This document shows, piece by piece, positions 1 through 55,228 of a stretch of DNA of 55,228 nucleotides. The DNA is from Desulfobacteraceae bacterium (GTDB taxonomy: Bacteria > Desulfobacterota > Desulfobacteria > Desulfobacterales > ETH-SRB1): assembly GCA_028571455.1 (NCBI GenBank), contig JAPVVG010000208.1, positions 1 through 55,228 on the forward strand. Direction: 5' to 3'. A program made the position numbers and the translations under genes. A model generated the notes under the pieces. The model was not told where the DNA came from. It made no database searches and saw nothing but the letters and a program-made list of their open reading frames with translations. Every line of letters starts with the position of its first letter. Position 1 is the first letter of the stretch.

Positions 1-1
1 T

Positions 2-790
2 ATTCCCCTTATTCTTGAGAACAGGCAGATAGACAGGGTGCCGTTTTTTCATAACCTTAGCCATAACATGCACGGGATCATGGCAATATTTGCGGCAACA
101 GGCGCTTTTCTTTCCTTTTTCCATCAGGGATCTCTTGGCGGGGTTGCGGGCGTGCTTTTTGGTCGTCCCTTTGCTTTTAGAGAGGGAGTGCTAATATGGC
201 CGTGGACTTTTTTTCTCTTTACCTGGTCGGCGGCGGCAAGTGGAGTATGCTTTACACTACTAATTACATGGGTTACCGAAAAGATAACAAGGAAAAAGCT
301 TGTTAAGCAAAATGTTATAAAACTGCTTGCAAAAATAGCAGGCTGGATGCTTGCAACATACACTATTGCGAAGATAATAGACACCTGGTACTGGGCTGCA
401 GTTACAGCGCCATCTAAAGGATTTACTTTAATGGATTTTTATTCCAACAATCCTTTATACGGAATATGGATACTTGTGCTTGAAATAGTTGTTTGTGGAG
501 TTATTCCATCTATAATACTTATTACCAAGAAAGGGCGCGACTCTTCATTTTTGCTTGTAAGCGCTGTGTTCCTTGGTATGCTTGGGGCATGCGTGAATCG
601 CTGGGTAATGGTGCTCCAGGTAATGGCTGTGCCGGTGCTTACCTTTGAAAGCTGGTTCATGTACTTTCCAAGCTGGCAGGAGATAGCTACAACCATCCTT
701 CCGGTAGCATACGGCATTATTCTGGTAATGATTTCATATCGTTATTTACCGATATTCCCGCAGGAACGGGAGTTAGAGTTAGAGGGATAG
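2..790 (+). CDS. qrcD: NrfD/PsrC-family integral membrane subunit, probably menaquinone reductase QrcD (5'-partial)
   Basis: Frame is open from the window edge (IPLILENRQIDRVPFFH...). Has the NrfD-type FLSFFHQGSLGG, NRWVMVLQ and YFPSWQE motifs and multiple TM helices. Confidence 0.75.
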   Translation: MPLILENRQIDRVPFFHNLSHNMHGIMAIFAATGAFLSFFHQGSLGGVAGVLFGRPFAFREGVLIWPWTFFLFTWSAAASGVCFTLLITWVTEKITRKKLVKQNVIKLLAKIAGWMLATYTIAKIIDTWYWAAVTAPSKGFTLMDFYSNNPLYGIWILVLEIVVCGVIPSIILITKKGRDSSFLLVSAVFLGMLGACVNRWVMVLQVMAVPVLTFESWFMYFPSWQEIATTILPVAYGIILVMISYRYLPIFPQERELELEG

Positions 791-802
791 AGGAGGACAG
801 AC

Positions 803-955
803 ATGCTTCCATTTTCGTTTGAATGGCTGTGGGATTTGGATCATATGGTCTTTATGGGGGGCCTGTGGTATGCCCTTACTATTTTAGGCCTCGGCATGAC
901 CTATTGTATTATCAAGGCTGCTATTGATACAGCAAAGGGCAAAGGCAGCCATTAA
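803..955 (+). CDS. Small 50-aa membrane protein directly after qrcD (not in the ORF track)
   Basis: GAGGAGG RBS, then ATG at 803. Translates MLPFSFEWLWDLDHMVFMGGLWYALTILGLGMTYCIIKAAIDTAKGKGSH, with one hydrophobic helix, followed by a terminator. Confidence 0.8.
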   Translation: MLPFSFEWLWDLDHMVFMGGLWYALTILGLGMTYCIIKAAIDTAKGKGSH

Positions 956-976
956 AAATTAAAAACTCAAAATTAT

Positions 977-1027
977 AAAAGCGCTTATCTCATTGTTAAA
1001 TGCTGGTAGGCGCTTTTTTTATTTTTT
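977..1027 (+). terminator. Probable intrinsic terminator of the qrc operon
   Basis: Imperfect stem AAAAGCGCTTATC...GGTAGGCGCTTTT followed by a long T run. Confidence 0.6.
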
Positions 1028-1088
1028 CATTTGTCAGGTTTAAAACCCTCGCTTTTTAGGCCAACACTTTTAGCCAGTTTTACATTTT

Positions 1089-1301
1089 GAATATCGAATA
1101 TCGAACAAGGAATTTCGAACAGCAGAAGTTTTTAAAAGCAATAAAACAATATTCTTCACTTCGACCTGCCCGCAATGCCTTTACGTTGTTCGTGTAGAAT
1201 ACCATAAAATGATGGTATGGTGACATTTATCACCTTAACACCAATTGCAATGCATGGCAGGCGGGTATTCTGCGGTTCCTTGTTCTGCGGTTCTGCGGTT
1301 C
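1089..1301. repeat. Inverted arms of 7-8 bp GAATATC/GAACCGCA tandem units, no gene inside
   Basis: Left arm GAATATC-GAATATC-GAACAAG-GAATTTC-GAACAGCA-GAAGT. The right arm, after removing 1165-1265, reverse-complements to GAACCGCA-GAACCGCA-GAACAAG-GAACCGCA-GAATATC-GAAGT. Confidence 0.8.
1165..1265 (+). mobile_element. 101-bp CCTGCCCGC...GGCAGGCGGG micro-insertion
   Basis: Same termini as 48868-48970 and 9567-9599. Splits the repeat unit TTCGA|TATTC with no duplication. Confidence 0.75.
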
Positions 1302-1367
1302 AAAAATAAATGACTTTCAGTCCCAATAAAAATCTATTTGCTTTAGGAGGTAGTAGTTTAGAAAGGT

Positions 1368-2624
1368 GTGATGGATAGAATTATCATAGAGGGTGGACGC
1401 TCCCTTAAGGGCGAAGTAAAGATAAGCGGATCTAAAAATGCTGCGCTTCCGATAATGGTTTCCTCGCTGCTTGTTGACGGATGGAATACTTATAATAATA
1501 TTCCGCAGTTAAAAGACATACAAAGCATAAAGCTTTTGCTTACAGGACTTGGGGCAAGGATAGAGGAAGATGGAAGCAGTGTTCGGATAGATGCGGGAGG
1601 TCTTTGCAATACCGAGGCGCCATACGATCTGGTCAGGAAGATGAGAGCATCTATCCTGGTTCTCGGCCCTCTTGTGGCCAGGCTTAAAAAGGCCAGAGTA
1701 TCTTTGCCGGGCGGATGTTCTATCGGAGCAAGGCCGATTAATCTGCATCTAAAGGGGCTTGAGCGTCTTGGAGCATCGATTGAATTAAAACACGGCTATG
1801 TCGAGGCTTTTGCTGATCGTCTTAGAGGAAATGAAATTTATTTTGATATTGTAACAGTAACCGGAACAGAAAACCTGATGATGGCCGCTGTTCTGGCTGA
1901 CGGTGTTACCGTTCTTCGCAATGCTGCTTGCGAGCCGGAGGTGGCGGCGCTTGCCGATGTATTAATCAAAATGGGCGCAGATATTCAGGGCGCGGGAACA
2001 TCTGTAATTACAATAAAAGGGGTCCCTTCCCTTCATCCTGTGTCGATTTCTATAATACCCGACCGGATAGAAGCGGGCACCTTTATGGTTGCAGCGGCCC
2101 TGACAGGGGGTAATATAAAGCTTTTAAATTGTGAACCTGATCATATGCAAACTATTATTCACAAGCTAAGGCTGACAAATACCGATATTAAGGTAAATGA
2201 TAAAAATATTGATATTGTTGGATCAGATGAAATCAGCAGTGTTGATATTAAAACCATGCCATATCCTGGTTTTCCTACCGATATGCAGGCTCAGTTTATG
2301 GTTTTGATGTCGATTGCCAAAGGGCTGAGCATTATTTCAGAAACCATCTTTGAAAACCGTTTTATGCATGTAAGCGAACTCAAGCGTATGGGGGCGGATA
2401 TTACGATATCAGGCAATACTGCAATGGTTAAAGGGGTTCCCACGCTTTCAGGAGCGCCGGTTATTGCGTCAGATCTCCGCGCCAGCGCATCGCTTATATT
2501 AGCCGGTCTTGTGGCCAGGGGCAAAACAGAGGTAAATCGCGTGTATCACTTAGATCGTGGATATGAAGCAATTGAGAAAAAGTTTGTTAAGATCGGAGCT
2601 GCAATAAAACGGGTCAGAGAATGA
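1368..2624 (+). CDS. murA: UDP-N-acetylglucosamine 1-carboxyvinyltransferase
   Basis: [42 protein letters not shown] and DLRASA motifs. Confidence 0.98.
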
Positions 2625-2627
2625 GAA

Positions 2628-5207
2628 ATGGCCTGCAGAATCTATTCACGTCCAATTATCCCTCTTCTAATATCAATGATATTTGGAATTGTCTCTGGAT
2701 CCAGATTCCCCGGCAATTCTATCTGGGCATATTCTATAATTTTTTTATGCGCATGCTTAATAGTTGTTCAAGCAGTATATAAAAAAAACCTGTCTGTTTT
2801 GCCTTTAGTCATTTTCTTTGCATTTGGATACCTCCTCATACAACCATGGGTTGCCCCTAAGTTTCCTTCCAATCACATCATGCACTTTACAGATAACCAT
2901 CGATGGAAAATTGTCGGAGTTGTCGATAAGAATCCGGTAGCCTCTAATAATCGCTTAAGAATAATTTTACGCGTTGAAACCCTTGGCCGGGATAACAGCT
3001 CCTTTCCGGTCTTAGGAAAAATCCGCGTGACAGTAACAAAGCCTTTTCCGGATATCTTTGTCGGAGACAGACTCTCCCTAATCGGCAAAATCAGATCGAT
3101 CAGAAATTTCAACAATCCAGGTGGCTTTAATTATAGAAGATATATGGCTTTTAAAAAAATATGGGGAAGCACCTATGTCCTTGGAAAAAGGATCGTTATA
3201 TTAACCCGAAATTCAGATCCCGGGATTAATACCATTATAGAAAAAGCCCGCAATAGGATTTCCGATCTAATTGATAAGACAGGTAAGGGCAGCCAGCAGG
3301 ATGTATTAAAAGCCCTTATTGTGGGCGATAGAACCGGAATTGCAAAAAATATAGGGGCAGCGTTTAACCGGGCTGGAGTCGGCCATATCCTTGCTATATC
3401 AGGACTTCACATTGGGATTATTGCAACCGCATCGTTTATATTTTTCAGATGGCTTCTTTCTTATAGCAAACTTTTTCTATGGAATGCATGGACAAAAAAA
3501 GGGGCAGCAATTTTATCTCTATTTCCTGTAATTTTATATGGTCTGATTTCCGGGATGTCGCCATCTACCCAGAGGGCGGTAATTATGGTTACAGTCTTTC
3601 TAATGACTTTCCTGTTTGAAAGGGAACAGGACTCAATGAATAGCCTGGCAATAGCTGCAATGATTATTCTTGTCGCTTATCCCCAGTCACTTTTTTCGAT
3701 TTCATTTCAGCTTTCCTTTATAGCCGTTCTTTCAATAATATATGGCATGTCCATGACGTATAATAGCCGTATAAGTGATAGAAATATCACTAAAAAGATA
3801 TGGTTTTTTAAGGCTTTGAAAATTTTGTTTTCTTCTATATTGGTTTCAGTATTTGCAATCCTCGGAACATTGCCGGTTGTCATGTTTTATTTTAACCAGG
3901 TTTCATTGGTTGGTGTTTTTGCAAACCTGTTGATTATTCCACTTATAGGATTTGTTGCGGTGCCCTTGGGGCTGTTTTCTGTGTTTTTGTATCCAATTAG
4001 TATCTCAGGGGCTTCAGTGTTTATTAATTCAAGCGCTGCTGTATTAGGATACGCTCTTGATATTGTAAGTTTTATTGCTGAGTTGCCTTTTGCGGCAGTA
4101 AAAACCGTTACACCAAATTTTTTTGAGATTGGCTGTTATTATGTGCTGGGTTGGTCAATTTTAGGGTTAGTTGGATTTCGGAGGAAAAAGGTTGCAGGTA
4201 TAGATGGAAACAGCTCTTCTATTTCAAGAGATGCAGGGAGGAGATCGCGGAAAAATGCTGTTACCGGACGAAGAACAGCGGCAATTGTTGCTGTATTAAT
4301 CATAGTCGCAAGTTGTGCTAATACCTGTTACTGGGCATATAACAGGTTCTGGCGCAATGATCTCAGGGTTACTATTATTGATGTTGGTCAGGGGAGTGCC
4401 GCCCTTATGGAACTACCAGGGGGTCGTTGCTTTCTTATTGATGGAGGGGGCTTTTCAGACAATTCAATTTTTGATGTAGGAGCAAGAATTGTCGCCCCCT
4501 TTTTATGGCGCAAAAAGATCAAAACAATCGACACCATCGTTCTTTCTCATCCAAATGCTGATCACCTGAATGGATTATTATATATAGCGAGGCATTTTAA
4601 CGTAAAAAGATTATGGTGCAACAGCGATTCCGCAGATATAAATAGTTATCGCGAGTTTATGGAAATTATAAAGAAAAACAGGATAGAAATAATTGCATTT
4701 AAAGACATGCCCCGCAGTCATGAAATAAATGGAGCAAGGCTTGAAATTCTTCATCCCCCAAAAAATTATATTGATAAAAGAAAAAATGAAAAACAGCGAA
4801 ATCTTAACAACAATTCCCTTGTAATAAAGGTAAGTTTTGGATCAAAATCGATTCTGTTTCCCGGGGATATTATGGCTTTCGCAGAGAGGGACATTGTTGC
4901 AAGTCATGGAGATGAATTAAAAAGCACAGTCCTTATTGCCCCTCACCATGGCAGCAAGACGTCCAGCACAGCTATGTTTTTGGAAAAGGTCAAACCGGAA
5001 ATTGTAATAATATCGGCGGGCTGGAAAAATAGTTTTAGATTTCCGAATCCATCGGTTCTGAAAAGATATAATGAGAATGATTGCCGTATATTTCGTACTG
5101 ACAAAAATGGAGCAGTAGCGATATCGATTGATGGCAGAGCTCTTAAAATCAAACCTTTTATTACCGGCAGCGCCGACACCCGGGAAGATTATTCGCCGGG
5201 CCACTGA
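2628..5207 (+). CDS. comEC: DNA uptake competence protein ComEC/Rec2
   Basis: NPGGFNY, HILAISGLHIG and SFQLSF in the competence domain; C-terminal metallo-beta-lactamase domain (DVGQG, SHPNADH, PHHGS). Confidence 0.95.
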   Translation: MACRIYSRPIIPLLISMIFGIVSGSRFPGNSIWAYSIIFLCACLIVVQAVYKKNLSVLPLVIFFAFGYLLIQPWVAPKFPSNHIMHFTDNHRWKIVGVVDKNPVASNNRLRIILRVETLGRDNSSFPVLGKIRVTVTKPFPDIFVGDRLSLIGKIRSIRNFNNPGGFNYRRYMAFKKIWGSTYVLGKRIVILTRNSDPGINTIIEKARNRISDLIDKTGKGSQQDVLKALIVGDRTGIAKNIGAAFNRAGVGHILAISGLHIGIIATASFIFFRWLLSYSKLFLWNAWTKKGAAILSLFPVILYGLISGMSPSTQRAVIMVTVFLMTFLFEREQDSMNSLAIAAMIILVAYPQSLFSISFQLSFIAVLSIIYGMSMTYNSRISDRNITKKIWFFKALKILFSSILVSVFAILGTLPVVMFYFNQVSLVGVFANLLIIPLIGFVAVPLGLFSVFLYPISISGASVFINSSAAVLGYALDIVSFIAELPFAAVKTVTPNFFEIGCYYVLGWSILGLVGFRRKKVAGIDGNSSSISRDAGRRSRKNAVTGRRTAAIVAVLIIVASCANTCYWAYNRFWRNDLRVTIIDVGQGSAALMELPGGRCFLIDGGGFSDNSIFDVGARIVAPFLWRKKIKTIDTIVLSHPNADHLNGLLYIARHFNVKRLWCNSDSADINSYREFMEIIKKNRIEIIAFKDMPRSHEINGARLEILHPPKNYIDKRKNEKQRNLNNNSLVIKVSFGSKSILFPGDIMAFAERDIVASHGDELKSTVLIAPHHGSKTSSTAMFLEKVKPEIVIISAGWKNSFRFPNPSVLKRYNENDCRIFRTDKNGAVAISIDGRALKIKPFITGSADTREDYSPGH

Positions 5208-5493
5208 TCAATAATGAGAACTATTCATTTTCCTTGAAAACAAGACGATTAAGTGTTAAAGGCAAAAAAAACGTTCCACCACCATCAATCTATTCCATAA
5301 CAAACTGTATAAATTTTGGATGGAACAAATGAGGCTCAAATTTCTTATCCTGTCATGGTATGTCCACTGGGCTCATCCGGCCGGACTACAGGGAGTTTCA
5401 ATCCACACCCGCTTCAAAAGAGAAACCCGATAAATCAATCACAATATTCGACTACCACAGGCTTCTATCAAAAACAGGATGGAAAGTAACCCA

Positions 5494-5522
5494 CCTGTCT
5501 GCGTGCGGCACGCACAGGCAGG
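5494..5522. mobile_element. 29-bp palindromic micro-insertion CCTGTCTGCGTGCGGCACGCACAGGCAGG
   Basis: Hairpin; splits the His codon CA|T of the gene fragment. Confidence 0.75.
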
Positions 5523-5539
5523 TCGAATAGAGTGTCCCC

Positions 5540-5584
5540 CCTGCCCAGTTGAACCGGGTTCCCTTCCAGGGTGTTCAACCGGGG
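5540..5584 (+). mobile_element. 45-bp hairpin micro-insertion CCTGCCCAGTTGAAC...GTTCAACCGGGG
   Basis: Splits the Leu codon C|TG of the same fragment; no duplication. Confidence 0.75.
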
Positions 5585-5673
5585 TGTCCTCAGAACGCCT
5601 GAGGACCCCAAAGTTTGAATGGCTTACAAAGTTTTCTTGCCAATCGTAACGCTCTGTTCTATAATTCAACTCA

Positions 5674-5886
5674 TAACTGTTTAGCCACTAAGTCATAAAG
5701 AATGGCATTAAAAGAACAAGTTAAATAGGACGCGGATTTCCACAGATAATATTTTTATTTTTCAATTTAAGAATTATGATAATCTGTGCGAAACCTCTAA
5801 CTTAAATCTTTGGTGTCTTCGTGCCTTTGTGGCTGAACGTTTAATTATAATCTTTGGTGTCTTAGTGCCTTCGTGGCTAAGCTTTT
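5674..5886. repeat. GCCAC.AAG.CAC-type inverted tandem-repeat arms with a duplicated right arm
   Basis: Left arm GCCACTAAGTCATAAAG. Right arm ATCTTTGGTGTCTT(C/A)GTGCCTT(T/C)GTGGCT occurs twice (from about 5807 and 5850). Confidence 0.7.
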
Positions 5887-5915
5887 AAATTCTTTAGAAA
5901 TAAGGGAGAGTTCTT

Positions 5916-7325
5916 ATGAGCGGGCTTTTGTTTGGTGAAAGGTTAATTGATAAAAAACGAATAACTAAAAAGCAGCTTCAAAAGGCTTTGGATCGCCAGC
6001 GACTTCACGGTGGCAGAATCGGGAGCAACATGGTCGCTCTGGGGTTTATAGATGAGGATGATATAAAAGATTTTTTTGAGAGTGCCCCGATCGTTCCGAA
6101 AACTGTGGAGGCAACCGGCCTTGAATTTTCTTTCATCGTCGATCTGATAAGCAAACATGCTTTGAACATGGGAGAATTTTCCATGCCGGAAATGGCAGCA
6201 CGAACAAAACTTACCTTAGCCGTGGTGGGTGAGGCCATTGACAGGCTGCGACATGACCAACTTGTTGAGGTAAAAGGCGCCAGTCAGCTCTTGAAACTTA
6301 CCTACCGGTTAAGTCTTACCGAAGCCGGTCTAAAACGTGCATCCAGTCTCCTGGAGATCTCCAGATATGTTGGGCCGGCGCCCGTAACTTTCGATGATTA
6401 CCGAAACATGGTGGAAATACAGACAATCAAAAGCATTTTTGTTGACCCGGAAAGGATTCGAGATGCTTTTTCAAATCTCGTTGTGAATGAACGGGTTCTG
6501 GAAAACATCGGGCCTGCAGTTAGCTCCGGCAAGGCCATCTTTTTGTACGGCCCTTCGGGTAACGGTAAGACAACCATCGCTGAAACCATCGGTAGAATTT
6601 TGCCGGGAAGCATTTACATACCGTATGCCGTGCTGACTGAAGGAGAAATTATCATGACCTATGACAAGGCCAGCCATGTGGCCGTTAAACCACAACATAG
6701 TGCCAACACTGTGGACCAGCGATGGGTTCTTGTAAAAAGACCCGTCGTCATGGTGGGAGGAGAAATGACGCTCAAATCTCTCGATCTCGACTTCAATGAA
6801 ATATCAAAATTCTATGAAGCGCCGTTACAAATGAAGGCAAATAACGGCCTTTTTATCGTTGACGACTTTGGACGGCAACAGGTGGATCCGCAAAACTTTT
6901 TGAATCGCTGGATTGTCCCCCTGGAACGTAGAACCGACTTTTTATCTTTTCACACCGGAATGAAAATCGAAATTCCTTTTGACCAGTTGGTAGTCTTCTC
7001 AACAAATCTTGAACCCCGCTCACTGGTGGATGATGCTTTTCTACGAAGGATTCATTATAAAATTAGCATTGATCACCCGGAATTGAGTGAATATAAAGAA
7101 ATTTTTCAAAGGGTATGCGATTCTAACGGCATTGCTTTCAATAACGATGTGTTTAATCATCTCATCGAAAACTATTATCATAAGAAAAATATCAAGCTCA
7201 CCTCCTGCCATTGCCGTGACCTTATAGAACTTATCATAGACAGTGCGCGTTATCACAGCCTAAAACCGGAACTTACAAAAGATACTTTATCGACTGCGTG
7301 GGACATCTACTTCGTGGAAATGTAA
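5916..7325 (+). CDS. AAA-family ATPase with an N-terminal MshEN/GspE-N-like domain and a probable winged-helix region
   Basis: Walker A GPSGNGKT, Walker B FIVDDFGR, DAFLRR. N-terminus LFGERLI...QLQKALDRQ...RIGSNMVALG. Confidence 0.8.
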   Translation: MSGLLFGERLIDKKRITKKQLQKALDRQRLHGGRIGSNMVALGFIDEDDIKDFFESAPIVPKTVEATGLEFSFIVDLISKHALNMGEFSMPEMAARTKLTLAVVGEAIDRLRHDQLVEVKGASQLLKLTYRLSLTEAGLKRASSLLEISRYVGPAPVTFDDYRNMVEIQTIKSIFVDPERIRDAFSNLVVNERVLENIGPAVSSGKAIFLYGPSGNGKTTIAETIGRILPGSIYIPYAVLTEGEIIMTYDKASHVAVKPQHSANTVDQRWVLVKRPVVMVGGEMTLKSLDLDFNEISKFYEAPLQMKANNGLFIVDDFGRQQVDPQNFLNRWIVPLERRTDFLSFHTGMKIEIPFDQLVVFSTNLEPRSLVDDAFLRRIHYKISIDHPELSEYKEIFQRVCDSNGIAFNNDVFNHLIENYYHKKNIKLTSCHCRDLIELIIDSARYHSLKPELTKDTLSTAWDIYFVEM

Positions 7326-7346
7326 ATAAAATCGTTTTCCTTTGTG

Positions 7347-7386
7347 CCTGCCCGCCATCGGCTTCGCCTTAGGCGAGGCGGGCGGG
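7347..7386 (+). mobile_element. 40-bp CCTGCCCGCC...GGCGGGCGGG micro-insertion in a repeat arm
   Basis: Removal restores CTTTGTG|TCTTAGTGCCTTTGTGGC, the arm type seen near 5850, 18797 and 24061. Confidence 0.75.
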
Positions 7387-7422
7387 TCTTAGTGCCTTTG
7401 TGGCAATTTTTTTAGGTTTTAA

Positions 7423-8049
7423 ATGAAAAAAGCAGCAATCATTTTTTTTACATGCATCCTGATTTCAGGGTGTGTATCAACCCGTGAAGCCACGAAAAGA
7501 CAAATACTAAATTTAAACACTCAACATTTCAAAGATACGATAATAATCAAACAGGTCTCATCGGGTGATGTAACTAAATTTTCCACGTTAAAAGGGTATC
7601 GACATGAAAAATACCTCGGAATTGGCTGGCTGGACAGCTTTTTGATAGGATATCTGAATAATAAAACCGGGAAAAGACATTACCATGTATATCAGTTTAT
7701 CAGTTACCAGGGACAAGGATGGAGATTATATAATCGTGTGAACTATGAAACTCCTGAGGGGACAAAGTCTAAGCCCCTGATAAGCTATCACAAAGAATTA
7801 ATGAATTGCTCCTCTTCAAGAGCCTGTACCTACGAAGAACATGTTGTGTTTGATATTGAGGAGGCGTTATTGAGACAAATAGCAGAGCGTGCACCTGAAA
7901 CTCAGGGGAAAACCACTGCCAAGGGAAAGGTCAGCGCTTTTTTATACAAGCTTTCTTCCAAACAAGGGCACAACATTACGTATTGGTTATTGCCGTCTGA
8001 AGTCGCAGCGCTGCTGGAAGTTATGGATGAATATACCAGAGCAAAATAA
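7423..8049 (+). CDS. Hypothetical lipoprotein
   Basis: Signal peptide with lipobox ISGC; no domain recognised. Confidence 0.7.
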   Translation: MKKAAIIFFTCILISGCVSTREATKRQILNLNTQHFKDTIIIKQVSSGDVTKFSTLKGYRHEKYLGIGWLDSFLIGYLNNKTGKRHYHVYQFISYQGQGWRLYNRVNYETPEGTKSKPLISYHKELMNCSSSRACTYEEHVVFDIEEALLRQIAERAPETQGKTTAKGKVSAFLYKLSSKQGHNITYWLLPSEVAALLEVMDEYTRAK

Positions 8050-8116
8050 TCGGTTGAAAACTGCGAATATCGAATATCGATTACATGAATATCGAATGTC
8101 GAAGTATGGAATCGCT

Positions 8117-8227
8117 CCCGCCTGCCATTGCAAGCTCGCCCGCCAGCCAAGCCCGCCCGGCATTCGCCTGAGGCGCAGCCGATGGCGGACGGGCATGGCG
8201 AGGCGGCCTGGGGCACGAGCGGGCAGG
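8117..8227 (-). mobile_element. Nested micro-insertion (three layers, 111 bp)
   Basis: Outer 18+15 bp are the exact reverse complement of the 33-bp element at 9567-9599. The innermost ~42 bp resembles the reverse complement of 7347-7386. Removal restores ATCGCT|TCGCTC (compare GTCGCTTCGCTC at 12771). Confidence 0.75.
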
Positions 8228-8326
8228 TCGCTCTGTTTTTTATAAAATTGCCATAATAAATTCCTTCGGAATTCTGCGGTTCTGCAGTTTAAAACATACC
8301 CTGACCGTAGCTGATAGAGCACATGA

Positions 8327-8359
8327 AAAAGGCAGCTTCTGAATTAAAAGCTGCCTTTT
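8327..8359. terminator. Probable bidirectional terminator
   Basis: Perfect 12-bp stem AAAAGGCAGCTT/AAGCTGCCTTTT between convergent genes. Confidence 0.7.
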
Positions 8360-8525
8360 GACTTATTAAATTTGTAACGATTCCCAGTTAACCGGCTTTG
8401 GGTTCATCGAAAATCTGAATCCATAAACCTTGATTGTTTGTCATTCGTTATTCGATATTCATCATTCGATATTCATCATTTTTTACTTAGCTTTAAACCT
8501 TGAACCTCTGAACCTTTGAACCCCC

Positions 8526-9476
8526 TTATTTTTTCACATACTCATCAGCCCCTATGTCTATGCGTTTGCCTTCGGGCCTTTTATCACCGTCAATGTCTAT
8601 TTCAGGCGCTTGTTTTCCTGTCCCGCGATTTATTGCCGGTGATTTATCTGCAAGATGATAGAAATCACCTAACCCCACGAATAATGGATCCTTATCCATA
8701 TTGCCATATCCACTATATCCGCCCTCGACGATGGAGAATGAAATTTTAGGAGAAGGTGTGTTTTTAATATCTTTAACCACCTCATTGGGGGTATTGCCCC
8801 AGAAAATACAATTGCTAAAAACTGGGGCGGGCTTGTGCCTGACGTAAAGACCGCCGCCATTTATGGCGATATTTCTGGTAATCGTACAATTGATTATGCT
8901 TGCGCGAGTGTTATAGATATATATTCCACCGCCCTCGTAATTGGATGTATTTCTGACAACGACACAATTGACGATGGTTGCAGAGCCGGCATTCCCAAGG
9001 TAAATCCCGCCGCCCTGGCTGGTCTTGCTGCTGGTGCTGGCGGTATTGTTAACGATAATGCAATTGGTGATGGTGGGAGCGCTGTTGACAACGTAAATTC
9101 CGCCGCCCTGATCCCTAACCCGTCCATTGGTAATGGTAAAACCGGATACCAGAGCGTCTTCTAACTCACCGCTATGGAAATAGAATCCCCTGCCGTCATT
9201 TTCGCAATCAATAATGGTCTTCGAAGGGCCGTTTTCCGATTGCACAATTAGTTCTTTACCTTCAAAATCCAGGTTCTTATTTCTTTTGCCTTTGTAAGTT
9301 CCGTCGGCAACAAGTACTGTATCACCATCGACTGAGGCATCAATGGCTGCCTGTATTGTTTTGTAATCGCCCGGAACCTGCATGGTTGCACCAAAAGCGA
9401 GTGTGGAACATAAAAGTAATGATAGCGCAAAAACAAAGCAAAAGTATCCTTTGAAACTGCCTGCATTTCTTTTCAT
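8526..9476 (-). CDS. Secreted right-handed parallel beta-helix (pectin-lyase-like) protein
   Basis: Signal peptide, VPGDYKTIQAAID, repeated GGGIY/ITNC motifs, C-terminal DIGADE. Confidence 0.8.
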   Translation of the reverse strand: MKRNAGSFKGYFCFVFALSLLLCSTLAFGATMQVPGDYKTIQAAIDASVDGDTVLVADGTYKGKRNKNLDFEGKELIVQSENGPSKTIIDCENDGRGFYFHSGELEDALVSGFTITNGRVRDQGGGIYVVNSAPTITNCIIVNNTASTSSKTSQGGGIYLGNAGSATIVNCVVVRNTSNYEGGGIYIYNTRASIINCTITRNIAINGGGLYVRHKPAPVFSNCIFWGNTPNEVVKDIKNTPSPKISFSIVEGGYSGYGNMDKDPLFVGLGDFYHLADKSPAINRGTGKQAPEIDIDGDKRPEGKRIDIGADEYVKK

Positions 9477-9566
9477 AATTCTCTCTCCTTACATCCAGTA
9501 CAAGTTAAATAAGACACAGATAATATTATCATTTTTTAATTTAAAAATCTTAACCATCTGTGTTCA

Positions 9567-9599
9567 CCTGCCCGCTCGTGCCTTGCAATGGCAGGCGGG
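9567..9599 (+). mobile_element. 33-bp micro-insertion CCTGCCCGCTCGTGCCTTGCAATGGCAGGCGGG
   Basis: Splits ATCTGTGTTCA|TCTGTGTCC, the right arm matching GACACAGAT near 9512. Confidence 0.75.
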
Positions 9600-9640
9600 T
9601 CTGTGTCCCAAAAAATATTCCTATACTATTCAATTGAGCG

Positions 9641-10561
9641 TTATTGCTCGATTAAGGCTTTACCGTGTTCATCGGATGGCAGTTCACCCTCGCGACCCAT
9701 TTTGGCTTTTTGTAAGTTTTCACCTGCCTTCAAATAATATGTTGGCCTGACCTCGATGGCCTTCTCAAAAGAACGAATTGCCTTATCCCGCTCTCCCATC
9801 TTCAGGTAAACAAACCCCATGTTATTATAAGCCTTTGATTCATCTCCGCCTTTTTTAAAAGCCTCCATTGCCAATTGGTATCTGCCAAGCTTGGCTAACG
9901 CCATACCCAGGTTATTGTAAATTTTGGCATTAGATCTGTCAATTTTTAACGCTTTATTGAAAGCCTGGACCGCCTTTTCATATTTCCCCATCAGGGAGTA
10001 AGATATCCCCAGGTTATTATATAAAAACCCCTTGCGAGGCTTCAATGCAATGGCGGATTTATATTCAAGAGCAGAAAGATTATATTTTCCCTGTTGGTCA
10101 TAAATAATTCCCAGTAGATTATGTGCCTTCCATAACTTTGGGTCCAGTTCAACAGCTTTGCTTAAATGCTTTACTGCTTCTTCATTTTTTTTCAAACGAA
10201 AATAAGCCTGCCCAAGCCCCTGAAAAGCCGGCGCATACGCCGGATCTTTATCTATTACTTTCTGAAATTCCCGAATGGCGGCCTGATCAGACTTGCCTTT
10301 GAGAAAAACAAGACCTTTCTTATACCGGACCCTTGTATTTTCTGGATCAAGCTTAAGATATTTATTATATTCTATCAGGGCAAGCTGGAGGTTCCCCTGG
10401 TTAAAGTAAATATCCCCTAATCTTTCAATCTCGGAACCTGACATGTTCTGCGCAGATAAATCCTTGCGCAAATTATTTTGTTGCTGGGCACATCCGGATA
10501 CTCCCCCGGCCATGACCATAAGTGTTACCAACATGTTGAAAAAAATATCTTTTTTGAACAC
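9641..10561 (-). CDS. tadD: TPR lipoprotein, TadD-like
   Basis: Lipobox VSGC, tandem TPRs (YNNLG), directly after tadC. Start placed at GTG 10561 because the track start (10582) lies in a repeat arm. Confidence 0.75.
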   Translation of the reverse strand: MFKKDIFFNMLVTLMVMAGGVSGCAQQQNNLRKDLSAQNMSGSEIERLGDIYFNQGNLQLALIEYNKYLKLDPENTRVRYKKGLVFLKGKSDQAAIREFQKVIDKDPAYAPAFQGLGQAYFRLKKNEEAVKHLSKAVELDPKLWKAHNLLGIIYDQQGKYNLSALEYKSAIALKPRKGFLYNNLGISYSLMGKYEKAVQAFNKALKIDRSNAKIYNNLGMALAKLGRYQLAMEAFKKGGDESKAYNNMGFVYLKMGERDKAIRSFEKAIEVRPTYYLKAGENLQKAKMGREGELPSDEHGKALIEQ

Positions 10562-10619
10562 TTTTATTAATAGTTCAGCCACAAAGACCCTAACCCGGAC
10601 AAACCGGAACCAAAAATAT

Positions 10620-11606
10620 TTACCCTAAAGCAGCTCCTTTGAATATTACCTCATAGATATTAATAACTGCCGGACCTAATATCGCTACAAACAGAGACGG
10701 AAAGATAAATAAAATTAAGGGAAAGATCAATTTTACCGGAATTTTTGCGGCCCTTTCTTCAGCCCGCTGATATCTCTGAACTCTCATGGTGTCTGAATAT
10801 ACTTTTAGAGCTTGTCCTACACTGGTGCCGAATTTATCCGTTTGAATAAGCAGCGTCGCCAGACTATTCACTTCATCCAGATCAGTTCTCATGGCAAGAT
10901 TTCTTAAGGCATCTTTACGCAACTTTCCGGCCCTCATTTCCAGGTTATAAAGTTTAAGTTCACCGCTTAATACTTTGTTATCCAATTCTATTTCTTTTGC
11001 AACCCGATTAATCGCTGAATCCAGGCCCATCCCTGCTTCCACGCAGACAACCAGAAGATCGAGTGCATCCGGAAAACCATTTAGAATTATTTCCTTTCTT
11101 CTGGCAATTTTAAATCGCAGCCAGAGATCCGGCATATAATAGCCTAAAATTGCCAGCATGGTAAGGATGGTCACCATTTGAGCCGCACTGATCGGAGCAC
11201 CAGGAATCAACACTCGATATAGAAAAACCAAAAACGCCGGAAAAAATGCAAGGAGTAATTTTGCCCCCCAGTAGACAGCTCGTGCGTTTTCCCGGTGTAC
11301 GCCCGCCTTAAGAAAAACAGGTCTCAATTTGGTATAATCTATCAATTTGTCAATAGGCCGTGTACGCTTACCTATATTGCCTAAAAAATTCAGAAATCGG
11401 GTTTGGATCCCCCCACGTGTTTGTGTGGGTATAGTTTCTGACGGCATCACTGCCGTTTCCCCGGCATCCTGCTTAATTTTCCCCAAGAGGATTTGTTTTT
11501 TTGCATGACTTCGCACATATATCACTATGCCTGCGATTGCCAGGACCAGGGATAAAAAGACCACACCTGAAATAATAATAGGAAAATATTCGAGTGAAAT
11601 ATTCAT
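10620..11606 (-). CDS. tadC: Tad inner-membrane platform protein TadC
   Basis: FPDALDLLVVCVEAGMGLD, QRAEERAAKIPVKLIFPL. Confidence 0.92.
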   Translation of the reverse strand: MNISLEYFPIIISGVVFLSLVLAIAGIVIYVRSHAKKQILLGKIKQDAGETAVMPSETIPTQTRGGIQTRFLNFLGNIGKRTRPIDKLIDYTKLRPVFLKAGVHRENARAVYWGAKLLLAFFPAFLVFLYRVLIPGAPISAAQMVTILTMLAILGYYMPDLWLRFKIARRKEIILNGFPDALDLLVVCVEAGMGLDSAINRVAKEIELDNKVLSGELKLYNLEMRAGKLRKDALRNLAMRTDLDEVNSLATLLIQTDKFGTSVGQALKVYSDTMRVQRYQRAEERAAKIPVKLIFPLILFIFPSLFVAILGPAVINIYEVIFKGAALG

Positions 11607-11680
11607 TATCTTTAATGACCTCTAAATATTTTTATAAAATTCAGACCTCGATATTTCGTTAAAAATCGCGTCTTTTTTTA

Positions 11681-11720
11681 CCAGTATCCAGTTACAAGTA
11701 TCCAGCATCAAGCATCCAGC
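11681..11720. repeat. CCAG(T/C)AT heptamer tract abutting the tadB stop
   Basis: CCAGTAT-CCAGTTA-CAAGTAT-CCAGCAT-CAAGCAT-CCAGC. Confidence 0.7.
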
Positions 11721-12688
11721 TACACTTTAATATTAACCATCCTTCTCATCACCAGGGCGCCTAAGAGCATCAAGAACAAGGCAACGCCACACATTATTCT
11801 TCCGACCGGTTCTATAAACAATATTTTAATATATTCCGGGTTAACAATAAAAAGGGCTCCTATTATAAAAAAAGGAAGAGCCAGAAGCACATACATAGAC
11901 AATTTTCCCTCGGCAGCCAGTGTTCTGACCTTACCGAACAGTTTATATCTTTCGCGGATGAGATAAGCAATATTCTCCATAATCTCTGCAAGGTTTCCGC
12001 CGGTTTCCTGCTGCAAAATCACGGCAATCACAAAAAAGTTCAAGTCCTTGCATTCTACCCGTTGGGCAAAATTTTTCAGTGCATCGGAAACACCAAGCCC
12101 AAAATTAATTTCGTCCAGGGTCATACTGAATTCCGTACCCAATGGATCATCAAATTCATCGGCTGCCATTTTCATGCCGGTTGAAAAGGCATGACCGGCC
12201 CTCAAGGAACGGGCCATCAAGTCCAAAGACTCGGGCAACTGAGCCTGAAATTTTTTCATCCTTTGATTTTTCTTGATGTAAAGATAAAGGAAAGGAAGGC
12301 TGCCTAAACATATCGAAAAGATCACAGACAGTGTTGTCCCTATTCTCAAAAAATAAAAGCCAAGAAAGCCGGCGCCTGCAAAAAAAAGAGCGAGCAATAT
12401 GAAAAAACCTGCGGGGAACCGGGCATTTGCCAGATATCTTAATCGATCCAGGCGCTCAATCATAGTAATATGCAAAAGGATTTTATTTAACAGCGGAATT
12501 TCGCTCAACACCCGTTTTCGCACAAGATCCGGCAATTCATCTATCTGTTTGGCGGATGAAATTTTCCTGAGTTGTTTTCGAATTCTGGCACGATCGGGGT
12601 TTTTTGAGTTTCTATAGGAATAAGTAATTAATTCAATGACCGATACAACTACGATAAAAATGCCGACTGTAAGGATAAGGATATTCAT
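11720..12688 (-). CDS. tadB: Tad inner-membrane platform protein TadB
   Basis: QLPESLDLMARSLRAGH, QQETGGNLAE. Start set at MNILIL because the upstream extension is repeat-derived. Confidence 0.92.
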   Translation of the reverse strand: MNILILTVGIFIVVVSVIELITYSYRNSKNPDRARIRKQLRKISSAKQIDELPDLVRKRVLSEIPLLNKILLHITMIERLDRLRYLANARFPAGFFILLALFFAGAGFLGFYFLRIGTTLSVIFSICLGSLPFLYLYIKKNQRMKKFQAQLPESLDLMARSLRAGHAFSTGMKMAADEFDDPLGTEFSMTLDEINFGLGVSDALKNFAQRVECKDLNFFVIAVILQQETGGNLAEIMENIAYLIRERYKLFGKVRTLAAEGKLSMYVLLALPFFIIGALFIVNPEYIKILFIEPVGRIMCGVALFLMLLGALVMRRMVNIKV

Positions 12689-12728
12689 TGTTTTGTCCTT
12701 TTGAGCATGAATTCTCCAAGAAATATAA

Positions 12729-13003
12729 AGATGAACGTCCAACATCGAACATCCAACGTCGAATAATGATGTCGCTTCGCTCCTCAAATTATTATTAAAT
12801 CGAATAAAAAAACCAATACGAATATTGAAAGACTATTTTTGGTTCTTTTCAGATGTTCATCTCTTTTTCCATTCAACATTCAACATTCGATGTTCATTTT
12901 TCTTCAGTCCCTCAGACCTCAGACCTCTGACCTCTGACCTCTGTTTCTTTATCTTTTCCCATTCATCATTCGATGTTGGACGTTCGGTGTTCGATGTTCA
13001 TCT
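12729..13003. repeat. Long imperfect inverted repeat of heptamer units with an internal CCTC(A/T)GA tract, inside the tad operon
   Basis: Left AGATGAACGTCCAACATCGAACATCCAACGTCGAATAATGAT; right arm reverse complement AGATGAACATCGAACACCGAACGTCCAACATCGAATGATGAAT; five CCTC(A/T)GA units at 12910-12943. Confidence 0.85.
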
Positions 13004-13013
13004 TTTTAATGGA

Positions 13014-14342
13014 TCATACTTCAAAAATCCTATCCGGATCGAATATTTCACGAGGAACGGATATACCTGCGACGGTAAATTTATCCAGAAACCTGGGTCG
13101 GACACCATGAAACTTGAAGTGCCCCTGTACCTTTCCGTCCTCGGCAACGCCGGTTTGCCTGAATGAAAAGATTTCCTGCAGCGTGATAATATTGCCTTCC
13201 ATACCGGTAAGCTCCTGGATGCTGAGAAGTTTTCTCGTGCCATCCGGAAAACGAGAAATCTGGATAATAATATCCAAGGCCGAAGAAATAAATCTTCTTG
13301 TAAACTCGTTGGAAATTTCCAGCTTGGACATAGCAACCATACTTTCCAGGCGCATTAGAGCATCCCGGGAAGAGTTGGCATGAATCGTTGTTAGAGATCC
13401 CTCATGCCCGGTATTCATGGCCTGTAACATATCAAACGCCTCTGCCCCCCGGACCTCGCCCACAACAATTCGATCCGGACGCATTCTTAAACTGTTTCTC
13501 ACAAGGTCCCGCGTCGTTACCTCGCCTTTGCCTTCAATATTCGCGGGCCGGCTCTCCAGCCTGACCAGGTGCTCCTGCTTAAGCTGCAATTCAGCAGCAT
13601 CTTCAATGGTGACAATCCGCTCTTCTTCGGGTATGGACTGGGAAAGGCAATTTAATAAGGTTGTTTTTCCGCTGCCCGTACCCCCTGAGATGAGAACATT
13701 CAATTTTGCCTTAACAATTCCCTGCATTATCTCTCCGATCTCTTTGGTAAATGATCTCAGGAGGATAAGGTCCTTTAACATAAGCGGATCCCTGCCAAAG
13801 CGACGGATAGACATAGTAGGGCCGTCTATGGCCAGAGGAGGAATGATAACATTGACTCTGGAACCGTCAGAAAGCCGGGCATCCACCATGGGAGAAGATT
13901 CATCAATCCGGCGTCCTACGGATGAAACAATCTTATCAATAATTCTCATCAAGTGGACATCGTCTTTAAACTTTGATTCTGATAGTTCCAGCTTGCCGAA
14001 TCTTTCTATAAAAATCTGTTTGTAGCTATTGACCAGAATATCAGAAATCGTATCGTCTTTAAGAAATGGCTCCAGGGGACCGAGTCCCAGCACTTCATCC
14101 TCTATTTCCGAAAAAAGATTTTCTCTTTCGGTTAAATTGAGGGGAACCCTGTTTTCCTGTTCCTCAAGAACCCGCTTCACCAATGTTCTGATCTGAGATT
14201 TGACAAGATTTTTATCCAGAGAATCAATCATCGTCAGATCCATAAGATCGAGTAAACTATCATGAATTCTGGTTTTCAGTTCAAAATAGTCATCCGATGC
14301 GCGTTCCCTGAAGCCAGGCGCTGTATCATAATCTAAACGCAT
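13014..14342 (-). CDS. tadA: Tad secretion ATPase TadA/CpaF
   Basis: GLGPLE, GGTGSGKT, TIEDAAEL, LRMRPDRIVVGEVRG, AMNTGH. Confidence 0.96.
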   Translation of the reverse strand: MRLDYDTAPGFRERASDDYFELKTRIHDSLLDLMDLTMIDSLDKNLVKSQIRTLVKRVLEEQENRVPLNLTERENLFSEIEDEVLGLGPLEPFLKDDTISDILVNSYKQIFIERFGKLELSESKFKDDVHLMRIIDKIVSSVGRRIDESSPMVDARLSDGSRVNVIIPPLAIDGPTMSIRRFGRDPLMLKDLILLRSFTKEIGEIMQGIVKAKLNVLISGGTGSGKTTLLNCLSQSIPEEERIVTIEDAAELQLKQEHLVRLESRPANIEGKGEVTTRDLVRNSLRMRPDRIVVGEVRGAEAFDMLQAMNTGHEGSLTTIHANSSRDALMRLESMVAMSKLEISNEFTRRFISSALDIIIQISRFPDGTRKLLSIQELTGMEGNIITLQEIFSFRQTGVAEDGKVQGHFKFHGVRPRFLDKFTVAGISVPREIFDPDRIFEV

Positions 14343-14428
14343 TTGAATTATAACCTTCCTGTTTTATATAGATTGTCATATAACTCAACTACTCCGTGAA
14401 TTCTTGCAAATATTTTTTGCCATAAAAG

Positions 14429-15586
14429 CTATCGCTTTCCAAAAATTCCCCACCCCTTTTTTTCCTGTTTTTCGGATTCAGGACACAGCTCGGAAGCCAA
14501 TTGTTGGAAGTTTTTGGTAATTTCTTCCCGGGGTGCAAATTGAGCAAGGGCTTTGCCCCTGTTTATGGCGGTTACCGTTGTCTGATAGTCATTGGGAATT
14601 GTCCAGAATATCTTTTTTTCCAAAGAAATTTCCGCGTCTTTGACGGAAATTTCCGATTTTTTTAAATACCGATTGATAATAATTTTAATGTTTTCTTTTT
14701 TGGGAACCCCAAAATCGGAAAATGTTTTCAAAAGCTTATTGGTATTGGATAGACAAGGAAGGCTTAAAGCAGAAATCAGCAGAACCGTGTCCGACATTTC
14801 CAGAATTTTTAAAGAGATATCCCCCAGAGACTGGCCGCTGTCAATAATGATAAAATCGAACATTCTACGCATAACTATGAGAAGGCGCTCCATAATAGCA
14901 GGCGTTGCCATATTCTGATTGCTCAAGTAACTCGGGGATGGGAGGACACATACTCCCGAACTATCTACGGACAGGATGTTTTTCAAAAAAGTATCATCAA
15001 GGCGGGAAATGTTTTTGGTAATTTCGCTCCAGTTATACTTCGGCTCTATCTCCAGGAAAAGGGGTATATCCCCAAACAAAAGATTCATGTCAATTAATGC
15101 CACGGATTGGACACTTTTCTTTTCGACCAGACTGACCGCCAGATTGACGGCAATTGTTGTTGTCCCCACTCCTCCCTTGCTCCCCATTATATTTATAATC
15201 TTTCCGTCTTTGAAAGTTTCACGATGGGCTTCTTTTTCCTTTCTTCCTTTAAATCCTTCCAGAGCGAGTTTGATTTCTTGATCTTCAACCGGTGTGCTGA
15301 AAAATTCTCTTGCCCCGATTCTTATAGCTTGCCTGAGCACAGCCTGGTCCGAATGGGACGAAGCAAAAAAGACCTCGCCGACTTCGCCCGAAGTTAACAT
15401 ATCCTGGATCAAAAGAATTTCTTTTTCGACATTATCTCCCAGTTCAAAAATTAAAAGCTCGGATCGTTCTTTAGACGTCAGCCCCTGAATATTAAACCCT
15501 CCGACCTTCTGAAGAGCCGTTTCAAGCTGACTTTTCAATTTCTGATCTTTTATCTCTAACTTAACCGATAATTTTCCTTCCGCCAC
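14429..15586 (-). CDS. tadZ: TadZ/CpaE (receiver-like plus MinD/ParA-like domain)
   Basis: Deviant Walker A KGGVGTTT, atypical receiver N-terminus, amphipathic C-terminus KGWGIFGKR. Confidence 0.88.
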   Translation of the reverse strand: MAEGKLSVKLEIKDQKLKSQLETALQKVGGFNIQGLTSKERSELLIFELGDNVEKEILLIQDMLTSGEVGEVFFASSHSDQAVLRQAIRIGAREFFSTPVEDQEIKLALEGFKGRKEKEAHRETFKDGKIINIMGSKGGVGTTTIAVNLAVSLVEKKSVQSVALIDMNLLFGDIPLFLEIEPKYNWSEITKNISRLDDTFLKNILSVDSSGVCVLPSPSYLSNQNMATPAIMERLLIVMRRMFDFIIIDSGQSLGDISLKILEMSDTVLLISALSLPCLSNTNKLLKTFSDFGVPKKENIKIIINRYLKKSEISVKDAEISLEKKIFWTIPNDYQTTVTAINRGKALAQFAPREEITKNFQQLASELCPESEKQEKKGWGIFGKR

Positions 15587-15699
15587 GGTTTATTCCTCTC
15601 TCACTGTTATGAGCTTGTATAACTTATTGAACCTTTGAACTTGTTATCATATCCGTTTTTAAATTGATAACATTCCTGCCCTCTGATTATTTAAAAATA

Positions 15700-17148
15700 T
15701 CATTCAACCAAATTGGGTATGTAGCCTAAGATATTACCGACACCGGCACCTTCCCCTCGTTTTTGTATAGGTGACCATTCACAGGCATCAAAATAAACCT
15801 GTAAGGTCTTACTAGGTTGTGGAGTAATATTGTAAACATAAACTTTGGCAAATCCTTTAATCTCTAACTTCCCGGTTGGATTTCCACATTCACCTACATC
15901 AGGATCAGGATCAGCATAGATTGGCAGGAACGTTGTCCATATTAAATCCCAATCTATTCTTAGATTCAAATCATCACTTGTAGGGATAGTTCCTGGCCGT
16001 TCGGCAGTCAGTTTATCAATCGCATCATCAGAGGGATCAGTATCATTAGGAGGTTCATATTCAGTATCATGTGTTCTAAAATAATCGTAAAGTGCTACCA
16101 TGGGCGCAGGGGCATTCGCATCTCCGGTGAATAAGGCTCCAATAGTTCCACCCTGAAAAATAAACTCCGTGCCCTCAAGATCTGCTCCTTCTGCTGGAGC
16201 CCGTGCAGGCAGATCATAGCCCGAATAATCCTCGAAGTGATCAGGAGGTATAGTAGCTGGAGGTACAGGAGTTTCTAACCACCAGGCTTCACCTTCTGAT
16301 AGATTAGTATCATTTTCATCAATATCACCATCGGGCTCTGTATCAGTCGGACCTACGTCACATCCAGCACTTGGGCATCCATCGCCGGTTATCATCCCCA
16401 GAAGTCTACCATCCATAAGATTTGCATTAATACTATCATTCTCAAAATTATTCCAGCCCGCACAGCTAAGCCCGGTGTTAGTAAAATCGATATCCTGTTG
16501 ACAATCATGTGTTCCATTAAACAAATTGATGGAAAGACCAATAGGCAACTGAATCTCATGAACTTCGCCCACTGGAGTCAAAGCGGCAATTGCATCAGCC
16601 CTGACATCAACGGTTTGAATGCCGAATATCCTTGCAAAGAATGTTGTTATAGGTCCTTCGGCTGATTTGGGGTCACTGTCTCTCCGGGCGGTAACCTTAA
16701 TCGCGGTAGGCTTATCATTATCAGTAATTGGAATCCCACCCGAAGTATCACTATTATCAAACGTACAGGTGCTGACAGACAAAGCGCTATTTGCATTCCA
16801 CGCGTTATCAATCCACCTTCCAAATTCCACATCGCTATCATCAATGCTGATATTCAGCCCGGCCGCTTTATTAGCAAATGCTGTATCTTTCGCGGCGGTT
16901 CTGATCAAATCACAATCAGTACCACTGATCGGGGGCGTATTTAAGTATTGGTCACCCATGTTCCCAGCTCCGGCCAATGCCGCAGCATCGGCAATATCCT
17001 GGAGCTCGTTTTTTGTTGCCGCCAGATAACCTATGTCCACTGCTAAGGCAACAAAACCTATAAGCATTACAAGCGCGATGGCGACAATGATAGCTGTTGC
17101 TCCCCGCTGATTTTTAAATTTTGATATGAGTTGATGGTATGTTTTCAT
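15700..17148 (-). CDS. tadG: TadG-like pilus assembly/adhesin protein
   Basis: NQRGATAIIVA, ALAVDIG, ELQDIADAAALAGA; acidic, Cys-containing C-terminal domain. Confidence 0.85.
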   Translation of the reverse strand: MKTYHQLISKFKNQRGATAIIVAIALVMLIGFVALAVDIGYLAATKNELQDIADAAALAGAGNMGDQYLNTPPISGTDCDLIRTAAKDTAFANKAAGLNISIDDSDVEFGRWIDNAWNANSALSVSTCTFDNSDTSGGIPITDNDKPTAIKVTARRDSDPKSAEGPITTFFARIFGIQTVDVRADAIAALTPVGEVHEIQLPIGLSINLFNGTHDCQQDIDFTNTGLSCAGWNNFENDSINANLMDGRLLGMITGDGCPSAGCDVGPTDTEPDGDIDENDTNLSEGEAWWLETPVPPATIPPDHFEDYSGYDLPARAPAEGADLEGTEFIFQGGTIGALFTGDANAPAPMVALYDYFRTHDTEYEPPNDTDPSDDAIDKLTAERPGTIPTSDDLNLRIDWDLIWTTFLPIYADPDPDVGECGNPTGKLEIKGFAKVYVYNITPQPSKTLQVYFDACEWSPIQKRGEGAGVGNILGYIPNLVE

Positions 17149-17180
17149 TTTTTATTCCCCGCTCAATCATATTCTGTCTA

Positions 17181-17645
17181 TTATTCCATTTTCATGATTG
17201 TTTTGGCATTCAAGGTAATCGGACCAAAAGCTGATAGGACCAAAAAATCATAATCGTAAGTAACTACAACTTTAAGATCACATCCAAAAGAAGTGCATCT
17301 ATCAATTGCAGGGTTAAACGTGGTAGAATCATTGTTAATCGTTAAAAGATCAATATCTGCCTTTTCAAGCGTAGCTAATCCAAAGGTAACAAGATATGCT
17401 TTACCGTATTTTATAACTTCATCCTCAATAGCACCGTTACTTAATCTTGGAGTCCGCGAAACTATCCCTGCCCGTGCTCCTTCCCGACAGGCGTTGGTAA
17501 TGATTTGTTTATTGTATAAGAGCAAACCGCCTTCGATAATTCCAAAAAGCAGGAAAATAAGCAAAGGCAAAATAATGGCAAATTCTACTACTGCACCTCC
17601 ATTCTGGTTTTTTATTATCATTTTCGGTTTCATTGCTACAGGCAC
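17181..17645 (-). CDS. tadE: TadE/TadF-like pseudopilin
   Basis: GGAVVEFAIILP, ACREGARAG. Confidence 0.88.
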   Translation of the reverse strand: MPVAMKPKMIIKNQNGGAVVEFAIILPLLIFLLFGIIEGGLLLYNKQIITNACREGARAGIVSRTPRLSNGAIEDEVIKYGKAYLVTFGLATLEKADIDLLTINNDSTTFNPAIDRCTSFGCDLKVVVTYDYDFLVLSAFGPITLNAKTIMKME

Positions 17646-17690
17646 AATATTACTATTTATTTTTAGGCGTTACAGCTTAAAAAAATCTAT

Positions 17691-18134
17691 CTACGACGAA
17701 GTTCCTTCCATTTTCATTAATGTCCGGCCAACGATTTTTTTTGTTAAGCCAAAACCAAAGAGGGACGGAACCAAAAAACTATAATCGTATTCTACTTGAA
17801 CTGAAAAGTTGTCTCCAAAGTTAGAGGGCCTAGTACTGGGAGTAAGTGTGATATCATCATCTTCTACAGTATTACCACTGAAGTCAATGACGCGCGAATC
17901 ACAATATAATGTGACTATATCTTTAACAGCCTGGTTATCCGAGGAATCAGGTCCAGTATTGACTATTCCTGCTCGCGCGCCTTCCCGGCTGGCATTGATA
18001 ATAACTTGCGAGTTGTACCAAAGCAGACCGAACTCACAAATTCCAATAACCAGCAAAACCAGCAATGGAGCCACAATGGCAAATTCTACTACTGCTGCCC
18101 CTTTCTGGTCTTTTATGGTCATTTTTGTTTTCAT
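17691..18134 (-). CDS. tadE: TadE/TadF-like pseudopilin
   Basis: KGAAVVEFAIVAP, ASREGARAG. Confidence 0.88.
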   Translation of the reverse strand: MKTKMTIKDQKGAAVVEFAIVAPLLVLLVIGICEFGLLWYNSQVIINASREGARAGIVNTGPDSSDNQAVKDIVTLYCDSRVIDFSGNTVEDDDITLTPSTRPSNFGDNFSVQVEYDYSFLVPSLFGFGLTKKIVGRTLMKMEGTSS

Positions 18135-18270
18135 TATTTGGATATCAACTTTACCAAATACTGGTTTTGGGTTTTAAGTTTTTAGTCACTTAGTTGTGCG
18201 ATTTGTGCATGTTATGTGAAAAAATATTTAAATTTAACAAGTGTGAAGTGACTAAAATGATCTAAAGTTT

Positions 18271-18303
18271 ACCCTGTGGAATGCGGAGCCTATTCCTCCG
18301 GGG
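18271..18303. mobile_element. GTGGAATGC..AGCCTATTCC..GGGG hairpin micro-element
   Basis: Near-identical partial copy at 22480-22506; related element at 24852-24904. Confidence 0.6.
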
Positions 18304-18362
18304 TTGAGCAATTCTATCTCACTTCAAACTTTTCCGGTTTATCCGGTTTAGAAATCTCAGCG

Positions 18363-18665
18363 CTATTGAATCGTAAACGATGTTGAGGTTTTAACCTCTT
18401 TTTGCTCCTTGAAAGACTTTTTGCGGTTATCCAAATTATGTTCGACTACCTGTCCGTCAAGCCCAATTACCGGCTCTACGGTCTTTCCGGCCTCAGGGTT
18501 TAAAATCTGGTTATTTTTGGCTGCTTCAAAGGATTTCCCCCAGTTCATATCCAGATTTTGTGCTCTTTTACCCTCGGGCAGGTTCCCGGCACAGCCCCAT
18601 AACGTGACAACAGAGAAAACAGCCAGCACTACGATCAGTATGATATTGCCTTTAAGCATCTTCAT
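18363..18665 (-). CDS. Small Tad-associated lipoprotein
   Basis: GGAGG RBS, MKMLKG... signal peptide with lipobox LWGC; directly after the secretin. Confidence 0.75.
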   Translation of the reverse strand: MKMLKGNIILIVVLAVFSVVTLWGCAGNLPEGKRAQNLDMNWGKSFEAAKNNQILNPEAGKTVEPVIGLDGQVVEHNLDNRKKSFKEQKEVKTSTSFTIQ

Positions 18666-18691
18666 TTTATCCTCCAATTTACAATAGGTTA

Positions 18692-18814
18692 GCCACAAAG
18701 ACACGAAGACACCAAAGATTATAATATAACTCTTTTAATGCCATTTTTAATAAATAGTTTTGCCACAAATACACAAAGGATATATTTATTATTCTTCCTT
18801 TGTGCCTTAGTGGC
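18692..18814. repeat. GCCACAAAGACAC-type arms (two left, one right)
   Basis: 18692-18717 and 18762-18779, with complementary CCTTTGTGCCTTAGTGGC at 18797-18814. Confidence 0.75.
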
Positions 18815-18822
18815 TGGACTGC

Positions 18823-20277
18823 TTATTCCTTCTTTTCAAAGATATGTCCGAATTCTCCGTCTAATTCAGCCTCTCCAACCGCTTCTTCTTGCTGGGAATT
18901 GCCGAAAATTCCCCAGAGATAGAACTCGGCATCGTCCGGCTCGATGTAAAAGTCTGTGGGTAATGTTTGTTCCGCCATATTAAGCGGCTTAACCAGATGA
19001 GGCGTGACAATGATAACCAGTTCTGTCTCGTTCTTTTGAAAAGACTTGCTTTTAAACAAAGCCCCAAGGATAGGGATGTCACCCAGACCCGGATATTTGC
19101 TTACATTCTCTCTGGTGGTTTCCGATAGAATACCTGCAATGCAAAAGCTCTGACCGTCTCCCAGCTCTACCATGGTTGACGCCCGGCGTACTAATATTCC
19201 CGGCACCACAGCGCCCCCAATTGTTGTGGCTACAGAAAAATCTAACTCAGACACCATCGGTTCTACCTTAATGGAGATCCTTTTTGCACTCATGACAGTA
19301 GGGGTAAAAGCAAGTTCAACGCCGTAAGGCTTAAAATCAACGCCCATATTTCCATCGTTGTCAATTGACGGTATTGGGAATTCTCCGCCGGCCAGGAAAT
19401 TTGCCGTCTGACCGCTTAGGGCAATAAGGGTGGGTTCAGCTAAAATTTTTACCAGCCCGTTTCCCTTGAGGAAATCGATAATGCCGGTATAGCTTACGTT
19501 TCCGCCAGGTGAATTGAAACGAACGAGCCCTGTGGCATCAGAGGAATATTCAACATCGCCGACCTCGTCTTGAGCTAACGAGAAAGTACTGAGTCCTCCC
19601 AACAATTGCACACCAAATTCTCCGGCCGAGTTAACAATATTAAAATTAATCCCAAGCCTGTTAAGCACTCTGCGAGACATCTCCGCGATCCTTACTTCCA
19701 GCATGACCTGCTGGCCTCCGCCCACCTTAAGCAGATTGGTGAATTTGCCTTCGCCGGAAAATGTTTGTGCCAATACCAGAACCTGGTCAAGATCTCCGGT
19801 GCTGGAAACCGTGCCTGACAGGACAATTGAGTCTTTTGTCGCAAAAATACGGATATCCTTTTCATCCGGAAGAATCTCGTGAATTTTCTGCTTCAAAAAA
19901 GAAATATCGAAATTCACGGCGATATCGTAGATGCGGAAAATATGGCCGTTTTTCCATAAGGTGAGATTGGTAACGCCGGGTTTTAACCCTTTGAGATAAA
20001 TATTCCTGACACGATTTTTTCTATTAACTTTGGGTATAAATAGAAAGTCGGCAATATCCGGAGCAGCTATGGTCACACGGATATGATCTGATTCCTTGAC
20101 CGTCTCAGGGATTGGCAGGACATATGATTTGTCCACCGCTATTTTAATCTCCCTGGATTCCTGGATTCCCGTTTGAATATTATCCGCTGCCCAGGAGCCG
20201 GTAGAAAAGATCAACAATATACTTATAAGGCCAACTTTTACGGTTCCTCTTATCCGAAATCTTCTTGGCATGAACAT
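18823..20277 (-). CDS. rcpA: Tad secretin RcpA/CpaC
   Basis: QVMLEVRIAE, AEPTLIALSGQTANFLAGGEFP, PGLGDIPILGALF, ETELVIIVTP. Confidence 0.93.
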   Translation of the reverse strand: MFMPRRFRIRGTVKVGLISILLIFSTGSWAADNIQTGIQESREIKIAVDKSYVLPIPETVKESDHIRVTIAAPDIADFLFIPKVNRKNRVRNIYLKGLKPGVTNLTLWKNGHIFRIYDIAVNFDISFLKQKIHEILPDEKDIRIFATKDSIVLSGTVSSTGDLDQVLVLAQTFSGEGKFTNLLKVGGGQQVMLEVRIAEMSRRVLNRLGINFNIVNSAGEFGVQLLGGLSTFSLAQDEVGDVEYSSDATGLVRFNSPGGNVSYTGIIDFLKGNGLVKILAEPTLIALSGQTANFLAGGEFPIPSIDNDGNMGVDFKPYGVELAFTPTVMSAKRISIKVEPMVSELDFSVATTIGGAVVPGILVRRASTMVELGDGQSFCIAGILSETTRENVSKYPGLGDIPILGALFKSKSFQKNETELVIIVTPHLVKPLNMAEQTLPTDFYIEPDDAEFYLWGIFGNSQQEEAVGEAELDGEFGHIFEKKE

Positions 20278-20298
20278 GGGCCCAATCCTCCCTGGTCG

Positions 20299-21165
20299 TT
20301 AAAAGTTCTGTGTTTTTCTATTAAGACCTTTGATGACTTCCAATGTGAAACCCTTCCTATACATTCCTCGCGCTTTGGTTGATCTAACGCGCCTAACTGC
20401 CTTTTTGGGTTTGACCCGCTCTGAAGGTTCAATAGGACGATAGGAAGCAAGTATTTCCTTAAACGTCGCTCCTGTTGTTAATACGGTTTCCGAATCTAAA
20501 ACACTTCTGAGAGCAAACTGAAGTTTTCCGCTTGAAGCGGCAAGGGTTAACCGTTCTCCTTCTTCAGGCGTAACTTCCAAAGTATAACTGTCCACCGGAG
20601 AGGGCTTACCTTCGGCATTTGCTACAAGCTGCGTGCCGGTAGCCAATACACGTACGTTTTCAAAAACAGTTTTGTTTATTTTTTCCTTGGTCTTAGGGTC
20701 TGTTGTCTGCATTAATATATCAACATGATCACCCGGATTCACAAAGCCCGATACCCCCATCAATTTATTGCCTGCCAGGGCCACGGCGCGTTTACCGGGT
20801 TTTAAAATAGCCGTCACGCCTCCTCTTGTCACTCCCACAGGAGCCAGCCCGGATTCAAGGATAAGCTCTTTACTATTTATGGGTTTTATGACAATCCTTC
20901 CGATCAGCTTGTCGGAATCCGAAAAATAACCCGGAGGAAGGCTCTCCTCAAGAAAAGACACGGTTTTAAACTGTTCTGCTTTCAGCTTGGTTCCCAAAGG
21001 CAGATTAACTTCCGCAATAGCGGCTTGTTTGATATTTACCTTTTCAATTTTTGCAACTTCTTTGGGAGCCGTCTGTTTTTTCATCCACTTGTAAATTAAA
21101 ACACTGGCTACAACAGCAATTACCAAAGCCAGTACAATAGGAACCACTGCTTTCCATTTTCCCAT
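20299..21165 (-). CDS. rcpC: Flp pilus assembly protein RcpC/CpaB
   Basis: SAF-like region, PGKRAVAL, GVSGFVNPGDHVD, TLEVTPE. Confidence 0.92.
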   Translation of the reverse strand: MGKWKAVVPIVLALVIAVVASVLIYKWMKKQTAPKEVAKIEKVNIKQAAIAEVNLPLGTKLKAEQFKTVSFLEESLPPGYFSDSDKLIGRIVIKPINSKELILESGLAPVGVTRGGVTAILKPGKRAVALAGNKLMGVSGFVNPGDHVDILMQTTDPKTKEKINKTVFENVRVLATGTQLVANAEGKPSPVDSYTLEVTPEEGERLTLAASSGKLQFALRSVLDSETVLTTGATFKEILASYRPIEPSERVKPKKAVRRVRSTKARGMYRKGFTLEVIKGLNRKTQNF

Positions 21166-21206
21166 AGCTGGTCTCCTTTTTTGTTCTTTAAATTAATATT
21201 TATATC

Positions 21207-21259
21207 GCCACTAAGACCCGCCCGCCTCGCCTAAGGCGAAGCGGGCGGGTCTTAGTGGC
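21207..21259. repeat. Perfect 19-bp stem formed by repeat arms plus a 33-bp micro-element (21217-21249)
   Basis: GCCACTAAGACCCGCCCGC / GCGGGCGGGTCTTAGTGGC. The left part matches the reverse complement of the 7347 element and its flank. Confidence 0.8.
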
Positions 21260-21285
21260 TTTGTGGCAAATATTTTTTGGCTATA

Positions 21286-21834
21286 TTAAATGGGATTATA
21301 CCCATAAGCTTTCAAAATTAGGTAAGAAAATGTTCCTGCGGCTATGGCAACTCCATAGCACAACCTGGGTTTTTTTTCGGATTTATCAGCAGGGATTGGG
21401 ATAAAATTTCTTGTAAAGGCAAACACTTTAAGCGTAAGAGCGCTTCTTTCGATAAAACCTTTAAAATATTGCATGTTCAATAAAAAAACGATCAGCGCAT
21501 AAATACCACCGGCAACGGCGGTAAAAAGAGAAGCTAAAAATACACCCCTGGGGCCAATAATCGCGCCAATCGCACCCATCAGCTTGGCATCTCCTGCACC
21601 CATCCCACCCATGACATAAGGAATGAGAAAAAGGGCTATTCCCAGAGCCAGTCCTTCCGCGCTAAAAACAAAACCCTTCCAGCCACCCGTCACAGAATGA
21701 AAAGCAAGAGCCGTGACCATAGCAGGAAAGGTAAGCAGATTGGGGATCTTCCGCACACGAATGTCAATTATCGCAGCAATAATAAGGATGCTGCTTAAAA
21801 ATATAATTAAAAATAAAGGCATTTCCACATTCAC
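21286..21834 (-). CDS. tadV: A24 prepilin peptidase TadV/CpaA
   Basis: IDIRVRKIPN, GMGAGDAKL, YGVAIAAG. Confidence 0.92.
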   Translation of the reverse strand: MNVEMPLFLIIFLSSILIIAAIIDIRVRKIPNLLTFPAMVTALAFHSVTGGWKGFVFSAEGLALGIALFLIPYVMGGMGAGDAKLMGAIGAIIGPRGVFLASLFTAVAGGIYALIVFLLNMQYFKGFIERSALTLKVFAFTRNFIPIPADKSEKKPRLCYGVAIAAGTFSYLILKAYGYNPI

Positions 21835-21869
21835 GGACCCAACCGCATTTTTTCCATTATAATAGGATT

Positions 21870-21904
21870 AACCATCTCCCATCGAATCATGATGGGAGAT
21901 GGTT
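21870..21904 (-). terminator. 14-bp hairpin after flp (partial terminator or mRNA stabiliser)
   Basis: AACCATCTCCCATC-N7-GATGGGAGATGGTT between flp and tadV. Confidence 0.65.
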
Positions 21905-21922
21905 TCGTCCTCTTTTACTTTC

Positions 21923-22090
21923 TTATACATTACCCATTTCGCTGCCAACTCTGCTGAAAACATTATTTGCTTTCTCGCCAACGAGAACAACCGCGGCAAT
22001 GATAACTATAGCAATCAACGCCACCATTATGGCGTACTCAACTGCTGTTGCACCTTCTTCATCTTTAAAAAATCTGATTAACTTCCTCAT
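21923..22090 (-). CDS. flp: Flp/Fap major pilin, 55 aa (not in the ORF track)
   Basis: MRKLIRFFKDEEG|ATAVEYAIMVALIAIVIIAAVVLVGEKANNVFSRVGSEMGNV: canonical G|xxxxEY Flp motif, first gene of the tad locus. Confidence 0.95.
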   Translation of the reverse strand: MRKLIRFFKDEEGATAVEYAIMVALIAIVIIAAVVLVGEKANNVFSRVGSEMGNV

Positions 22091-22237
22091 TTTTACACCC
22101 CTTTTTTGAAATATTGTTGTTAGACGTTTATAAAAGAAACTTTCATTTACAAGATTTTTTCCTTTTCACTCACCCCCCTTTTTTATGATTATTCACGATA
22201 GCTTTGAATACGGCCCTTATTTGATGTAAGTAAACCG

Positions 22238-22253
22238 TGCAAGAGCTATGCCG
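22238..22253 (-). promoter_or_regulatory. Sigma-54 (-24/-12) promoter for flp
   Basis: Minus strand CGGCATAGCTCTTGCA is GG-N10-GC, close to TGGCAC-N5-TTGCA, about 150 bp upstream of flp. Confidence 0.7.
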
Positions 22254-22309
22254 CTGATTGAAGCTATTAGAAAAATCATAAAATACCTTTTCAGCTCGGG
22301 TTATAATTA

Positions 22310-22600
22310 GTGCCTGTCCGAAAACCCTTGCCACATGATTTGTTGGGTTTCACTCACTGAAACCATATTTTGGTAATTGCTTCATATTCGTAGGTTGGGT
22401 TGAGGTACGACACGAAGTGAAGCCTGCGCTCAACCCAACATAACTGATTACGCTCAACCCAACCTACAAAAAACTATTAGTGGAATGCGTAGCCTATTCC
22501 TCTGGGGTCAGGATCCAATTTTAATCCTCGAAAATATCAATGTATTCCGATGGTTAAAATCGTCACCTTTTTTAAAATCAAACAAAAACGGATATGTTAC
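22310..22600. mobile_element. Degenerate MITE-like element with an embedded GTAG-type REP doublet (22390-22467)
   Basis: Left end GTGCCTGTCCGAAAA resembles 26971. Core AATTTTAATCCTCGAAAATA...GTATTCCGATGGTTAAAAT. Inverted pair GTAGGTTGGGTTGAG / CTCAACCCAACCTAC. Right end not identified. Confidence 0.6.
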
Positions 22601-22965
22601 AATGGCCTCCTTTTCTAACTGATGTTTTCTGATGTTTTTCTACCTTTTTATTTAAGAAGACTTCGATTTTTTTCTTCTTTTGGAATGTCTTTAACAATAT
22701 TTGTCACTTTTTTAGACAATTCATGTTAATATTTTTTCCTGAAATCGAAAAAATATGCCTCTGTGTCTATCTCTGTTATGAAAAAAATGTTTTAAAATAA
22801 TGGAAAATGTTACATAAAAAATGGTAAGTAAGTTACATAAAAGAATTCAACTTTTCAAAGTTTATATAGCAATATGGCTTCAGTGTCAATGGACTTATGA
22901 TTTTATTTTTTGTAAACGTTCAGCCACAAAGGCACCAAAGATTCAAAGAGACTCTGAACCTTTAG

Positions 22966-23084
22966 CCCGTTAAATTTTTATCCAGTGAAACCATGTAGTT
23001 TCTTTTGTTTCACCGGGACACGATAGTGGCAGCCTGTCCCGTAGCTTCGGGAAATGGTACTGGGATGGAACGTATTTAACTGGG
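22966..23084. mobile_element. Stack of nested hairpin micro-elements
   Basis: Outer CCCGTTAAAT...ATTTAACTGGG; inner TCCAGTGAAA...TTTCACCGGGA (22981-23018) and CCTGTCCCGT...GGTACTGGG (23033-23064); all between two CTGAACC units. Confidence 0.65.
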
Positions 23085-23203
23085 CCTGAACCGAGACCTT
23101 TGCAAAACGCCCCCTTTTGCCCGAATAGCGCTAAAGTGTTACGTTTTAAAAGGAAAAAAGTCCGATTTTAATTCAAAATTCAACATTTAAAATTAATAAT
23201 TCT

Positions 23204-23584
23204 CTATGCGTTTCCGACAGTATGATGCTTTAAAAAAAAGGTTATCTGTTCCTCCTGTTCTTTTGTAAGCTGATCAAACTTCAACCCGCATCGCCTGTTC
23301 GCTAAATTATGCATGAACGTTAATTGATCGTCTTTGTCAGCATCATAAACCAGACTGCAGGGTATATTGGAAAGATGAAAAGAATTGTTTGAATCAAATA
23401 TATCTATTATGTGGGAATTTTCTGATACAGGACTATCTTTATCTGCAAGATAATTGAAACCAAGGCCGCCCCTGCTTATATCATTTATCGGACCGATTTT
23501 ATTAAACTCAGGCCTGAAGACAACAAAAGCCGAACCTTGTGGCTCAAGTCTTTCATGCTGACGCTGTTCATGGTGTATTGGCAC
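23204..23584 (-). CDS. PilZ-domain protein
   Basis: RQHER (RxxxR), DISRGG (DxSxxG) and CGLKF motifs. Confidence 0.85.
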   Translation of the reverse strand: MPIHHEQRQHERLEPQGSAFVVFRPEFNKIGPINDISRGGLGFNYLADKDSPVSENSHIIDIFDSNNSFHLSNIPCSLVYDADKDDQLTFMHNLANRRCGLKFDQLTKEQEEQITFFLKHHTVGNA

Positions 23585-23741
23585 GCTGTTCTCCTTGCCG
23601 GGCCTGGAGTCGGTTTGGTTTTACTGCAAGCCGATTTTATTTTTTGTGAATTTTGCAGTTTAGGTAACAATAAAACAAACATAGCTTAAATGTAAAGGGG
23701 TATTTTTATGGGTATAAAATGGGTATATTTACTCACCTCTT

Positions 23742-23938
23742 GAGACCTTTGCAAAACGCCCCCTTTTGCCCAAATAGCGCTAAAGGTTAGCGCTTTCGCT
23801 TCACTACGTGTCACTTCGTGCCGGCGTCAGGCTCAAATTTTAAGCCTCAAAATACTCAATGTATTCCTGCGGTTAATCCGCCTGAGGCGGATCGCTTTCC
23901 TTGAACTTGAACAAAATTGAACATTTTTCAAAGGTCTC
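23742..23938. mobile_element. 197-bp MITE with GAGACCTTTG(C/A)AAAA terminal inverted repeats
   Basis: TIRs at both ends. A 44-bp copy of the left end is at 23093-23136 (1 mismatch) and a fragment of the other end is near 26819-26845. Confidence 0.75.
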
Positions 23939-24019
23939 AATTTATATATAACTTTAATTAGTTGCGTTATGTTGTACTTTATTTAATAAAGTTACTATAT
24001 ATAGTATTAAAAAAAACTT

Positions 24020-24085
24020 GCCACCAAGACACAAAGACACCAAGGATTTTATTTTTAGTTCTTAGTGCCTTTGTGTCTTGGTGGC
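24020..24085. repeat. 25-bp inverted arms of 8-bp units, no gene inside
   Basis: GCCACCAAGACACAAAGACACCAAG versus right-arm reverse complement GCCACCAAGACACAAAGGCACTAAG (2 mismatches). Confidence 0.85.
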
Positions 24086-24104
24086 GAAAAAGAAAATGGA
24101 ACAG

Positions 24105-24821
24105 CTACTTTTTTGCCTTTCCAATTCTCAAGCGTATTTTGACAAGATCAAAAAGCATCTGCAATGAATCAAAAACCGGGTGGACTTTTGAGACGGGCGA
24201 ATTGAGCCATCTGACCGGCACTTCCATTACTCTGTAACTCCTCTTCTTAGCCAGAGCAAGGATTTCAACGTCATAAGCAAACCGGTCAACACGCGCGTTT
24301 TTGAACAGGTTCCTGGCTGCCTCCCCTGAAAATAATTTAAAGCCGCATTGCGTGTCTTTAAAACCCTCCAACACCAGCAACCTGACAATTCTGTTGAAAA
24401 TTTTACCCATGCCCTGTCTCCACCAGGGTTGTTTTTTAATAATTGTCTCGGGGTTTAGCGCTCGTGATCCAATCACTATATCATACTCACGGCCTGATAT
24501 TAAAGGCAACATAAAAGACAATTCCTCTATAGGCGTGGAAAGATCCGCATCCGATACCAGAACTGACTCTCCTTTTGAGGCAAGAACACCCTGTCTCAAG
24601 GCATAACCTTTCCCTTTATTATTAGGGTAACTTATAATTTTGAGGTTTGAAATTTCCGACTGATAGCCAATTGCCGCCTGTCTGGTATTGTCTGTACTGC
24701 CGTCGTCAACAACAATTATCTCGTAAGCAAAATTCTGTGCGTCTAAATAATCTTTGATTTTGAGCAGAGATTTTCCTATTCGTTGCTCTTCATTATACGC
24801 TGCAATAACTATTGAAATCAT
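24105..24821 (-). CDS. GT2 polyprenyl-phosphate glycosyltransferase (Alg5/DPG-synthase-like)
   Basis: SIVIAAYNE, VDDGSTD, NNKGKG, DADLSTP, DTQCGFK. Start set at MISIV. Confidence 0.88.
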   Translation of the reverse strand: MISIVIAAYNEEQRIGKSLLKIKDYLDAQNFAYEIIVVDDGSTDNTRQAAIGYQSEISNLKIISYPNNKGKGYALRQGVLASKGESVLVSDADLSTPIEELSFMLPLISGREYDIVIGSRALNPETIIKKQPWWRQGMGKIFNRIVRLLVLEGFKDTQCGFKLFSGEAARNLFKNARVDRFAYDVEILALAKKRSYRVMEVPVRWLNSPVSKVHPVFDSLQMLFDLVKIRLRIGKAKK

Positions 24822-24838
24822 ATTATCCGATATTATCC

Positions 24839-25000
24839 GACAGGATTTATGCCCCAGTGGAATCCCCTGATAGGGGCCCGCGGAGCAGCATTCCATAGGG
24901 CAGGTATTTGCGCAAAGCCACCGTATCATTTCCGCCAGCGGCGGATTGGTCTTTCTCAGCTTCATCTGGAAGCTGAGAAAAAGATCGTGTAAATCCTGTC
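24839..25000. repeat. GACAGGATTTA...TAAATCCTGTC element with internal hairpins and nested micro-insertions
   Basis: 11-bp terminal IR; hairpin TTTCTCAGCTTC/GAAGCTGAGAAA; nested 24852-24904 (minus strand CCTG...GGGG) and TCCGCCAGCGGCGGA at 24931-24945. Confidence 0.7.
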
Positions 25001-25005
25001 TAATT

Positions 25006-26586
25006 TTATGTTTTTCCCTCCTCTTCGTCCTCATCAACAACCAACTCCACATCCCGATATTTCTTTATCAAATACTGATTCTCCGGAATATCTTTCACAA
25101 ATATATTGGCCACCTTATCCGCATAGATCAGTTCCCATTCATCTCTTTCCATAAGAAACAACGACAGCGCCGAATTTGCATTGTATATAATCCACTTGAC
25201 GTCGTATTTTTGTAAAACTTCTTCCCATCCCGGTTTGATAGTGACCACTTTTAAATATTCTTTCATGATGTCGACACCATACATATCGGATCTGCCGTCG
25301 ACAAAAACTTTGTACTCCGGCCATGCGGCATAGATGATGTAATCTCCAAACTCATCATTATCAAACATATTACCTTTTAAAGGTTCCTTTTTCAAGAATT
25401 CAACCGCTGCCACAGGCTTGGTTTTTGCGTCAAATTTGTAGCCAATAATGTTGCCGGCCGCCAAAGCAGCAACCAGAACAACGCTGAAAGCCGGCCATAA
25501 ATACCCTCTTGCAGATGCATCGATTTCGGAAATATTGTCCGCCCTCTTTTTGAAAAATCTAATCAGTTTCCCGTTTGATTTTTCCAGCAGCGGGCCAGTC
25601 TGTTTCATTAAAATTGGTGCAATAATTATGCAAAAAAGCGGAACATACCTTACTGAATAAAGAGACATATGTATGAAAAGAATCATCATTATCAATTCAA
25701 TAATGTTCAATACCTTTTTTGAAATGGACAGGACAATCAATGTTAAAATTAATAAAACTTCAAATGGCTTAGCATAAAGGTTATGAAAATTCGGCGACAT
25801 AAACTCAGAAACATGGTCCATGATAAATTTGTTCGATACCAGATTAAAAGGAAACAATAAAATATGATAGGTATAGGGGTTAACCAGGGAGACAAAAAGA
25901 CATGCGACTGTGATCAATCCCAGAAATCCGGCCTTTTTCTTATAAATATCTCTCTCTGCATTTTGTGAAGTAATGAATTTAACCCCATTGCCAAAAAGAT
26001 AAATACCGAGCAAAATAAAACCAGCCAAAAAGCCCCCGTGCAGGTTAACCCAAAGCAGCATAATGGGCGGGAAAACATACAAGTAGTTTTTATTGTGATA
26101 CTGGTATTGGTCGAGCAGATAGTACCACATTAAAGTCAACAACAAAGAAAAGATATGCGGCCTGGCCAGCCAGTGGATCTGGGAGGATATTAAAACAAGC
26201 AGAATGATAAACGTCGTCAGAATGATATTATCTTGATCTGTTTTGATCATCTTATAGAGCAGATAATACACCAGAGAGATGATAAAGGCAAAAAATAACA
26301 CAACGCCGGTAAGGCCAAAGGCTTTATGCACCAGCGCCATAATGACCTCTGAAAGCCATTCATGGGCTGTCCAGGGAAGGGTTGGTGTAATAAAAGAAAA
26401 AATGTCATCTTTCGGGATGGAAAATGTATTGAGTATGTACTCTCCTGCACGAATATGATAGCCGGTATCCACATCTCCCAATAAATCCTTTCCCGCGGAA
26501 AATGCCAGAAGAAGAAAAAGAGATATAAAAATAATATCGACAATGGAGGGTATTAAAAATGAACTAATTTTTTTTGAGGTATTCAT
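25006..26586 (-). CDS. Polytopic membrane protein, probable GT-C-fold glycosyltransferase
   Basis: Acidic motif DVDTGYH after TM1, HEWLSE, LWVNLHGGF, about 12 TMs, soluble C-terminal domain with VDGRSDMYG. Confidence 0.6.
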   Translation of the reverse strand: MNTSKKISSFLIPSIVDIIFISLFLLLAFSAGKDLLGDVDTGYHIRAGEYILNTFSIPKDDIFSFITPTLPWTAHEWLSEVIMALVHKAFGLTGVVLFFAFIISLVYYLLYKMIKTDQDNIILTTFIILLVLISSQIHWLARPHIFSLLLTLMWYYLLDQYQYHNKNYLYVFPPIMLLWVNLHGGFLAGFILLGIYLFGNGVKFITSQNAERDIYKKKAGFLGLITVACLFVSLVNPYTYHILLFPFNLVSNKFIMDHVSEFMSPNFHNLYAKPFEVLLILTLIVLSISKKVLNIIELIMMILFIHMSLYSVRYVPLFCIIIAPILMKQTGPLLEKSNGKLIRFFKKRADNISEIDASARGYLWPAFSVVLVAALAAGNIIGYKFDAKTKPVAAVEFLKKEPLKGNMFDNDEFGDYIIYAAWPEYKVFVDGRSDMYGVDIMKEYLKVVTIKPGWEEVLQKYDVKWIIYNANSALSLFLMERDEWELIYADKVANIFVKDIPENQYLIKKYRDVELVVDEDEEEGKT

Positions 26587-26970
26587 AATGCTTTCCGAAA
26601 ATTATACGAGGCGAAATTGCTGAAGCATAACATAAAAAGAAGAGTGATCCTAATACAACTTTAGGCCAAAGCTATAAGAGAATAATGTTTATGTGTCAAG
26701 GAATAAGGGCTCAAAATATTGTAATTTAATTGATTTTCCGGTCACTTTCAGGGTAATCCTCGATTATAAATATAAAATATGATATCCTAATTGAAGGTCA
26801 AAAATCGATTAGGCGTTTGAGCCCTTTGAAAAATGTTAAATTTTAATCGTTATTAGTTTGCGAATTATCTTACGTCTCATTTCTAATAGATATATAAAAT
26901 CGTAACAAACTTTCCTTCAAAGAACTAATAACCTCCAATTGAGTGTTTTCGATCAATTGAGTTTTATTTA

Positions 26971-27111
26971 GTGCCCGAACGAAAAATAGGATTTTTTGTT
27001 AAAATCAAGGAATAGGAAAATTTTAACCACAGTAATACAGGTCGTATTTCGAGGATTAAAATTTGAGTCTGACGCAGATATTGGCGAAAAAGACAGTTTT
27101 GGTTCAGGCAC
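26971..27111. mobile_element. 141-bp MITE with 15-bp TIRs and a 6-bp TATTTA target duplication
   Basis: Ends GTGCCCGAACGAAAA and TTTTGGTTCAGGCAC (13/15 match); TATTTA at 26965-26970 and 27112-27117. Confidence 0.8.
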
Positions 27112-27123
27112 TATTTAGGAATA

Positions 27124-28425
27124 TTGGCAATGGTGACCAAGTCTTACAAAAAACGTTTAATTATATGCTTAATAACCGTGCTATTGGCACTCTGTTTTCA
27201 TCATTTTATCAGCAATAAAATAGAATTCGTTACGTATTCCAATGGTAATCTCAGAATCCAGGATTATGCGTATTACATAATTGTAACAAAGGCCTTTTGG
27301 TTTGACGGCTTTGGAAATATCTATAAACTGACTTTTCAACAGCAGGCTTTATCTGCCTATATTGGCTCCCAAATTTATACGGTTATGCCGCTTGGTATTA
27401 GCCCCATTGCTTTAGTTGTGTGGCTTCCCTTTGCCTACGTGGCTCATTTTAGCATGGCGCTTTCATATACTTTATGGGTTACGTTTTCTCTTTTTATTCT
27501 CTTTACTGCCTTGTGGAAGGTTGCCAGATATGTTTTTCAGTTAAAAAAACTTGATTTGTTGCCCATTGCGCTTTCTTTTGTCACCGTATTTTCCATAACC
27601 ATGTTTCGGGCTTTACATCTTGGACAAACTTCGGTTCTTGCAGCCGGCTTGTTTATCCACTTAAATTATTTCGTTCATAAAACAGGCAAAGAATTAAATT
27701 CTGGCAAATGGGTTCCTATTCTCTTTATAATTTTTCTTTTGGGAATTAAACCTACTTATATAGCGCTTGGATTTGGTCTATTAATTATTTATGGGATGTG
27801 GCGGCAGACAATTTATTCAGTTGCAGTTGTCATATTCGTTCTTATATGCGTTACCCCTATTTTAACAACAGATTGGATACTGTCTTACCTCCACCAGCTT
27901 AGCATCTTCAGCCAAAAAGTAGTTCCTGATGCATATGCATGGGCATTTGCACCCCATACAATGAACATCTTCCGCAGTGCCTTTCGAAATTTTATAGGCG
28001 ATAATATTGCGGGGCTGATTTCAAGCGCTGTTTCATATAGTGTATATATAAGTGTAGTGGGTTTAAGTATCCTACCGAAATTAAAAGGCACTTCCACAGC
28101 TAAATTATACCTAATTAATTTGTCAAAGGATCAACTCTTTGTCCTGCTTATTGCGAGTTACCTCCTGTTCGCACCATATGCCGGCGCATATGAGGATGTT
28201 TTATTCTTGCCTGTTTTTTCTACAGTTTTGCTCATTGGCAAAACTCCGAACCTGACAGATTATAAAAGCCTTTTCCTAATCTTTTCTCTCTTTGTTATCT
28301 TGCTCCACAGTTATTTGCCGCCTGATAAACCGCTTTGGTTATTCTGGATACTTAAATTTACAATATTAGCATACATGTTTTATTTCTGTCGTTTTCAGAA
28401 AGGAAGAGAAGGATTTATTGGATGA
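27124..28425 (+). CDS. Membrane glycosyltransferase, GT87/DUF2029-like
   Basis: QDYAYY after TM1, LGQTS, IKP, YED motifs; polytopic. Confidence 0.65.
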   Translation: MAMVTKSYKKRLIICLITVLLALCFHHFISNKIEFVTYSNGNLRIQDYAYYIIVTKAFWFDGFGNIYKLTFQQQALSAYIGSQIYTVMPLGISPIALVVWLPFAYVAHFSMALSYTLWVTFSLFILFTALWKVARYVFQLKKLDLLPIALSFVTVFSITMFRALHLGQTSVLAAGLFIHLNYFVHKTGKELNSGKWVPILFIIFLLGIKPTYIALGFGLLIIYGMWRQTIYSVAVVIFVLICVTPILTTDWILSYLHQLSIFSQKVVPDAYAWAFAPHTMNIFRSAFRNFIGDNIAGLISSAVSYSVYISVVGLSILPKLKGTSTAKLYLINLSKDQLFVLLIASYLLFAPYAGAYEDVLFLPVFSTVLLIGKTPNLTDYKSLFLIFSLFVILLHSYLPPDKPLWLFWILKFTILAYMFYFCRFQKGREGFIG

Positions 28426-28435
28426 GTGAGGCATC

Positions 28436-29173
28436 TCATTTTGACAATAAACCATATTTAATGACGCAATATATTGCTCTGAAACCGTCTTTCCAGTTTA
28501 TTTTTTTCCCTTCCTGATATGTCCTGCCATAGTAAGAAATTCCTATTTCATAAATCCGGATATCTTTTAGTCTGGATACCTTTGCGGTAACTTCAGGTTC
28601 GAACCCGAATCTGTTTTCTTTTAATATTATGCTTTGAATAATTTCCGTTCTGAACATCTTATAGCAGGTTTCCATATCCGTAAGATTCAGGTTGGTAAAC
28701 ATGTTGGAAAGAAAAGTGAGGAGTTTGTTTCCGATGGTGTGCCAGAAAAAGAGTATTCGATGCGGTTTGCCCCCCATAAACCTGGAACCATAAACTACGT
28801 CGGCATGGCCATCTATTATGGGTTGAAGCAACAGATTATATTCATTCGGATCATATTCCAAATCCGCATCCTGAATTATCAGATATTCGCCGGTTGCATT
28901 TTGAATACCTGTTCTCAACGCCGCCCCCTTGCCCATATTTATCTTGTGTTCAAAATATTTTATTTCCAAATCAGAGTTGTCTTCTATATATTTTTTTATA
29001 CATTCTCCGGTATCGTCTGTCGAACAATCATTTACAAAGATAATTTCTTTCTGAATATTGTTAATCAGCGTTGTATTTTTAATTTTATCGAGAATCAAAT
29101 GAATGGTTTTGCTTTCGTTATAGGCGGGAATAATTATTGATAGCTTATTTGATATTAATTTTGAATTTAACAT
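28436..29173 (-). CDS. GT2 glycosyltransferase (DPM1-like)
   Basis: IIPAYNE, NMGKGAA, QDADLEYDP, TDMETCYK, EGKKINWKDG. Confidence 0.92.
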   Translation of the reverse strand: MLNSKLISNKLSIIIPAYNESKTIHLILDKIKNTTLINNIQKEIIFVNDCSTDDTGECIKKYIEDNSDLEIKYFEHKINMGKGAALRTGIQNATGEYLIIQDADLEYDPNEYNLLLQPIIDGHADVVYGSRFMGGKPHRILFFWHTIGNKLLTFLSNMFTNLNLTDMETCYKMFRTEIIQSIILKENRFGFEPEVTAKVSRLKDIRIYEIGISYYGRTYQEGKKINWKDGFRAIYCVIKYGLLSK

Positions 29174-29285
29174 TTTAATAATTCACGTATTTTCTATATC
29201 TGTCCCTGTTTCATTACTATGAATACTTAACTGCAATCTGATCATGCTTAATCGACTGTTTTTAAAGAATAATTATACAACTGCC

Positions 29286-30782
29286 TTAAAACCCTTTAAT
29301 AGAGGTGGGTTTTCCTTCATAAGAGTATATGTATATCTCACCCCAATTCGTAAGCGCTGGGAAATGTTTTTCCAGCAGAAAATACTTCTCTACGTGAGCA
29401 ATAAGATCAGGCAGCGCGTGATTTTTCCAGGAGCACACATACCAGACGCGTAAATATCTTTTTTGTAATTCCAAAAGCTGTTCAACTTCCCGAACCCGAG
29501 GACTGACGTTATATTTTACTGTTCCGAATTTTGACCAATCAAGTTTTGACCAATAATGATGCAAACAAAAATTTGCTCCAATAGTATCTGGTACTAATAC
29601 GTCATGAGGTTTAATTCTGGACTGTAAAAATTTTGCCGCATCCCGCCAGTTTTGTTTTTCGTTTTTATAGTAAAGCTGAATTTGTGGTAGAGTTGATATA
29701 AAAAGTGCCATAGTAAGCAAAGAAAAGAGCAATTTAGAGAATATTTTTTTGTGTATGCGAAAGTAAACAAATATATGGTCGATCATACTATCTAAGCCTA
29801 CAACGATATAAATTAAATAAAGTGGCAGTAAATGGGAAATATATCGTAGTGCAAAATTGTGTTTTGTGGAAACCATTGAAAGATAACAGAATGTAGGAAG
29901 AAGAATAAAAAGAAAATAAAATACTTTGCGATGAGTCAAAAGCAGACCACTGAAAAAGCAAAGCAGAAATATATAGTTGAATACCAACTGATTAGGTCCG
30001 AATCGATGCAAGAATTCCAGAGAAATGCGCACAAGATTAAGTTTTATGCAGCTGGCACTAGTAATCTGCTGACTAAAAAGTTTTATAAGTATTCCAAGCC
30101 ATGGAGCAAAAGCTAAAAACGGATATAAAAAGAACCAAAAATGCTCTATCCACGTACTTATCTTGCGACAACGAAGATTTACTGCAAGATGAAAAATTAA
30201 ATAAAAACCCTGGCCACAAAAAAGAAATAGGAAAAAGTAGCTGTTATATAAACCCAAAATTGTGAAAATAACCCAACCTATATACCATCCCAGAAAGGCT
30301 TTGCACTTAAAGGATAATGTTCTCTCGAGATATTCCAACTGTGTCCAGCAGGCCCCTAAAGCCAAAAACATCATAAGACTATACATGCGACCATCTTGAC
30401 TATAATGAAGATGGAAAGGAGAGCAGGTCAGCAAAAGAGCAGAAGCCAGAGCTACGCGACGAGAGAATAGTTTGTTCGCTAAAAAAAAGATCAAGAGGCA
30501 TGATAAACTGCCCCATATGGCTGAGGGAAGCCGGAAAAAAAAGACTGAATCATGGATGCAAATTGAAATGGTAGCTAAAAAATAGTGTAATGGTGGGGTT
30601 ACATCTTGGAGAGAGAATTGTAAACCTGTCAAGAAACCTTGTCGTGCTATAATATATGACGTAATTTCATCAGCCCAAAGACTTTTATCTGACAGCCCAT
30701 AGAAGCGTAACCCCATAGCAAAAATGAATAATAAAGCAAGTAGGATTCGATAATCGATATTTTTTTTGGCAAGAGAAAGCAT
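29286..30782 (-). CDS. GT39/ArnT-like (PMT_2) membrane glycosyltransferase
   Basis: SLWADE, TPPLHY, RLPSA, YSQDGRMYS, NWRDAA motifs. Confidence 0.8.
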   Translation of the reverse strand: MLSLAKKNIDYRILLALLFIFAMGLRFYGLSDKSLWADEITSYIIARQGFLTGLQFSLQDVTPPLHYFLATISICIHDSVFFFRLPSAIWGSLSCLLIFFLANKLFSRRVALASALLLTCSPFHLHYSQDGRMYSLMMFLALGACWTQLEYLERTLSFKCKAFLGWYIGWVIFTILGLYNSYFFLFLFCGQGFYLIFHLAVNLRCRKISTWIEHFWFFLYPFLAFAPWLGILIKLFSQQITSASCIKLNLVRISLEFLHRFGPNQLVFNYIFLLCFFSGLLLTHRKVFYFLFILLPTFCYLSMVSTKHNFALRYISHLLPLYLIYIVVGLDSMIDHIFVYFRIHKKIFSKLLFSLLTMALFISTLPQIQLYYKNEKQNWRDAAKFLQSRIKPHDVLVPDTIGANFCLHHYWSKLDWSKFGTVKYNVSPRVREVEQLLELQKRYLRVWYVCSWKNHALPDLIAHVEKYFLLEKHFPALTNWGEIYIYSYEGKPTSIKGF

Positions 30783-30855
30783 TGATATAGGGTGCTATGA
30801 GCCTTACGAAAAGATTAAAAAAAAATTTAGCATATACAACTCGTGAAGTACTTCA

Positions 30856-32802
30856 TTAGCCCGATTTTTCTTTTAATTGAGATAAAGTAAAATACGATAA
30901 ATTCTCAAGAGGTATAACTTTGTAGCGATCAAGCAAACCTTTTTTTCTAAGGTATTCCCAATATGTAGGCTGAAAAACAGCGTAAACGGAGTGCCCTTTT
31001 TGAATATGAAATTCAATCAGTTCGTTAAAATCATTCAGGTTGTCCCTGCTCGGAGAAGCGATACGGATTTTTCCTCGTTCAATTAAACCCAAAAACGGGT
31101 CAAGCCAATTGGTGAAAAGAATTGAGTTTCGGGAAACAGCTTCTGCTGCAGTATTCAACACATTTAAATTAAACTGTCTATGATGGCGGGCACGAGTATA
31201 ATCATAACAAAATGCCATGAGACCTGACCATACCATAGTAAAAAACAATATTGCCACTGTGGTACGGCACACAAGATGCCAGTTGAGTTTGGCAAACCTT
31301 TTGTATGCCGGCAAAAGAATAGTTAACAGAAATGCCAACAAGAGAGGCAAAGTCAGGCAGTAAAATTCCTGCTGATCAATATATGGTAAAAATACATACA
31401 GGGCTAAGAATAAAATAGAAGTTAAAAAAATTAATAATAATGGAATTCTGCCCCATTGCCCATTCAGGTTGCCGGACAACTCACGCCAGGCATATGCGGA
31501 AAGAATAGAAGTGAAAGGTAAGATTGGAACAAAATACCTGAGATTTAAACACATTCCTCCATGCCATGCATTATGGTATGAATAAAAACTTATAAAAAAC
31601 AGAGGAATAAGAAATAATATTATCAAAGGTACGGACTCTTTATCGTGACGGACAATTTTAAAAAAAGGAATCAGTAGCATTACAAGGTAGGGACAACTTT
31701 GCAATAGTGACTTTTTCAGTCCACCTATATATACCATTCCTCCACCCTGGCTTCGTGACAAACCTCCTTCTTTAATATCAAGATCCCGCACACGAAAATC
31801 AACAATTAATTGGTAAGCTCCGTTCAAAGGCTTTTCAACCGTTTTTCGTACTCTAGGAATCAATGAAATAATAACAATTAACAAAATGGTCATGAATATT
31901 ACCGGACGTTTGTAACGGCGCAGAGATGCGTTCAAAGCAGGATATCGCGTTACTACCCATAAAACGGCAACTGCAACTGTAATCAGCCCTGCAAAAGGAA
32001 GATATCGCATAATCTCTAATAGTCCCATGGAGCTTTCAATAGAACGCCCATAGGAAAAGGGTGAGAACACACCGAATTTTGCGTAGTTTGTAGCACTGAG
32101 GATTAATAAACCTGGGAGGGCCCCAAGGCAAACCGAAAGGGCAAGCCCTGGACGGCGCGGTTCCAAAAAAAGAAAGGCAATAATAAAACACGGAAGGACA
32201 AAAATAGAATCCATACGAATTCCCACAGCAAGCCCGGTGATAAAACCACATGCCATGGCCAGCAACAGTGCAATTCGTGTTGTTTTTCCGTGAAACGAAC
32301 AGATAAAAATATAAAAGGCTGCCATAATAAAAAGCGATGAGGTGGCATGAGGCCAGGCAGCTTGCGAATATTCCCATGAGAATGTTGCCAGGACAAAAAT
32401 CAAGCATGCGTTCAAAGCCATGTTACGATCATTGAATAATTTCTGTGCAATGGCGTAACATAGGAATACAATACCTATGAATGCGATAACATTGATAAAA
32501 AACATGCCATGGTAACCCCATATTCGGTAAAACGGCGTACACAAAATAGGATAAAGGTAGGGATACTGGGAAACAAGTCTGCCGTTTCGGGCGAATATGA
32601 ATATTGACTCCAGTTCAGTTGAAGGATATTCTCGATATCCGTTCCATATTTCAAAGCCTCCGGATTCGGAAAAATTTTTTGCCATCACGTGGTAGGTAGC
32701 CTCATCGATAGAGAGATAACCCGGAACGATTGTAAAAATTGAGATCAGGATATGAGCAGCCAGAAGCAGAAAACAAATTTTTATTTTTTCCGACGATTCC
32801 AT
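30856..32802 (-). CDS. GT-C-like membrane glycosyltransferase
   Basis: SIDEATY after TM1, SQYP, WHGG...RYFVP; polytopic. Confidence 0.65.
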   Translation of the reverse strand: MESSEKIKICFLLLAAHILISIFTIVPGYLSIDEATYHVMAKNFSESGGFEIWNGYREYPSTELESIFIFARNGRLVSQYPYLYPILCTPFYRIWGYHGMFFINVIAFIGIVFLCYAIAQKLFNDRNMALNACLIFVLATFSWEYSQAAWPHATSSLFIMAAFYIFICSFHGKTTRIALLLAMACGFITGLAVGIRMDSIFVLPCFIIAFLFLEPRRPGLALSVCLGALPGLLILSATNYAKFGVFSPFSYGRSIESSMGLLEIMRYLPFAGLITVAVAVLWVVTRYPALNASLRRYKRPVIFMTILLIVIISLIPRVRKTVEKPLNGAYQLIVDFRVRDLDIKEGGLSRSQGGGMVYIGGLKKSLLQSCPYLVMLLIPFFKIVRHDKESVPLIILFLIPLFFISFYSYHNAWHGGMCLNLRYFVPILPFTSILSAYAWRELSGNLNGQWGRIPLLLIFLTSILFLALYVFLPYIDQQEFYCLTLPLLLAFLLTILLPAYKRFAKLNWHLVCRTTVAILFFTMVWSGLMAFCYDYTRARHHRQFNLNVLNTAAEAVSRNSILFTNWLDPFLGLIERGKIRIASPSRDNLNDFNELIEFHIQKGHSVYAVFQPTYWEYLRKKGLLDRYKVIPLENLSYFTLSQLKEKSG

Positions 32803-33073
32803 AGCATAGTTTCAAGTGATCTTAAGCGATAATATCTGAAGGAGGCGTTTGCCATCGATAGAGCAAGAAGTTTGAAAACCTTGAATTCTAAATAATGACA
32901 AGATTTTTTTTGTGAAGGTAAGTTAGATGAAAGTCGCTATTATGTCAAAAGAAATTATAGTCTAAAAGGTTTAAGGGGCGGTGTTTATGGCAAAAGATCA
33001 GATGCCATTTGATGCCACATGATCTCCGCGAAGCCATTATGCCAATGGAGCAGCATGATTCAGGAGCTATATA

Positions 33074-34516
33074 ATGCAAAACAGGGAATCCGAGAAAAAC
33101 GCCCCTCGCGCCATCATAGATCGAATCGTCCGCTGCAGGACTTTTCAAATATATCTCTGCGTTGTCCCGTTGGGGACCTGTGCATTCTTGTGGCCGGCGA
33201 TCCTAAACGGCTACCCGCTTGTATACTTTGACACGGCGAATTACTTGCATGCCGCCTTTACGCTGGACTTCGAACGTTACTGTCGAGGAATCGGGTATCC
33301 CATCTGGTTATGCATTGCCGGCGTTCGACTTTCCGGGTGGCTACCTGTTATAGTTCAAGCTGCGATGAATGCCGCCCTTCTCTGTGCAGTAGCACAGGTA
33401 GTCCTGGGAAACGATCGACGGCGAATATGGATGATCCTTTTTGCTGTTCTTGGTACGGCCCTTCTCAGCGGGGGGCCAAGATATATGTCGTGTCTTATGG
33501 CAGACGCATTGACACCCTGGATGTTCTTGGGATTGTGCCTTTGGCTGCTCGGAACCAGCCGACGAATTCGAATCGTTGGAATGCTACTCACAAGCGCAAG
33601 CGCGCTGGGCCACAACAGTCATCTACCCGTCCTTCTATCCTGTGCATTCCTATTGGGTGCACTCTCCCTCATACTTCAAAACAAAGTTTGGACTTGTACG
33701 CGTCGCTCGATATTGGGAGTGATCCTCACTGCGGCGTTGCTTTTTCCTATGAATTGGGCCCTAGGCAAGACGTTCAACAGTGGCGGATCTCTCTGGTCGC
33801 TTTTTCTCTTCAATTCATTTATCGGCACTGGCGTGGTCGTTGAAACACTGGACCACTATTGCCCTGACGCCGGCTGGGCTTCATGCAAGTTGCGCCAGGA
33901 GTTTGTCGAAATCAGCAAGCGATCTGATCCAGATTGGTTTCTATGGAAGCAGGGCAGCCCGATTCGACGCTTGGGTTGGTCTCAAAACAGGGATGAGCCC
34001 AAGACTATCATCCGGCATGCATTCCAGTGCTGCCCCATGCGAATTATCACCGGGACTCTTTCCGGTGCTTGGAAACAGTTTTGGAGAATCGATTCCAATG
34101 AAGATGTCTATCCAAAGACCACCCAGCCGGTGCGCACTGTGATCGCCATAGCGTTACCTGGCGAGCTGGCCCAGTTTGATGCATCGAAGCAAGCAAACCC
34201 CTCCTCAATCTACGAAAAGAGCGTGAAAACGACGCTGATACCGTGCAACGAAGGTGTCCTTTATGTGCTCGTATACTGCTTGGCCCTGGTCCTGATGCTT
34301 GTTGCCTGGCGACGCAAACACAGGAAGATGACGACCCTGTTCCTTCTGTTGCAGATAATGCTTATCAGCAACGCCCTGGTCTGCAGCTTTTCTGGAACCC
34401 TCCATGCGCGACTTCAGGGCAGAATCGCATGGCTGACCGTATTCTGTGTCCTATTGGGGATTCTGACCGTTATTTGGAGGAAGCCGGCAGAACGAGTTGA
34501 CAGGTCATCCAAGTAA
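33074..34516 (+). CDS. Polytopic membrane protein, possible glycosyltransferase; visibly more GC-rich than its neighbours
   Basis: NGYPLVYFDTANY after TM1, multiple TMs, large extramembrane loop. Confidence 0.55.
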   Translation: MQNRESEKNAPRAIIDRIVRCRTFQIYLCVVPLGTCAFLWPAILNGYPLVYFDTANYLHAAFTLDFERYCRGIGYPIWLCIAGVRLSGWLPVIVQAAMNAALLCAVAQVVLGNDRRRIWMILFAVLGTALLSGGPRYMSCLMADALTPWMFLGLCLWLLGTSRRIRIVGMLLTSASALGHNSHLPVLLSCAFLLGALSLILQNKVWTCTRRSILGVILTAALLFPMNWALGKTFNSGGSLWSLFLFNSFIGTGVVVETLDHYCPDAGWASCKLRQEFVEISKRSDPDWFLWKQGSPIRRLGWSQNRDEPKTIIRHAFQCCPMRIITGTLSGAWKQFWRIDSNEDVYPKTTQPVRTVIAIALPGELAQFDASKQANPSSIYEKSVKTTLIPCNEGVLYVLVYCLALVLMLVAWRRKHRKMTTLFLLLQIMLISNALVCSFSGTLHARLQGRIAWLTVFCVLLGILTVIWRKPAERVDRSSK

Positions 34517-34685
34517 GGCACTCAGCCCTGCAAATAGAACTCCCCATACCAAAATCAATCAATTCTTCAAAGTTATTCGAGACCATGTCTAAGCAGCTTT
34601 GAGCGAGCCCTTAGTCTATTTGAACGTAATTTTAGATTTTTGGGAACAAGGATAAAATAATAGTTGACGACAAAGATTGACTATG

Positions 34686-34710
34686 TTATGAGTACTAATA
34701 TTACTCATAA
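34686..34710. promoter_or_regulatory. Palindromic operator candidate TTATGAGTA-N7-TACTCATAA
   Basis: Perfect 9-bp arms ending 11 bp before an HTH regulator; TTGAC boxes just upstream. Confidence 0.6.
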
Positions 34711-34721
34711 AGAGGGCAATT

Positions 34722-35267
34722 TTGGAAAATCTATTTACAGGGCTCATATCATCGAAAACCAGAATCAAACTACTGGTTCGATTTTTCTTTAACCCCCAGA
34801 CCCGGTCTTACCTGCGAGAGCTTGCCAAAGAGTTCAATGTATCCACAAACTTAGTTCGTAAGGAGCTCAATCAGCTTACAAAAACCAATCTCCTTAAATG
34901 TGAGAAAAACGGTCGGCAAATCCAATATATGGCTAATCAGGAACACCCTCTGTTTCCGGAACTCAAATCTATGGTCGGTAAAGTAATGGGTATTGATTAT
35001 GTCATCGATGACCTTGTCGGCAGACTTGGGGATCTGGAAAGGGCTTATTTGATCGATGATTACGCCGAAGGTAAGGATACAGGCATTATTGACCTTTTGC
35101 TGGTTGGAAATATTAACCAGTATCACCTTAATGATTTAAGCAGAAAAACTGAACGATATATAAAGAGGAAAATCCGTACCCTGGTTTTGGATAAAGATGA
35201 GTTCAGCGCTTTTCAGACTAAATTGAAGGATCGGCCATGCATGCTGATATGGGAAGTGAAAAATTAG
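34722..35267 (+). CDS. ArsR-type winged-HTH regulator with a degenerate nucleotidyltransferase-like C-terminal domain
   Basis: SKTRIKLL, YLRELAKE, DYAEGKDTGIIDLLLVG; first gene of the polysaccharide cluster. Confidence 0.8.
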   Translation: MENLFTGLISSKTRIKLLVRFFFNPQTRSYLRELAKEFNVSTNLVRKELNQLTKTNLLKCEKNGRQIQYMANQEHPLFPELKSMVGKVMGIDYVIDDLVGRLGDLERAYLIDDYAEGKDTGIIDLLLVGNINQYHLNDLSRKTERYIKRKIRTLVLDKDEFSAFQTKLKDRPCMLIWEVKN

Positions 35268-35278
35268 ACAATAAAAAA

Positions 35279-35569
35279 ATGTTTAATCTCAAATCAAGAT
35301 TTAGCAAGGCTTACTCTTCAGGTTTTAAACGCTACTTTGCCAATACTTCTTGGATGATGGGTGAAAAGGTCATCCGTATGGTAGTGGCCCTGTTTGTCGG
35401 CGTCTATGTTGCCCGGTATCTCGGGCCGGAGCGATTCGGACTTTTGAGTTATGCAGGCAGTTTTGTCGGTCTTTTTACAGCGCTGGCAACTCTGGGTTTA
35501 GATGGCATCATGGTGCGGGAGCTGGTCAAGACCCCGGAGCGCAAAAATAAAACTGAAAGACGCAGTTAA
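35279..35569 (+). pseudogene. Truncated Wzx flippase (5' fragment)
   Basis: YFANTSWMMGEK...VARYLGPERFG...LGLDGIMVRELV is a flippase N-terminus but stops after about 96 codons. Confidence 0.8.
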
Positions 35570-35571
35570 TT

Positions 35572-36996
35572 ATGAGGAAACTTTTTTTTCGAATCTGGAA
35601 CTCCCCGACCTTAATGACTTGGGGGAGTTTTTTTTCCAGTTCTCTCAGTTTAGTTATTGTTCTTCCTTTGCTTCTTACACGGCTCAGTACAGAAGAAATA
35701 GCTCTCTGGTATCTTTACATGACGATTATTAGCTTTCAGATGCTGGTGGATGTTGGGTTTTCTCCGACTTTTAGCAGAGTAATCGCATACGCAATGGGGG
35801 GAACAGGAGTTGACGACCTCAAGAGTCCAAAAGATCAAAATAATGGTCAGGCGAACTGGAAAACTCTTGAGTTGATTTGCTCTGAAATGCGTGTCATTTA
35901 TTCTCGCCTGGGTATTCTCTGGACTATGTTGCTGGCCGTTTTTGGGACCCTGTCTTTGCTTAAACCGATTTCTCTTGTACCAAATACGTTTTCAGCGTGG
36001 ATCGCCTGGGGGGTAATTCTTGTAGTTTCTACAATTACTCTTCGAGGCAATATTTATAGCTCTTACCTTCAAGGTATAAATCAAATTGCGCTTCTTCGAC
36101 GGTGGGAGGCAATAACCTCGATTGGGGCTATTGTCACGAGTTTTTTAGTATTGATTTTAGGCGGAGGTTTATTAGGGTTGGTTCTTGCCCATCAAGGTTG
36201 GCAACTACTTAATATACTGCGCAATCGCTGGTTATCAGGTGTTGTAGAAAATGGTCGATTTAAGGAGTTTGCCAGAGGGAAGAAAAATAAAAAAGTCTTC
36301 GATGCAGTATGGCCCAGTGCTTGGCGCAGTGGAATAGGGCATTTAATGAGCTACGGATTAATTCAAGCCAGTGGTATCATGTATGCTCAAGTTGGATCAT
36401 CTGCTGGAGTGGCCTCCTATCTACTGGCGTTGCGCTTAATCGGAACCGTCAGTTCATTTTCTCGAGCACCTTTTTACAGTAAACTACCGACATTGGCACG
36501 CCTTTTTTCCGAGAGTAGAAAAAAGGAATTAATCCGTGTTGCGAAAAGAGGTATGGCTTTGTCGCATTGGACATATATAGCTGGATTTATCAGCTTAGGG
36601 CTCATCGGAGAACCCCTTCTCAAATTCATAGGCAGCAATGCCGACTTCCCTTCTCAAATGTTATGGATATTGTTAGGGCTGGGTTTTTTTGTAGAACGCT
36701 ATGGTGCGATGCATATACAACTTTACAGCACAACAAACCATATTATTTGGCATATTGCCAATGGTGTGACTGGAATGATTTATCTTATTGTGAGCATAGT
36801 GTTTTTTCAATTCATCGGTGTCTATGCTTTTCCTGTAGGGATATTAGCTGGATATCTGGGGTTTTACGCGTGGTATTCGGCAATTCATTCATATAAAGCT
36901 TTTGATTTGAAGTTTATCTCATTTGAAAAGAGCACAAGTTTTGGGCCGCTTGCTGCCATATTAATCTATACTATCAGCTCTTCTTTTGTAAAATAG
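35572..36996 (+). CDS. wzx: Wzx/MOP-type polysaccharide flippase (divergent)
   Basis: About 12-14 TMs, MLVDVGF motif, cluster position. Confidence 0.7.
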   Translation: MRKLFFRIWNSPTLMTWGSFFSSSLSLVIVLPLLLTRLSTEEIALWYLYMTIISFQMLVDVGFSPTFSRVIAYAMGGTGVDDLKSPKDQNNGQANWKTLELICSEMRVIYSRLGILWTMLLAVFGTLSLLKPISLVPNTFSAWIAWGVILVVSTITLRGNIYSSYLQGINQIALLRRWEAITSIGAIVTSFLVLILGGGLLGLVLAHQGWQLLNILRNRWLSGVVENGRFKEFARGKKNKKVFDAVWPSAWRSGIGHLMSYGLIQASGIMYAQVGSSAGVASYLLALRLIGTVSSFSRAPFYSKLPTLARLFSESRKKELIRVAKRGMALSHWTYIAGFISLGLIGEPLLKFIGSNADFPSQMLWILLGLGFFVERYGAMHIQLYSTTNHIIWHIANGVTGMIYLIVSIVFFQFIGVYAFPVGILAGYLGFYAWYSAIHSYKAFDLKFISFEKSTSFGPLAAILIYTISSSFVK

Positions 36997-37058
36997 ATGT
37001 TGACAAATAGATGCTGTCATATTGCCAATAAAGTATTATTACGATAATTTGAGGAAAA

Positions 37059-37736
37059 ATGTTTTTGCTGAAAATTACAGCCCTACTTCCCATGAAAGTA
37101 CACTCTGAGCGAGTGCCCGATAAAAATATCAAAAACTTTTGCGAACGTCCACTTTATCATGCGGTTTTATCAACTTTATTGCAATCTAAATATATTGATA
37201 AAGTCGTTATAAATACGGACAGCGATATTATCAAAGAGGATGCGCTCAAGAACTTTGAAAGAGTGGTGATTATTGACAGGCCAAAGGAGATACAGGGCGA
37301 CTTTGTTTCTATGAATGATATTATTGCCTATGATCTAAGCAAAATAGAAGGTGAGCATTTTTTACAGACACACAGCACAAATCCATTATTGCAAACAGAC
37401 ACCATTGATCTTGCCATTGGGACATATTTTAAGAATCTTAATCAATTTGACAGCCTGTTTTCCGTAACCAGATTGCAAACCCGCCTTTATTGGAAGGATG
37501 GGGTTCCGATAAATCATAATCCGAATGAACTGCTTCGCACCCAGGATCTGCCGCCGGTGTATGAAGAAAATTCTAATTTCTACATATTTTCTAAAAAATC
37601 TTTTGTGGATGCAGGGAGGGCACGCATTGGTTTAAAGCCTCAGATGTTTGAAATAAGCAAGCTTGAGGCCGTGGATATTGACGAACCGGAAGATTGGGGA
37701 ATCGCGGAAGTTTTGTATAAGAGGCGAGCGAATTGA
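37059..37736 (+). CDS. Acylneuraminate cytidylyltransferase-family protein (NeuA-like)
   Basis: PMKVHSERVPDKN, INTDS, HSTNPLL, EAVDIDEPED. Confidence 0.9.
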   Translation: MFLLKITALLPMKVHSERVPDKNIKNFCERPLYHAVLSTLLQSKYIDKVVINTDSDIIKEDALKNFERVVIIDRPKEIQGDFVSMNDIIAYDLSKIEGEHFLQTHSTNPLLQTDTIDLAIGTYFKNLNQFDSLFSVTRLQTRLYWKDGVPINHNPNELLRTQDLPPVYEENSNFYIFSKKSFVDAGRARIGLKPQMFEISKLEAVDIDEPEDWGIAEVLYKRRAN

Positions 37737-38560
37737 AGATTAGGCAAAATTTGGATAAAGAACCGAGAGCCACTATCAATCCATATCTCCGCGCTGTGGG
37801 ATTGATACTATTTCGGATCTTGTGGGACATACATCCGTATTCGTGGGTATCACGGAAGAGGATCAAGACATGGAAAGGCAGATTTTGGGGGCAAAAGGCT
37901 GTTATTTTGTGTAATGGCCCGAGCCTTAACCGGGTAAACTTTGATGATCTTGCAGCAAGCGGGATATTTACATTTGGATTAAACAAGATAAACCTGTTGT
38001 TTAAAAGAAGTGATTTTCGGCCTTCGGTTATTGTTGCGGTCAATCCACATGTAATAGAGCAGAATGCTGAATTTTATAACAAGACTGAACTGCCTCTTTT
38101 CCTTGATTCTAAGGGCAAAAGATGGGTGAGATTTCGCGACAATGTGCATTTTGTACACACAGCAAGTGGCAGCGGAAATTTTGCAAAAGATTGTTCTATC
38201 TCGATAAACCAGGGTTATACTGTGACCTACGTTGCCATGCAACTTGTATTTCACATGGGATTTAAAGAAGTTGCGCTGGTAGGCTGCGATCATTCCTTTG
38301 CAACGAAAGGTCCGGCAAACAAGACTGTTATAGCGGGAGAAGAAGACCCAAACCATTTTGACCCCAATTATTTTGCAGGCGGGGTTAAGTGGCAATTGCC
38401 GGACCTTACCATGACGGAGTTACATTATAAGGTGGCCAGAGACACTTTTGAGAGAAATGGCAGAAAAATTGTAAATTGTACAGAAGGTGGAAAATTAGAA
38501 GTTTTCACTCGTCAGCCACTTAGCGAATTTCTTCAAACAAATATAGGTGAATATAGATGA
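37733..38560 (+). CDS. DUF115/Maf-like putative ulosonic-acid transferase
   Basis: ILCNGPSL, FGLNK, HMGFKEVALVGCDH, NHFDPNYF, NCTEGG. Confidence 0.75.
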   Translation: MKIRQNLDKEPRATINPYLRAVGLILFRILWDIHPYSWVSRKRIKTWKGRFWGQKAVILCNGPSLNRVNFDDLAASGIFTFGLNKINLLFKRSDFRPSVIVAVNPHVIEQNAEFYNKTELPLFLDSKGKRWVRFRDNVHFVHTASGSGNFAKDCSISINQGYTVTYVAMQLVFHMGFKEVALVGCDHSFATKGPANKTVIAGEEDPNHFDPNYFAGGVKWQLPDLTMTELHYKVARDTFERNGRKIVNCTEGGKLEVFTRQPLSEFLQTNIGEYR

Positions 38561-39297
38561 CTCTTAAAGACAAATTAAAGAATCGTGAACTTACCATTGG
38601 TTCCTGGATTACAATAGGGCATACTGCAGTGGCTGAGATTATGGCCAGAGCTGGTTATGACTGGCTTACTGTAGACATGGAACATAGCGCAATAACCCTG
38701 AATATTGCTCAGGATTTGATACGTGTTATTGAACTTTGTGGCGTTGTCCCGTTAGTTCGCGTTGGTGAAAACGACCCTAACCTGATTAAGAGGGTGATGG
38801 ATGCCGGTGCACATGGCGTTATTGTTCCGATGGTAAATTCTAAAGAAGATGCTGAAAAAGCGGTAGCTTCCGTGCAATATCCCCCAATAGGCTTTCGTGG
38901 AGTTGGACTTGCCAGGGCGCAGGGATATGGGACTGATTTTGAGGGTTATAAGAAATGGAATGAACGAGAAAGTATAGTTATAGTGCAGATTGAGCATATC
39001 AAAGCTGTGGAGAATCTGGAGGCAATTTTGAGTGTGCCGGGTGTAGATGGATTTATCATCGGGCCTTATGACCTTTCGGGCTCTTTGGGAGTTCCTGGGC
39101 AGTTCGATCATCCTGAAATGCTAAAGGCGTTGAACAGAGTAAAAGATGTTTCAGAAAAGATGAATGCCCTGTCTGGTTTTCATGTGATTTCACCTGAAGT
39201 AGAAGCCTTTCAGGAAAAGGTACGAGATGGTTATAAATTTGTTGCGCATAGTCTGGATTCACTTATGCTTAGTGCCCAAAGTAGAATTGTTTTTTGA
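38557..39297 (+). CDS. HpcH/HpaI class II pyruvate aldolase
   Basis: VDMEHS, YPPIGFRGVG, QIEH, IGPYDLS. Confidence 0.92.
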   Translation: MTLKDKLKNRELTIGSWITIGHTAVAEIMARAGYDWLTVDMEHSAITLNIAQDLIRVIELCGVVPLVRVGENDPNLIKRVMDAGAHGVIVPMVNSKEDAEKAVASVQYPPIGFRGVGLARAQGYGTDFEGYKKWNERESIVIVQIEHIKAVENLEAILSVPGVDGFIIGPYDLSGSLGVPGQFDHPEMLKALNRVKDVSEKMNALSGFHVISPEVEAFQEKVRDGYKFVAHSLDSLMLSAQSRIVF

Positions 39298-39326
39298 TCG
39301 AATAAAATATAACGCTGTGGGGAAAT

Positions 39327-40148
39327 ATGTATGTATTGAAAAAGTATGAATGGGGAAGTGTTTTTGAAATGATGAAATATCATGAGAAAGGACTTCCTTT
39401 TGTAGAATGGGGAATTAAAGGGCATAACAGACCGTGGGTTATCGCTAATGGTAATTTTAAAAAAGGCGAAAAGGTTATTGAAGTTGGAGGGGCATATAGT
39501 GCTTTGCCGCAATATCTGTCAGACAAATTTAATATTGAAGCCTGGGTTATGGATGATTTTGGAATTGAATCAAAAGAGGATTTATGGTCCCGGTGGGGGA
39601 ACAGGGAAGAACTTAAATCGAAGTATCCTTCTGTAAAGTATGTGTTTGAACGCGCGGGGGAAGGGGGGAATAATGTTCCGTTAGATTATTTTGATTGTGT
39701 TTATACTGTTTCTACTCTCGAACATATCCCTTGGAATGACATGAAAAAAGTATTCGATCACATGTGTAAAATATTGAAGCCAGGTGGGCGGATGCTGCAT
39801 TGTGTTGACCTGTCAATTCCGTTTGGAATACACAAAACTTCTGATGCAAAAGGAATTTTACTTGGGACGGTTGGATATTCGTTGTATCACAAAATTAAAG
39901 AAAGTATTCAATCGGTTTAAAAGCCGTATCTAAGAACAATAAATGGCTGGTGGCGTTTTCTAACAAAATATTTTGGATATGATCTAAGGATAACTTGTAA
40001 AAAACCTCCAGGATATATTAAGTCAACTTTAGATGCTGATATTGTTAAAGAAACGGCCGATGTTGTTTATAATTATTATCCACCCAATGGTAGGGCAAAA
40101 GCCTATAAACCATCTGGTACTTTTGTTTTTATCTTAGAAAAACAGTAA
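39327..40148 (+). pseudogene. Class I SAM methyltransferase with an in-frame TAA at 39918-39920
   Basis: IEVGGA, STLEHI, LKPGG. The same frame continues 75 codons after the stop to ...GTFVFILEKQ*. Confidence 0.75.
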
Positions 40149-40218
40149 GGTGGACAGTTAAAAAATACAAAAATTTTTCAAAGGACACTCAAAATTTTTA
40201 TAATAGTAGTATTTTAAC

Positions 40219-41160
40219 TTGGAGTATTCAACTATGCTTCAATACGAATTTATCGATCCCGATCTTCAGATCAACTCGGCAGATTTTCAATTTGTGGAAT
40301 CTTTTCTCAAAATGACGGATCGTACGCAACTCGGTTGGCATTATATTACAGATATCACATGGATTTATTTCCAAATAAAAGACTGGCCGCGTGATTATAA
40401 AGTTCTCGATGTAGGGGGAGGAGGAGGTCCTGTTCAGTTTTTAATGGCAGAATTGGGATTTAATGTGACAAACATTGATTTAAATCTTAATAATCCAGGA
40501 GTTGCTTATCAAAAACGCTATCAATGCACATATGAAGTGTTGCCGAGTTTTAGAAACACAAGTTATAAAACATTTCTTGATGAATCTAATAAAACAAAAG
40601 CACAATATTTAAGAACGGTTATAAAAAATATGATTAAGCAGTCAATACCATACAAATGGTGGTCAGCTAAACGATATATAGAGAAACACGAACAATGGCG
40701 AAAAGCTAAGAAAGTGGCAACCACCAGAACTGGACATATTAAATGGCTTAAGGGAAATCTGTGCAACATACCTGATGTGTCAGAAAATACTTTCGATGCT
40801 GTGGTTTCCCTTTCCGCAATAGAACATATTCCTTTAGAGAATTTAAAAACAGCATTTGATGAAATTAAAAGAGTAGTCAAGCCGAATGCGCGTTGGGCTG
40901 TTACTACGTCAGGGACGGAAAAATCAGAAACTTGGTTTCATGAACCATCGCAGGGCAACTGTTTTTCTTCTCTTGACATCGGAGACATATTTGAAGCAAT
41001 TTCGAAGGGAGAGCAAAACCCTATAGAGATATTGCAAAAGTATCAAAACAACAGTTACTTAAAGGAAAATCTCGCCAAGTTTTATTTTAAATCTGGTAAA
41101 TACGGAATGCCGTGGGGCAAATGGAACCCGAAATACATACCAGTAGGAATTTTTAAATGA
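40219..41160 (+). CDS. Class I SAM-dependent methyltransferase
   Basis: VLDVGGGGG, FDAVVSLSAIEH, RVVKP. Confidence 0.85.
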   Translation: MEYSTMLQYEFIDPDLQINSADFQFVESFLKMTDRTQLGWHYITDITWIYFQIKDWPRDYKVLDVGGGGGPVQFLMAELGFNVTNIDLNLNNPGVAYQKRYQCTYEVLPSFRNTSYKTFLDESNKTKAQYLRTVIKNMIKQSIPYKWWSAKRYIEKHEQWRKAKKVATTRTGHIKWLKGNLCNIPDVSENTFDAVVSLSAIEHIPLENLKTAFDEIKRVVKPNARWAVTTSGTEKSETWFHEPSQGNCFSSLDIGDIFEAISKGEQNPIEILQKYQNNSYLKENLAKFYFKSGKYGMPWGKWNPKYIPVGIFK

Positions 41161-42089
41161 CAGAAATACTTATAACAACTTCATCTTTTGGTAAACAAGA
41201 TTCAAGTTTACTTCAAATTCTATCAGAAAACGGGCTTAGCTATAAATTAAATCCCTTTGCCCGCAAGCTTACAGAATCTGAAGTTAGCGAGCTTATTGAG
41301 CAACATCAGCCGGTTGGAATGATTGCCGGCGTCGAACCCCTTACTCGCAAGGTATTGGAGAAAGCCCAAAGACTCAAAGCTATTTCACGGGCGGGCGTTG
41401 GAATGGATTCTATTGACCTGCAAGCGGCCCGTGATCTGGGCATTGCCGTTACCAACACCCCAGATGCCCCGACTATACCTGTAGCGGAATTGACCCTGGG
41501 AATGGTCCTTTCTCTGCTTCGTCGGATTCATATCTCAGATGCGAGCATACGCCATGGTGAATGGGTAAGGCCCATGGGGAATTTGCTGCACGGCAAAACC
41601 GTGGGACTTATCGGCTGTGGACGGATAGGGTCTTATCTGGCCCGGCTGCTTTCTTCCTTTGGTTGCAAAATTCTTGGTTATGATCCTTTTATAGACAAAA
41701 ATGATAAGTTCTCCCTGGTTGGTTTGGAAAAAATATTATCTGATTCCGACATTATCACTTTGCATATACCATATAATCAGGAAAATCATCATTTCATCAA
41801 TGCCGAAAGAATCCAGAACATGAAAAAGGGCAGCTTGCTCATCAATGCAGCTCGGGGCGGGCTGATTGATGAAGATGCCCTGTACAATGCGCTGTCCTCA
41901 GGGCATCTGGGCGGAGCTGCAATGGATTGCTTTGAAGAGGAACCATATGCGGGAAAGCTGAAGGATTTGGATAGCGTTCTGCTGACTGCCCATATCGGTT
42001 CCTATGCGCAGGAAGGACGGGTCATGATGGAAAGGCAGGCCGTTGAAAATCTATTTCAAGAGCTTAAAAAGGCAGGTTGCATAAAATGA
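41157..42089 (+). CDS. D-isomer 2-hydroxyacid (phosphoglycerate-like) dehydrogenase
   Basis: GLIGCGRIG, INAARGG, DCFEEEP, TAHIGS. Confidence 0.9.
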   Translation: MTEILITTSSFGKQDSSLLQILSENGLSYKLNPFARKLTESEVSELIEQHQPVGMIAGVEPLTRKVLEKAQRLKAISRAGVGMDSIDLQAARDLGIAVTNTPDAPTIPVAELTLGMVLSLLRRIHISDASIRHGEWVRPMGNLLHGKTVGLIGCGRIGSYLARLLSSFGCKILGYDPFIDKNDKFSLVGLEKILSDSDIITLHIPYNQENHHFINAERIQNMKKGSLLINAARGGLIDEDALYNALSSGHLGGAAMDCFEEEPYAGKLKDLDSVLLTAHIGSYAQEGRVMMERQAVENLFQELKKAGCIK

Positions 42090-43006
42090 AAATATTGGTA
42101 ACAGGAGGTTCAGGTTTTATTGGCAGTCATGTTGCTGATGCTCTAAGTGATGCCGCCCATGAGGTAACCATATTTGATATCCGCAAATCCCCATACTTGC
42201 GGCCGGATCAAAAAATGATAGTTGGGGACATTCTGGATCAGGAGTGTTTGGACAAAATTGTGGAAAATCAGGATGTCATTTACCATTTTGCGGGTATAGC
42301 TGATATCGACGAGTGCGCCGCCAATCCGGTGGATACTGCTAAACATAATATTCTTGGCACAGTCCAGCTTTTGGAAGCATGCCGCAAGGTTGGCATACAA
42401 AGGTTTGTTTTTGCAAGCTCAGCGTATGTTTATAGTGATTCCGGTTCTTTTTATGCTGCAAGCAAGCAGGCCTGCGAATCGTTTATTGAAAATTTTAGCG
42501 AACTTTATGGCCTTAAATATACCTGCCTTAGATACGGGTCTCTTTACGGTGCACGCAGCGACGAGCGTAATAGTATCTACAAATTGATCAAGCAGGCCGT
42601 TCAGGATGGCAAGATTGTTTATCGCGGAACCGGAGAAGAAATGCGGGAATTTATCCATGTTCAGGATGCGGCACAAATTAGCGCGGCAATCTTGCAACCA
42701 GAATTCGAAAACCAGAATATTATTATTACAGGCTCTGAAAAAATGCGATATATTGAACTTTTGGAAATGATCAAGGAGATGCTTGGCAATAAAATAGAGA
42801 TTGATATTTTGCCTTCTGAAAGGAAAGCGCATTACAAGATTACCCCTTATAATTTCAGCCCCAGGCTTGGCCGAAAAATGGTCAATAACCCAAATATCGA
42901 CATGGGGCAAGGGCTGCTTCAGTGCATGGCAGAAGTTTACGAAAAGGTACACAGCGAAAAGCACGAGGAGATGGGTTTATTTGTAAATGACACAAAACCT
43001 GAATAA
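42086..43006 (+). CDS. NAD-dependent epimerase/dehydratase
   Basis: ILVTGGSGFIG, YAASK, LRYGSLYG; ATGA overlap with the upstream stop. Confidence 0.9.
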   Translation: MKILVTGGSGFIGSHVADALSDAAHEVTIFDIRKSPYLRPDQKMIVGDILDQECLDKIVENQDVIYHFAGIADIDECAANPVDTAKHNILGTVQLLEACRKVGIQRFVFASSAYVYSDSGSFYAASKQACESFIENFSELYGLKYTCLRYGSLYGARSDERNSIYKLIKQAVQDGKIVYRGTGEEMREFIHVQDAAQISAAILQPEFENQNIIITGSEKMRYIELLEMIKEMLGNKIEIDILPSERKAHYKITPYNFSPRLGRKMVNNPNIDMGQGLLQCMAEVYEKVHSEKHEEMGLFVNDTKPE

Positions 43007-43670
43007 ATGGGTTTATCTTTCTTATCCATTAAATTGTGAAACACCGGCTTATGGCGGTGGAGACTCTCTGAGGACTCAGCATGAGAAAACCATGGAAAAA
43101 GGGGATTCATGCAATACCCTGTACTTGAGTTTATCCAATCATCTGGGCACACATATCGATTTCCCAAGACACTTTGTGCAAGCCGGAAAGACATCGGGTG
43201 ACTATAGCCCGGAATTCTGGATTTTTTATTCCCCTTTTATCCTTGACATTTCCACTGTTGAACCTGGGGTTATTTTACAGCCGGAAGACGTAGACATGGA
43301 CGCTGTGCCTGATAATATAGATATGTTTATTATTAAGACAGGCTTTTGTTATTTGAGAAAAAAAGATATCTACTGGGAAAATAACCCTGGCTTTGCCCCA
43401 GGTATGGCTATTTTTCTGCGTGAGCGCTTTCCACATCTCAGAGTGTTTGGCTTTGATTCGATTTCCCTTTCTTCCTTTGCCCATAGAAAGATAGGACAGA
43501 AGGCACACAAGGCGTTTCTTGATCATCCCCGCCCCATTCTTTTGCTTGAGGATATGGACTTATCCATGCTTGACAATAGCATGAAATTAAAACAGGTCAT
43601 CGTATCTCCTCTGCGGGTAGAGGGCGCTGACGGCGCTCCATGCACCGTCTTTGCCAATATTATTGAGTAA
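42987..43670 (+). CDS. Cyclase (kynurenine formamidase-like) family metal hydrolase
   Basis: HLGTHIDFPRHF, GADGAPC. Confidence 0.88.
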   Translation: MTQNLNKWVYLSYPLNCETPAYGGGDSLRTQHEKTMEKGDSCNTLYLSLSNHLGTHIDFPRHFVQAGKTSGDYSPEFWIFYSPFILDISTVEPGVILQPEDVDMDAVPDNIDMFIIKTGFCYLRKKDIYWENNPGFAPGMAIFLRERFPHLRVFGFDSISLSSFAHRKIGQKAHKAFLDHPRPILLLEDMDLSMLDNSMKLKQVIVSPLRVEGADGAPCTVFANIIE

Positions 43671-43696
43671 GGTAATGATTTTATAAAGAGGCTGTT

Positions 43697-44341
43697 ATGA
43701 ACTGGGAAGCTGTTTTTTTTGATTTTGATGGGGTTATACTTGATTCAGTTAATGTGAAAACAAAAGCCTTTGCAAAGATGTTTCGGGGATATGGGCCGGA
43801 AGTAGAAAAAAGGGTTGTTGAATATCATCTTAATAATGGTGGGGTATCACGGTTTGACAAGTTTAGATATTACTATGAGGAAATTTTGAATAAGCCTGTA
43901 AATGAAGAAATAATCAAAGGCCTTTCAGAACAATTTTCAAATCTTGTTATAGATGGAGTTTTGGCCTCGCCATTTATGCCCGGAGCGAAAGAGAGTTTAG
44001 AGAGCCTTAAAGAAAAAGGAATTCCCTGTTATATTGTCTCGGCCACACCTCATGAAGAGATAAACCTGATATTGGAGAAAAAAGAGTTGAAGGGATATTT
44101 TCTTGAAGTTCATGGCTCTCCAAGAAAAAAATGGGAAATATGCCGGGAAATTATAAATAGAAAAAAATACAACCCTCAAAACTGCTTATTTGTTGGCGAT
44201 GCCATGTCTGATTATGAGGCTGCACAAAAAAACGGTATTTGTTTTTTGGGGATTGCAGGGAACGGTGAAATTTCACCATTTTCTGATGGTACACCTGTTT
44301 CGTCAGTTGTTGCCCTGGAATATTCTGGCTTATCCCAATGA
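43697..44341 (+). CDS. HAD-family phosphatase
   Basis: FDFDGVILDS, VSAT, FVGDAMSD. Confidence 0.9.
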   Translation: MNWEAVFFDFDGVILDSVNVKTKAFAKMFRGYGPEVEKRVVEYHLNNGGVSRFDKFRYYYEEILNKPVNEEIIKGLSEQFSNLVIDGVLASPFMPGAKESLESLKEKGIPCYIVSATPHEEINLILEKKELKGYFLEVHGSPRKKWEICREIINRKKYNPQNCLFVGDAMSDYEAAQKNGICFLGIAGNGEISPFSDGTPVSSVVALEYSGLSQ

Positions 44342-44633
44342 CAGAACCGACCATCATCAGCATGGTAATAGGCATCATTGCTGGAGTTGTCGCGATTTTT
44401 GAAAATCTTTCGATATTGGCGGTATGCCGGATATGCTTGATCACAAAACAAATGGCTACCTTGCAAAACCCTTTGACACCAGCGATCTTGCCACCGGCAT
44501 TGACTGGATTTTATCCGATGAAAATCGCCATAAAGAACTTTGCATAAAGGCAAGAGGAAAGGCGGTGGCCTGTTTTGATATTGAGAAAGTAGCAAAACAG
44601 TATGAAAGTCTCTATCAGGAGATAACAGCATGA
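44338..44633 (+). pseudogene. Deletion scar: start of a membrane-protein gene joined out of frame to the 3' end of a GT4 glycosyltransferase
   Basis: MTEPTIISMVIGIIAGVVAIFENL, then from about 44409 in another frame FDIGGMPDMLDHKTNGYLAKPFD...VAKQYESLY. Confidence 0.7.
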
Positions 44634-45027
44634 AGATTGAACATCTCGGAGCAAAAAATTGCGTCACAGGCTCATGCCATCTGGTGCAGACCAGTCCGGG
44701 TTCAGCCGGCGGTGTGAATATCCTTGTGGACTGCGGCAAAGACTATGGCAATGACCCTGAGCTTGCCTTTGACCGGTTTCCTGTTTCACCACGGGATATT
44801 GGATATCTGTTTCTTACCCATGCGCATATTGATCATATCGGCAGGGTACCGGATCTGATTGATGCTGGATTCCAGGGCGAGATAATCTGCACTCACGCCA
44901 CAAAAGCGCTTTTGATTCCCATGCTGCACGATGCCCTCTCTTTTACGGATAAAAGCGACAAACAGGTTCAGCGTCTTGAAAAAGCCATTGATGAACTTTC
45001 CTGGGGCTTTGAGTATAGAAAAATAGG

Positions 45028-45111
45028 TTTAGGGTTTAGGGTTTAGGGTTTAGGGTGTAGGGTGTAGGGTTTAGGGTTTAGGGTTTAGGGTGTAGGGTTT
45101 AGGGCATAGGG
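45028..45111 (+). repeat. 12-unit telomere-like heptamer array (8 TTTAGGG, 3 TGTAGGG, 1 CATAGGG)
   Basis: Counted directly; complementary AAACCCT-type units follow at about 45138-45161. Confidence 0.97.
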
Positions 45112-45188
45112 ATATTAGTGACTTTTTCTGTTCTCTTAAACCTTAGACCTTAAACCCTGAATTAGTTTAGGGACGAGGAGGAAATGAA

Positions 45189-45542
45189 ATGGGGAAATTT
45201 CAGGAATTGAGAGTATGGCAGAAGAGTAAAGATTTGGCAGTATACATTTATCAGGTCACTGGAAAGGGTCAATTTGCAAAGGATTACAGTTTGAAAGATC
45301 AGATTCGCCGAGCTGCTGTTTCTATTCCGAGCAATATAGCAGAGGGGGATGAATTAGACACGAATAAACAAGCCGTTAAGTTCTTTTATATCTCCAAAGG
45401 ATCTTGTGCAGAGGTCTTAACTCAGGCAATTATCGCTTTGGAGATAGGCTACCTCGAGAAAAAGGATTTCCTGCATATTGAGCAGGAATGCCAAGCTATA
45501 TCGGGGATGCTGACGCGGTTGATTCAGGTGCGAAGTAAATAA
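45189..45542 (+). CDS. Four-helix-bundle protein (23S rRNA IVP / Avd-like family)
   Basis: FQELRVWQKS, DQIRRAAVSIPSNIAEG, SKGSCAE; GAGGAGG RBS. Confidence 0.93.
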   Translation: MGKFQELRVWQKSKDLAVYIYQVTGKGQFAKDYSLKDQIRRAAVSIPSNIAEGDELDTNKQAVKFFYISKGSCAEVLTQAIIALEIGYLEKKDFLHIEQECQAISGMLTRLIQVRSK

Positions 45543-45547
45543 AGAGA

Positions 45548-45636
45548 AGGGTATAGGGTGTGTGGGCTATAGGAGGAACACTGACTTCTTCTGTTTCCTG
45601 AGCCTTAAGCCTTAAACCCTGAACCCTGAACCTTGA
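45548..45636. repeat. Second G-rich/linker/C-rich heptamer module, a direct repeat of 45028-45161
   Basis: AGGGTATAGGGTGT..., linker TGACTTCTTCTGTT (TGACTTTTTCTGTT upstream), then GAGCCTT-AAGCCTT-AAACCCT-GAACCCT-GAACCTT. Confidence 0.85.
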
Positions 45637-45943
45637 GAAGGCGGCATGTGTACCGGCGGTCGTATCCTTGATCACCTGGAGTGCGGCCTTGATGATCCCA
45701 AAAATGACATATTTTTTGTGAGATATCAGGCAAAAGGAACCTTGGGACGGCGCATTGTTGATAAAAAAGTTCCAGTTAAAGCAGGCATCCATACCCTTAC
45801 AGGATATTCAGCCCATGCGGATCAAAGCATGCTGGTCAATTGGGTAAAATCCATGCCTGAACCTCCGGGAGAGATAAGGCTGGTGCATGGGGAAGCAAAG
45901 GCAATGCAGGCGTTGAGCGGGCTTTTAAATAACGTCCGAAAAC

Positions 45944-46408
45944 ATGGATATTGATAAAGCGGGAGAAAAGATGAATCTGCCTGAGATCGGTGATATAATA
46001 ACCACAAAAGAGGCCTTGGAATTATGCCGATATTTCGGGCTGGATTATTTGATTGAACGGATTGAATCCGATCCGGAAAGGTATAAGGACTGGAAGTTTG
46101 ACGGCTGCTCAGGCCTGCCGGATCAAGTAATGGGTTTTTTTACGGGCTGTGATTGGAAGGACATTACTTTCAAATGTTGTTTGCCGCACGATCTTTGTTA
46201 TGGTTATGGAGACCCGGGGAACGATATCGAGAGAAAGCGGGTGGACCTGAAGTTTTACAGCGATCTGGTGACTAAGGCAGGTATGAAAAAATGGTGCGCC
46301 TCGGCCTTTCTTGCAGGGGTGCGGATAGGTGGAGCGGAAGCATTCGGGCTGTCATTTTCATGGGGCTTTGCTATTTTGCCACAGATTTGCACAGATAGGC
46401 ACAGATAA
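45944..46408 (+). CDS. Hypothetical protein with a prokaryotic phospholipase A2-like motif (start may be 45971)
   Basis: DGCS...CCLPHDLCYGYG...RKRVDLKF; the last codons are supplied by CACAGAT repeats. Confidence 0.55.
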   Translation: MDIDKAGEKMNLPEIGDIITTKEALELCRYFGLDYLIERIESDPERYKDWKFDGCSGLPDQVMGFFTGCDWKDITFKCCLPHDLCYGYGDPGNDIERKRVDLKFYSDLVTKAGMKKWCASAFLAGVRIGGAEAFGLSFSWGFAILPQICTDRHR

Positions 46409-46419
46409 GTTTAAATACA

Positions 46420-46885
46420 GTAACTACTTAGGCACAGAGGGGCAAAGGCACAGTGGCACAAAGAAAAATAAAAACGTATAGAGATTTGCAGGTCTGGCAA
46501 AAATCAATGACTTTAGTTGCTGAAATATATAAGATTTCTAAAGGATTCCCCAAGGATGAAGTGTACGGATTAACCTCTCAAATGAGACGGTGTGCGATTT
46601 CAATTCCCAGCAATATGGCGGAAGGTTATGGCCGAAATTCGACTAATGATTATCTTCGTTTCCTGCGAATTGCAACAGGTTCTCTATATGAATTGCAAAC
46701 CCAGATAGAAATTTCTATGAACCTGTATTATTTGAACAGAGACGAATTCGATAAGCTATCTGAATTAAGCCGAGAGATAGAACGAATGCTTAGCAGCTTA
46801 ATCAGGAAGTTAAGCGGCAAATAGGCAAGACAACTATGTGCCTCTGTGCCTTTGCCCCTCTGCCCCTCTGTGCCTGAGTAGTTAC
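46420..46885. mobile_element. Inverted-repeat-bounded cassette carrying a four-helix-bundle gene
   Basis: Left GTAACTACTTAGGCACAGAGGGGCAAAGGCACAG; right CTGTGCCTTTGCCCCTC[TGCCCCTC]TGTGCCTGAGTAGTTAC, the reverse complement with one extra 8-bp unit and one mismatch. Confidence 0.75.
46453..46824 (+). CDS. Four-helix-bundle protein (23S rRNA IVP / Avd-like family)
   Basis: YRDLQVWQKS, FPKDEVYGLTSQMRRCAISIPSNMAEG, GSLYELQTQ. Confidence 0.93.
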   Translation: MAQRKIKTYRDLQVWQKSMTLVAEIYKISKGFPKDEVYGLTSQMRRCAISIPSNMAEGYGRNSTNDYLRFLRIATGSLYELQTQIEISMNLYYLNRDEFDKLSELSREIERMLSSLIRKLSGK

Positions 46886-46949
46886 AAGATCCGTATATGA
46901 TAATAAAAAAAAAGAATAAATTTAGCTGCTGATTTATGAGAATTTTTGC

Positions 46950-46979
46950 TTGACATAATACAAAAGTAGGCTCTATTAT
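46950..46979 (+). promoter_or_regulatory. Possible sigma-70 promoter
   Basis: TTGACA-N18-TATTAT about 30 bp before the ATPase start. Confidence 0.45.
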
Positions 46980-47009
46980 GGAAACGAGGACTCCAAAAAG
47001 GAAGTATAT

Positions 47010-48173
47010 ATGGAAACAATAACCCGCTTTTTCCGGGATACAAAACAGAGCTTTTTTTTGTTTGGACCACGAGGTACCGGGAAATCTACATGGGTTCATG
47101 AAAATCTAAAGAACGCCCTGTTTATTGACCTGCTCGCGCCGGAAGTCTTTCGAGCTTACTCAGCCAAACCGGAGAGACTGCGTGAAGTTTCTGAAGCATA
47201 TAAATCAGGAGGCACAATTGTTATAGATGAAATTCAAAAAATACCCGAGCTTTTGGATGTGGTTCATCAGCTTATGGAACAGCGCTATGACTGGCGTTTT
47301 ATATTGACAGGATCAAGCGCAAGAAAGCTAAAACAGACAGGGGTTGATTTGTTGGCAGGACGTGCGGTGGTTAAAACCATGCATCCGTTTATGGCGGCAG
47401 AGCTTGGCAGCCTGTTTTCTTTGGAAAAGGCCCTTACTATAGGATTGGTTCCTTTGGTATTGGGCGCACCAAGCCCAAAAGAAACAGTCAGCGCTTATGT
47501 CGCTCTTTATCTAAAAGAAGAAGTTCAAATGGAAGGCCTTGTCCGTAATATCGGCGCCTTCAGCCGGTTTTTGGAAGCCATCAGCTTTTCCCATGGAGCT
47601 GTTTTAAATATCTCCGAAGTTGCCAGAGATTGCCAGGTTGAGCGCAAAACGGTTGAAGGTTATATTTCAATTCTTGAAGACTTGCTTCTATCCTTTCGCA
47701 TACCTGTTTTTACAAAACGGGCCAAACGGCATTTGTCATTTCATCCCAAATTTTACTATTTTGATGCGGGGGTTTTCAGGTCGGTCCGCCCTGCCGGACC
47801 AATAGACAGCCCTCAGGAAATCGACGGAGCTGCAATAGAAGGCCTTGTCGCTCAGCATCTCAGAGCGTGGAATTACTATAGTGGAGGGAGTTGCAATCTT
47901 TACTTCTGGCGGACAAAATCAGGAAATGAAGTTGACTTTGTGGTTTACGGAAAGGACACCTTTTGTGCCATAGAAGTTAAAAACACGATAAGAATACAAT
48001 CAAAAATGCTTAAAGGTTTGATTGCTTTTAAAGAAGATTATCCTGAGGCACAAGCCTGTCTGTTGTACCGTGGCAAAGAGCGCCTTAAAATAAAAGATAT
48101 CTTGTGTATGCCATGCGAAGAGTTCCTGATGAACCTGAAACCAGATAAAAAAACAGTATGCGGTATGAAGTAA
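47010..48173 (+). CDS. AAA_14 ATPase with DUF4143 and a C-terminal nuclease-like EVK motif
   Basis: GPRGTGKS, IDEIQK, LTGSS, LAGRA, PKFYYFDAG, EVDFV, AIEVK. Confidence 0.9.
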   Translation: METITRFFRDTKQSFFLFGPRGTGKSTWVHENLKNALFIDLLAPEVFRAYSAKPERLREVSEAYKSGGTIVIDEIQKIPELLDVVHQLMEQRYDWRFILTGSSARKLKQTGVDLLAGRAVVKTMHPFMAAELGSLFSLEKALTIGLVPLVLGAPSPKETVSAYVALYLKEEVQMEGLVRNIGAFSRFLEAISFSHGAVLNISEVARDCQVERKTVEGYISILEDLLLSFRIPVFTKRAKRHLSFHPKFYYFDAGVFRSVRPAGPIDSPQEIDGAAIEGLVAQHLRAWNYYSGGSCNLYFWRTKSGNEVDFVVYGKDTFCAIEVKNTIRIQSKMLKGLIAFKEDYPEAQACLLYRGKERLKIKDILCMPCEEFLMNLKPDKKTVCGMK

Positions 48174-48867
48174 GGAGTAAACAGAGCAAAGAATCCGTGG
48201 CAAAAAAATATGACGAAACCCACAACCACAATCCCCATCGCTTCAATCATCCTTGATGAAGATATCTATCCGAGAAAGGGGATCGATCCCAGGCGTGTCG
48301 GCATATTCGCCGAAAATATCAGAGATGGCTTCAAATTTGAGCCTATTGAAGTGGAGCCTGACCCCGGCAAGCCCGGCAGATACCGTCTGCTTGATGGCGC
48401 CCACAGATGGGGTGCCTACAAGACAACCGGGGTAACAGAGGTCGAAGCAGTCATAAAGAATCTTGATGGGGAAGATCCACTCCTCTACGCCGCAAAAAAA
48501 GCCATTGGCCCGAAACAGTTGACAGAAGATGAGGCAAGAGACACGGCGCGACGCGCATACACCAGAAACTCCAGTCTCAGCTCCGCGGATATCGGAAAGG
48601 CCATCGGACGCGCGAGACGAACTGTGAACTCTTACATAGCAGACCTTAAAACTATAACCCAGATGGGCATGGACATCAAGATATTCCGCATGAATCGCCT
48701 CGGTATTCCCCAGGACAGGATTGCAAAGAGATTGGGACAAGCCAGGGAGGTGATCCGTGACCATTTGGCGAAAATGGCAGTATTGCCAAATCCGCCAAAT
48801 ACAGATTTGTCCAAAGGCTTCACCGTTTCTCAGGTAGCAGAAAAACACGGCTGGACAGAACCAATGG

Positions 48868-48970
48868 CCTGCCCGCAATGCCTTTGCATGGATTTATCGA
48901 TGTGCCGGAATTGAGTGCCTGCAAATGCGGTTGTACTATATCAACTTAATTACAACGCATGGCAGGCGGG
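48868..48970 (+). mobile_element. 103-bp CCTGCCCGC...GGCAGGCGGG micro-insertion (frameshifting)
   Basis: Splits codon G|TC; shares the first 18 bp and most of the last ~23 bp with 1165-1265. Confidence 0.85.
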
Positions 48971-49092
48971 TCTGGTCGCTGGCTCTCGATAACAAAGAAG
49001 ACCTTGAAAGATTCAAGGAACTCGGCTGGGGATTGAGGACATGGGATCAGTGGGAATGGAACGATTGCGACAAAAGATTCGGAGATGATTGG

Positions 49093-49167
49093 CCTGCCCG
49101 CCATCGCTCTCGTCCAACGGAGGCAGTCAGCGTTGCTTATGATTTTCGCTCAGGCGAGGCGGGCGGG
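49093..49167 (+). mobile_element. 75-bp in-frame micro-insertion encoding PARHRSR...RSGEAGG
   Basis: Ends match 7347-7386; removal gives GAT TGG|CGG GAT TTT CAG (DWRDFQ), matching DYREFQ of the 5381 paralog. Confidence 0.8.
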
Positions 49168-49526
49168 CGGGATTTTCAGAGCAAACCGGCGGCAGAAGAA
49201 TCCGGCAAAGGGGCAATCCTTATAGACGACTACCTCCGGATTCTGAACAAAACCGGCTGGCAGCACACCCACATCATCCAGGCCCCCATGTCCGCGCAAC
49301 GCTTCAGCGCAGTGGTCGTCGCCGCAATGCAGAAAAAAAGAATACTTGGTGTTACAAGCAGGTATGTGATAGTCCTGAAACAAATTGGATAGGGAAAATA
49401 CAGCCGAAAAAATATGGGGGTCGGACCACGCTATCGGGCTGAAATAGCAGGGAAATCTTCTAAGATGAGGCTTTTTTGTAAAATGGCATAAAACAAAAGG
49501 AAAGTCAAGCAAATACAGACAATTAA

Positions 49527-49685
49527 ATGATATTTTGCACTACTTTTAAGAAAAATATATTGGCCGAAATAGCAACAATTTCAAGGGGAGTTGAAAGAAT
49601 TCGGGCGAAACTTGAACGAGAATTCAGTTTAGCAAACATCGCAAAGAAATACCTACAATTTTATCGTCAAATAATGGAACAATAA
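49527..49685 (+). pseudogene. Probable GT4 glycosyltransferase 3' remnant
   Basis: IRAKLEREFSLANIAKKYLQFYRQI* resembles a GT4 terminal helix; its stop abuts the next ATG. Confidence 0.5.
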
Positions 49686-50423
49686 ATGATATCAGAGAAT
49701 CCAAAAATATCTATTATTACTGTATGTTATAATGCTGAAAAAACGATAGAGAATACTATAAGATCTGTTATTTCGCAAACCTATAAATATATTGAATATA
49801 TTATTATTGACGGTGATTCGACCGATGGCACATTAAACATTATCAAACGATACAAAGATAATATCGACGTTTTGATTTCAGAAAAAGATAACGGCATCTA
49901 TGATGCAATGAATAAAGGTATTAAAGCATCTAGCGGGGATATCCTATATTTCCTAAATTCGGATGATGTTTTTTATAACGCATCAATAGTGGAAAAAATT
50001 GTTGAAGTTTTTTTAGAAAACCCTGCAAATAAAATAGTTTATGGCAAAATCATAGTAGGGAACAATACGTTACGAAATACAAATTTATCTCAGCAACACA
50101 ATCCTTATCTAAAAAATAAAATTGATCTTTTTGTCAAAGGAATGTGCCATCAAAGTTTCTTTTCCAAAAAAGATGTTTTTAACATTACAGGATTGTTTAA
50201 TTTAAAATATAAAATCTCCGCTGATTTCGACTGGGCAGTAAAACTATTTCAAAATGAAATCCCAATGGTTTATATAGATAATCCAATTGCTTTTTATAAC
50301 CCTGAAGGTATTAGCCACAAAAATATCAAGTTGCGAAGAAATGAAAAACAAAAAATAATATTTCAAAACAGCACACTCTTTGACCTGATAAGATTTAGTT
50401 TTCGTAGGATAAAATATATTTAA
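49686..50423 (+). CDS. GT2 glycosyltransferase (WcaE-like)
   Basis: ISIITVCYN, IDGDSTDG, GIYDAMNKG, FLNSDD, SADFD. Confidence 0.9.
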   Translation: MISENPKISIITVCYNAEKTIENTIRSVISQTYKYIEYIIIDGDSTDGTLNIIKRYKDNIDVLISEKDNGIYDAMNKGIKASSGDILYFLNSDDVFYNASIVEKIVEVFLENPANKIVYGKIIVGNNTLRNTNLSQQHNPYLKNKIDLFVKGMCHQSFFSKKDVFNITGLFNLKYKISADFDWAVKLFQNEIPMVYIDNPIAFYNPEGISHKNIKLRRNEKQKIIFQNSTLFDLIRFSFRRIKYI

Positions 50424-50482
50424 AACCACTCTCAAAAACCCTTTTTCAACTTGTCGCTTGACATCGTAGGAATAATTCTAAA

Positions 50483-51598
50483 TTGAAAATTCTTGTATTA
50501 ACTAAAAGACAGACAACTCACAATGATATCATTGATAAGCGATTTGGAAGAAGTTGGGAAATACCCTATGGACTATCAGAATTGGGGCATAGCGTCCGTG
50601 TTATCTGCTTAAGTTATCAAAACAAAGATGAAGGTGTTCTTCTAATAGAAGAAAACATATCTGGAAATGATATTGAATGGCATTCTTTTAACATCGGAAA
50701 AACAAAAATATGTGGGATATTAAAATACTACAGAAAAGTTTTTCACCTTGCTAAAAAAATCAAACCTGATGTTATTATATCGATGTCAGATTCTGTCTAC
50801 ACGATCTTGGGGAATATAATATCCAAAAAAATTCAATGTAAACACATCACTGATCTGCAAGACAATTATGAAGCTTATGATTCAGCAAGAATCCCCGGTA
50901 TTATACCTTTATTTCGCAAAGCCATAAGGGACTGTGACGGGTTGGTCTGCGTCAGCGACCTTCTTTTGAACAAGATAAAAAATGAATGCGATCTAACTAA
51001 GACCCGCACGATAACTTTGATCAACGGCGTATCAAAAAAACGATTTTTTCCCAAAGATAAAGTAGCATGCAGAAAAAAGCTTAATCTGCCGGAACACTGT
51101 CGGCTTCTGGGCATTGCCGGAGCTTTATATAAAGACCACGGTATTAATACAGTATTTGACGGTTTCGGCAATCTATCAAAAGATTGTCCGGATATCCATT
51201 TGGCTGTTGCCGGGCCAAGGGATATAAACATTCCCAACCTTCCGAAAATACATGATATAGGATTTCTTAGTCATAATAATATCCCTATCTTTTTTAATGC
51301 TCTGGATCTTGCCATTATATGCAATAAAAACTCTTTACAGTATTCTTATGGTTTCCCGATAAAAACATTCGAAATACTCGCTTGTGAAACGCCCTTAATC
51401 GCAACAAAAATGGGGCCGTTAGAACACTTTCTAAAAGAGTATCCTCAAAATCTATATGAACAAGGAAACATTAATAGTTTCATCTCGACCGTTCAAGAAC
51501 AATTAAGCACCCCCACCAAAATCAAAATACCAATAATTACATGGAACGATTTGGTAAAAGAATTAGAAACCCTTTTAAAATCGTTTCAAACAAAATAA
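50483..51598 (+). CDS. GT4 (GT-B) glycosyltransferase
   Basis: FPIKTFEILACETP; GT-B length. Confidence 0.82.
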   Translation: MKILVLTKRQTTHNDIIDKRFGRSWEIPYGLSELGHSVRVICLSYQNKDEGVLLIEENISGNDIEWHSFNIGKTKICGILKYYRKVFHLAKKIKPDVIISMSDSVYTILGNIISKKIQCKHITDLQDNYEAYDSARIPGIIPLFRKAIRDCDGLVCVSDLLLNKIKNECDLTKTRTITLINGVSKKRFFPKDKVACRKKLNLPEHCRLLGIAGALYKDHGINTVFDGFGNLSKDCPDIHLAVAGPRDINIPNLPKIHDIGFLSHNNIPIFFNALDLAIICNKNSLQYSYGFPIKTFEILACETPLIATKMGPLEHFLKEYPQNLYEQGNINSFISTVQEQLSTPTKIKIPIITWNDLVKELETLLKSFQTK

Positions 51599-51670
51599 TA
51601 AAATATGTTTTCTTTCGGTGTAGTTAAAACTATATTTGAGTTCGTTTTGGTTTGGACACAAATATTAAAA

Positions 51671-51961
51671 TCATGCTTGTTTTTTCATCTGAACAACTTT
51701 CTCACATAATTGTGAAAATGCAATTGCCGATGATCTTCTATAAAATTTTGTCACAGCTATCTTGTATCCAGAGTTCCGAAAGCGGTCAGCAAGCATCGGT
51801 TCCTTTGCAAGCCTCTCAATTGCTTTCGCAATCTCATCAGGTGACCGTTTATTAACCAGCAATCCTGTTTCCTCATGCTTTACTGAGTCAACGACACCCC
51901 CTACCTGAGTCGTAATAACTGGAGTCTTTACCACCATTGCTTCTAAAATAGCAAGACCCTG
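51671..51961 (-). pseudogene. Orphan 3' end of a GT4 gene, a diverged copy of the end of 52723-53988
   Basis: QGLAILEAMVVKTPVITTQVGGVVDSVKHEETGLLV versus QGLTVIEAMVAKTPVITTRVGGIVDSVRHEETGLLV. Confidence 0.85.
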
Positions 51962-51973
51962 CCTTATCTGAGC

Positions 51974-52726
51974 TTATTTAGAACCCGCATCCGCCCTTTC
52001 CGGTTGCCTCCTTAGCAGGAAGATCATTGTCGGGATAATCGGGAACAACAATCGAAGAATAAACCTCGGCGCTTTAAGAACAAGCCTCGCCGGAAAACTT
52101 ACAGACTCCACATCGGCCATGATTCGCATCGCTTCAAAGGACTGCTGGACATAGTTCAGCCCTATCTCTTCAAATAAACTGGTCAGCTCGAAATGACTCG
52201 TTGGGTTACAGTCATACACTTCGCCTCGACCAATTAAACGGACATAAGAAGAACGAAGACTTTGCGGGAGCCAGCTTAACAGAGGCAACTTAAAATGAGG
52301 TTCAATTAACCGCCACCGATTCGGAACAGCGAAATAGCACCACCCGTCCTCCTTCAAAACCCTATGGATTTCCCCCAAATGGTTTAACTGGGATTTTCGA
52401 TCACCTACATGCTCCATGACATGGTTAGAAATTACGGCATCGAACGATTTATTCTCAAACGGAAGCGCAGTATCGTTTACTTGAACAAAGCGAAAGCCAT
52501 CTCGAACCTGAAGTTGGTCTGTCACATCCACTGCAATCACCTTCCCCTCTGGACCAACGCATTTTGAAAAATGGTTGGCAATAATGCCCGAGCCAGTGCC
52601 CACTTCAAGCACTCGCGCTCCCTTTAGTGCCAATACCATCGATAGGATAGCCTCAATCTTATGTGCTTTCTCTTGCCTTGAATTTTTGTCTAAAGCTGCG
52701 TATGGCTTTCGCACACTTGTATTCAT
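51974..52726 (-). CDS. Class I SAM-dependent methyltransferase
   Basis: VLEVGTGSG, LPFENKSFD, NHVMEHV, RVLKEDG. Confidence 0.9.
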   Translation of the reverse strand: MNTSVRKPYAALDKNSRQEKAHKIEAILSMVLALKGARVLEVGTGSGIIANHFSKCVGPEGKVIAVDVTDQLQVRDGFRFVQVNDTALPFENKSFDAVISNHVMEHVGDRKSQLNHLGEIHRVLKEDGWCYFAVPNRWRLIEPHFKLPLLSWLPQSLRSSYVRLIGRGEVYDCNPTSHFELTSLFEEIGLNYVQQSFEAMRIMADVESVSFPARLVLKAPRFILRLLFPIIPTMIFLLRRQPERADAGSK

Positions 52727-53988
52727 CTTTCCCCATCCCTATTTACAACTCTTCGAGAGCCTTTTGACTGAATCATGCGCTCGAATAGGGCTGAAAAAGA
52801 TTTTGCAGAAGATGTCCTGGAAAATTTATTCACAGCTACCTTATATCCTTGTCCACGCAGACAATCTGCAAGTGAAGGTTCTCGCACAAGTCGCTCAATA
52901 GCTTTCACAATCTCATCTGGCGACCGTTCATTTACAAGCAACCCTGTTTCCTCGTGTCTTACTGAGTCAACGATACCACCTACCCGCGTCGTAATAACAG
53001 GAGTCTTTGCCACCATTGCTTCAATAACAGTTAGACCCTGCGCTTCAATCCACCCATCACTTGCAGCTCTTGATGGACCAATAAAGATATCACCGGCAGC
53101 CAGATAGGCTGAAACGTCATCTGGTTTGACCCAACCGGTAAATATCACACGATCTGAAAGTCCAAATGTCTTAGTCAAACCTTCCAAATAAGGCCGATCT
53201 TGCCCCTCTCCTATAATCAATGCAGTAATATCAGGAAATCTGGGAACCAGGATAGCAACTGCTCTAATCAGGTCTTCCACACCTTTTTCTTCCACAACTC
53301 GTCCAACAAAAATAAGTAAGGGTCCATCCCCATGTCTATACCGATTCCTCAGATCCCCTGATGATGGGGATGATTTTGCTCTATGTGTTGTAACTCCCAT
53401 TGGAATTCGGTGTAATTCTTGCAAATCCGGCGCAATTTCGCTCACAGCTCTCTCTGTCACTGAACTGTTAACGGTTACGGCATCTGCATGACGAAACGTA
53501 AGGCGTTTGAACTTGGTTAATAAAGAGCTTTGAAGGCCGAAAACATCTCCGCCATGCACTGTAGTAACATGAGGAATCCCTAAAAAACCGGCTGTCAATA
53601 TACCGGTAAATCCTTGCGGCAAAATCCAGTGTGAGTGCAACAGGTCGTATTTCCTTTCGATCAACCTGAAAAAAAGATTTAAGCACTCAGATGTCACCAA
53701 AGCAGGCAATTTGAGATAATTTGTTCGATCTTTCCGGAGATTGATGAGTGCACCACCTTGATAGCAAACGGTTTCTAATACCGACGGCCACAAATATCGA
53801 AATCGTTCGACCTTGACACCTTCTATGGTTTCTCTTAAAGCTGCTCCATCGGCATGCGGCGCAAGTACGTCAATCTGCCAGTCAAGTTGCTGGAGGTCCT
53901 GAGTTAATTGTAAAACAAAAGGGGTTGTGCTATCGCCGATCCATCTGGGGAAATTAGAGGTCACACACAGAATCCGACCACGTATCAT
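52723..53988 (-). CDS. GT4 glycosyltransferase
   Basis: HSHWILPQG, FVGRVVEEKG, EAQGLTVIEAM. Confidence 0.92.
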   Translation of the reverse strand: MIRGRILCVTSNFPRWIGDSTTPFVLQLTQDLQQLDWQIDVLAPHADGAALRETIEGVKVERFRYLWPSVLETVCYQGGALINLRKDRTNYLKLPALVTSECLNLFFRLIERKYDLLHSHWILPQGFTGILTAGFLGIPHVTTVHGGDVFGLQSSLLTKFKRLTFRHADAVTVNSSVTERAVSEIAPDLQELHRIPMGVTTHRAKSSPSSGDLRNRYRHGDGPLLIFVGRVVEEKGVEDLIRAVAILVPRFPDITALIIGEGQDRPYLEGLTKTFGLSDRVIFTGWVKPDDVSAYLAAGDIFIGPSRAASDGWIEAQGLTVIEAMVAKTPVITTRVGGIVDSVRHEETGLLVNERSPDEIVKAIERLVREPSLADCLRGQGYKVAVNKFSRTSSAKSFSALFERMIQSKGSRRVVNRDGER

Positions 53989-54010
53989 CTTGTTTCCTTA
54001 AACCAGTTTT

Positions 54011-54973
54011 TCATTTTTTATTATTCTTTGTAAAATGATCGAATTCTATACGCTTTACCCTCAACAAAGTTTCCTCAATGAGCTTGCGGTTAAAAGAAAT
54101 AACATCTGCAACAAGCCCAATCATAAAAACCTGGAAACCAATAATGAATAAAATAGCTGCCAGAATCAAAGACTGAATGTGACCGCTTCCCTCCCCTATT
54201 AAATAGTAAAAAAGAAACCGTATTGATGGAATCAGCCCGCCGAATACACAAAGGCAGCCAATGTAAAAGAAAAGCCTAAGGGGCTTATACATGGCATATG
54301 TACGTATCATGGTGGTTAAAGAATGTTCCAGAAATTTTGGAATGCTTTGGAACAGTCTCGATTCTCGGGTCTTTGGATTCGTCCCAACAGGAACATTGGC
54401 CACGGCGAGATTTTTCTTGCCTGCCTGGATAACCGTTTCAATGGTATATGAAAAAGCAGAGACAATATTCATTTGCATGGCTGCTTCACGACTAAAGGCC
54501 CGAAAACCGCTCACCACATCCGGCACGTCGGTTTTTGAAAGAATCCGTACAACGAAACTGCCAAATTTTTGCAATTTTTTCTTGGTCGAGCTGAAATGGG
54601 GAATTTTGTCGGTCTGGCGATCACCGATTACAATATCTGCTTGGCCTTTTAATATCGGAGCAATCAGTTTTGGGATGTCTTCCCCTTTGTACTGATTGTC
54701 ACCGTCCGTATTGACGATAATATCAGCTCCAAGCCGCAGAGAGGCATCCAAGCCGACAAGAAAAGTCTGAGCCAGCCCTTTATTGCAAGTGTTTTTTACA
54801 ATATGATCAACTCCGGCCGATTTTGCAACCTCGATGGTTTTGTCCGTGCTCCCGTCATCGATAACCAATATCTCTACTTCATCGATTCCATCTATCTGCC
54901 TCGGAATGTCACGCACAGTCTCTGGCAAAGTCTCTTCTTCATTGTAACATGGAATTTGAACAATGAGTTTCAT
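54011..54973 (-). CDS. GT2 glycosyltransferase with two C-terminal TM helices
   Basis: QIPCYNE, IDDGSTD, NTDGDNQY, SGFRA. Confidence 0.9.
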   Translation of the reverse strand: MKLIVQIPCYNEEETLPETVRDIPRQIDGIDEVEILVIDDGSTDKTIEVAKSAGVDHIVKNTCNKGLAQTFLVGLDASLRLGADIIVNTDGDNQYKGEDIPKLIAPILKGQADIVIGDRQTDKIPHFSSTKKKLQKFGSFVVRILSKTDVPDVVSGFRAFSREAAMQMNIVSAFSYTIETVIQAGKKNLAVANVPVGTNPKTRESRLFQSIPKFLEHSLTTMIRTYAMYKPLRLFFYIGCLCVFGGLIPSIRFLFYYLIGEGSGHIQSLILAAILFIIGFQVFMIGLVADVISFNRKLIEETLLRVKRIEFDHFTKNNKK

Positions 54974-55228
54974 AATTTTTACAAGGTGTTAGTTAAAAAC
55001 CAATTGTCTAAAAACAACAGAAGGCCTTCAACATCTTAAATCTAAAAAATGTGTTCTTATTTCTAACACTTTAAACAATATTTAAGACTTAGCGTGAGTT
55101 TACGAATTATCAAAAGTCAACTCTATAACCATTTGTTTTACAAGGAATATTGAGCTGTCAATTGTCCTCCCTAACTTGACAAATATTGTTCCATTCTAAA
55201 TAAATCGAAAAGCCGTTGCTGAACTTCA

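Follow-up and report, generated by a model that had tools for sequence, protein, structure and literature searches.

Intervening sequences of 23S rRNA, known from Coxiella burnetii (helix 45) and Leptospira, encode small proteins of the S23p/IVP family. In Coxiella, terminal inverted repeats able to form a long stem enclose the open reading frame, the 28-bp terminal stem is cut by RNase III, and three tandem heptamers, variable in number, precede the S23p start codon (PMC4990558). The element is regarded as selfish, the protein is described as a pentamer, and the same paper notes that the family has no assigned function (PMC4990558). Proteins of the 23S_rRNA_IVP / TIGR02436 type share the conserved motif GxxRxxxSxxxNxxE (PMC3936711). 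Tandem heptamers are also known from Xanthomonas, where G-rich GGGAATC arrays lie mostly between genes. Some positions of their unit are conserved and others variable, and many of the arrays face each other as convergent inverted pairs, with 70 and 75 such cases reported (Rehm et al. 2015, PMC4692102). These bacterial repeats are likewise unexplained in that account, and its main text mentions no gene that goes with them (PMC4692102).

The DNA analyzed here (the window) is a stretch of 55,228 nucleotides from a Desulfobacteraceae bacterium, in which a gene for an MBL/beta-CASP protein has been broken on the forward strand. The 5' fragment (44630..45017, codons 1 to ~130) matches positions 5-93 of 196 of the Lactamase_B profile and aligns to intact orthologues. 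This homology ends after GAGTATA at 45017, and the reading frame continues into a repeat array as far as a stop at 45046. The 3' fragment (45637..45954, forward strand, ~aa 325-420, with an ORF from the ATG at 45646) matches positions 84-120 of 120 of Beta-Casp together with RMMBL. Compared with intact orthologues of 420/421 aa, the locus keeps ~aa 1-131 and ~aa 325-420 and lacks ~193 central codons; the two halves stand in the right order on the same strand, in different frames. An intact 420-aa form is present in one congener and on 7 metagenome contigs. The gene holding the cassette is dead. That its middle was missing had been claimed from the letters alone by the original prediction, which advised a search for intact orthologues; their alignment confirms the claim.

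Where the middle of the gene should be, we find a cassette of ~610 bp (45026-45636) in which a four-helix-bundle gene is bracketed by a hairpin module present in two direct copies, each composed of a G-rich heptamer array, a 14-nt linker and C-rich units. All parts are given on the forward strand. The left end of the inserted DNA is GAAAAATA (45018..45025), a junction common to four metagenome contigs, in which GAAAGAAC then follows. The G-rich array (45026..45112) comprises ~12 units GGTTTAG/GGTGTAG of TTTAGGG type that fit the consensus GGYNNAR discussed below; TRF reports period 7 at 45026-45104 with 11.3 copies, 94% matches, a score of 137 and the unit GGTTTAG (= TTTAGGG), and the degenerate GCATAGGG after it brings the length to ~12 units, as taken from one assembly. 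Tandem TTTAGGG is restricted to this one locus in the genome. The module is completed by the first linker or loop, TGACTTTTTCTGTT (45119..45132), and by the inner C-rich units CTTAAAC, CTTAGAC, CTTAAAC and CCTGAA (45133..45161; TRF, CTTAAAC x3.1 at 45135-45156), which are complementary to the array.

Downstream of the gene (45189..45542), the module recurs as a direct repeat of the first (direct score 61), with the G-rich units GGGTATA, GGGTGTGT and GGGCTATAGGAGG (45546..45576), the second linker or loop, TGACTTCTTCTGTT (45582..45595), and an outer C-rich arm of CCTGAG, CCTTAAG, CCTTAAA, CCCTGAA, CCCTGAA and CCTTGA (45596..45636; TRF, AGCCTTA x2.1 at 45601-45615 and AACCCTG x3.1 at 45615-45636). 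The two linkers are the only occurrences across the 2.93-Mb genome. The upstream module has a predicted fold of -51.2 kcal/mol (z -6.5, equalled by 0/200 shuffles) and the downstream module one of -35.1 kcal/mol (z -2.7, equalled by 1/200). In the predicted fold of 631 nt (z -7.5, 20 shuffles), the first G units pair across the gene with the last C units, such that the 3' units of the 45026-45112 array pair with 45133-45161 and its 5' units with 45596-45636. The inverted-arm score of the cassette is 57. As in an rRNA intervening sequence, terminal complementary sequences are thus predicted to enclose the ORF in a stem. The original prediction of G-rich/linker/C-rich modules on both sides of the gene is borne out by TRF, the linker matches and the direct score, and the predicted folds support its proposal that each module folds on itself while the outer arms pair across the gene. 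No Rfam family, rRNA included, was found anywhere in the window, the promoter/terminator scan gave no promoter-like or terminator-like site flanking the cassette gene, and PADLOC identified no defence family.

The cassette gene is intact and encodes 117 aa, with a Shine-Dalgarno-like GAGGAGG (45175..45181), a putative ribosome-binding site, 7 nt 5' of the ATG. Its product matches PF05635 (23S_rRNA_IVP) over profile positions 1-105 of 106 (E 2e-35, 121.5 bits, cut-off 33.8), TIGR02436 (117.5 bits, cut-off 24) and NF008912 (128.8 bits, cut-off 124), and is homologous to PDB 2gsc_A (E 9e-15), an entry with 5 chains. The RxxxSxxxNxxE part of the family motif is present as RAAVSIPSNIAE, the leading G of the published motif being absent at that spacing. 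The family is large and occurs in 70/121 sampled genomes of the phylum, and homologues of 59-76% identity are found in Desulfobacterota, cyanobacteria, Bacteroidales, Nitrospirota and ANME-1 archaea, a distribution that, as judged from sequence, argues for horizontal spread of cassettes. We know of no catalytic site in a 117-aa helix bundle, and such a protein is not plausible as a recombinase. The cassette thus shares with the 23S rRNA elements a protein family and, with that of Coxiella, an ORF within terminal inverted repeats and tandem heptamers upstream of the start codon. Unlike them, it stands outside rRNA and disrupts a protein-coding gene, both of its arms are long periodic arrays with a complete hairpin module on each flank, and its genome holds ~15 copies with different units and hundreds of gene-less arrays.

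Are such arms a property of the gene family? Among the 15 PF05635 matches in the genome, 13 have both flanks, and 11 of these 13 are flanked by inverted same-unit TRF arrays (7-8 nt), compared to 9/2403 other ORFs and 3/820 small ORFs, the control gene calls being crude ORFs. In the remaining two, arms are visible by eye. The TRF-based test was adopted because an earlier score, 7-mer sharing between flanks, was too noisy, 110/2492 other ORFs reaching at least 8. Across genomes, inverted-arm scores of at least 30 were obtained for 103/122 cassettes and 18/122 controls, in a set from the profile search that still includes antisense ORFs of three cassettes. Removal of duplicates reduced the cassette set from 129 to 126, which was used for the mismatch counts given below. 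Direct repeats between flanks score at least 30 in 27/119 cassettes, including L094, L032, L056 and L099. Unit sequences vary from cassette to cassette, and over 63 cassettes they yield the consensus GGYNNAR. Cassettes with more similar proteins share more arm 6-mers (rho 0.50 against protein identity, matched by 0/500 permutations), a correlation that common descent alone can explain; the 80 distant loci are the top-ranking ones among at least 500 relatives within one subfamily, and relatives are not independent. Both comparisons that the original prediction proposed, of flanks against other genes and of arm unit against protein, therefore gave the expected result, with arms enriched at the gene family and arm sequence tracking protein similarity.

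Evidence for mobility comes from filled, empty and eroded sites. With a 28-nt junction probe, 11 metagenome contigs gave 12 matches: the gene is intact at 8 of them, located on 7 contigs, and broken at one and the same nucleotide in the other 4. The four disrupted contigs have a left junction identical to that in the window and carry a related cassette with only ~3 units; in one of them (L271) the right junction differs from that of the window cassette. In a Y1 transposase gene, a related cassette replaces aa 35-110 at one locus (L028) and aa 34-147 at another (L031), with the same left junction and a different right junction. When the cassettes of eight relatives were compared to the orthologous sites of a congener (G000), gene and arms were both absent at five, one of them seen in part; two other sites have unrelated gene-less hairpin modules, and one retains a 3' remnant. 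Within the genome, arms, termini and gene are shared at separate loci (C208:46453, C142 and C149), and three cassettes are truncated, with their arms and 26-34 codons still in place. No target-site duplication is evident at the 5 filled/empty junctions or at the multi-copy termini, and deletions accompany several of the insertions. As a discrete unit of DNA, the cassette is found at some orthologous sites and missing from others, and its arms move with the gene. The claim of a one-gene cassette with the hairpin flanks as part of the unit is supported by the congener sites that lack both, and its mobility is further borne out by the intact and disrupted MBL alleles on metagenome contigs.

Has the same site been hit more than once? 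In a tree of the 388-nt 5' part of the MBL gene, a split with support 0.94 separates the two disrupted lineages, which suggests independent insertion at the same site. It does so only tentatively, since the gene has paralogues (G003 has one broken and one intact copy) that may have recombined. Because two different cassettes share one nucleotide of the MBL gene in seemingly non-sister lineages, cassettes may target specific sites. What moves them? No moving enzyme was identified in the genome. The Y1/RAYT genes were considered as mobilizers and rejected, the repeats that flank the 13 Y1_Tnp matches being different palindromes or inverted repeats, unlike the cassette arms. A GxxExxY nuclease was not found in this 97%-complete genome.

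We place at about 0.6 the probability that the segment 45018-45636 represents a single copy of a mobile cassette that has cognate-repeat arms and belongs to the rRNA intervening-sequence type. Such a cassette would consist of a promoterless IVP gene with its own ribosome-binding site and tandem-heptamer arms, and would be transcribed by read-through from the host operon, as suggested by the co-orientation of cassettes with their neighbours and the lack of a promoter-like site in the scan. The arms would be recognition repeats cognate to the cassette's own pentameric protein, a putative nucleic-acid-binding protein. This role is suggested because the GGYNNAR positions are conserved across phyla and because the arm unit matches dispersed arrays within one genome, comparable to a RAYT gene and its REPINs. 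Spread and loss would proceed via the hairpin arms at the DNA level. Two direct-repeat modules would be expected from a single cross-over of a circle, carrying module and gene, into a resident module, and target DNA beside the insertion may have eroded afterwards. The 12-unit TTTAGGG array would represent local expansion through slippage or unequal exchange.

Could the arms instead matter only in the transcript, as a long RNase III-cut stem that frees the IVP mRNA from the polycistronic RNA of its host, with DNA mobility incidental? The Coxiella stem described above is a precedent. Moreover, cassettes are co-oriented with their neighbours (93/102 upstream, 87/101 downstream), the predicted fold encloses the gene, and in the window cassette the non-Watson-Crick transition pairs are G.U-type by 20 to 2. 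Stems under selection for RNA folding normally tolerate G.U far better than other mismatches. Over 100 armed cassettes, however, sense-RNA mismatches number 314 G.U and 309 A.C, with more G.U in 38 cassettes, more A.C in 36 and ties in 26, and because the arms are without a G.U excess a purely RNA-level stem is unsupported. Nor could RNA processing rescue the MBL host, which is destroyed, and a stem does not need bases conserved at fixed unit positions. We consider a role confined to the RNA unlikely.

Gene-less arrays of the same unit are scattered through the genome alongside the truncated cassettes. The genome has 1154 arrays, and the exact arm unit of a cassette occurs in 194 of the 1121 that lie away from IVP genes, whereas shuffled units averaged 10.5 and never exceeded 56. 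Gene-less hairpins have the G-rich arm first, as in cassettes, in 74 cases versus 4. In REPIN/RAYT systems, one or a few protein genes are inversely flanked by a short repeat, and the same repeat is scattered as gene-less hairpins. The cassette resembles them in that its gene is flanked by an inverted repeat that also occurs dispersed without the gene. It differs in that the gene encodes a 117-aa PF05635 helix bundle, not a Y1 (HUH) transposase, and the repeats are tandem arrays, not single palindromes. Foldback elements and MITEs end in inverted repeats that consist of short tandem units, and they have internally deleted, gene-less derivatives. The cassette shares these tandem-unit inverted termini and gene-less derivatives; unlike foldback elements and MITEs, it is bacterial and operon-embedded, and neither a transposase nor a target-site duplication was found.

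A comparable arrangement exists in Xanthomonadales. Xanthomonas euroxanthea, X. arboricola and one Luteimonas each have a single PF05635 gene flanked by GGGAATC-type units, located between a biotin-carrier gene, which ends before it, and a biotin carboxylase gene, which starts beyond it (neighbours Pfam-checked in X. euroxanthea and read from the flanks in X. arboricola and Luteimonas). Counts of the doublet GGGAATCGGGAATC are 208, 169 and 73 in the three genomes, respectively, and 0 for a control pattern. The published Xanthomonas arrays resemble the cassette in having the G-rich arm first and in forming inverted pairs, and the flanked IVP gene in these three genomes sets our observation apart from that account (PMC4692102). 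Do IVP proteins then act as trans partners of bacterial heptamer repeats, each subfamily reading a 7-base word peculiar to it (GGYNNAR in the cassette, GGGAATC in Xanthomonas), in the manner of RAYTs and REPINs? We offer this as a tentative idea, with the odds against it. The gene between inverted arrays would then sustain or exploit hundreds of gene-less hairpins, in a system, selfish or domesticated, driven by a pentamer that binds nucleic acid and is not an enzyme.

The abundance of gene-less arrays is also an argument for a passive association, in which heptamer hairpin arrays are an independent, genome-wide, slippage-made repeat class at gene junctions, and gene and arms do not form one element. 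Arrays may have regulatory, terminator-like or quadruplex roles, and IVP genes may accumulate between them or prefer them. The 1154 arrays far outnumber the 15 IVP matches, the gene-less hairpins have cassette-like polarity, the published Xanthomonas arrays are presented without any such gene in the text available (PMC4692102), and none of 80 loci selected by (GGGAATC)x4 adjoins an IVP ORF. From the last result, arrays can exist and spread without an adjoining gene, and gene-adjoining arrays are a small minority. Against this explanation, in 5 of 8 comparisons the empty orthologous site is devoid of arms and gene alike, copies at three loci have arms, termini and gene in common, arms and protein vary together across phyla, and the flank enrichment is 11/13 against 9/2403. 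We judge a merely passive association improbable.

An assembly artefact, a chimera joining unrelated DNA at a low-complexity repeat, is conceivable, the assembly being a metagenome-type draft in 267 contigs. Several of its IVP genes stand at contig ends (C214, C255 and C26), from which it follows that cassette repeats break assemblies. Both MBL halves nevertheless flank the cassette in the right order on the same strand, four metagenome contigs have an identical left junction followed by a related cassette, and one sequencing run, possibly of the source sample, contains 0.98 of the sampled words of 44700-45900, which makes a chimera very improbable. Sixteen sequencing runs contain half or more of the sampled words and were counted neither for nor against. 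An RNA run (X17) is among the runs matched by words.

Finally, an origin of the TTTAGGG array by reiterative reverse transcription, with an Avd-like protein as cofactor, draws on a fold family distantly related to DGR Avd (the neighbouring paralogue, 46453-46824, matches Pfam bAvd weakly, at E 5e-7, and NF033474 at 28.2 bits) and on two RVT_1 matches in the genome, but we give it next to no credence: these matches lie on C76 and C140, no reverse transcriptase is found in the window or on the cassette contig, the cassette protein has no match to the DGR Avd equivalog NF033474 and the paralogue falls below its cut-off of 80, units differ among cassettes and fit the subfamily consensus, related alleles have only 3 units at the same junction, and the array, unlike a telomere repeat, lies inside a 55-kb contig with a gene half on either side. 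The resemblance of TTTAGGG to the telomere repeat is a coincidence. The telomere connection drawn in the original prediction is unsupported, given a unit that fits GGYNNAR and a tandem run confined to the cassette locus, and so is its speculation about reiterative templated synthesis, with RVT_1 on other contigs and a protein that is not DGR Avd by NCBIfam. Since alleles of 12 and 3 units exist, slippage or unequal exchange is the simpler account.

We found no published description of the cassette arms in the main texts of the literature, and the cassette class is apparently widespread and undescribed. The locus links two puzzles, the IVP/S23p family with its lack of an assigned function and the bacterial heptamer repeats, and adds evidence at the population level: alleles both intact and disrupted, a junction that recurs, and an array that is expanding. 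Taken together, these show a cassette with the behaviour of mobile DNA that can kill a gene. For annotation, heptamer arrays of this kind are easily misread as telomere-like or CRISPR-like, and IVP genes found within operons and cas loci may be passengers.

The gene at 45189-45542, a 117-aa open reading frame (ORF) that profile searches identify as a full-length PF05635/TIGR02436 member (subfamily NF008912), lies between two hairpin modules. Upstream, a G-rich GGTTTAG array at 45026-45104 (11.3 copies, 94% matches, TRF score 137) is followed by one further degenerate unit, a first linker copy, TGACTTTTTCTGTT (45119-45132), three CTTAAAC-type units complementary to the array (45135-45156, by sequence and TRF), and a GAGGAGG box 7 nt upstream of the ATG. 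The downstream module repeats this layout, with G-rich units at 45546-45576, the second linker copy, TGACTTCTTCTGTT (45582-45595), and C-rich units at 45596-45636. The linker occurs only twice in the 2.93-Mb genome, both times in this cassette, so the modules form a direct repeat (direct score 61). Sequence and TRF thus bear out the repeat, linker, gene and repeat layout of the original prediction. Predicted folds agree with its claims that each module can form a hairpin of its own (z -6.5 upstream, -2.7 downstream) and that the outer arms can pair across the gene, the first G units of the predicted 631-nt fold pairing with the last C units (z -7.5). The nearest solved structure to the IVP protein is XCC0516 (PDB 2gsc); the protein matches no PADLOC family, and a scan for promoter-like or terminator-like sites flanking the gene at this locus found none.

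What does the cassette replace? Pfam assigns its flanks to the two ends of a single MBL/beta-CASP/RMMBL nuclease gene. Intact orthologues, 420 and 421 aa long, are carried by a congener (L013) and by another member of the same bacterial family (L003). Alignment with these confirms that the middle of the gene is missing. What survives corresponds to about aa 1-131 and to about aa 325-420; in between, about 610 bp of cassette stands in place of roughly 193 codons (some 580 bp), and the halves do not share a reading frame. A second copy of the MBL 3' part was not found in this genome. The 28 bases immediately left of the MBL/cassette junction, used to probe metagenome contigs, gave 12 matches on 11 contigs. 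Eight matches (7 contigs) run on as an intact MBL gene, and four contigs (L271, L275, L277 and L280) are broken at the identical nucleotide, GAGTATA/GAAA, and continue into a related cassette with only about three heptamers (AAGGTGT AGGGTGT AGGGTTT) ahead of its ribosome-binding site and start codon. The start of that cassette's gene is 70-73% identical to the gene at 45189, and the MBL part is 90% identical; its IVP gene is itself split by a Y1 (HUH-type) transposase gene, and the right junction in L271 is close to the extreme 3' end of the MBL gene. When the 388-nt MBL 5' part is used to build a tree, a split with support 0.94 lies between the window allele and the L271 group, with intact alleles on either side. 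The tree suggests either two insertions at one MBL site or exchange by recombination; given so short a stretch and the paralogues of this gene, we do not take two same-site insertions as established. In the congener G003 the syntenic MBL copy has its break 7 bp past this site, adjoining a Y1 transposase gene. Upstream of the MBL gene, a group-1 glycosyltransferase is reduced to its last 70 or so codons (44338-44633) and is complete at 414 aa in the syntenic place in G003 (L002:1126-2370); this neighbourhood has therefore undergone several deletions. The ORF at 45944-46408 has a weak prokaryotic phospholipase-A2 match, under cut-off, and a CACAGATAGG-type tandem array (46375-46407) supplies the codons of its 3' end.

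Does the cassette move? Flanks of 40 cassettes from five congeners were mapped onto this genome, and for eight of them an alignment with the orthologous site was possible. Five of these sites, one by a partial alignment, lack both the gene and the two arms here; two carry unrelated gene-less hairpin modules, and one, between two tRNA genes, retains the IVP gene 3' half and downstream arm only. Together with the intact and broken MBL alleles in metagenomes, the five empty sites support the mobile one-gene cassette that had been proposed. Three genomes share cassette C63 at an orthologous position. In a Y1 transposase gene, aa 35-110 (locus L028) or aa 34-147 (L031) have given way to a cassette from a different subfamily, the left junction being identical in both; this is a second instance of a cassette occupying the central part of a gene. 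In the MBL alleles and the Y1 gene alike, the left junction is fixed and the right one variable, which fits insertion followed by erosion of the adjoining DNA. The tRNA-flanked remnant (C132, about 3500-3900) is absent from the PF05635 genome search matches, and congener G006 (L052) has a full cassette at its site. In L018 (G002:C369) and L055 (G003:C179), cassettes of two relatives, the cassette took the place of the downstream host gene's ribosome-binding site, and in L055 also of its start codon; an AGGAGG box at the cassette end now lies ahead of that gene.

Such arms accompany the whole family in this genome. There are 15 PF05635 matches, 12 of which exceed the cut-off, and all with readable flanks have 7-8-nt tandem units upstream and the reverse complement downstream, the units varying by IVP subfamily (GGCACAGA, GGATTAG, GGCTGTTA, GGTCGAGT, GGGATTGA and others). 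A strict TRF-based arm test is passed by 11 of 13 matches with both flanks versus 9 of 2403 other crude ORFs (small control ORFs, 3/820). Three of the matches, cut down to 26-34 codons, still have both arms. The genome holds 1154 non-redundant arrays of period 6-9 and 145 inverted nearby array pairs, mostly less than 200 bp apart. Among the 1121 arrays distant from IVP genes, 194 have a unit identical to one of the 19 arm units (shuffled units, mean 10.5, maximum 56).

A second IVP cassette lies at 46420-46885 (gene 46453-46824), with GGCACAGA-type units upstream, TGTGCCTC units downstream and outer termini GTAACTACTTAGG and CCTGAGTAGTTAC; contigs C142 and C149 carry two truncated copies sharing these termini. 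Gene-less heptamer array clusters occur at 8064-8522, 11679-11724 and 12733-12999 (CGAATAT/ATTCGAT, GAACATC/TTCGATG and others). In the genome, 55 arrays belong to the AACATCG unit family, and an IVP gene with this unit was not found in the assembly. A conserved element of about 280 bp with a common ORF-like stretch lies between GAAATTG and AATTTCT arrays at C159:20472-20789, C216:26464-26785 and C201:1554-1794. The genome also has 13 Y1_Tnp (IS200/RAYT-like) matches, including C125:14287-15327, C162:20383-21009 and others on C169, C3, C27 and C135; several of these ORFs are 330-380 aa and have their own inverted palindromes in their flanks (GGGGACG-type boxes; GTAGGTTGGGTTGAGGAACGAAACCCAAC on C162), which bear no relation to the heptamer arrays.

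Arm properties were compared over 126 cassettes. With three antisense duplicates still counted, an inverted-arm score of at least 30 was reached by 103/122 cassettes versus 18/122 controls with the downstream flank reversed, and 88 of 103 cassettes had the G-rich arm in front and 2 the C-rich arm. The same order holds for this genome's gene-less hairpins (74 vs 4); it is identical on both strands and therefore uninformative on gene orientation. The IVP gene shares its neighbour's strand in 93/102 cases upstream and 87/101 downstream, and 27/119 cassettes have direct repeats between flanks in a module-gene-module arrangement. Arm 6-mer sharing increases with protein identity (rho 0.50, matched by 0/500 permutations), so unit sequence does track the protein, a correlation that relatedness could explain.

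Could the stem act in RNA? RNA-level processing of the cassette is the main rival, or possibly an extra role beside DNA mobility. The Coxiella IVS has a 28-bp terminal stem and is excised by RNase III, and its S23p start codon is preceded by three tandem heptamers of variable number (PMC4990558). This cassette on its own has a G.U bias of 20 to 2. Against the rival, arm mismatches across cassettes are G.U-type in the sense RNA as often as A.C-type (314 vs 309; G.U surplus in 38 cassettes, A.C surplus in 36, ties in 26), so selection on RNA folding is not generally supported as what maintains the stem. A telomere link finds no support, as TTTAGGG, a tandem run of which occurs only at this locus in the genome, is one instance of the unit pattern G-G-Y-N-N-A-R common to 63 cassettes of the subfamily from many phyla (phase set on GG, only positions 3, 6 and 7 informative). 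Templated synthesis fares no better: by NCBIfam profiles the protein is not a DGR Avd, and same-junction alleles have about three heptamers.

Comparable arrays have been described. In two Xanthomonas species, Rehm et al. 2015 counted 186 and 183 arrays of GGGAATC, of which 70 and 75 are convergent inverted pairs; the main text does not mention an associated gene (PMC4692102). Loci picked for (GGGAATC)x4 had an IVP ORF in 0/80 cases. A single PF05635 gene is present in each of X. euroxanthea, X. arboricola and a Luteimonas, where it follows the 3' end of a biotin-carrier gene and precedes the 5' end of a biotin carboxylase gene (neighbours Pfam-checked in X. euroxanthea and read from flanks in the other two). 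In all three genomes it has GGGAATC-type units upstream and their complement downstream, and the GGGAATC doublet occurs 208, 169 and 73 times, respectively (control pattern, 0). IVP genes have also been reported within cas operons (PMC3936711). Literature searches by family names or repeat terms, supplements aside, found no description of inverted periodic arms.

We favor, at a probability of roughly 60%, a cassette that moves at the DNA level and carries, as its arms, the cognate repeats of its own protein; the route of movement and the role of the IVP protein are what we infer. IVP homologues with 59-76% identity are found across several bacterial phyla as well as ANME-1 archaea, a distribution that fits horizontal spread. 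The archaeal homologues (L081, L102 and L127, ANME-1/Methanophagales) are 66-70% identical to the 117-aa protein; heptamer arms are present in L081 (score 41) and absent from L102 (score 17). These ANME-1 homologues fit transfer between domains in shared seep habitats.

Follow-up and report, generated by a model that had tools for sequence, protein, structure and literature searches.

Short hairpin elements tagged CCTG are gained at homologous sites in a Desulfobacteraceae genome with base-exact junctions and no duplication of the target. We read these hairpins as a variant of REP/SDR-type hairpin repeats with different ends. The window analysed is a stretch of 55,228 nucleotides, contig C208 of the 2.9-Mb genome G000 (G-numbers denote genomes and C-numbers contigs). 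A preliminary description of the window had listed eleven stretches as a single family belonging to a non-autonomous mobile class. All eleven are present at the positions given, and seven belong to one main family (at 1165, 7347, 8117 on the minus strand, 9567, 48868 and 49093, and a symmetric variant at 21217). The stretches at 5494, 5540 and 23033 fall into sister families instead, and the one at 24852 is a singleton. As for a mobile class, the elements are indeed multi-copy, non-coding and present or absent base-exactly, but REP/REPIN, RPE and SDR repeats are precedents.

The way in which REP-like repeats spread has long been an open question, and their exact gain or loss has seldom been seen directly. 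The family offers dozens of base-exact filled/empty pairs, strict handedness, clear ends, sister families and a recent amplification in a 0.7-Mb genome, and the search for its enzyme is therefore tractable. The same elements occur in very distant phyla and on virus-labelled contigs, which bears on the horizontal spread of non-coding DNA. They are also an annotation hazard, splitting or lengthening genes and breaking assemblies, and in metagenome-assembled genomes they may pass for introns, frameshifts or regulatory RNAs.

Ends, copies and distribution of the main family

The consensus ends of the main family in G000 are 5' CCTGCCCGC ... GGC(A/G)GGCGGG 3'. A genome-wide search, proposed earlier as a check, gave 93 complete copies in G000 and positive relatives, and it also separated at least four families that had been mixed in the original list. 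The family's 9-mer occurs 165 times in G000, both strands counted. Within the window, CCTGCCCGC with at most one mismatch is found 22 times, against a mean of 6.0 in 100 shuffles (sd 2.1, maximum 12). Copies span 24-126 nt with preferred lengths of ~33-41 and 101-104 nt; by class, 30 of the 93 measure 24-41 nt, 22 measure 101-104 nt and the other 41 fall outside both classes.

Each copy is one imperfect hairpin, in which two non-palindromic arms with their own ends pair around a free interior, and the short forms (24-41 nt) are a single hairpin. Fold z-scores of the DNA hairpins run from -0.4 to -5.1, and CCTG is unpaired in 6 of 11 top-strand DNA folds. Conservation is confined to the ends. 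Among 22 copies of 99-105 nt, ~16 nt on the left and 12 nt on the right reach 80% consensus, and interiors are 43-74% alike between subfamilies. The handedness of the elements is fixed, with CCTG on the left and ...CGGG on the right, and the termini are asymmetric, as had been claimed: the pairings CCTGCCCGC/GCAGGCGGG (n = 56) and CCTGCCCGC/GCGGGCGGG (n = 28) dominate in G000, versus 5, 2 and 0 for the symmetric ones. All four families recognised here have CCTG on the left, with CGGG or CAGG on the right.

Copies are mostly intergenic, and genes tolerate short in-frame ones; 15 of 68 copies lie inside open frames of at least 150 aa, compared with 1510 of ~2000 random positions. Main-family elements are non-coding, some are nested one inside another, and palindromic two-unit composites exist, uncounted, on C62, C46 and C126. 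The distribution is patchy yet cross-phylum. A survey of 24 sister genomes found the main family in 18, and a phylum-wide sample of 401 genomes had it in 29; near-identical forms occur in Saccharibacteria, other Patescibacteria and IMG/VR contigs. The Saccharibacteria genome G044 (0.7 Mb) has 12 near-identical copies, all in the context ..AAAACGA^AAAACTA..

The whole window has no Rfam match at gathering score, the segment 48840-49190 has none at E up to 1, and the 103-nt element described below has no match in a plasmid collection. A literature search by the terminal 10-mers returned no bacterial-repeat paper among the matches listed; other literature searches surfaced papers on REP/REPIN/RAYT and on Thiomargarita MITEs, in which the main family is undescribed.

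Insertion sites and the elements of the window

Flanks have 0 nt in common in 66 of 80 unique copies, in agreement with the earlier claim that target duplication is absent, and the 5- and 7-nt cases sit in heptamer arrays. When the flanks are joined, 43 of 79 copies match another locus across the junction. Clean empty sites at paralogous loci (ungapped, identity at least 93%, at least 20 nt each side) exist for 24 of 79, and 20 of these 24 are in non-periodic flanks. Tandem arrays of 7-nt units and sites of the form ...A^T(C)... are the favoured targets. An A precedes the element (base -1) in 52 of 80 copies and a T follows it (+1) in 53, so the observation that elements are mostly followed by T holds up. 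Positions +1 to +4 are T in 53, C in 37, T in 45 and G in 38 of the 80, a preference of 46-66% per position; at the clean empty sites, -1 is A in 14 of 24 and +1 is T in 17 of 24. Periodic flanks (periodicity at least 0.6) accompany 9 of 78 copies, eight with period 7 and one with period 9, compared with 2.6% of 1500 random sites chosen outside long frames.

Targeting of hairpin loops was rejected as a general rule, with a flank stem of at least 6 bp in 1 of 78 copies versus 1.0% of random sites. Local GC skew gave no signal of a replication-strand bias (23 versus 34, p = 0.18), and no excision or insertion intermediates were observed.

The clearest window locus is a host gene at 48210..49392 (+), a decayed copy of a multi-copy gene for a ParB-N plus DNA-methyltransferase protein, which lacks the catalytic core and is split by a 103-nt main-family element at 48868..48970 (+; CCTGCCCGCAATGCC...GCATGGCAGGCGGG) that shifts the frame. 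The pseudogene matches ParB_N at E 8.8e-6 (26.1 bits, just under the Pfam cut-off of 26.3) and TIGR00180 at 1.9e-12 (47.3 bits, under the cut-off of 58.45). Matches to this gene number 17 in G000 and 27 in G002, and intact homologues exist. Excision of the element had been said to rejoin the frame. Indeed, the 103 nt are missing from four of the five homologues in the alignment, where the sequence runs ...GATGG|TCTGGTC..., the absence being base-exact in G041:C136, G002:C273, G002:C585 and G019:C183, with placement of the junction ambiguous by 2 nt (GG). The interior of the element is 74% like a copy on C217, 71% like one on C80 and 67% like the window copy at 1165.

A joint 48865->48969 that skips the 103 nt is present in metagenome contigs of X2, X13 and X15 (two DNA runs and an RNA library), and the filled form of the window locus is covered by contigs from two runs, the likely source and an independent one; all four runs were read as contigs, and joints at 90% likeness may stem from paralogues or other strains. 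Of the checks once proposed, the one for empty alleles gave base-exact cases in sister-genome homologues, paralogues and metagenome contigs.

The second element of this gene, 75 nt at 49093..49167 (+), is in frame, and its right side adjoins a host-gene deletion of ~410 nt. Excising it does not restore DW|RDFQ as had been proposed; that joint is a deletion junction, because homologues hold a methyltransferase core of ~410 nt between the flanks. For its relative in the same subfamily at C2:164-238, likewise 75 nt long, loci on C188, C58 and C140 give clean empty sites (ungapped over 60/60 nt, identity 95-96.7%).

A host fragment at 5360..5650 (+), a C-terminal piece that is a paralogue of the methyltransferase family, carries two elements of sister families. 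The 29-nt element at 5494..5522 (+; CCTGTCTGCGTGC...GCACAGGCAGG) belongs to a second family with 40 regex matches in the genome. The 45-nt hairpin at 5540..5584 (+; CCTGCCCAGTT...AACCGGGG) represents a small fourth family with 4 regex matches, and BLAST of the genome gives no copy of it elsewhere. Both sites are empty in five paralogues, whose translation GW(K/E)(V/T)TH-RIECP-LSSERL confirms that the two excisions restore TH-RIECP-LSSERL. The 5494 site is empty in C125 (two), C130, C62 and C133 and filled in C114 and G002:C64; the 5540 site is empty in six paralogues, C114 among them. The inserts in the methyltransferase genes of the window are ordinary landings in decaying multi-copy genes, not introns. 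We rejected the ParB-methyltransferase as driver and take it as a landing pad, because the number of its copies does not vary with the number of elements (76 elements and 2 matches in G020, 7 and 0 in G007).

The other main-family elements are scattered over the first part of the window. That at 1165..1265 (+, 101 nt) is intergenic and has a near-identical copy at C80:920-1020 (interior 90%). The short form at 7347..7386 (+, 40 nt; DNA fold z -3.8) has 41-nt relatives on C212, C266, C262, C162 and C58 (97.6%), and the 33-mer at 9567..9599 (+) recurs identically in sister genomes and in Desulfobacteraceae-labelled MAGs. The 111-nt composite at 8117..8227 (-) consists of an outer element of the 69-nt type that holds another insert inside: its ends (36 + 31 nt) are 100% identical to C187 and C141, and its inner part matches C263:1557-1601. 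The symmetric variant at 21217..21249 (33 nt, strand undefined; CCCGCCCGC...GCGGGCGGG; fold z -5.1) is identical over 26 nt to the right arm of 7347-7386, and its end pairing is rare (2 strand-readings). It lies at the centre of a flanking palindrome and, like copies on C218 and C63, resembles an insertion into a hairpin loop. Outside the main family, the 32-nt element at 23033..23064 (+; CCTG(C/T)CCCGTAGCT..GGTACTGGG(G)) is a member of the third sister family, with a copy also in G008:C93. Membership of the 53-nt hairpin at 24852..24904 (-; CCTGCCC...CTGGGG ends, fold z -1.2) is unproven, because a genome search returns its self-match alone.

Relation to known hairpin repeats

The CCTG-tagged hairpins are not a class without precedent. 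REP/REPIN repeats, CGTC-tagged REPs including RPE, and the SDRs of Nostoc have most of their traits. REP/REPIN repeats, as described together with RAYT (TnpA-REP) by Nunvar 2010 (PMC2817692) and Bertels and Rainey 2011 (PMC3116915), and further by Ton-Hoang 2012 (PMC3333891) and Di Nocera 2013 (PMC3733652), are likewise short G+C-rich imperfect palindromes in tens to hundreds of copies, mostly extragenic with occasional in-frame genic copies. In these accounts they also carry a fixed tetranucleotide tag at one end, form several families per genome and are patchily distributed, and single-strand, structure-specific mobilisation in trans has been proposed for them. The elements here differ in their tag, which is CCTG and not the GTAG or CGTC of those descriptions, and apparently in their build, one hairpin with its own ends and a free interior of up to ~100 nt in place of the REP doublet described there. 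No REPtron accompanies them, and the canonical RAYT of the genome is bracketed by its own GTAG REPs. Near-identical forms cross phyla here, and there are many base-exact empty sites, which for REPs are seldom documented.

The CGTC-tagged REPs, RPE among them, are also found in frame in protein genes and, according to PMC3733652, have no known dedicated transposase. Their tag and sequence differ from ours; here copies are mostly intergenic, and many genic ones break the frame.

The SDRs of Nostoc punctiforme, reportedly described by Elhai and colleagues in 2008, are said to be tiny hairpin-capable repeats set in arrays of tandem heptamers and nested in one another, apparently mobile and with no known enzyme. 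The association with heptamers is found here too (9 of 78 copies versus 2.6%; 11 of 12 in G044). SDRs measure 21-27 nt and are, in the account of PMC5861425, reported solely from Nostocaceae. By comparison, our elements are up to 126 nt long, differ in sequence and are hosted by a cold-seep lineage, Patescibacteria and virus-labelled contigs.

With IS200/IS605 elements and PATEs, as PMC6006769 describes them, they have in common the lack of target duplication, unlike ends, hairpin recognition and a preferred short flank. The bottom strand of the element follows ...CAGA and ends in ...CAGG. The elements known from that source have two separate subterminal hairpins, one per end, and require a fixed tetranucleotide as target, whereas here both ends form one hairpin and flank preference is graded over the 46-66% range. 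An autonomous parent with CCTG-type ends was not seen, nor a Y1 gene between such ends. Integron attC sites have the cores RYYYAAC / GTTRRRY and come in the context of an integron integrase. The ends CCTGCCCGC / GGCAGGCGGG, compared by eye alone, do not read as attC cores. DDE-type MITEs such as those of Thiomargarita (PMC4853749) are likewise small, non-coding, multi-copy, hairpin-capable and gene-disrupting, but as described there they have terminal inverted repeats and direct target duplications, which are absent here.

Candidate movers and competing readings

We think the chances about even that the CCTG-tagged hairpins are non-autonomous, REP-like selfish DNA, moved as a folded strand by a trans-acting enzyme, most likely of the Y1 HUH class. 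One DNA strand would fold into a hairpin with CCTG unpaired or in a T.G mismatch, and a structure-specific single-strand nuclease/ligase supplied in trans would cut both ends and paste the strand into single-stranded target DNA. The logic would be analogous to the 'peel and paste' of IS200/IS605 and to the scheme proposed for REP/RAYT. The enzyme would probably be TnpA-REP-like; the elements point to no particular gene.

More tentatively, and in our view somewhat improbably, the CCTG hairpins and similar GC hairpins of heptamer arrays in other phyla may form one widespread, unnamed superfamily of micro-transposons, whose folded strands are moved at exact ends. The mover could then be an 'orphan' TnpA-REP-like Y1 protein (subclass 2.1, or the short forms of Patescibacteria) or some other, unknown protein, and phylum boundaries might be crossed on phage-like DNA. 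Lengths of ~33-41 and 101-104 nt would reflect a physical length need of the transposition intermediate, and 7-nt arrays would either serve as single-stranded landing pads of choice or arise as by-products of integration.

That the window encodes no candidate enzyme, as stated earlier, agrees with genome searches for Y1, IS110 and RT, which give no match on C208. None of the 13 Y1_Tnp matches in G000 is bracketed by an element on both sides, and no autonomous parent was seen. The canonical RAYT mentioned above lies on C162. The multi-copy Y1-HTH genes, which correspond to subclass 2.1 / TIRYT in the terms used in PMC6006769, are bracketed by inverted repeats of their own, of the GGGACG type. 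The 12-copy genome G044 yielded a single candidate class, Y1/HUH genes, with 2 Y1_Tnp matches and none for RVT_1, IS110 DEDD or TnpB, yet these genes are bracketed by their own, different repeats. Co-occurrence of elements and enzymes had been suggested as a check, and across 41 genomes (G000 and 40 relatives) the Y1-HTH family is indeed present in all 20 that carry elements. However, it is also present in 16 of the 21 that do not, and loads are uncoupled (76 elements and 8 Y1 matches in G020, 0 and 20 in G015). Three Patescibacteria genomes have an element near a Y1 gene, at a distance of 94 nt in G051 and of ~0.8-1.2 kb in G045 and G044. This REPtron-like adjacency is suggestive at most, and the Y1 gene of G051 is flanked by palindromes of its own, of the AAGGACGTC type. 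Two virus-labelled contigs with 3-5 copies encode methyltransferases, a glycosyltransferase and Mtd_N proteins; a transposase was not found on them.

It is possible, if doubtful, that the elements are mobile DNA as described and the mover is not Y1/HUH; a nuclease or recombinase not yet characterised could move them, as could host repair or replication functions working on extruded hairpins. The elements are linked to no Y1 gene, and four of ten element-bearing Patescibacteria genomes have no Y1_Tnp match (G048 with 4 copies; G042, G046 and G049 with 1 each). For the CGTC-tagged REPs, Di Nocera et al. (PMC3733652) likewise found no dedicated transposase. Against this, no alternative candidate was found. 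A DUF559 gene, single in G000 and bracketed by a different palindrome, was rejected for the main family, and the ParB-methyltransferase fails by the loads given above.

Passive spread, with copies riding in larger repeated units (heptamer-array cassettes or duplicated selfish genes) or moving by gene conversion, is an unlikely general account. Nine 101-109-nt copies of one subfamily do have ~25 nt of flank in common on each side, 11 of the 12 G044 copies have ~14 and 11 nt of A-rich flank in common, and the window 75-nt element and its C2 counterpart have a common left flank. Because some subfamilies' copies have 10-25 nt of flank in common, some of their spread may be due to larger units that carry them along. 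However, the 20 clean-empty-site copies in non-periodic flanks sit in unrelated sequence, identical 37-nt and 41-nt copies occur in unrelated contexts, and nested copies occur. The flanks of the 48868 element are unlike those of all other copies and the element is simply missing in homologues, and in the cases examined the gained segment is bounded exactly by CCTG...GGG.

Movement as an RNA hairpin by reverse transcription, or intron-like removal from transcripts, is quite unlikely. It would fit the conserved T at position 3, which gives a U.G wobble on the top strand only, the better fold of the top strand in 56 of 74 copies (RNA parameters) and the RNA-library contig that lacks the 103 nt. 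The same joined form, however, is found in two DNA runs and in homologous genes of other genomes, and orientation relative to long open frames is mixed (6 same, 9 opposite). Three of five Patescibacteria genomes searched (G044-G046), including the 12-copy one, have no RVT_1 match, and the lack of an Rfam match speaks against a self-splicing intron. Very unlikely is insertion without target duplication by an IS110/IS1111-type recombinase with a bridge RNA: G000 does have one IS110-type gene, whose non-coding 3' part (contig starts C263 and C30) has a hairpin starting CCTGCCCGCC, but five element-bearing Patescibacteria genomes, that with 12 copies included, have no DEDD_Tnp_IS110 match, and the target sites are diverse, unlike those of site-specific IS110 insertion.

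Families and anatomy of the CCTG-tagged hairpins

The source draft genome (G000), in which the window forms contig C208, comprises 2.93 Mb in 267 contigs with 42.6% G+C, and the public runs containing the window stretch are metagenomes of cold seeps and marine sediments. The 9-mer CCTGCCCGC occurs 22 times in the window with at most one mismatch, against a mean of 6.0 in 100 dinucleotide-preserving shuffles, none of which reached 22. Across the genome, the 9-mer and its complement are found 165 times. A simple pattern search for CCTGCCCGC...GGC(A/G)GGCGGG recovers 93 complete elements, in length classes of 24-41 nt (30), 58-92 nt (30) and 101-104 nt (22), the other 11 being longer or composite. 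Nesting of elements within elements is frequent, with CCTGCCCGCCA^TCGC as a typical site.

The preliminary description named 11 stretches as a single family. The sequence bears out all 11 coordinates; pattern and copy searches keep seven stretches in the main family and place four elsewhere. The seven are those beginning at 1165, 7347, 8117 (minus strand) and 9567, the 103-nt copy at 48868-48970, the 75-nt copy at 49093-49167, and a symmetric variant at 21217. A sister family, CCTGTCTGCGTGC...GCACAGGCAGG, with 40 pattern matches in the genome, includes 5494-5522; a third, CCTGCCCCGTAGCTCCGGCAGATGGTACTGGGG and its variants, includes 23033-23064; and 5540-5584 belongs to a small fourth. The CCTG start is common to all four families. 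The stretch at 24852-24904 is a singleton and is not counted as a member, because a second copy is absent from the genome.

The main family begins with CCTGCCCGC on the left and closes with GCAGGCGGG (56) or GCGGGCGGG (28) on the right, with symmetric end combinations rare or absent (5, 2 and 0). The terminal stem therefore retains a T.G and usually also a C.A mispair, and the element ends are not interchangeable, consistent with the asymmetric termini first proposed. Structure-specific single-strand enzymes of IS200/IS605 and REP systems exploit conserved mispairs and unequal ends (PMC6006769, PMC3733652). In 6 of 11 top-strand folds with DNA parameters, exactly CCTG is left unpaired beside the stem, which fits the description of the REP GTAG 'tag' as unpaired bases beside the stem (PMC3733652). 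Among 22 copies of 99-105 nt, an 80% consensus exists only at the ends (about 16 nt left and 12 nt right); interiors are 43-74% alike between subfamilies, with a length spread within five bases.

Exact insertion, empty sites and target preference

Target duplication is absent, as had been claimed: 66 of 80 unique copies share 0 nt between flanks and nine share 1-2 nt, and the five sharing 5 or 7 nt all lie within 7-nt arrays. In a scripted empty-site test, the 30-nt left and right flanks of each copy were joined. The joined flanks match another locus of the genome across the junction for 43 of 79 copies, and 24 of the 79 have ungapped empty sites (identity at least 93%, at least 20 nt per side), 20 of them in non-periodic sequence.

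At 48868-48970, the predicted excision junction is confirmed. Four of five aligned homologues, G041:C136, G002:C273, G002:C585 and G019:C183 in sister genomes, read ...ACAGAAC.GATGG|TCTGGTC... without the 103 nt and are 77-86% identical in the 662 nt upstream; in the fifth, homology ends before the site. Placement is ambiguous by two G. The filled form is covered, with 0-2 differences, by contigs from two runs, the likely source run and an independent one. Two DNA runs and one RNA library have contigs with a joint that skips exactly 103 nt, although such joints, at 90% likeness, may derive from paralogues or other strains. In our view these contigs show that the empty form is present in DNA, and we do not read them as evidence of splicing. 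Both sites of the pair near 5.5 kb are empty in five paralogues (C125 twice, C130, C62 and C133), which translate GW(K/E)(V/T)TH-RIECP-LSSERL as predicted. In C114 only the first of the two sites is filled, and the two insertions are therefore separate events. The first insert is also present in G002:C64.

Excision of 49093-49167 yields DW|RDFQ as proposed, but this junction does not restore the original gene. In intact homologues the flanks are separated by about 410 nt (409 nt by alignment coordinates in G041:C136), a stretch that, by our reading of the alignment, codes for IFDPPYFD, a core motif of methyltransferases. The same subfamily has a related 75-nt copy at C2:164-238 that interrupts ...GATTGG^CCCGG... 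cleanly; its empty sites are in C188, C58 and C140. In the window, DNA was lost at 49167/49168 between the terminal GGCGGG of the element and a GGCGGG further down the gene, which suggests that the repeats promote microhomology deletions. The host gene (48210-49392) has decayed and belongs to a multi-copy family of ParB-N plus DNA-methyltransferase genes, with a second window member at 5360-5650 and diverged copies in C58, C140, C116, C59, C183, C72, C97 and others. Hairpin elements or deletions break several copies. Protein matches to the family number 17 in the source genome and 27 in G002, and none of the 39 other genomes searched has more than 4. As a driver of the elements the family was rejected, since its copy number and the element load do not go together. 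It resembles a selfish family in its own right, now decaying, and we interpret it as a landing pad.

Base -1 is A in 52 of 80 copies (background 0.285) and base +1 is T in 53 (background 0.289), the latter agreeing with the remark that most elements are followed by T; the preference extends more weakly to G-A^T-C-T-G. At the 24 clean empty sites, the counts are 14 and 17. After excision, 15 of 68 copies lie in open frames of at least 150 aa, compared with 1510 of about 2000 random positions. Six have the orientation of the host frame and nine the opposite, and frames of 546-686 aa stay open with copies of 33-39 nt. Flanks are periodic in 9 of 78 copies (period 7 nt in eight, 9 nt in one) and at 2.6% of sites drawn at random outside long frames. 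Hairpin loops are not a favoured target (1 of 78 copies versus 1.0% of random sites), and the orientation of the copies is unrelated to local GC skew (23 versus 34, p = 0.18). The commonest 10-mers of the genome come from 7-nt tandem arrays (GACCTCT/CTGACCT types) and from one repeat of about 100 copies, whose overlapping 10-mers assemble to roughly GTTTCAATCCACGCCCCCGCATGGGGAGCGAC; this looks like a CRISPR repeat.

Distribution and nearest known repeats

The short-form pattern occurs in 20 of 41 genomes searched (the source genome and 40 relatives); within the same family it is present in 18 of 24. A reversed control pattern gave no match in the 41. Across the phylum, 29 of 401 sampled genomes carry it, single genomes being heavily colonised (36 in G254); the reversed control matched once in each of seven. 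A scan of species genomes returned at least 120 stretches, many of them matching by chance in genomes of high G+C. Copies of the same subfamilies, often letter-identical, are found in MAGs labelled Desulfobacterales, Desulfatiglandales and Syntrophobacteria, and in Saccharibacteria and other Patescibacteria (MAGs labelled Doudna-, Levy-, Magasanik- and Nomurabacteria, one a 743-kb chromosome). An element on a single MAG contig could stem from contamination. In a 0.7-Mb Saccharibacteria genome this is disfavoured, because 12 copies lie on 12 contigs; ..AAAACGA^AAAACTA.. arrays host 11 of them. Virus-labelled contigs of at most 56% G+C carry elements in 42 of 118 cases, up to five per contig. 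One such contig with five copies (IMGVR_UViG_3300022846_000081) also holds, at 10459-13575, a 358-aa Mtd_N-domain gene in two identical copies, adjoining methyltransferase and glycosyltransferase genes.

The closest known kinds are REP/REPIN, CGTC-tagged REPs with RPEs, and the small dispersed repeats of Nostoc. The latter reportedly sit in heptamer arrays (Elhai 2008). The CCTG-tagged elements lack two features that define REPs, the GTAG/CGTC tag and the REPtron, and we therefore regard them as a REP-like variant and not as a REP member. CGTC-tagged REPs and RPEs likewise have no dedicated transposase (PMC3733652). DDE-type MITEs, including those of Thiomargarita (PMC4853749), have target duplications, whereas the CCTG-tagged elements do not. 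No description of a CCTG-tagged family was found in the literature searched.

Candidate enzymes

The source genome yields 13 matches to Y1_Tnp, a single IS110-type gene and two reverse transcriptases. All lie outside the contig of the window, in line with the earlier statement that the window encodes no candidate enzyme. A Y1/HUH enzyme acting in trans is, by mechanism and elimination, the best available candidate; none of the genes surveyed is tied to the repeats. A Y1 protein of about 340 aa (TnpA-REP-like) has at least eight copies, at C125:14290-15327, C169:400-1425, and in C27, C135, C3 and C29 among others. In the terms of PMC6006769 these proteins resemble subclass 2.1/TIRYT, which has a C-terminal HTH; the one scanned matched only Y1_Tnp in Pfam. 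GGGACG-type inverted or direct repeats of its own flank each copy. The family occurs in 36 of 41 genomes, 20 of 20 element-positive and 16 of 21 element-negative, and its load does not correlate with element load in the 41. The 12-copy Saccharibacteria genome has two Y1_Tnp matches, and searches there for RVT_1, IS110 and TnpB gave none. Six of ten element-bearing Patescibacteria genomes have Y1 matches and four do not, one of the latter with 4 element copies.

The canonical RAYT-like gene at C162:20386-21009 likewise has its own GTAG-tagged REPs on both sides (GTAGGTTGGGTT...AACCCAAC); gene and REPs form a separate classical REPtron within the genome. The single DUF559 gene (C46:1834-2151) was rejected as a candidate for the main family, since the palindrome on either side of it is a different one, CCCTCTCCCCAAGGGGAGAGGG with variants.

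Members of the CCTGCCCCGTAGCT... family lie in frame within two Y1 genes, adding a run read as NPENPACPACPV... in C3 and reading NPENPVNPV... in C29. By eye, C263:1-420 and C30:1-420 appear to begin with the 3' part of a transposase gene of the IS110 family, followed by about 330 nt of common non-coding sequence, with a hairpin beginning CCTGCCCGCC, that ends beside GATGTCCC-type motifs; this part may be the bridge-RNA region of an IS1111-type element. In the Saccharibacteria contig G051:C16, AAGGACGTCnGACGTCCTT palindromes at 2112-2142 and 2856-2885 bracket a 237-aa Y1 gene, and at most 260 nt from its 3' end lie a 53-nt CCTG-tagged element and, by eye, a tRNA-like sequence.
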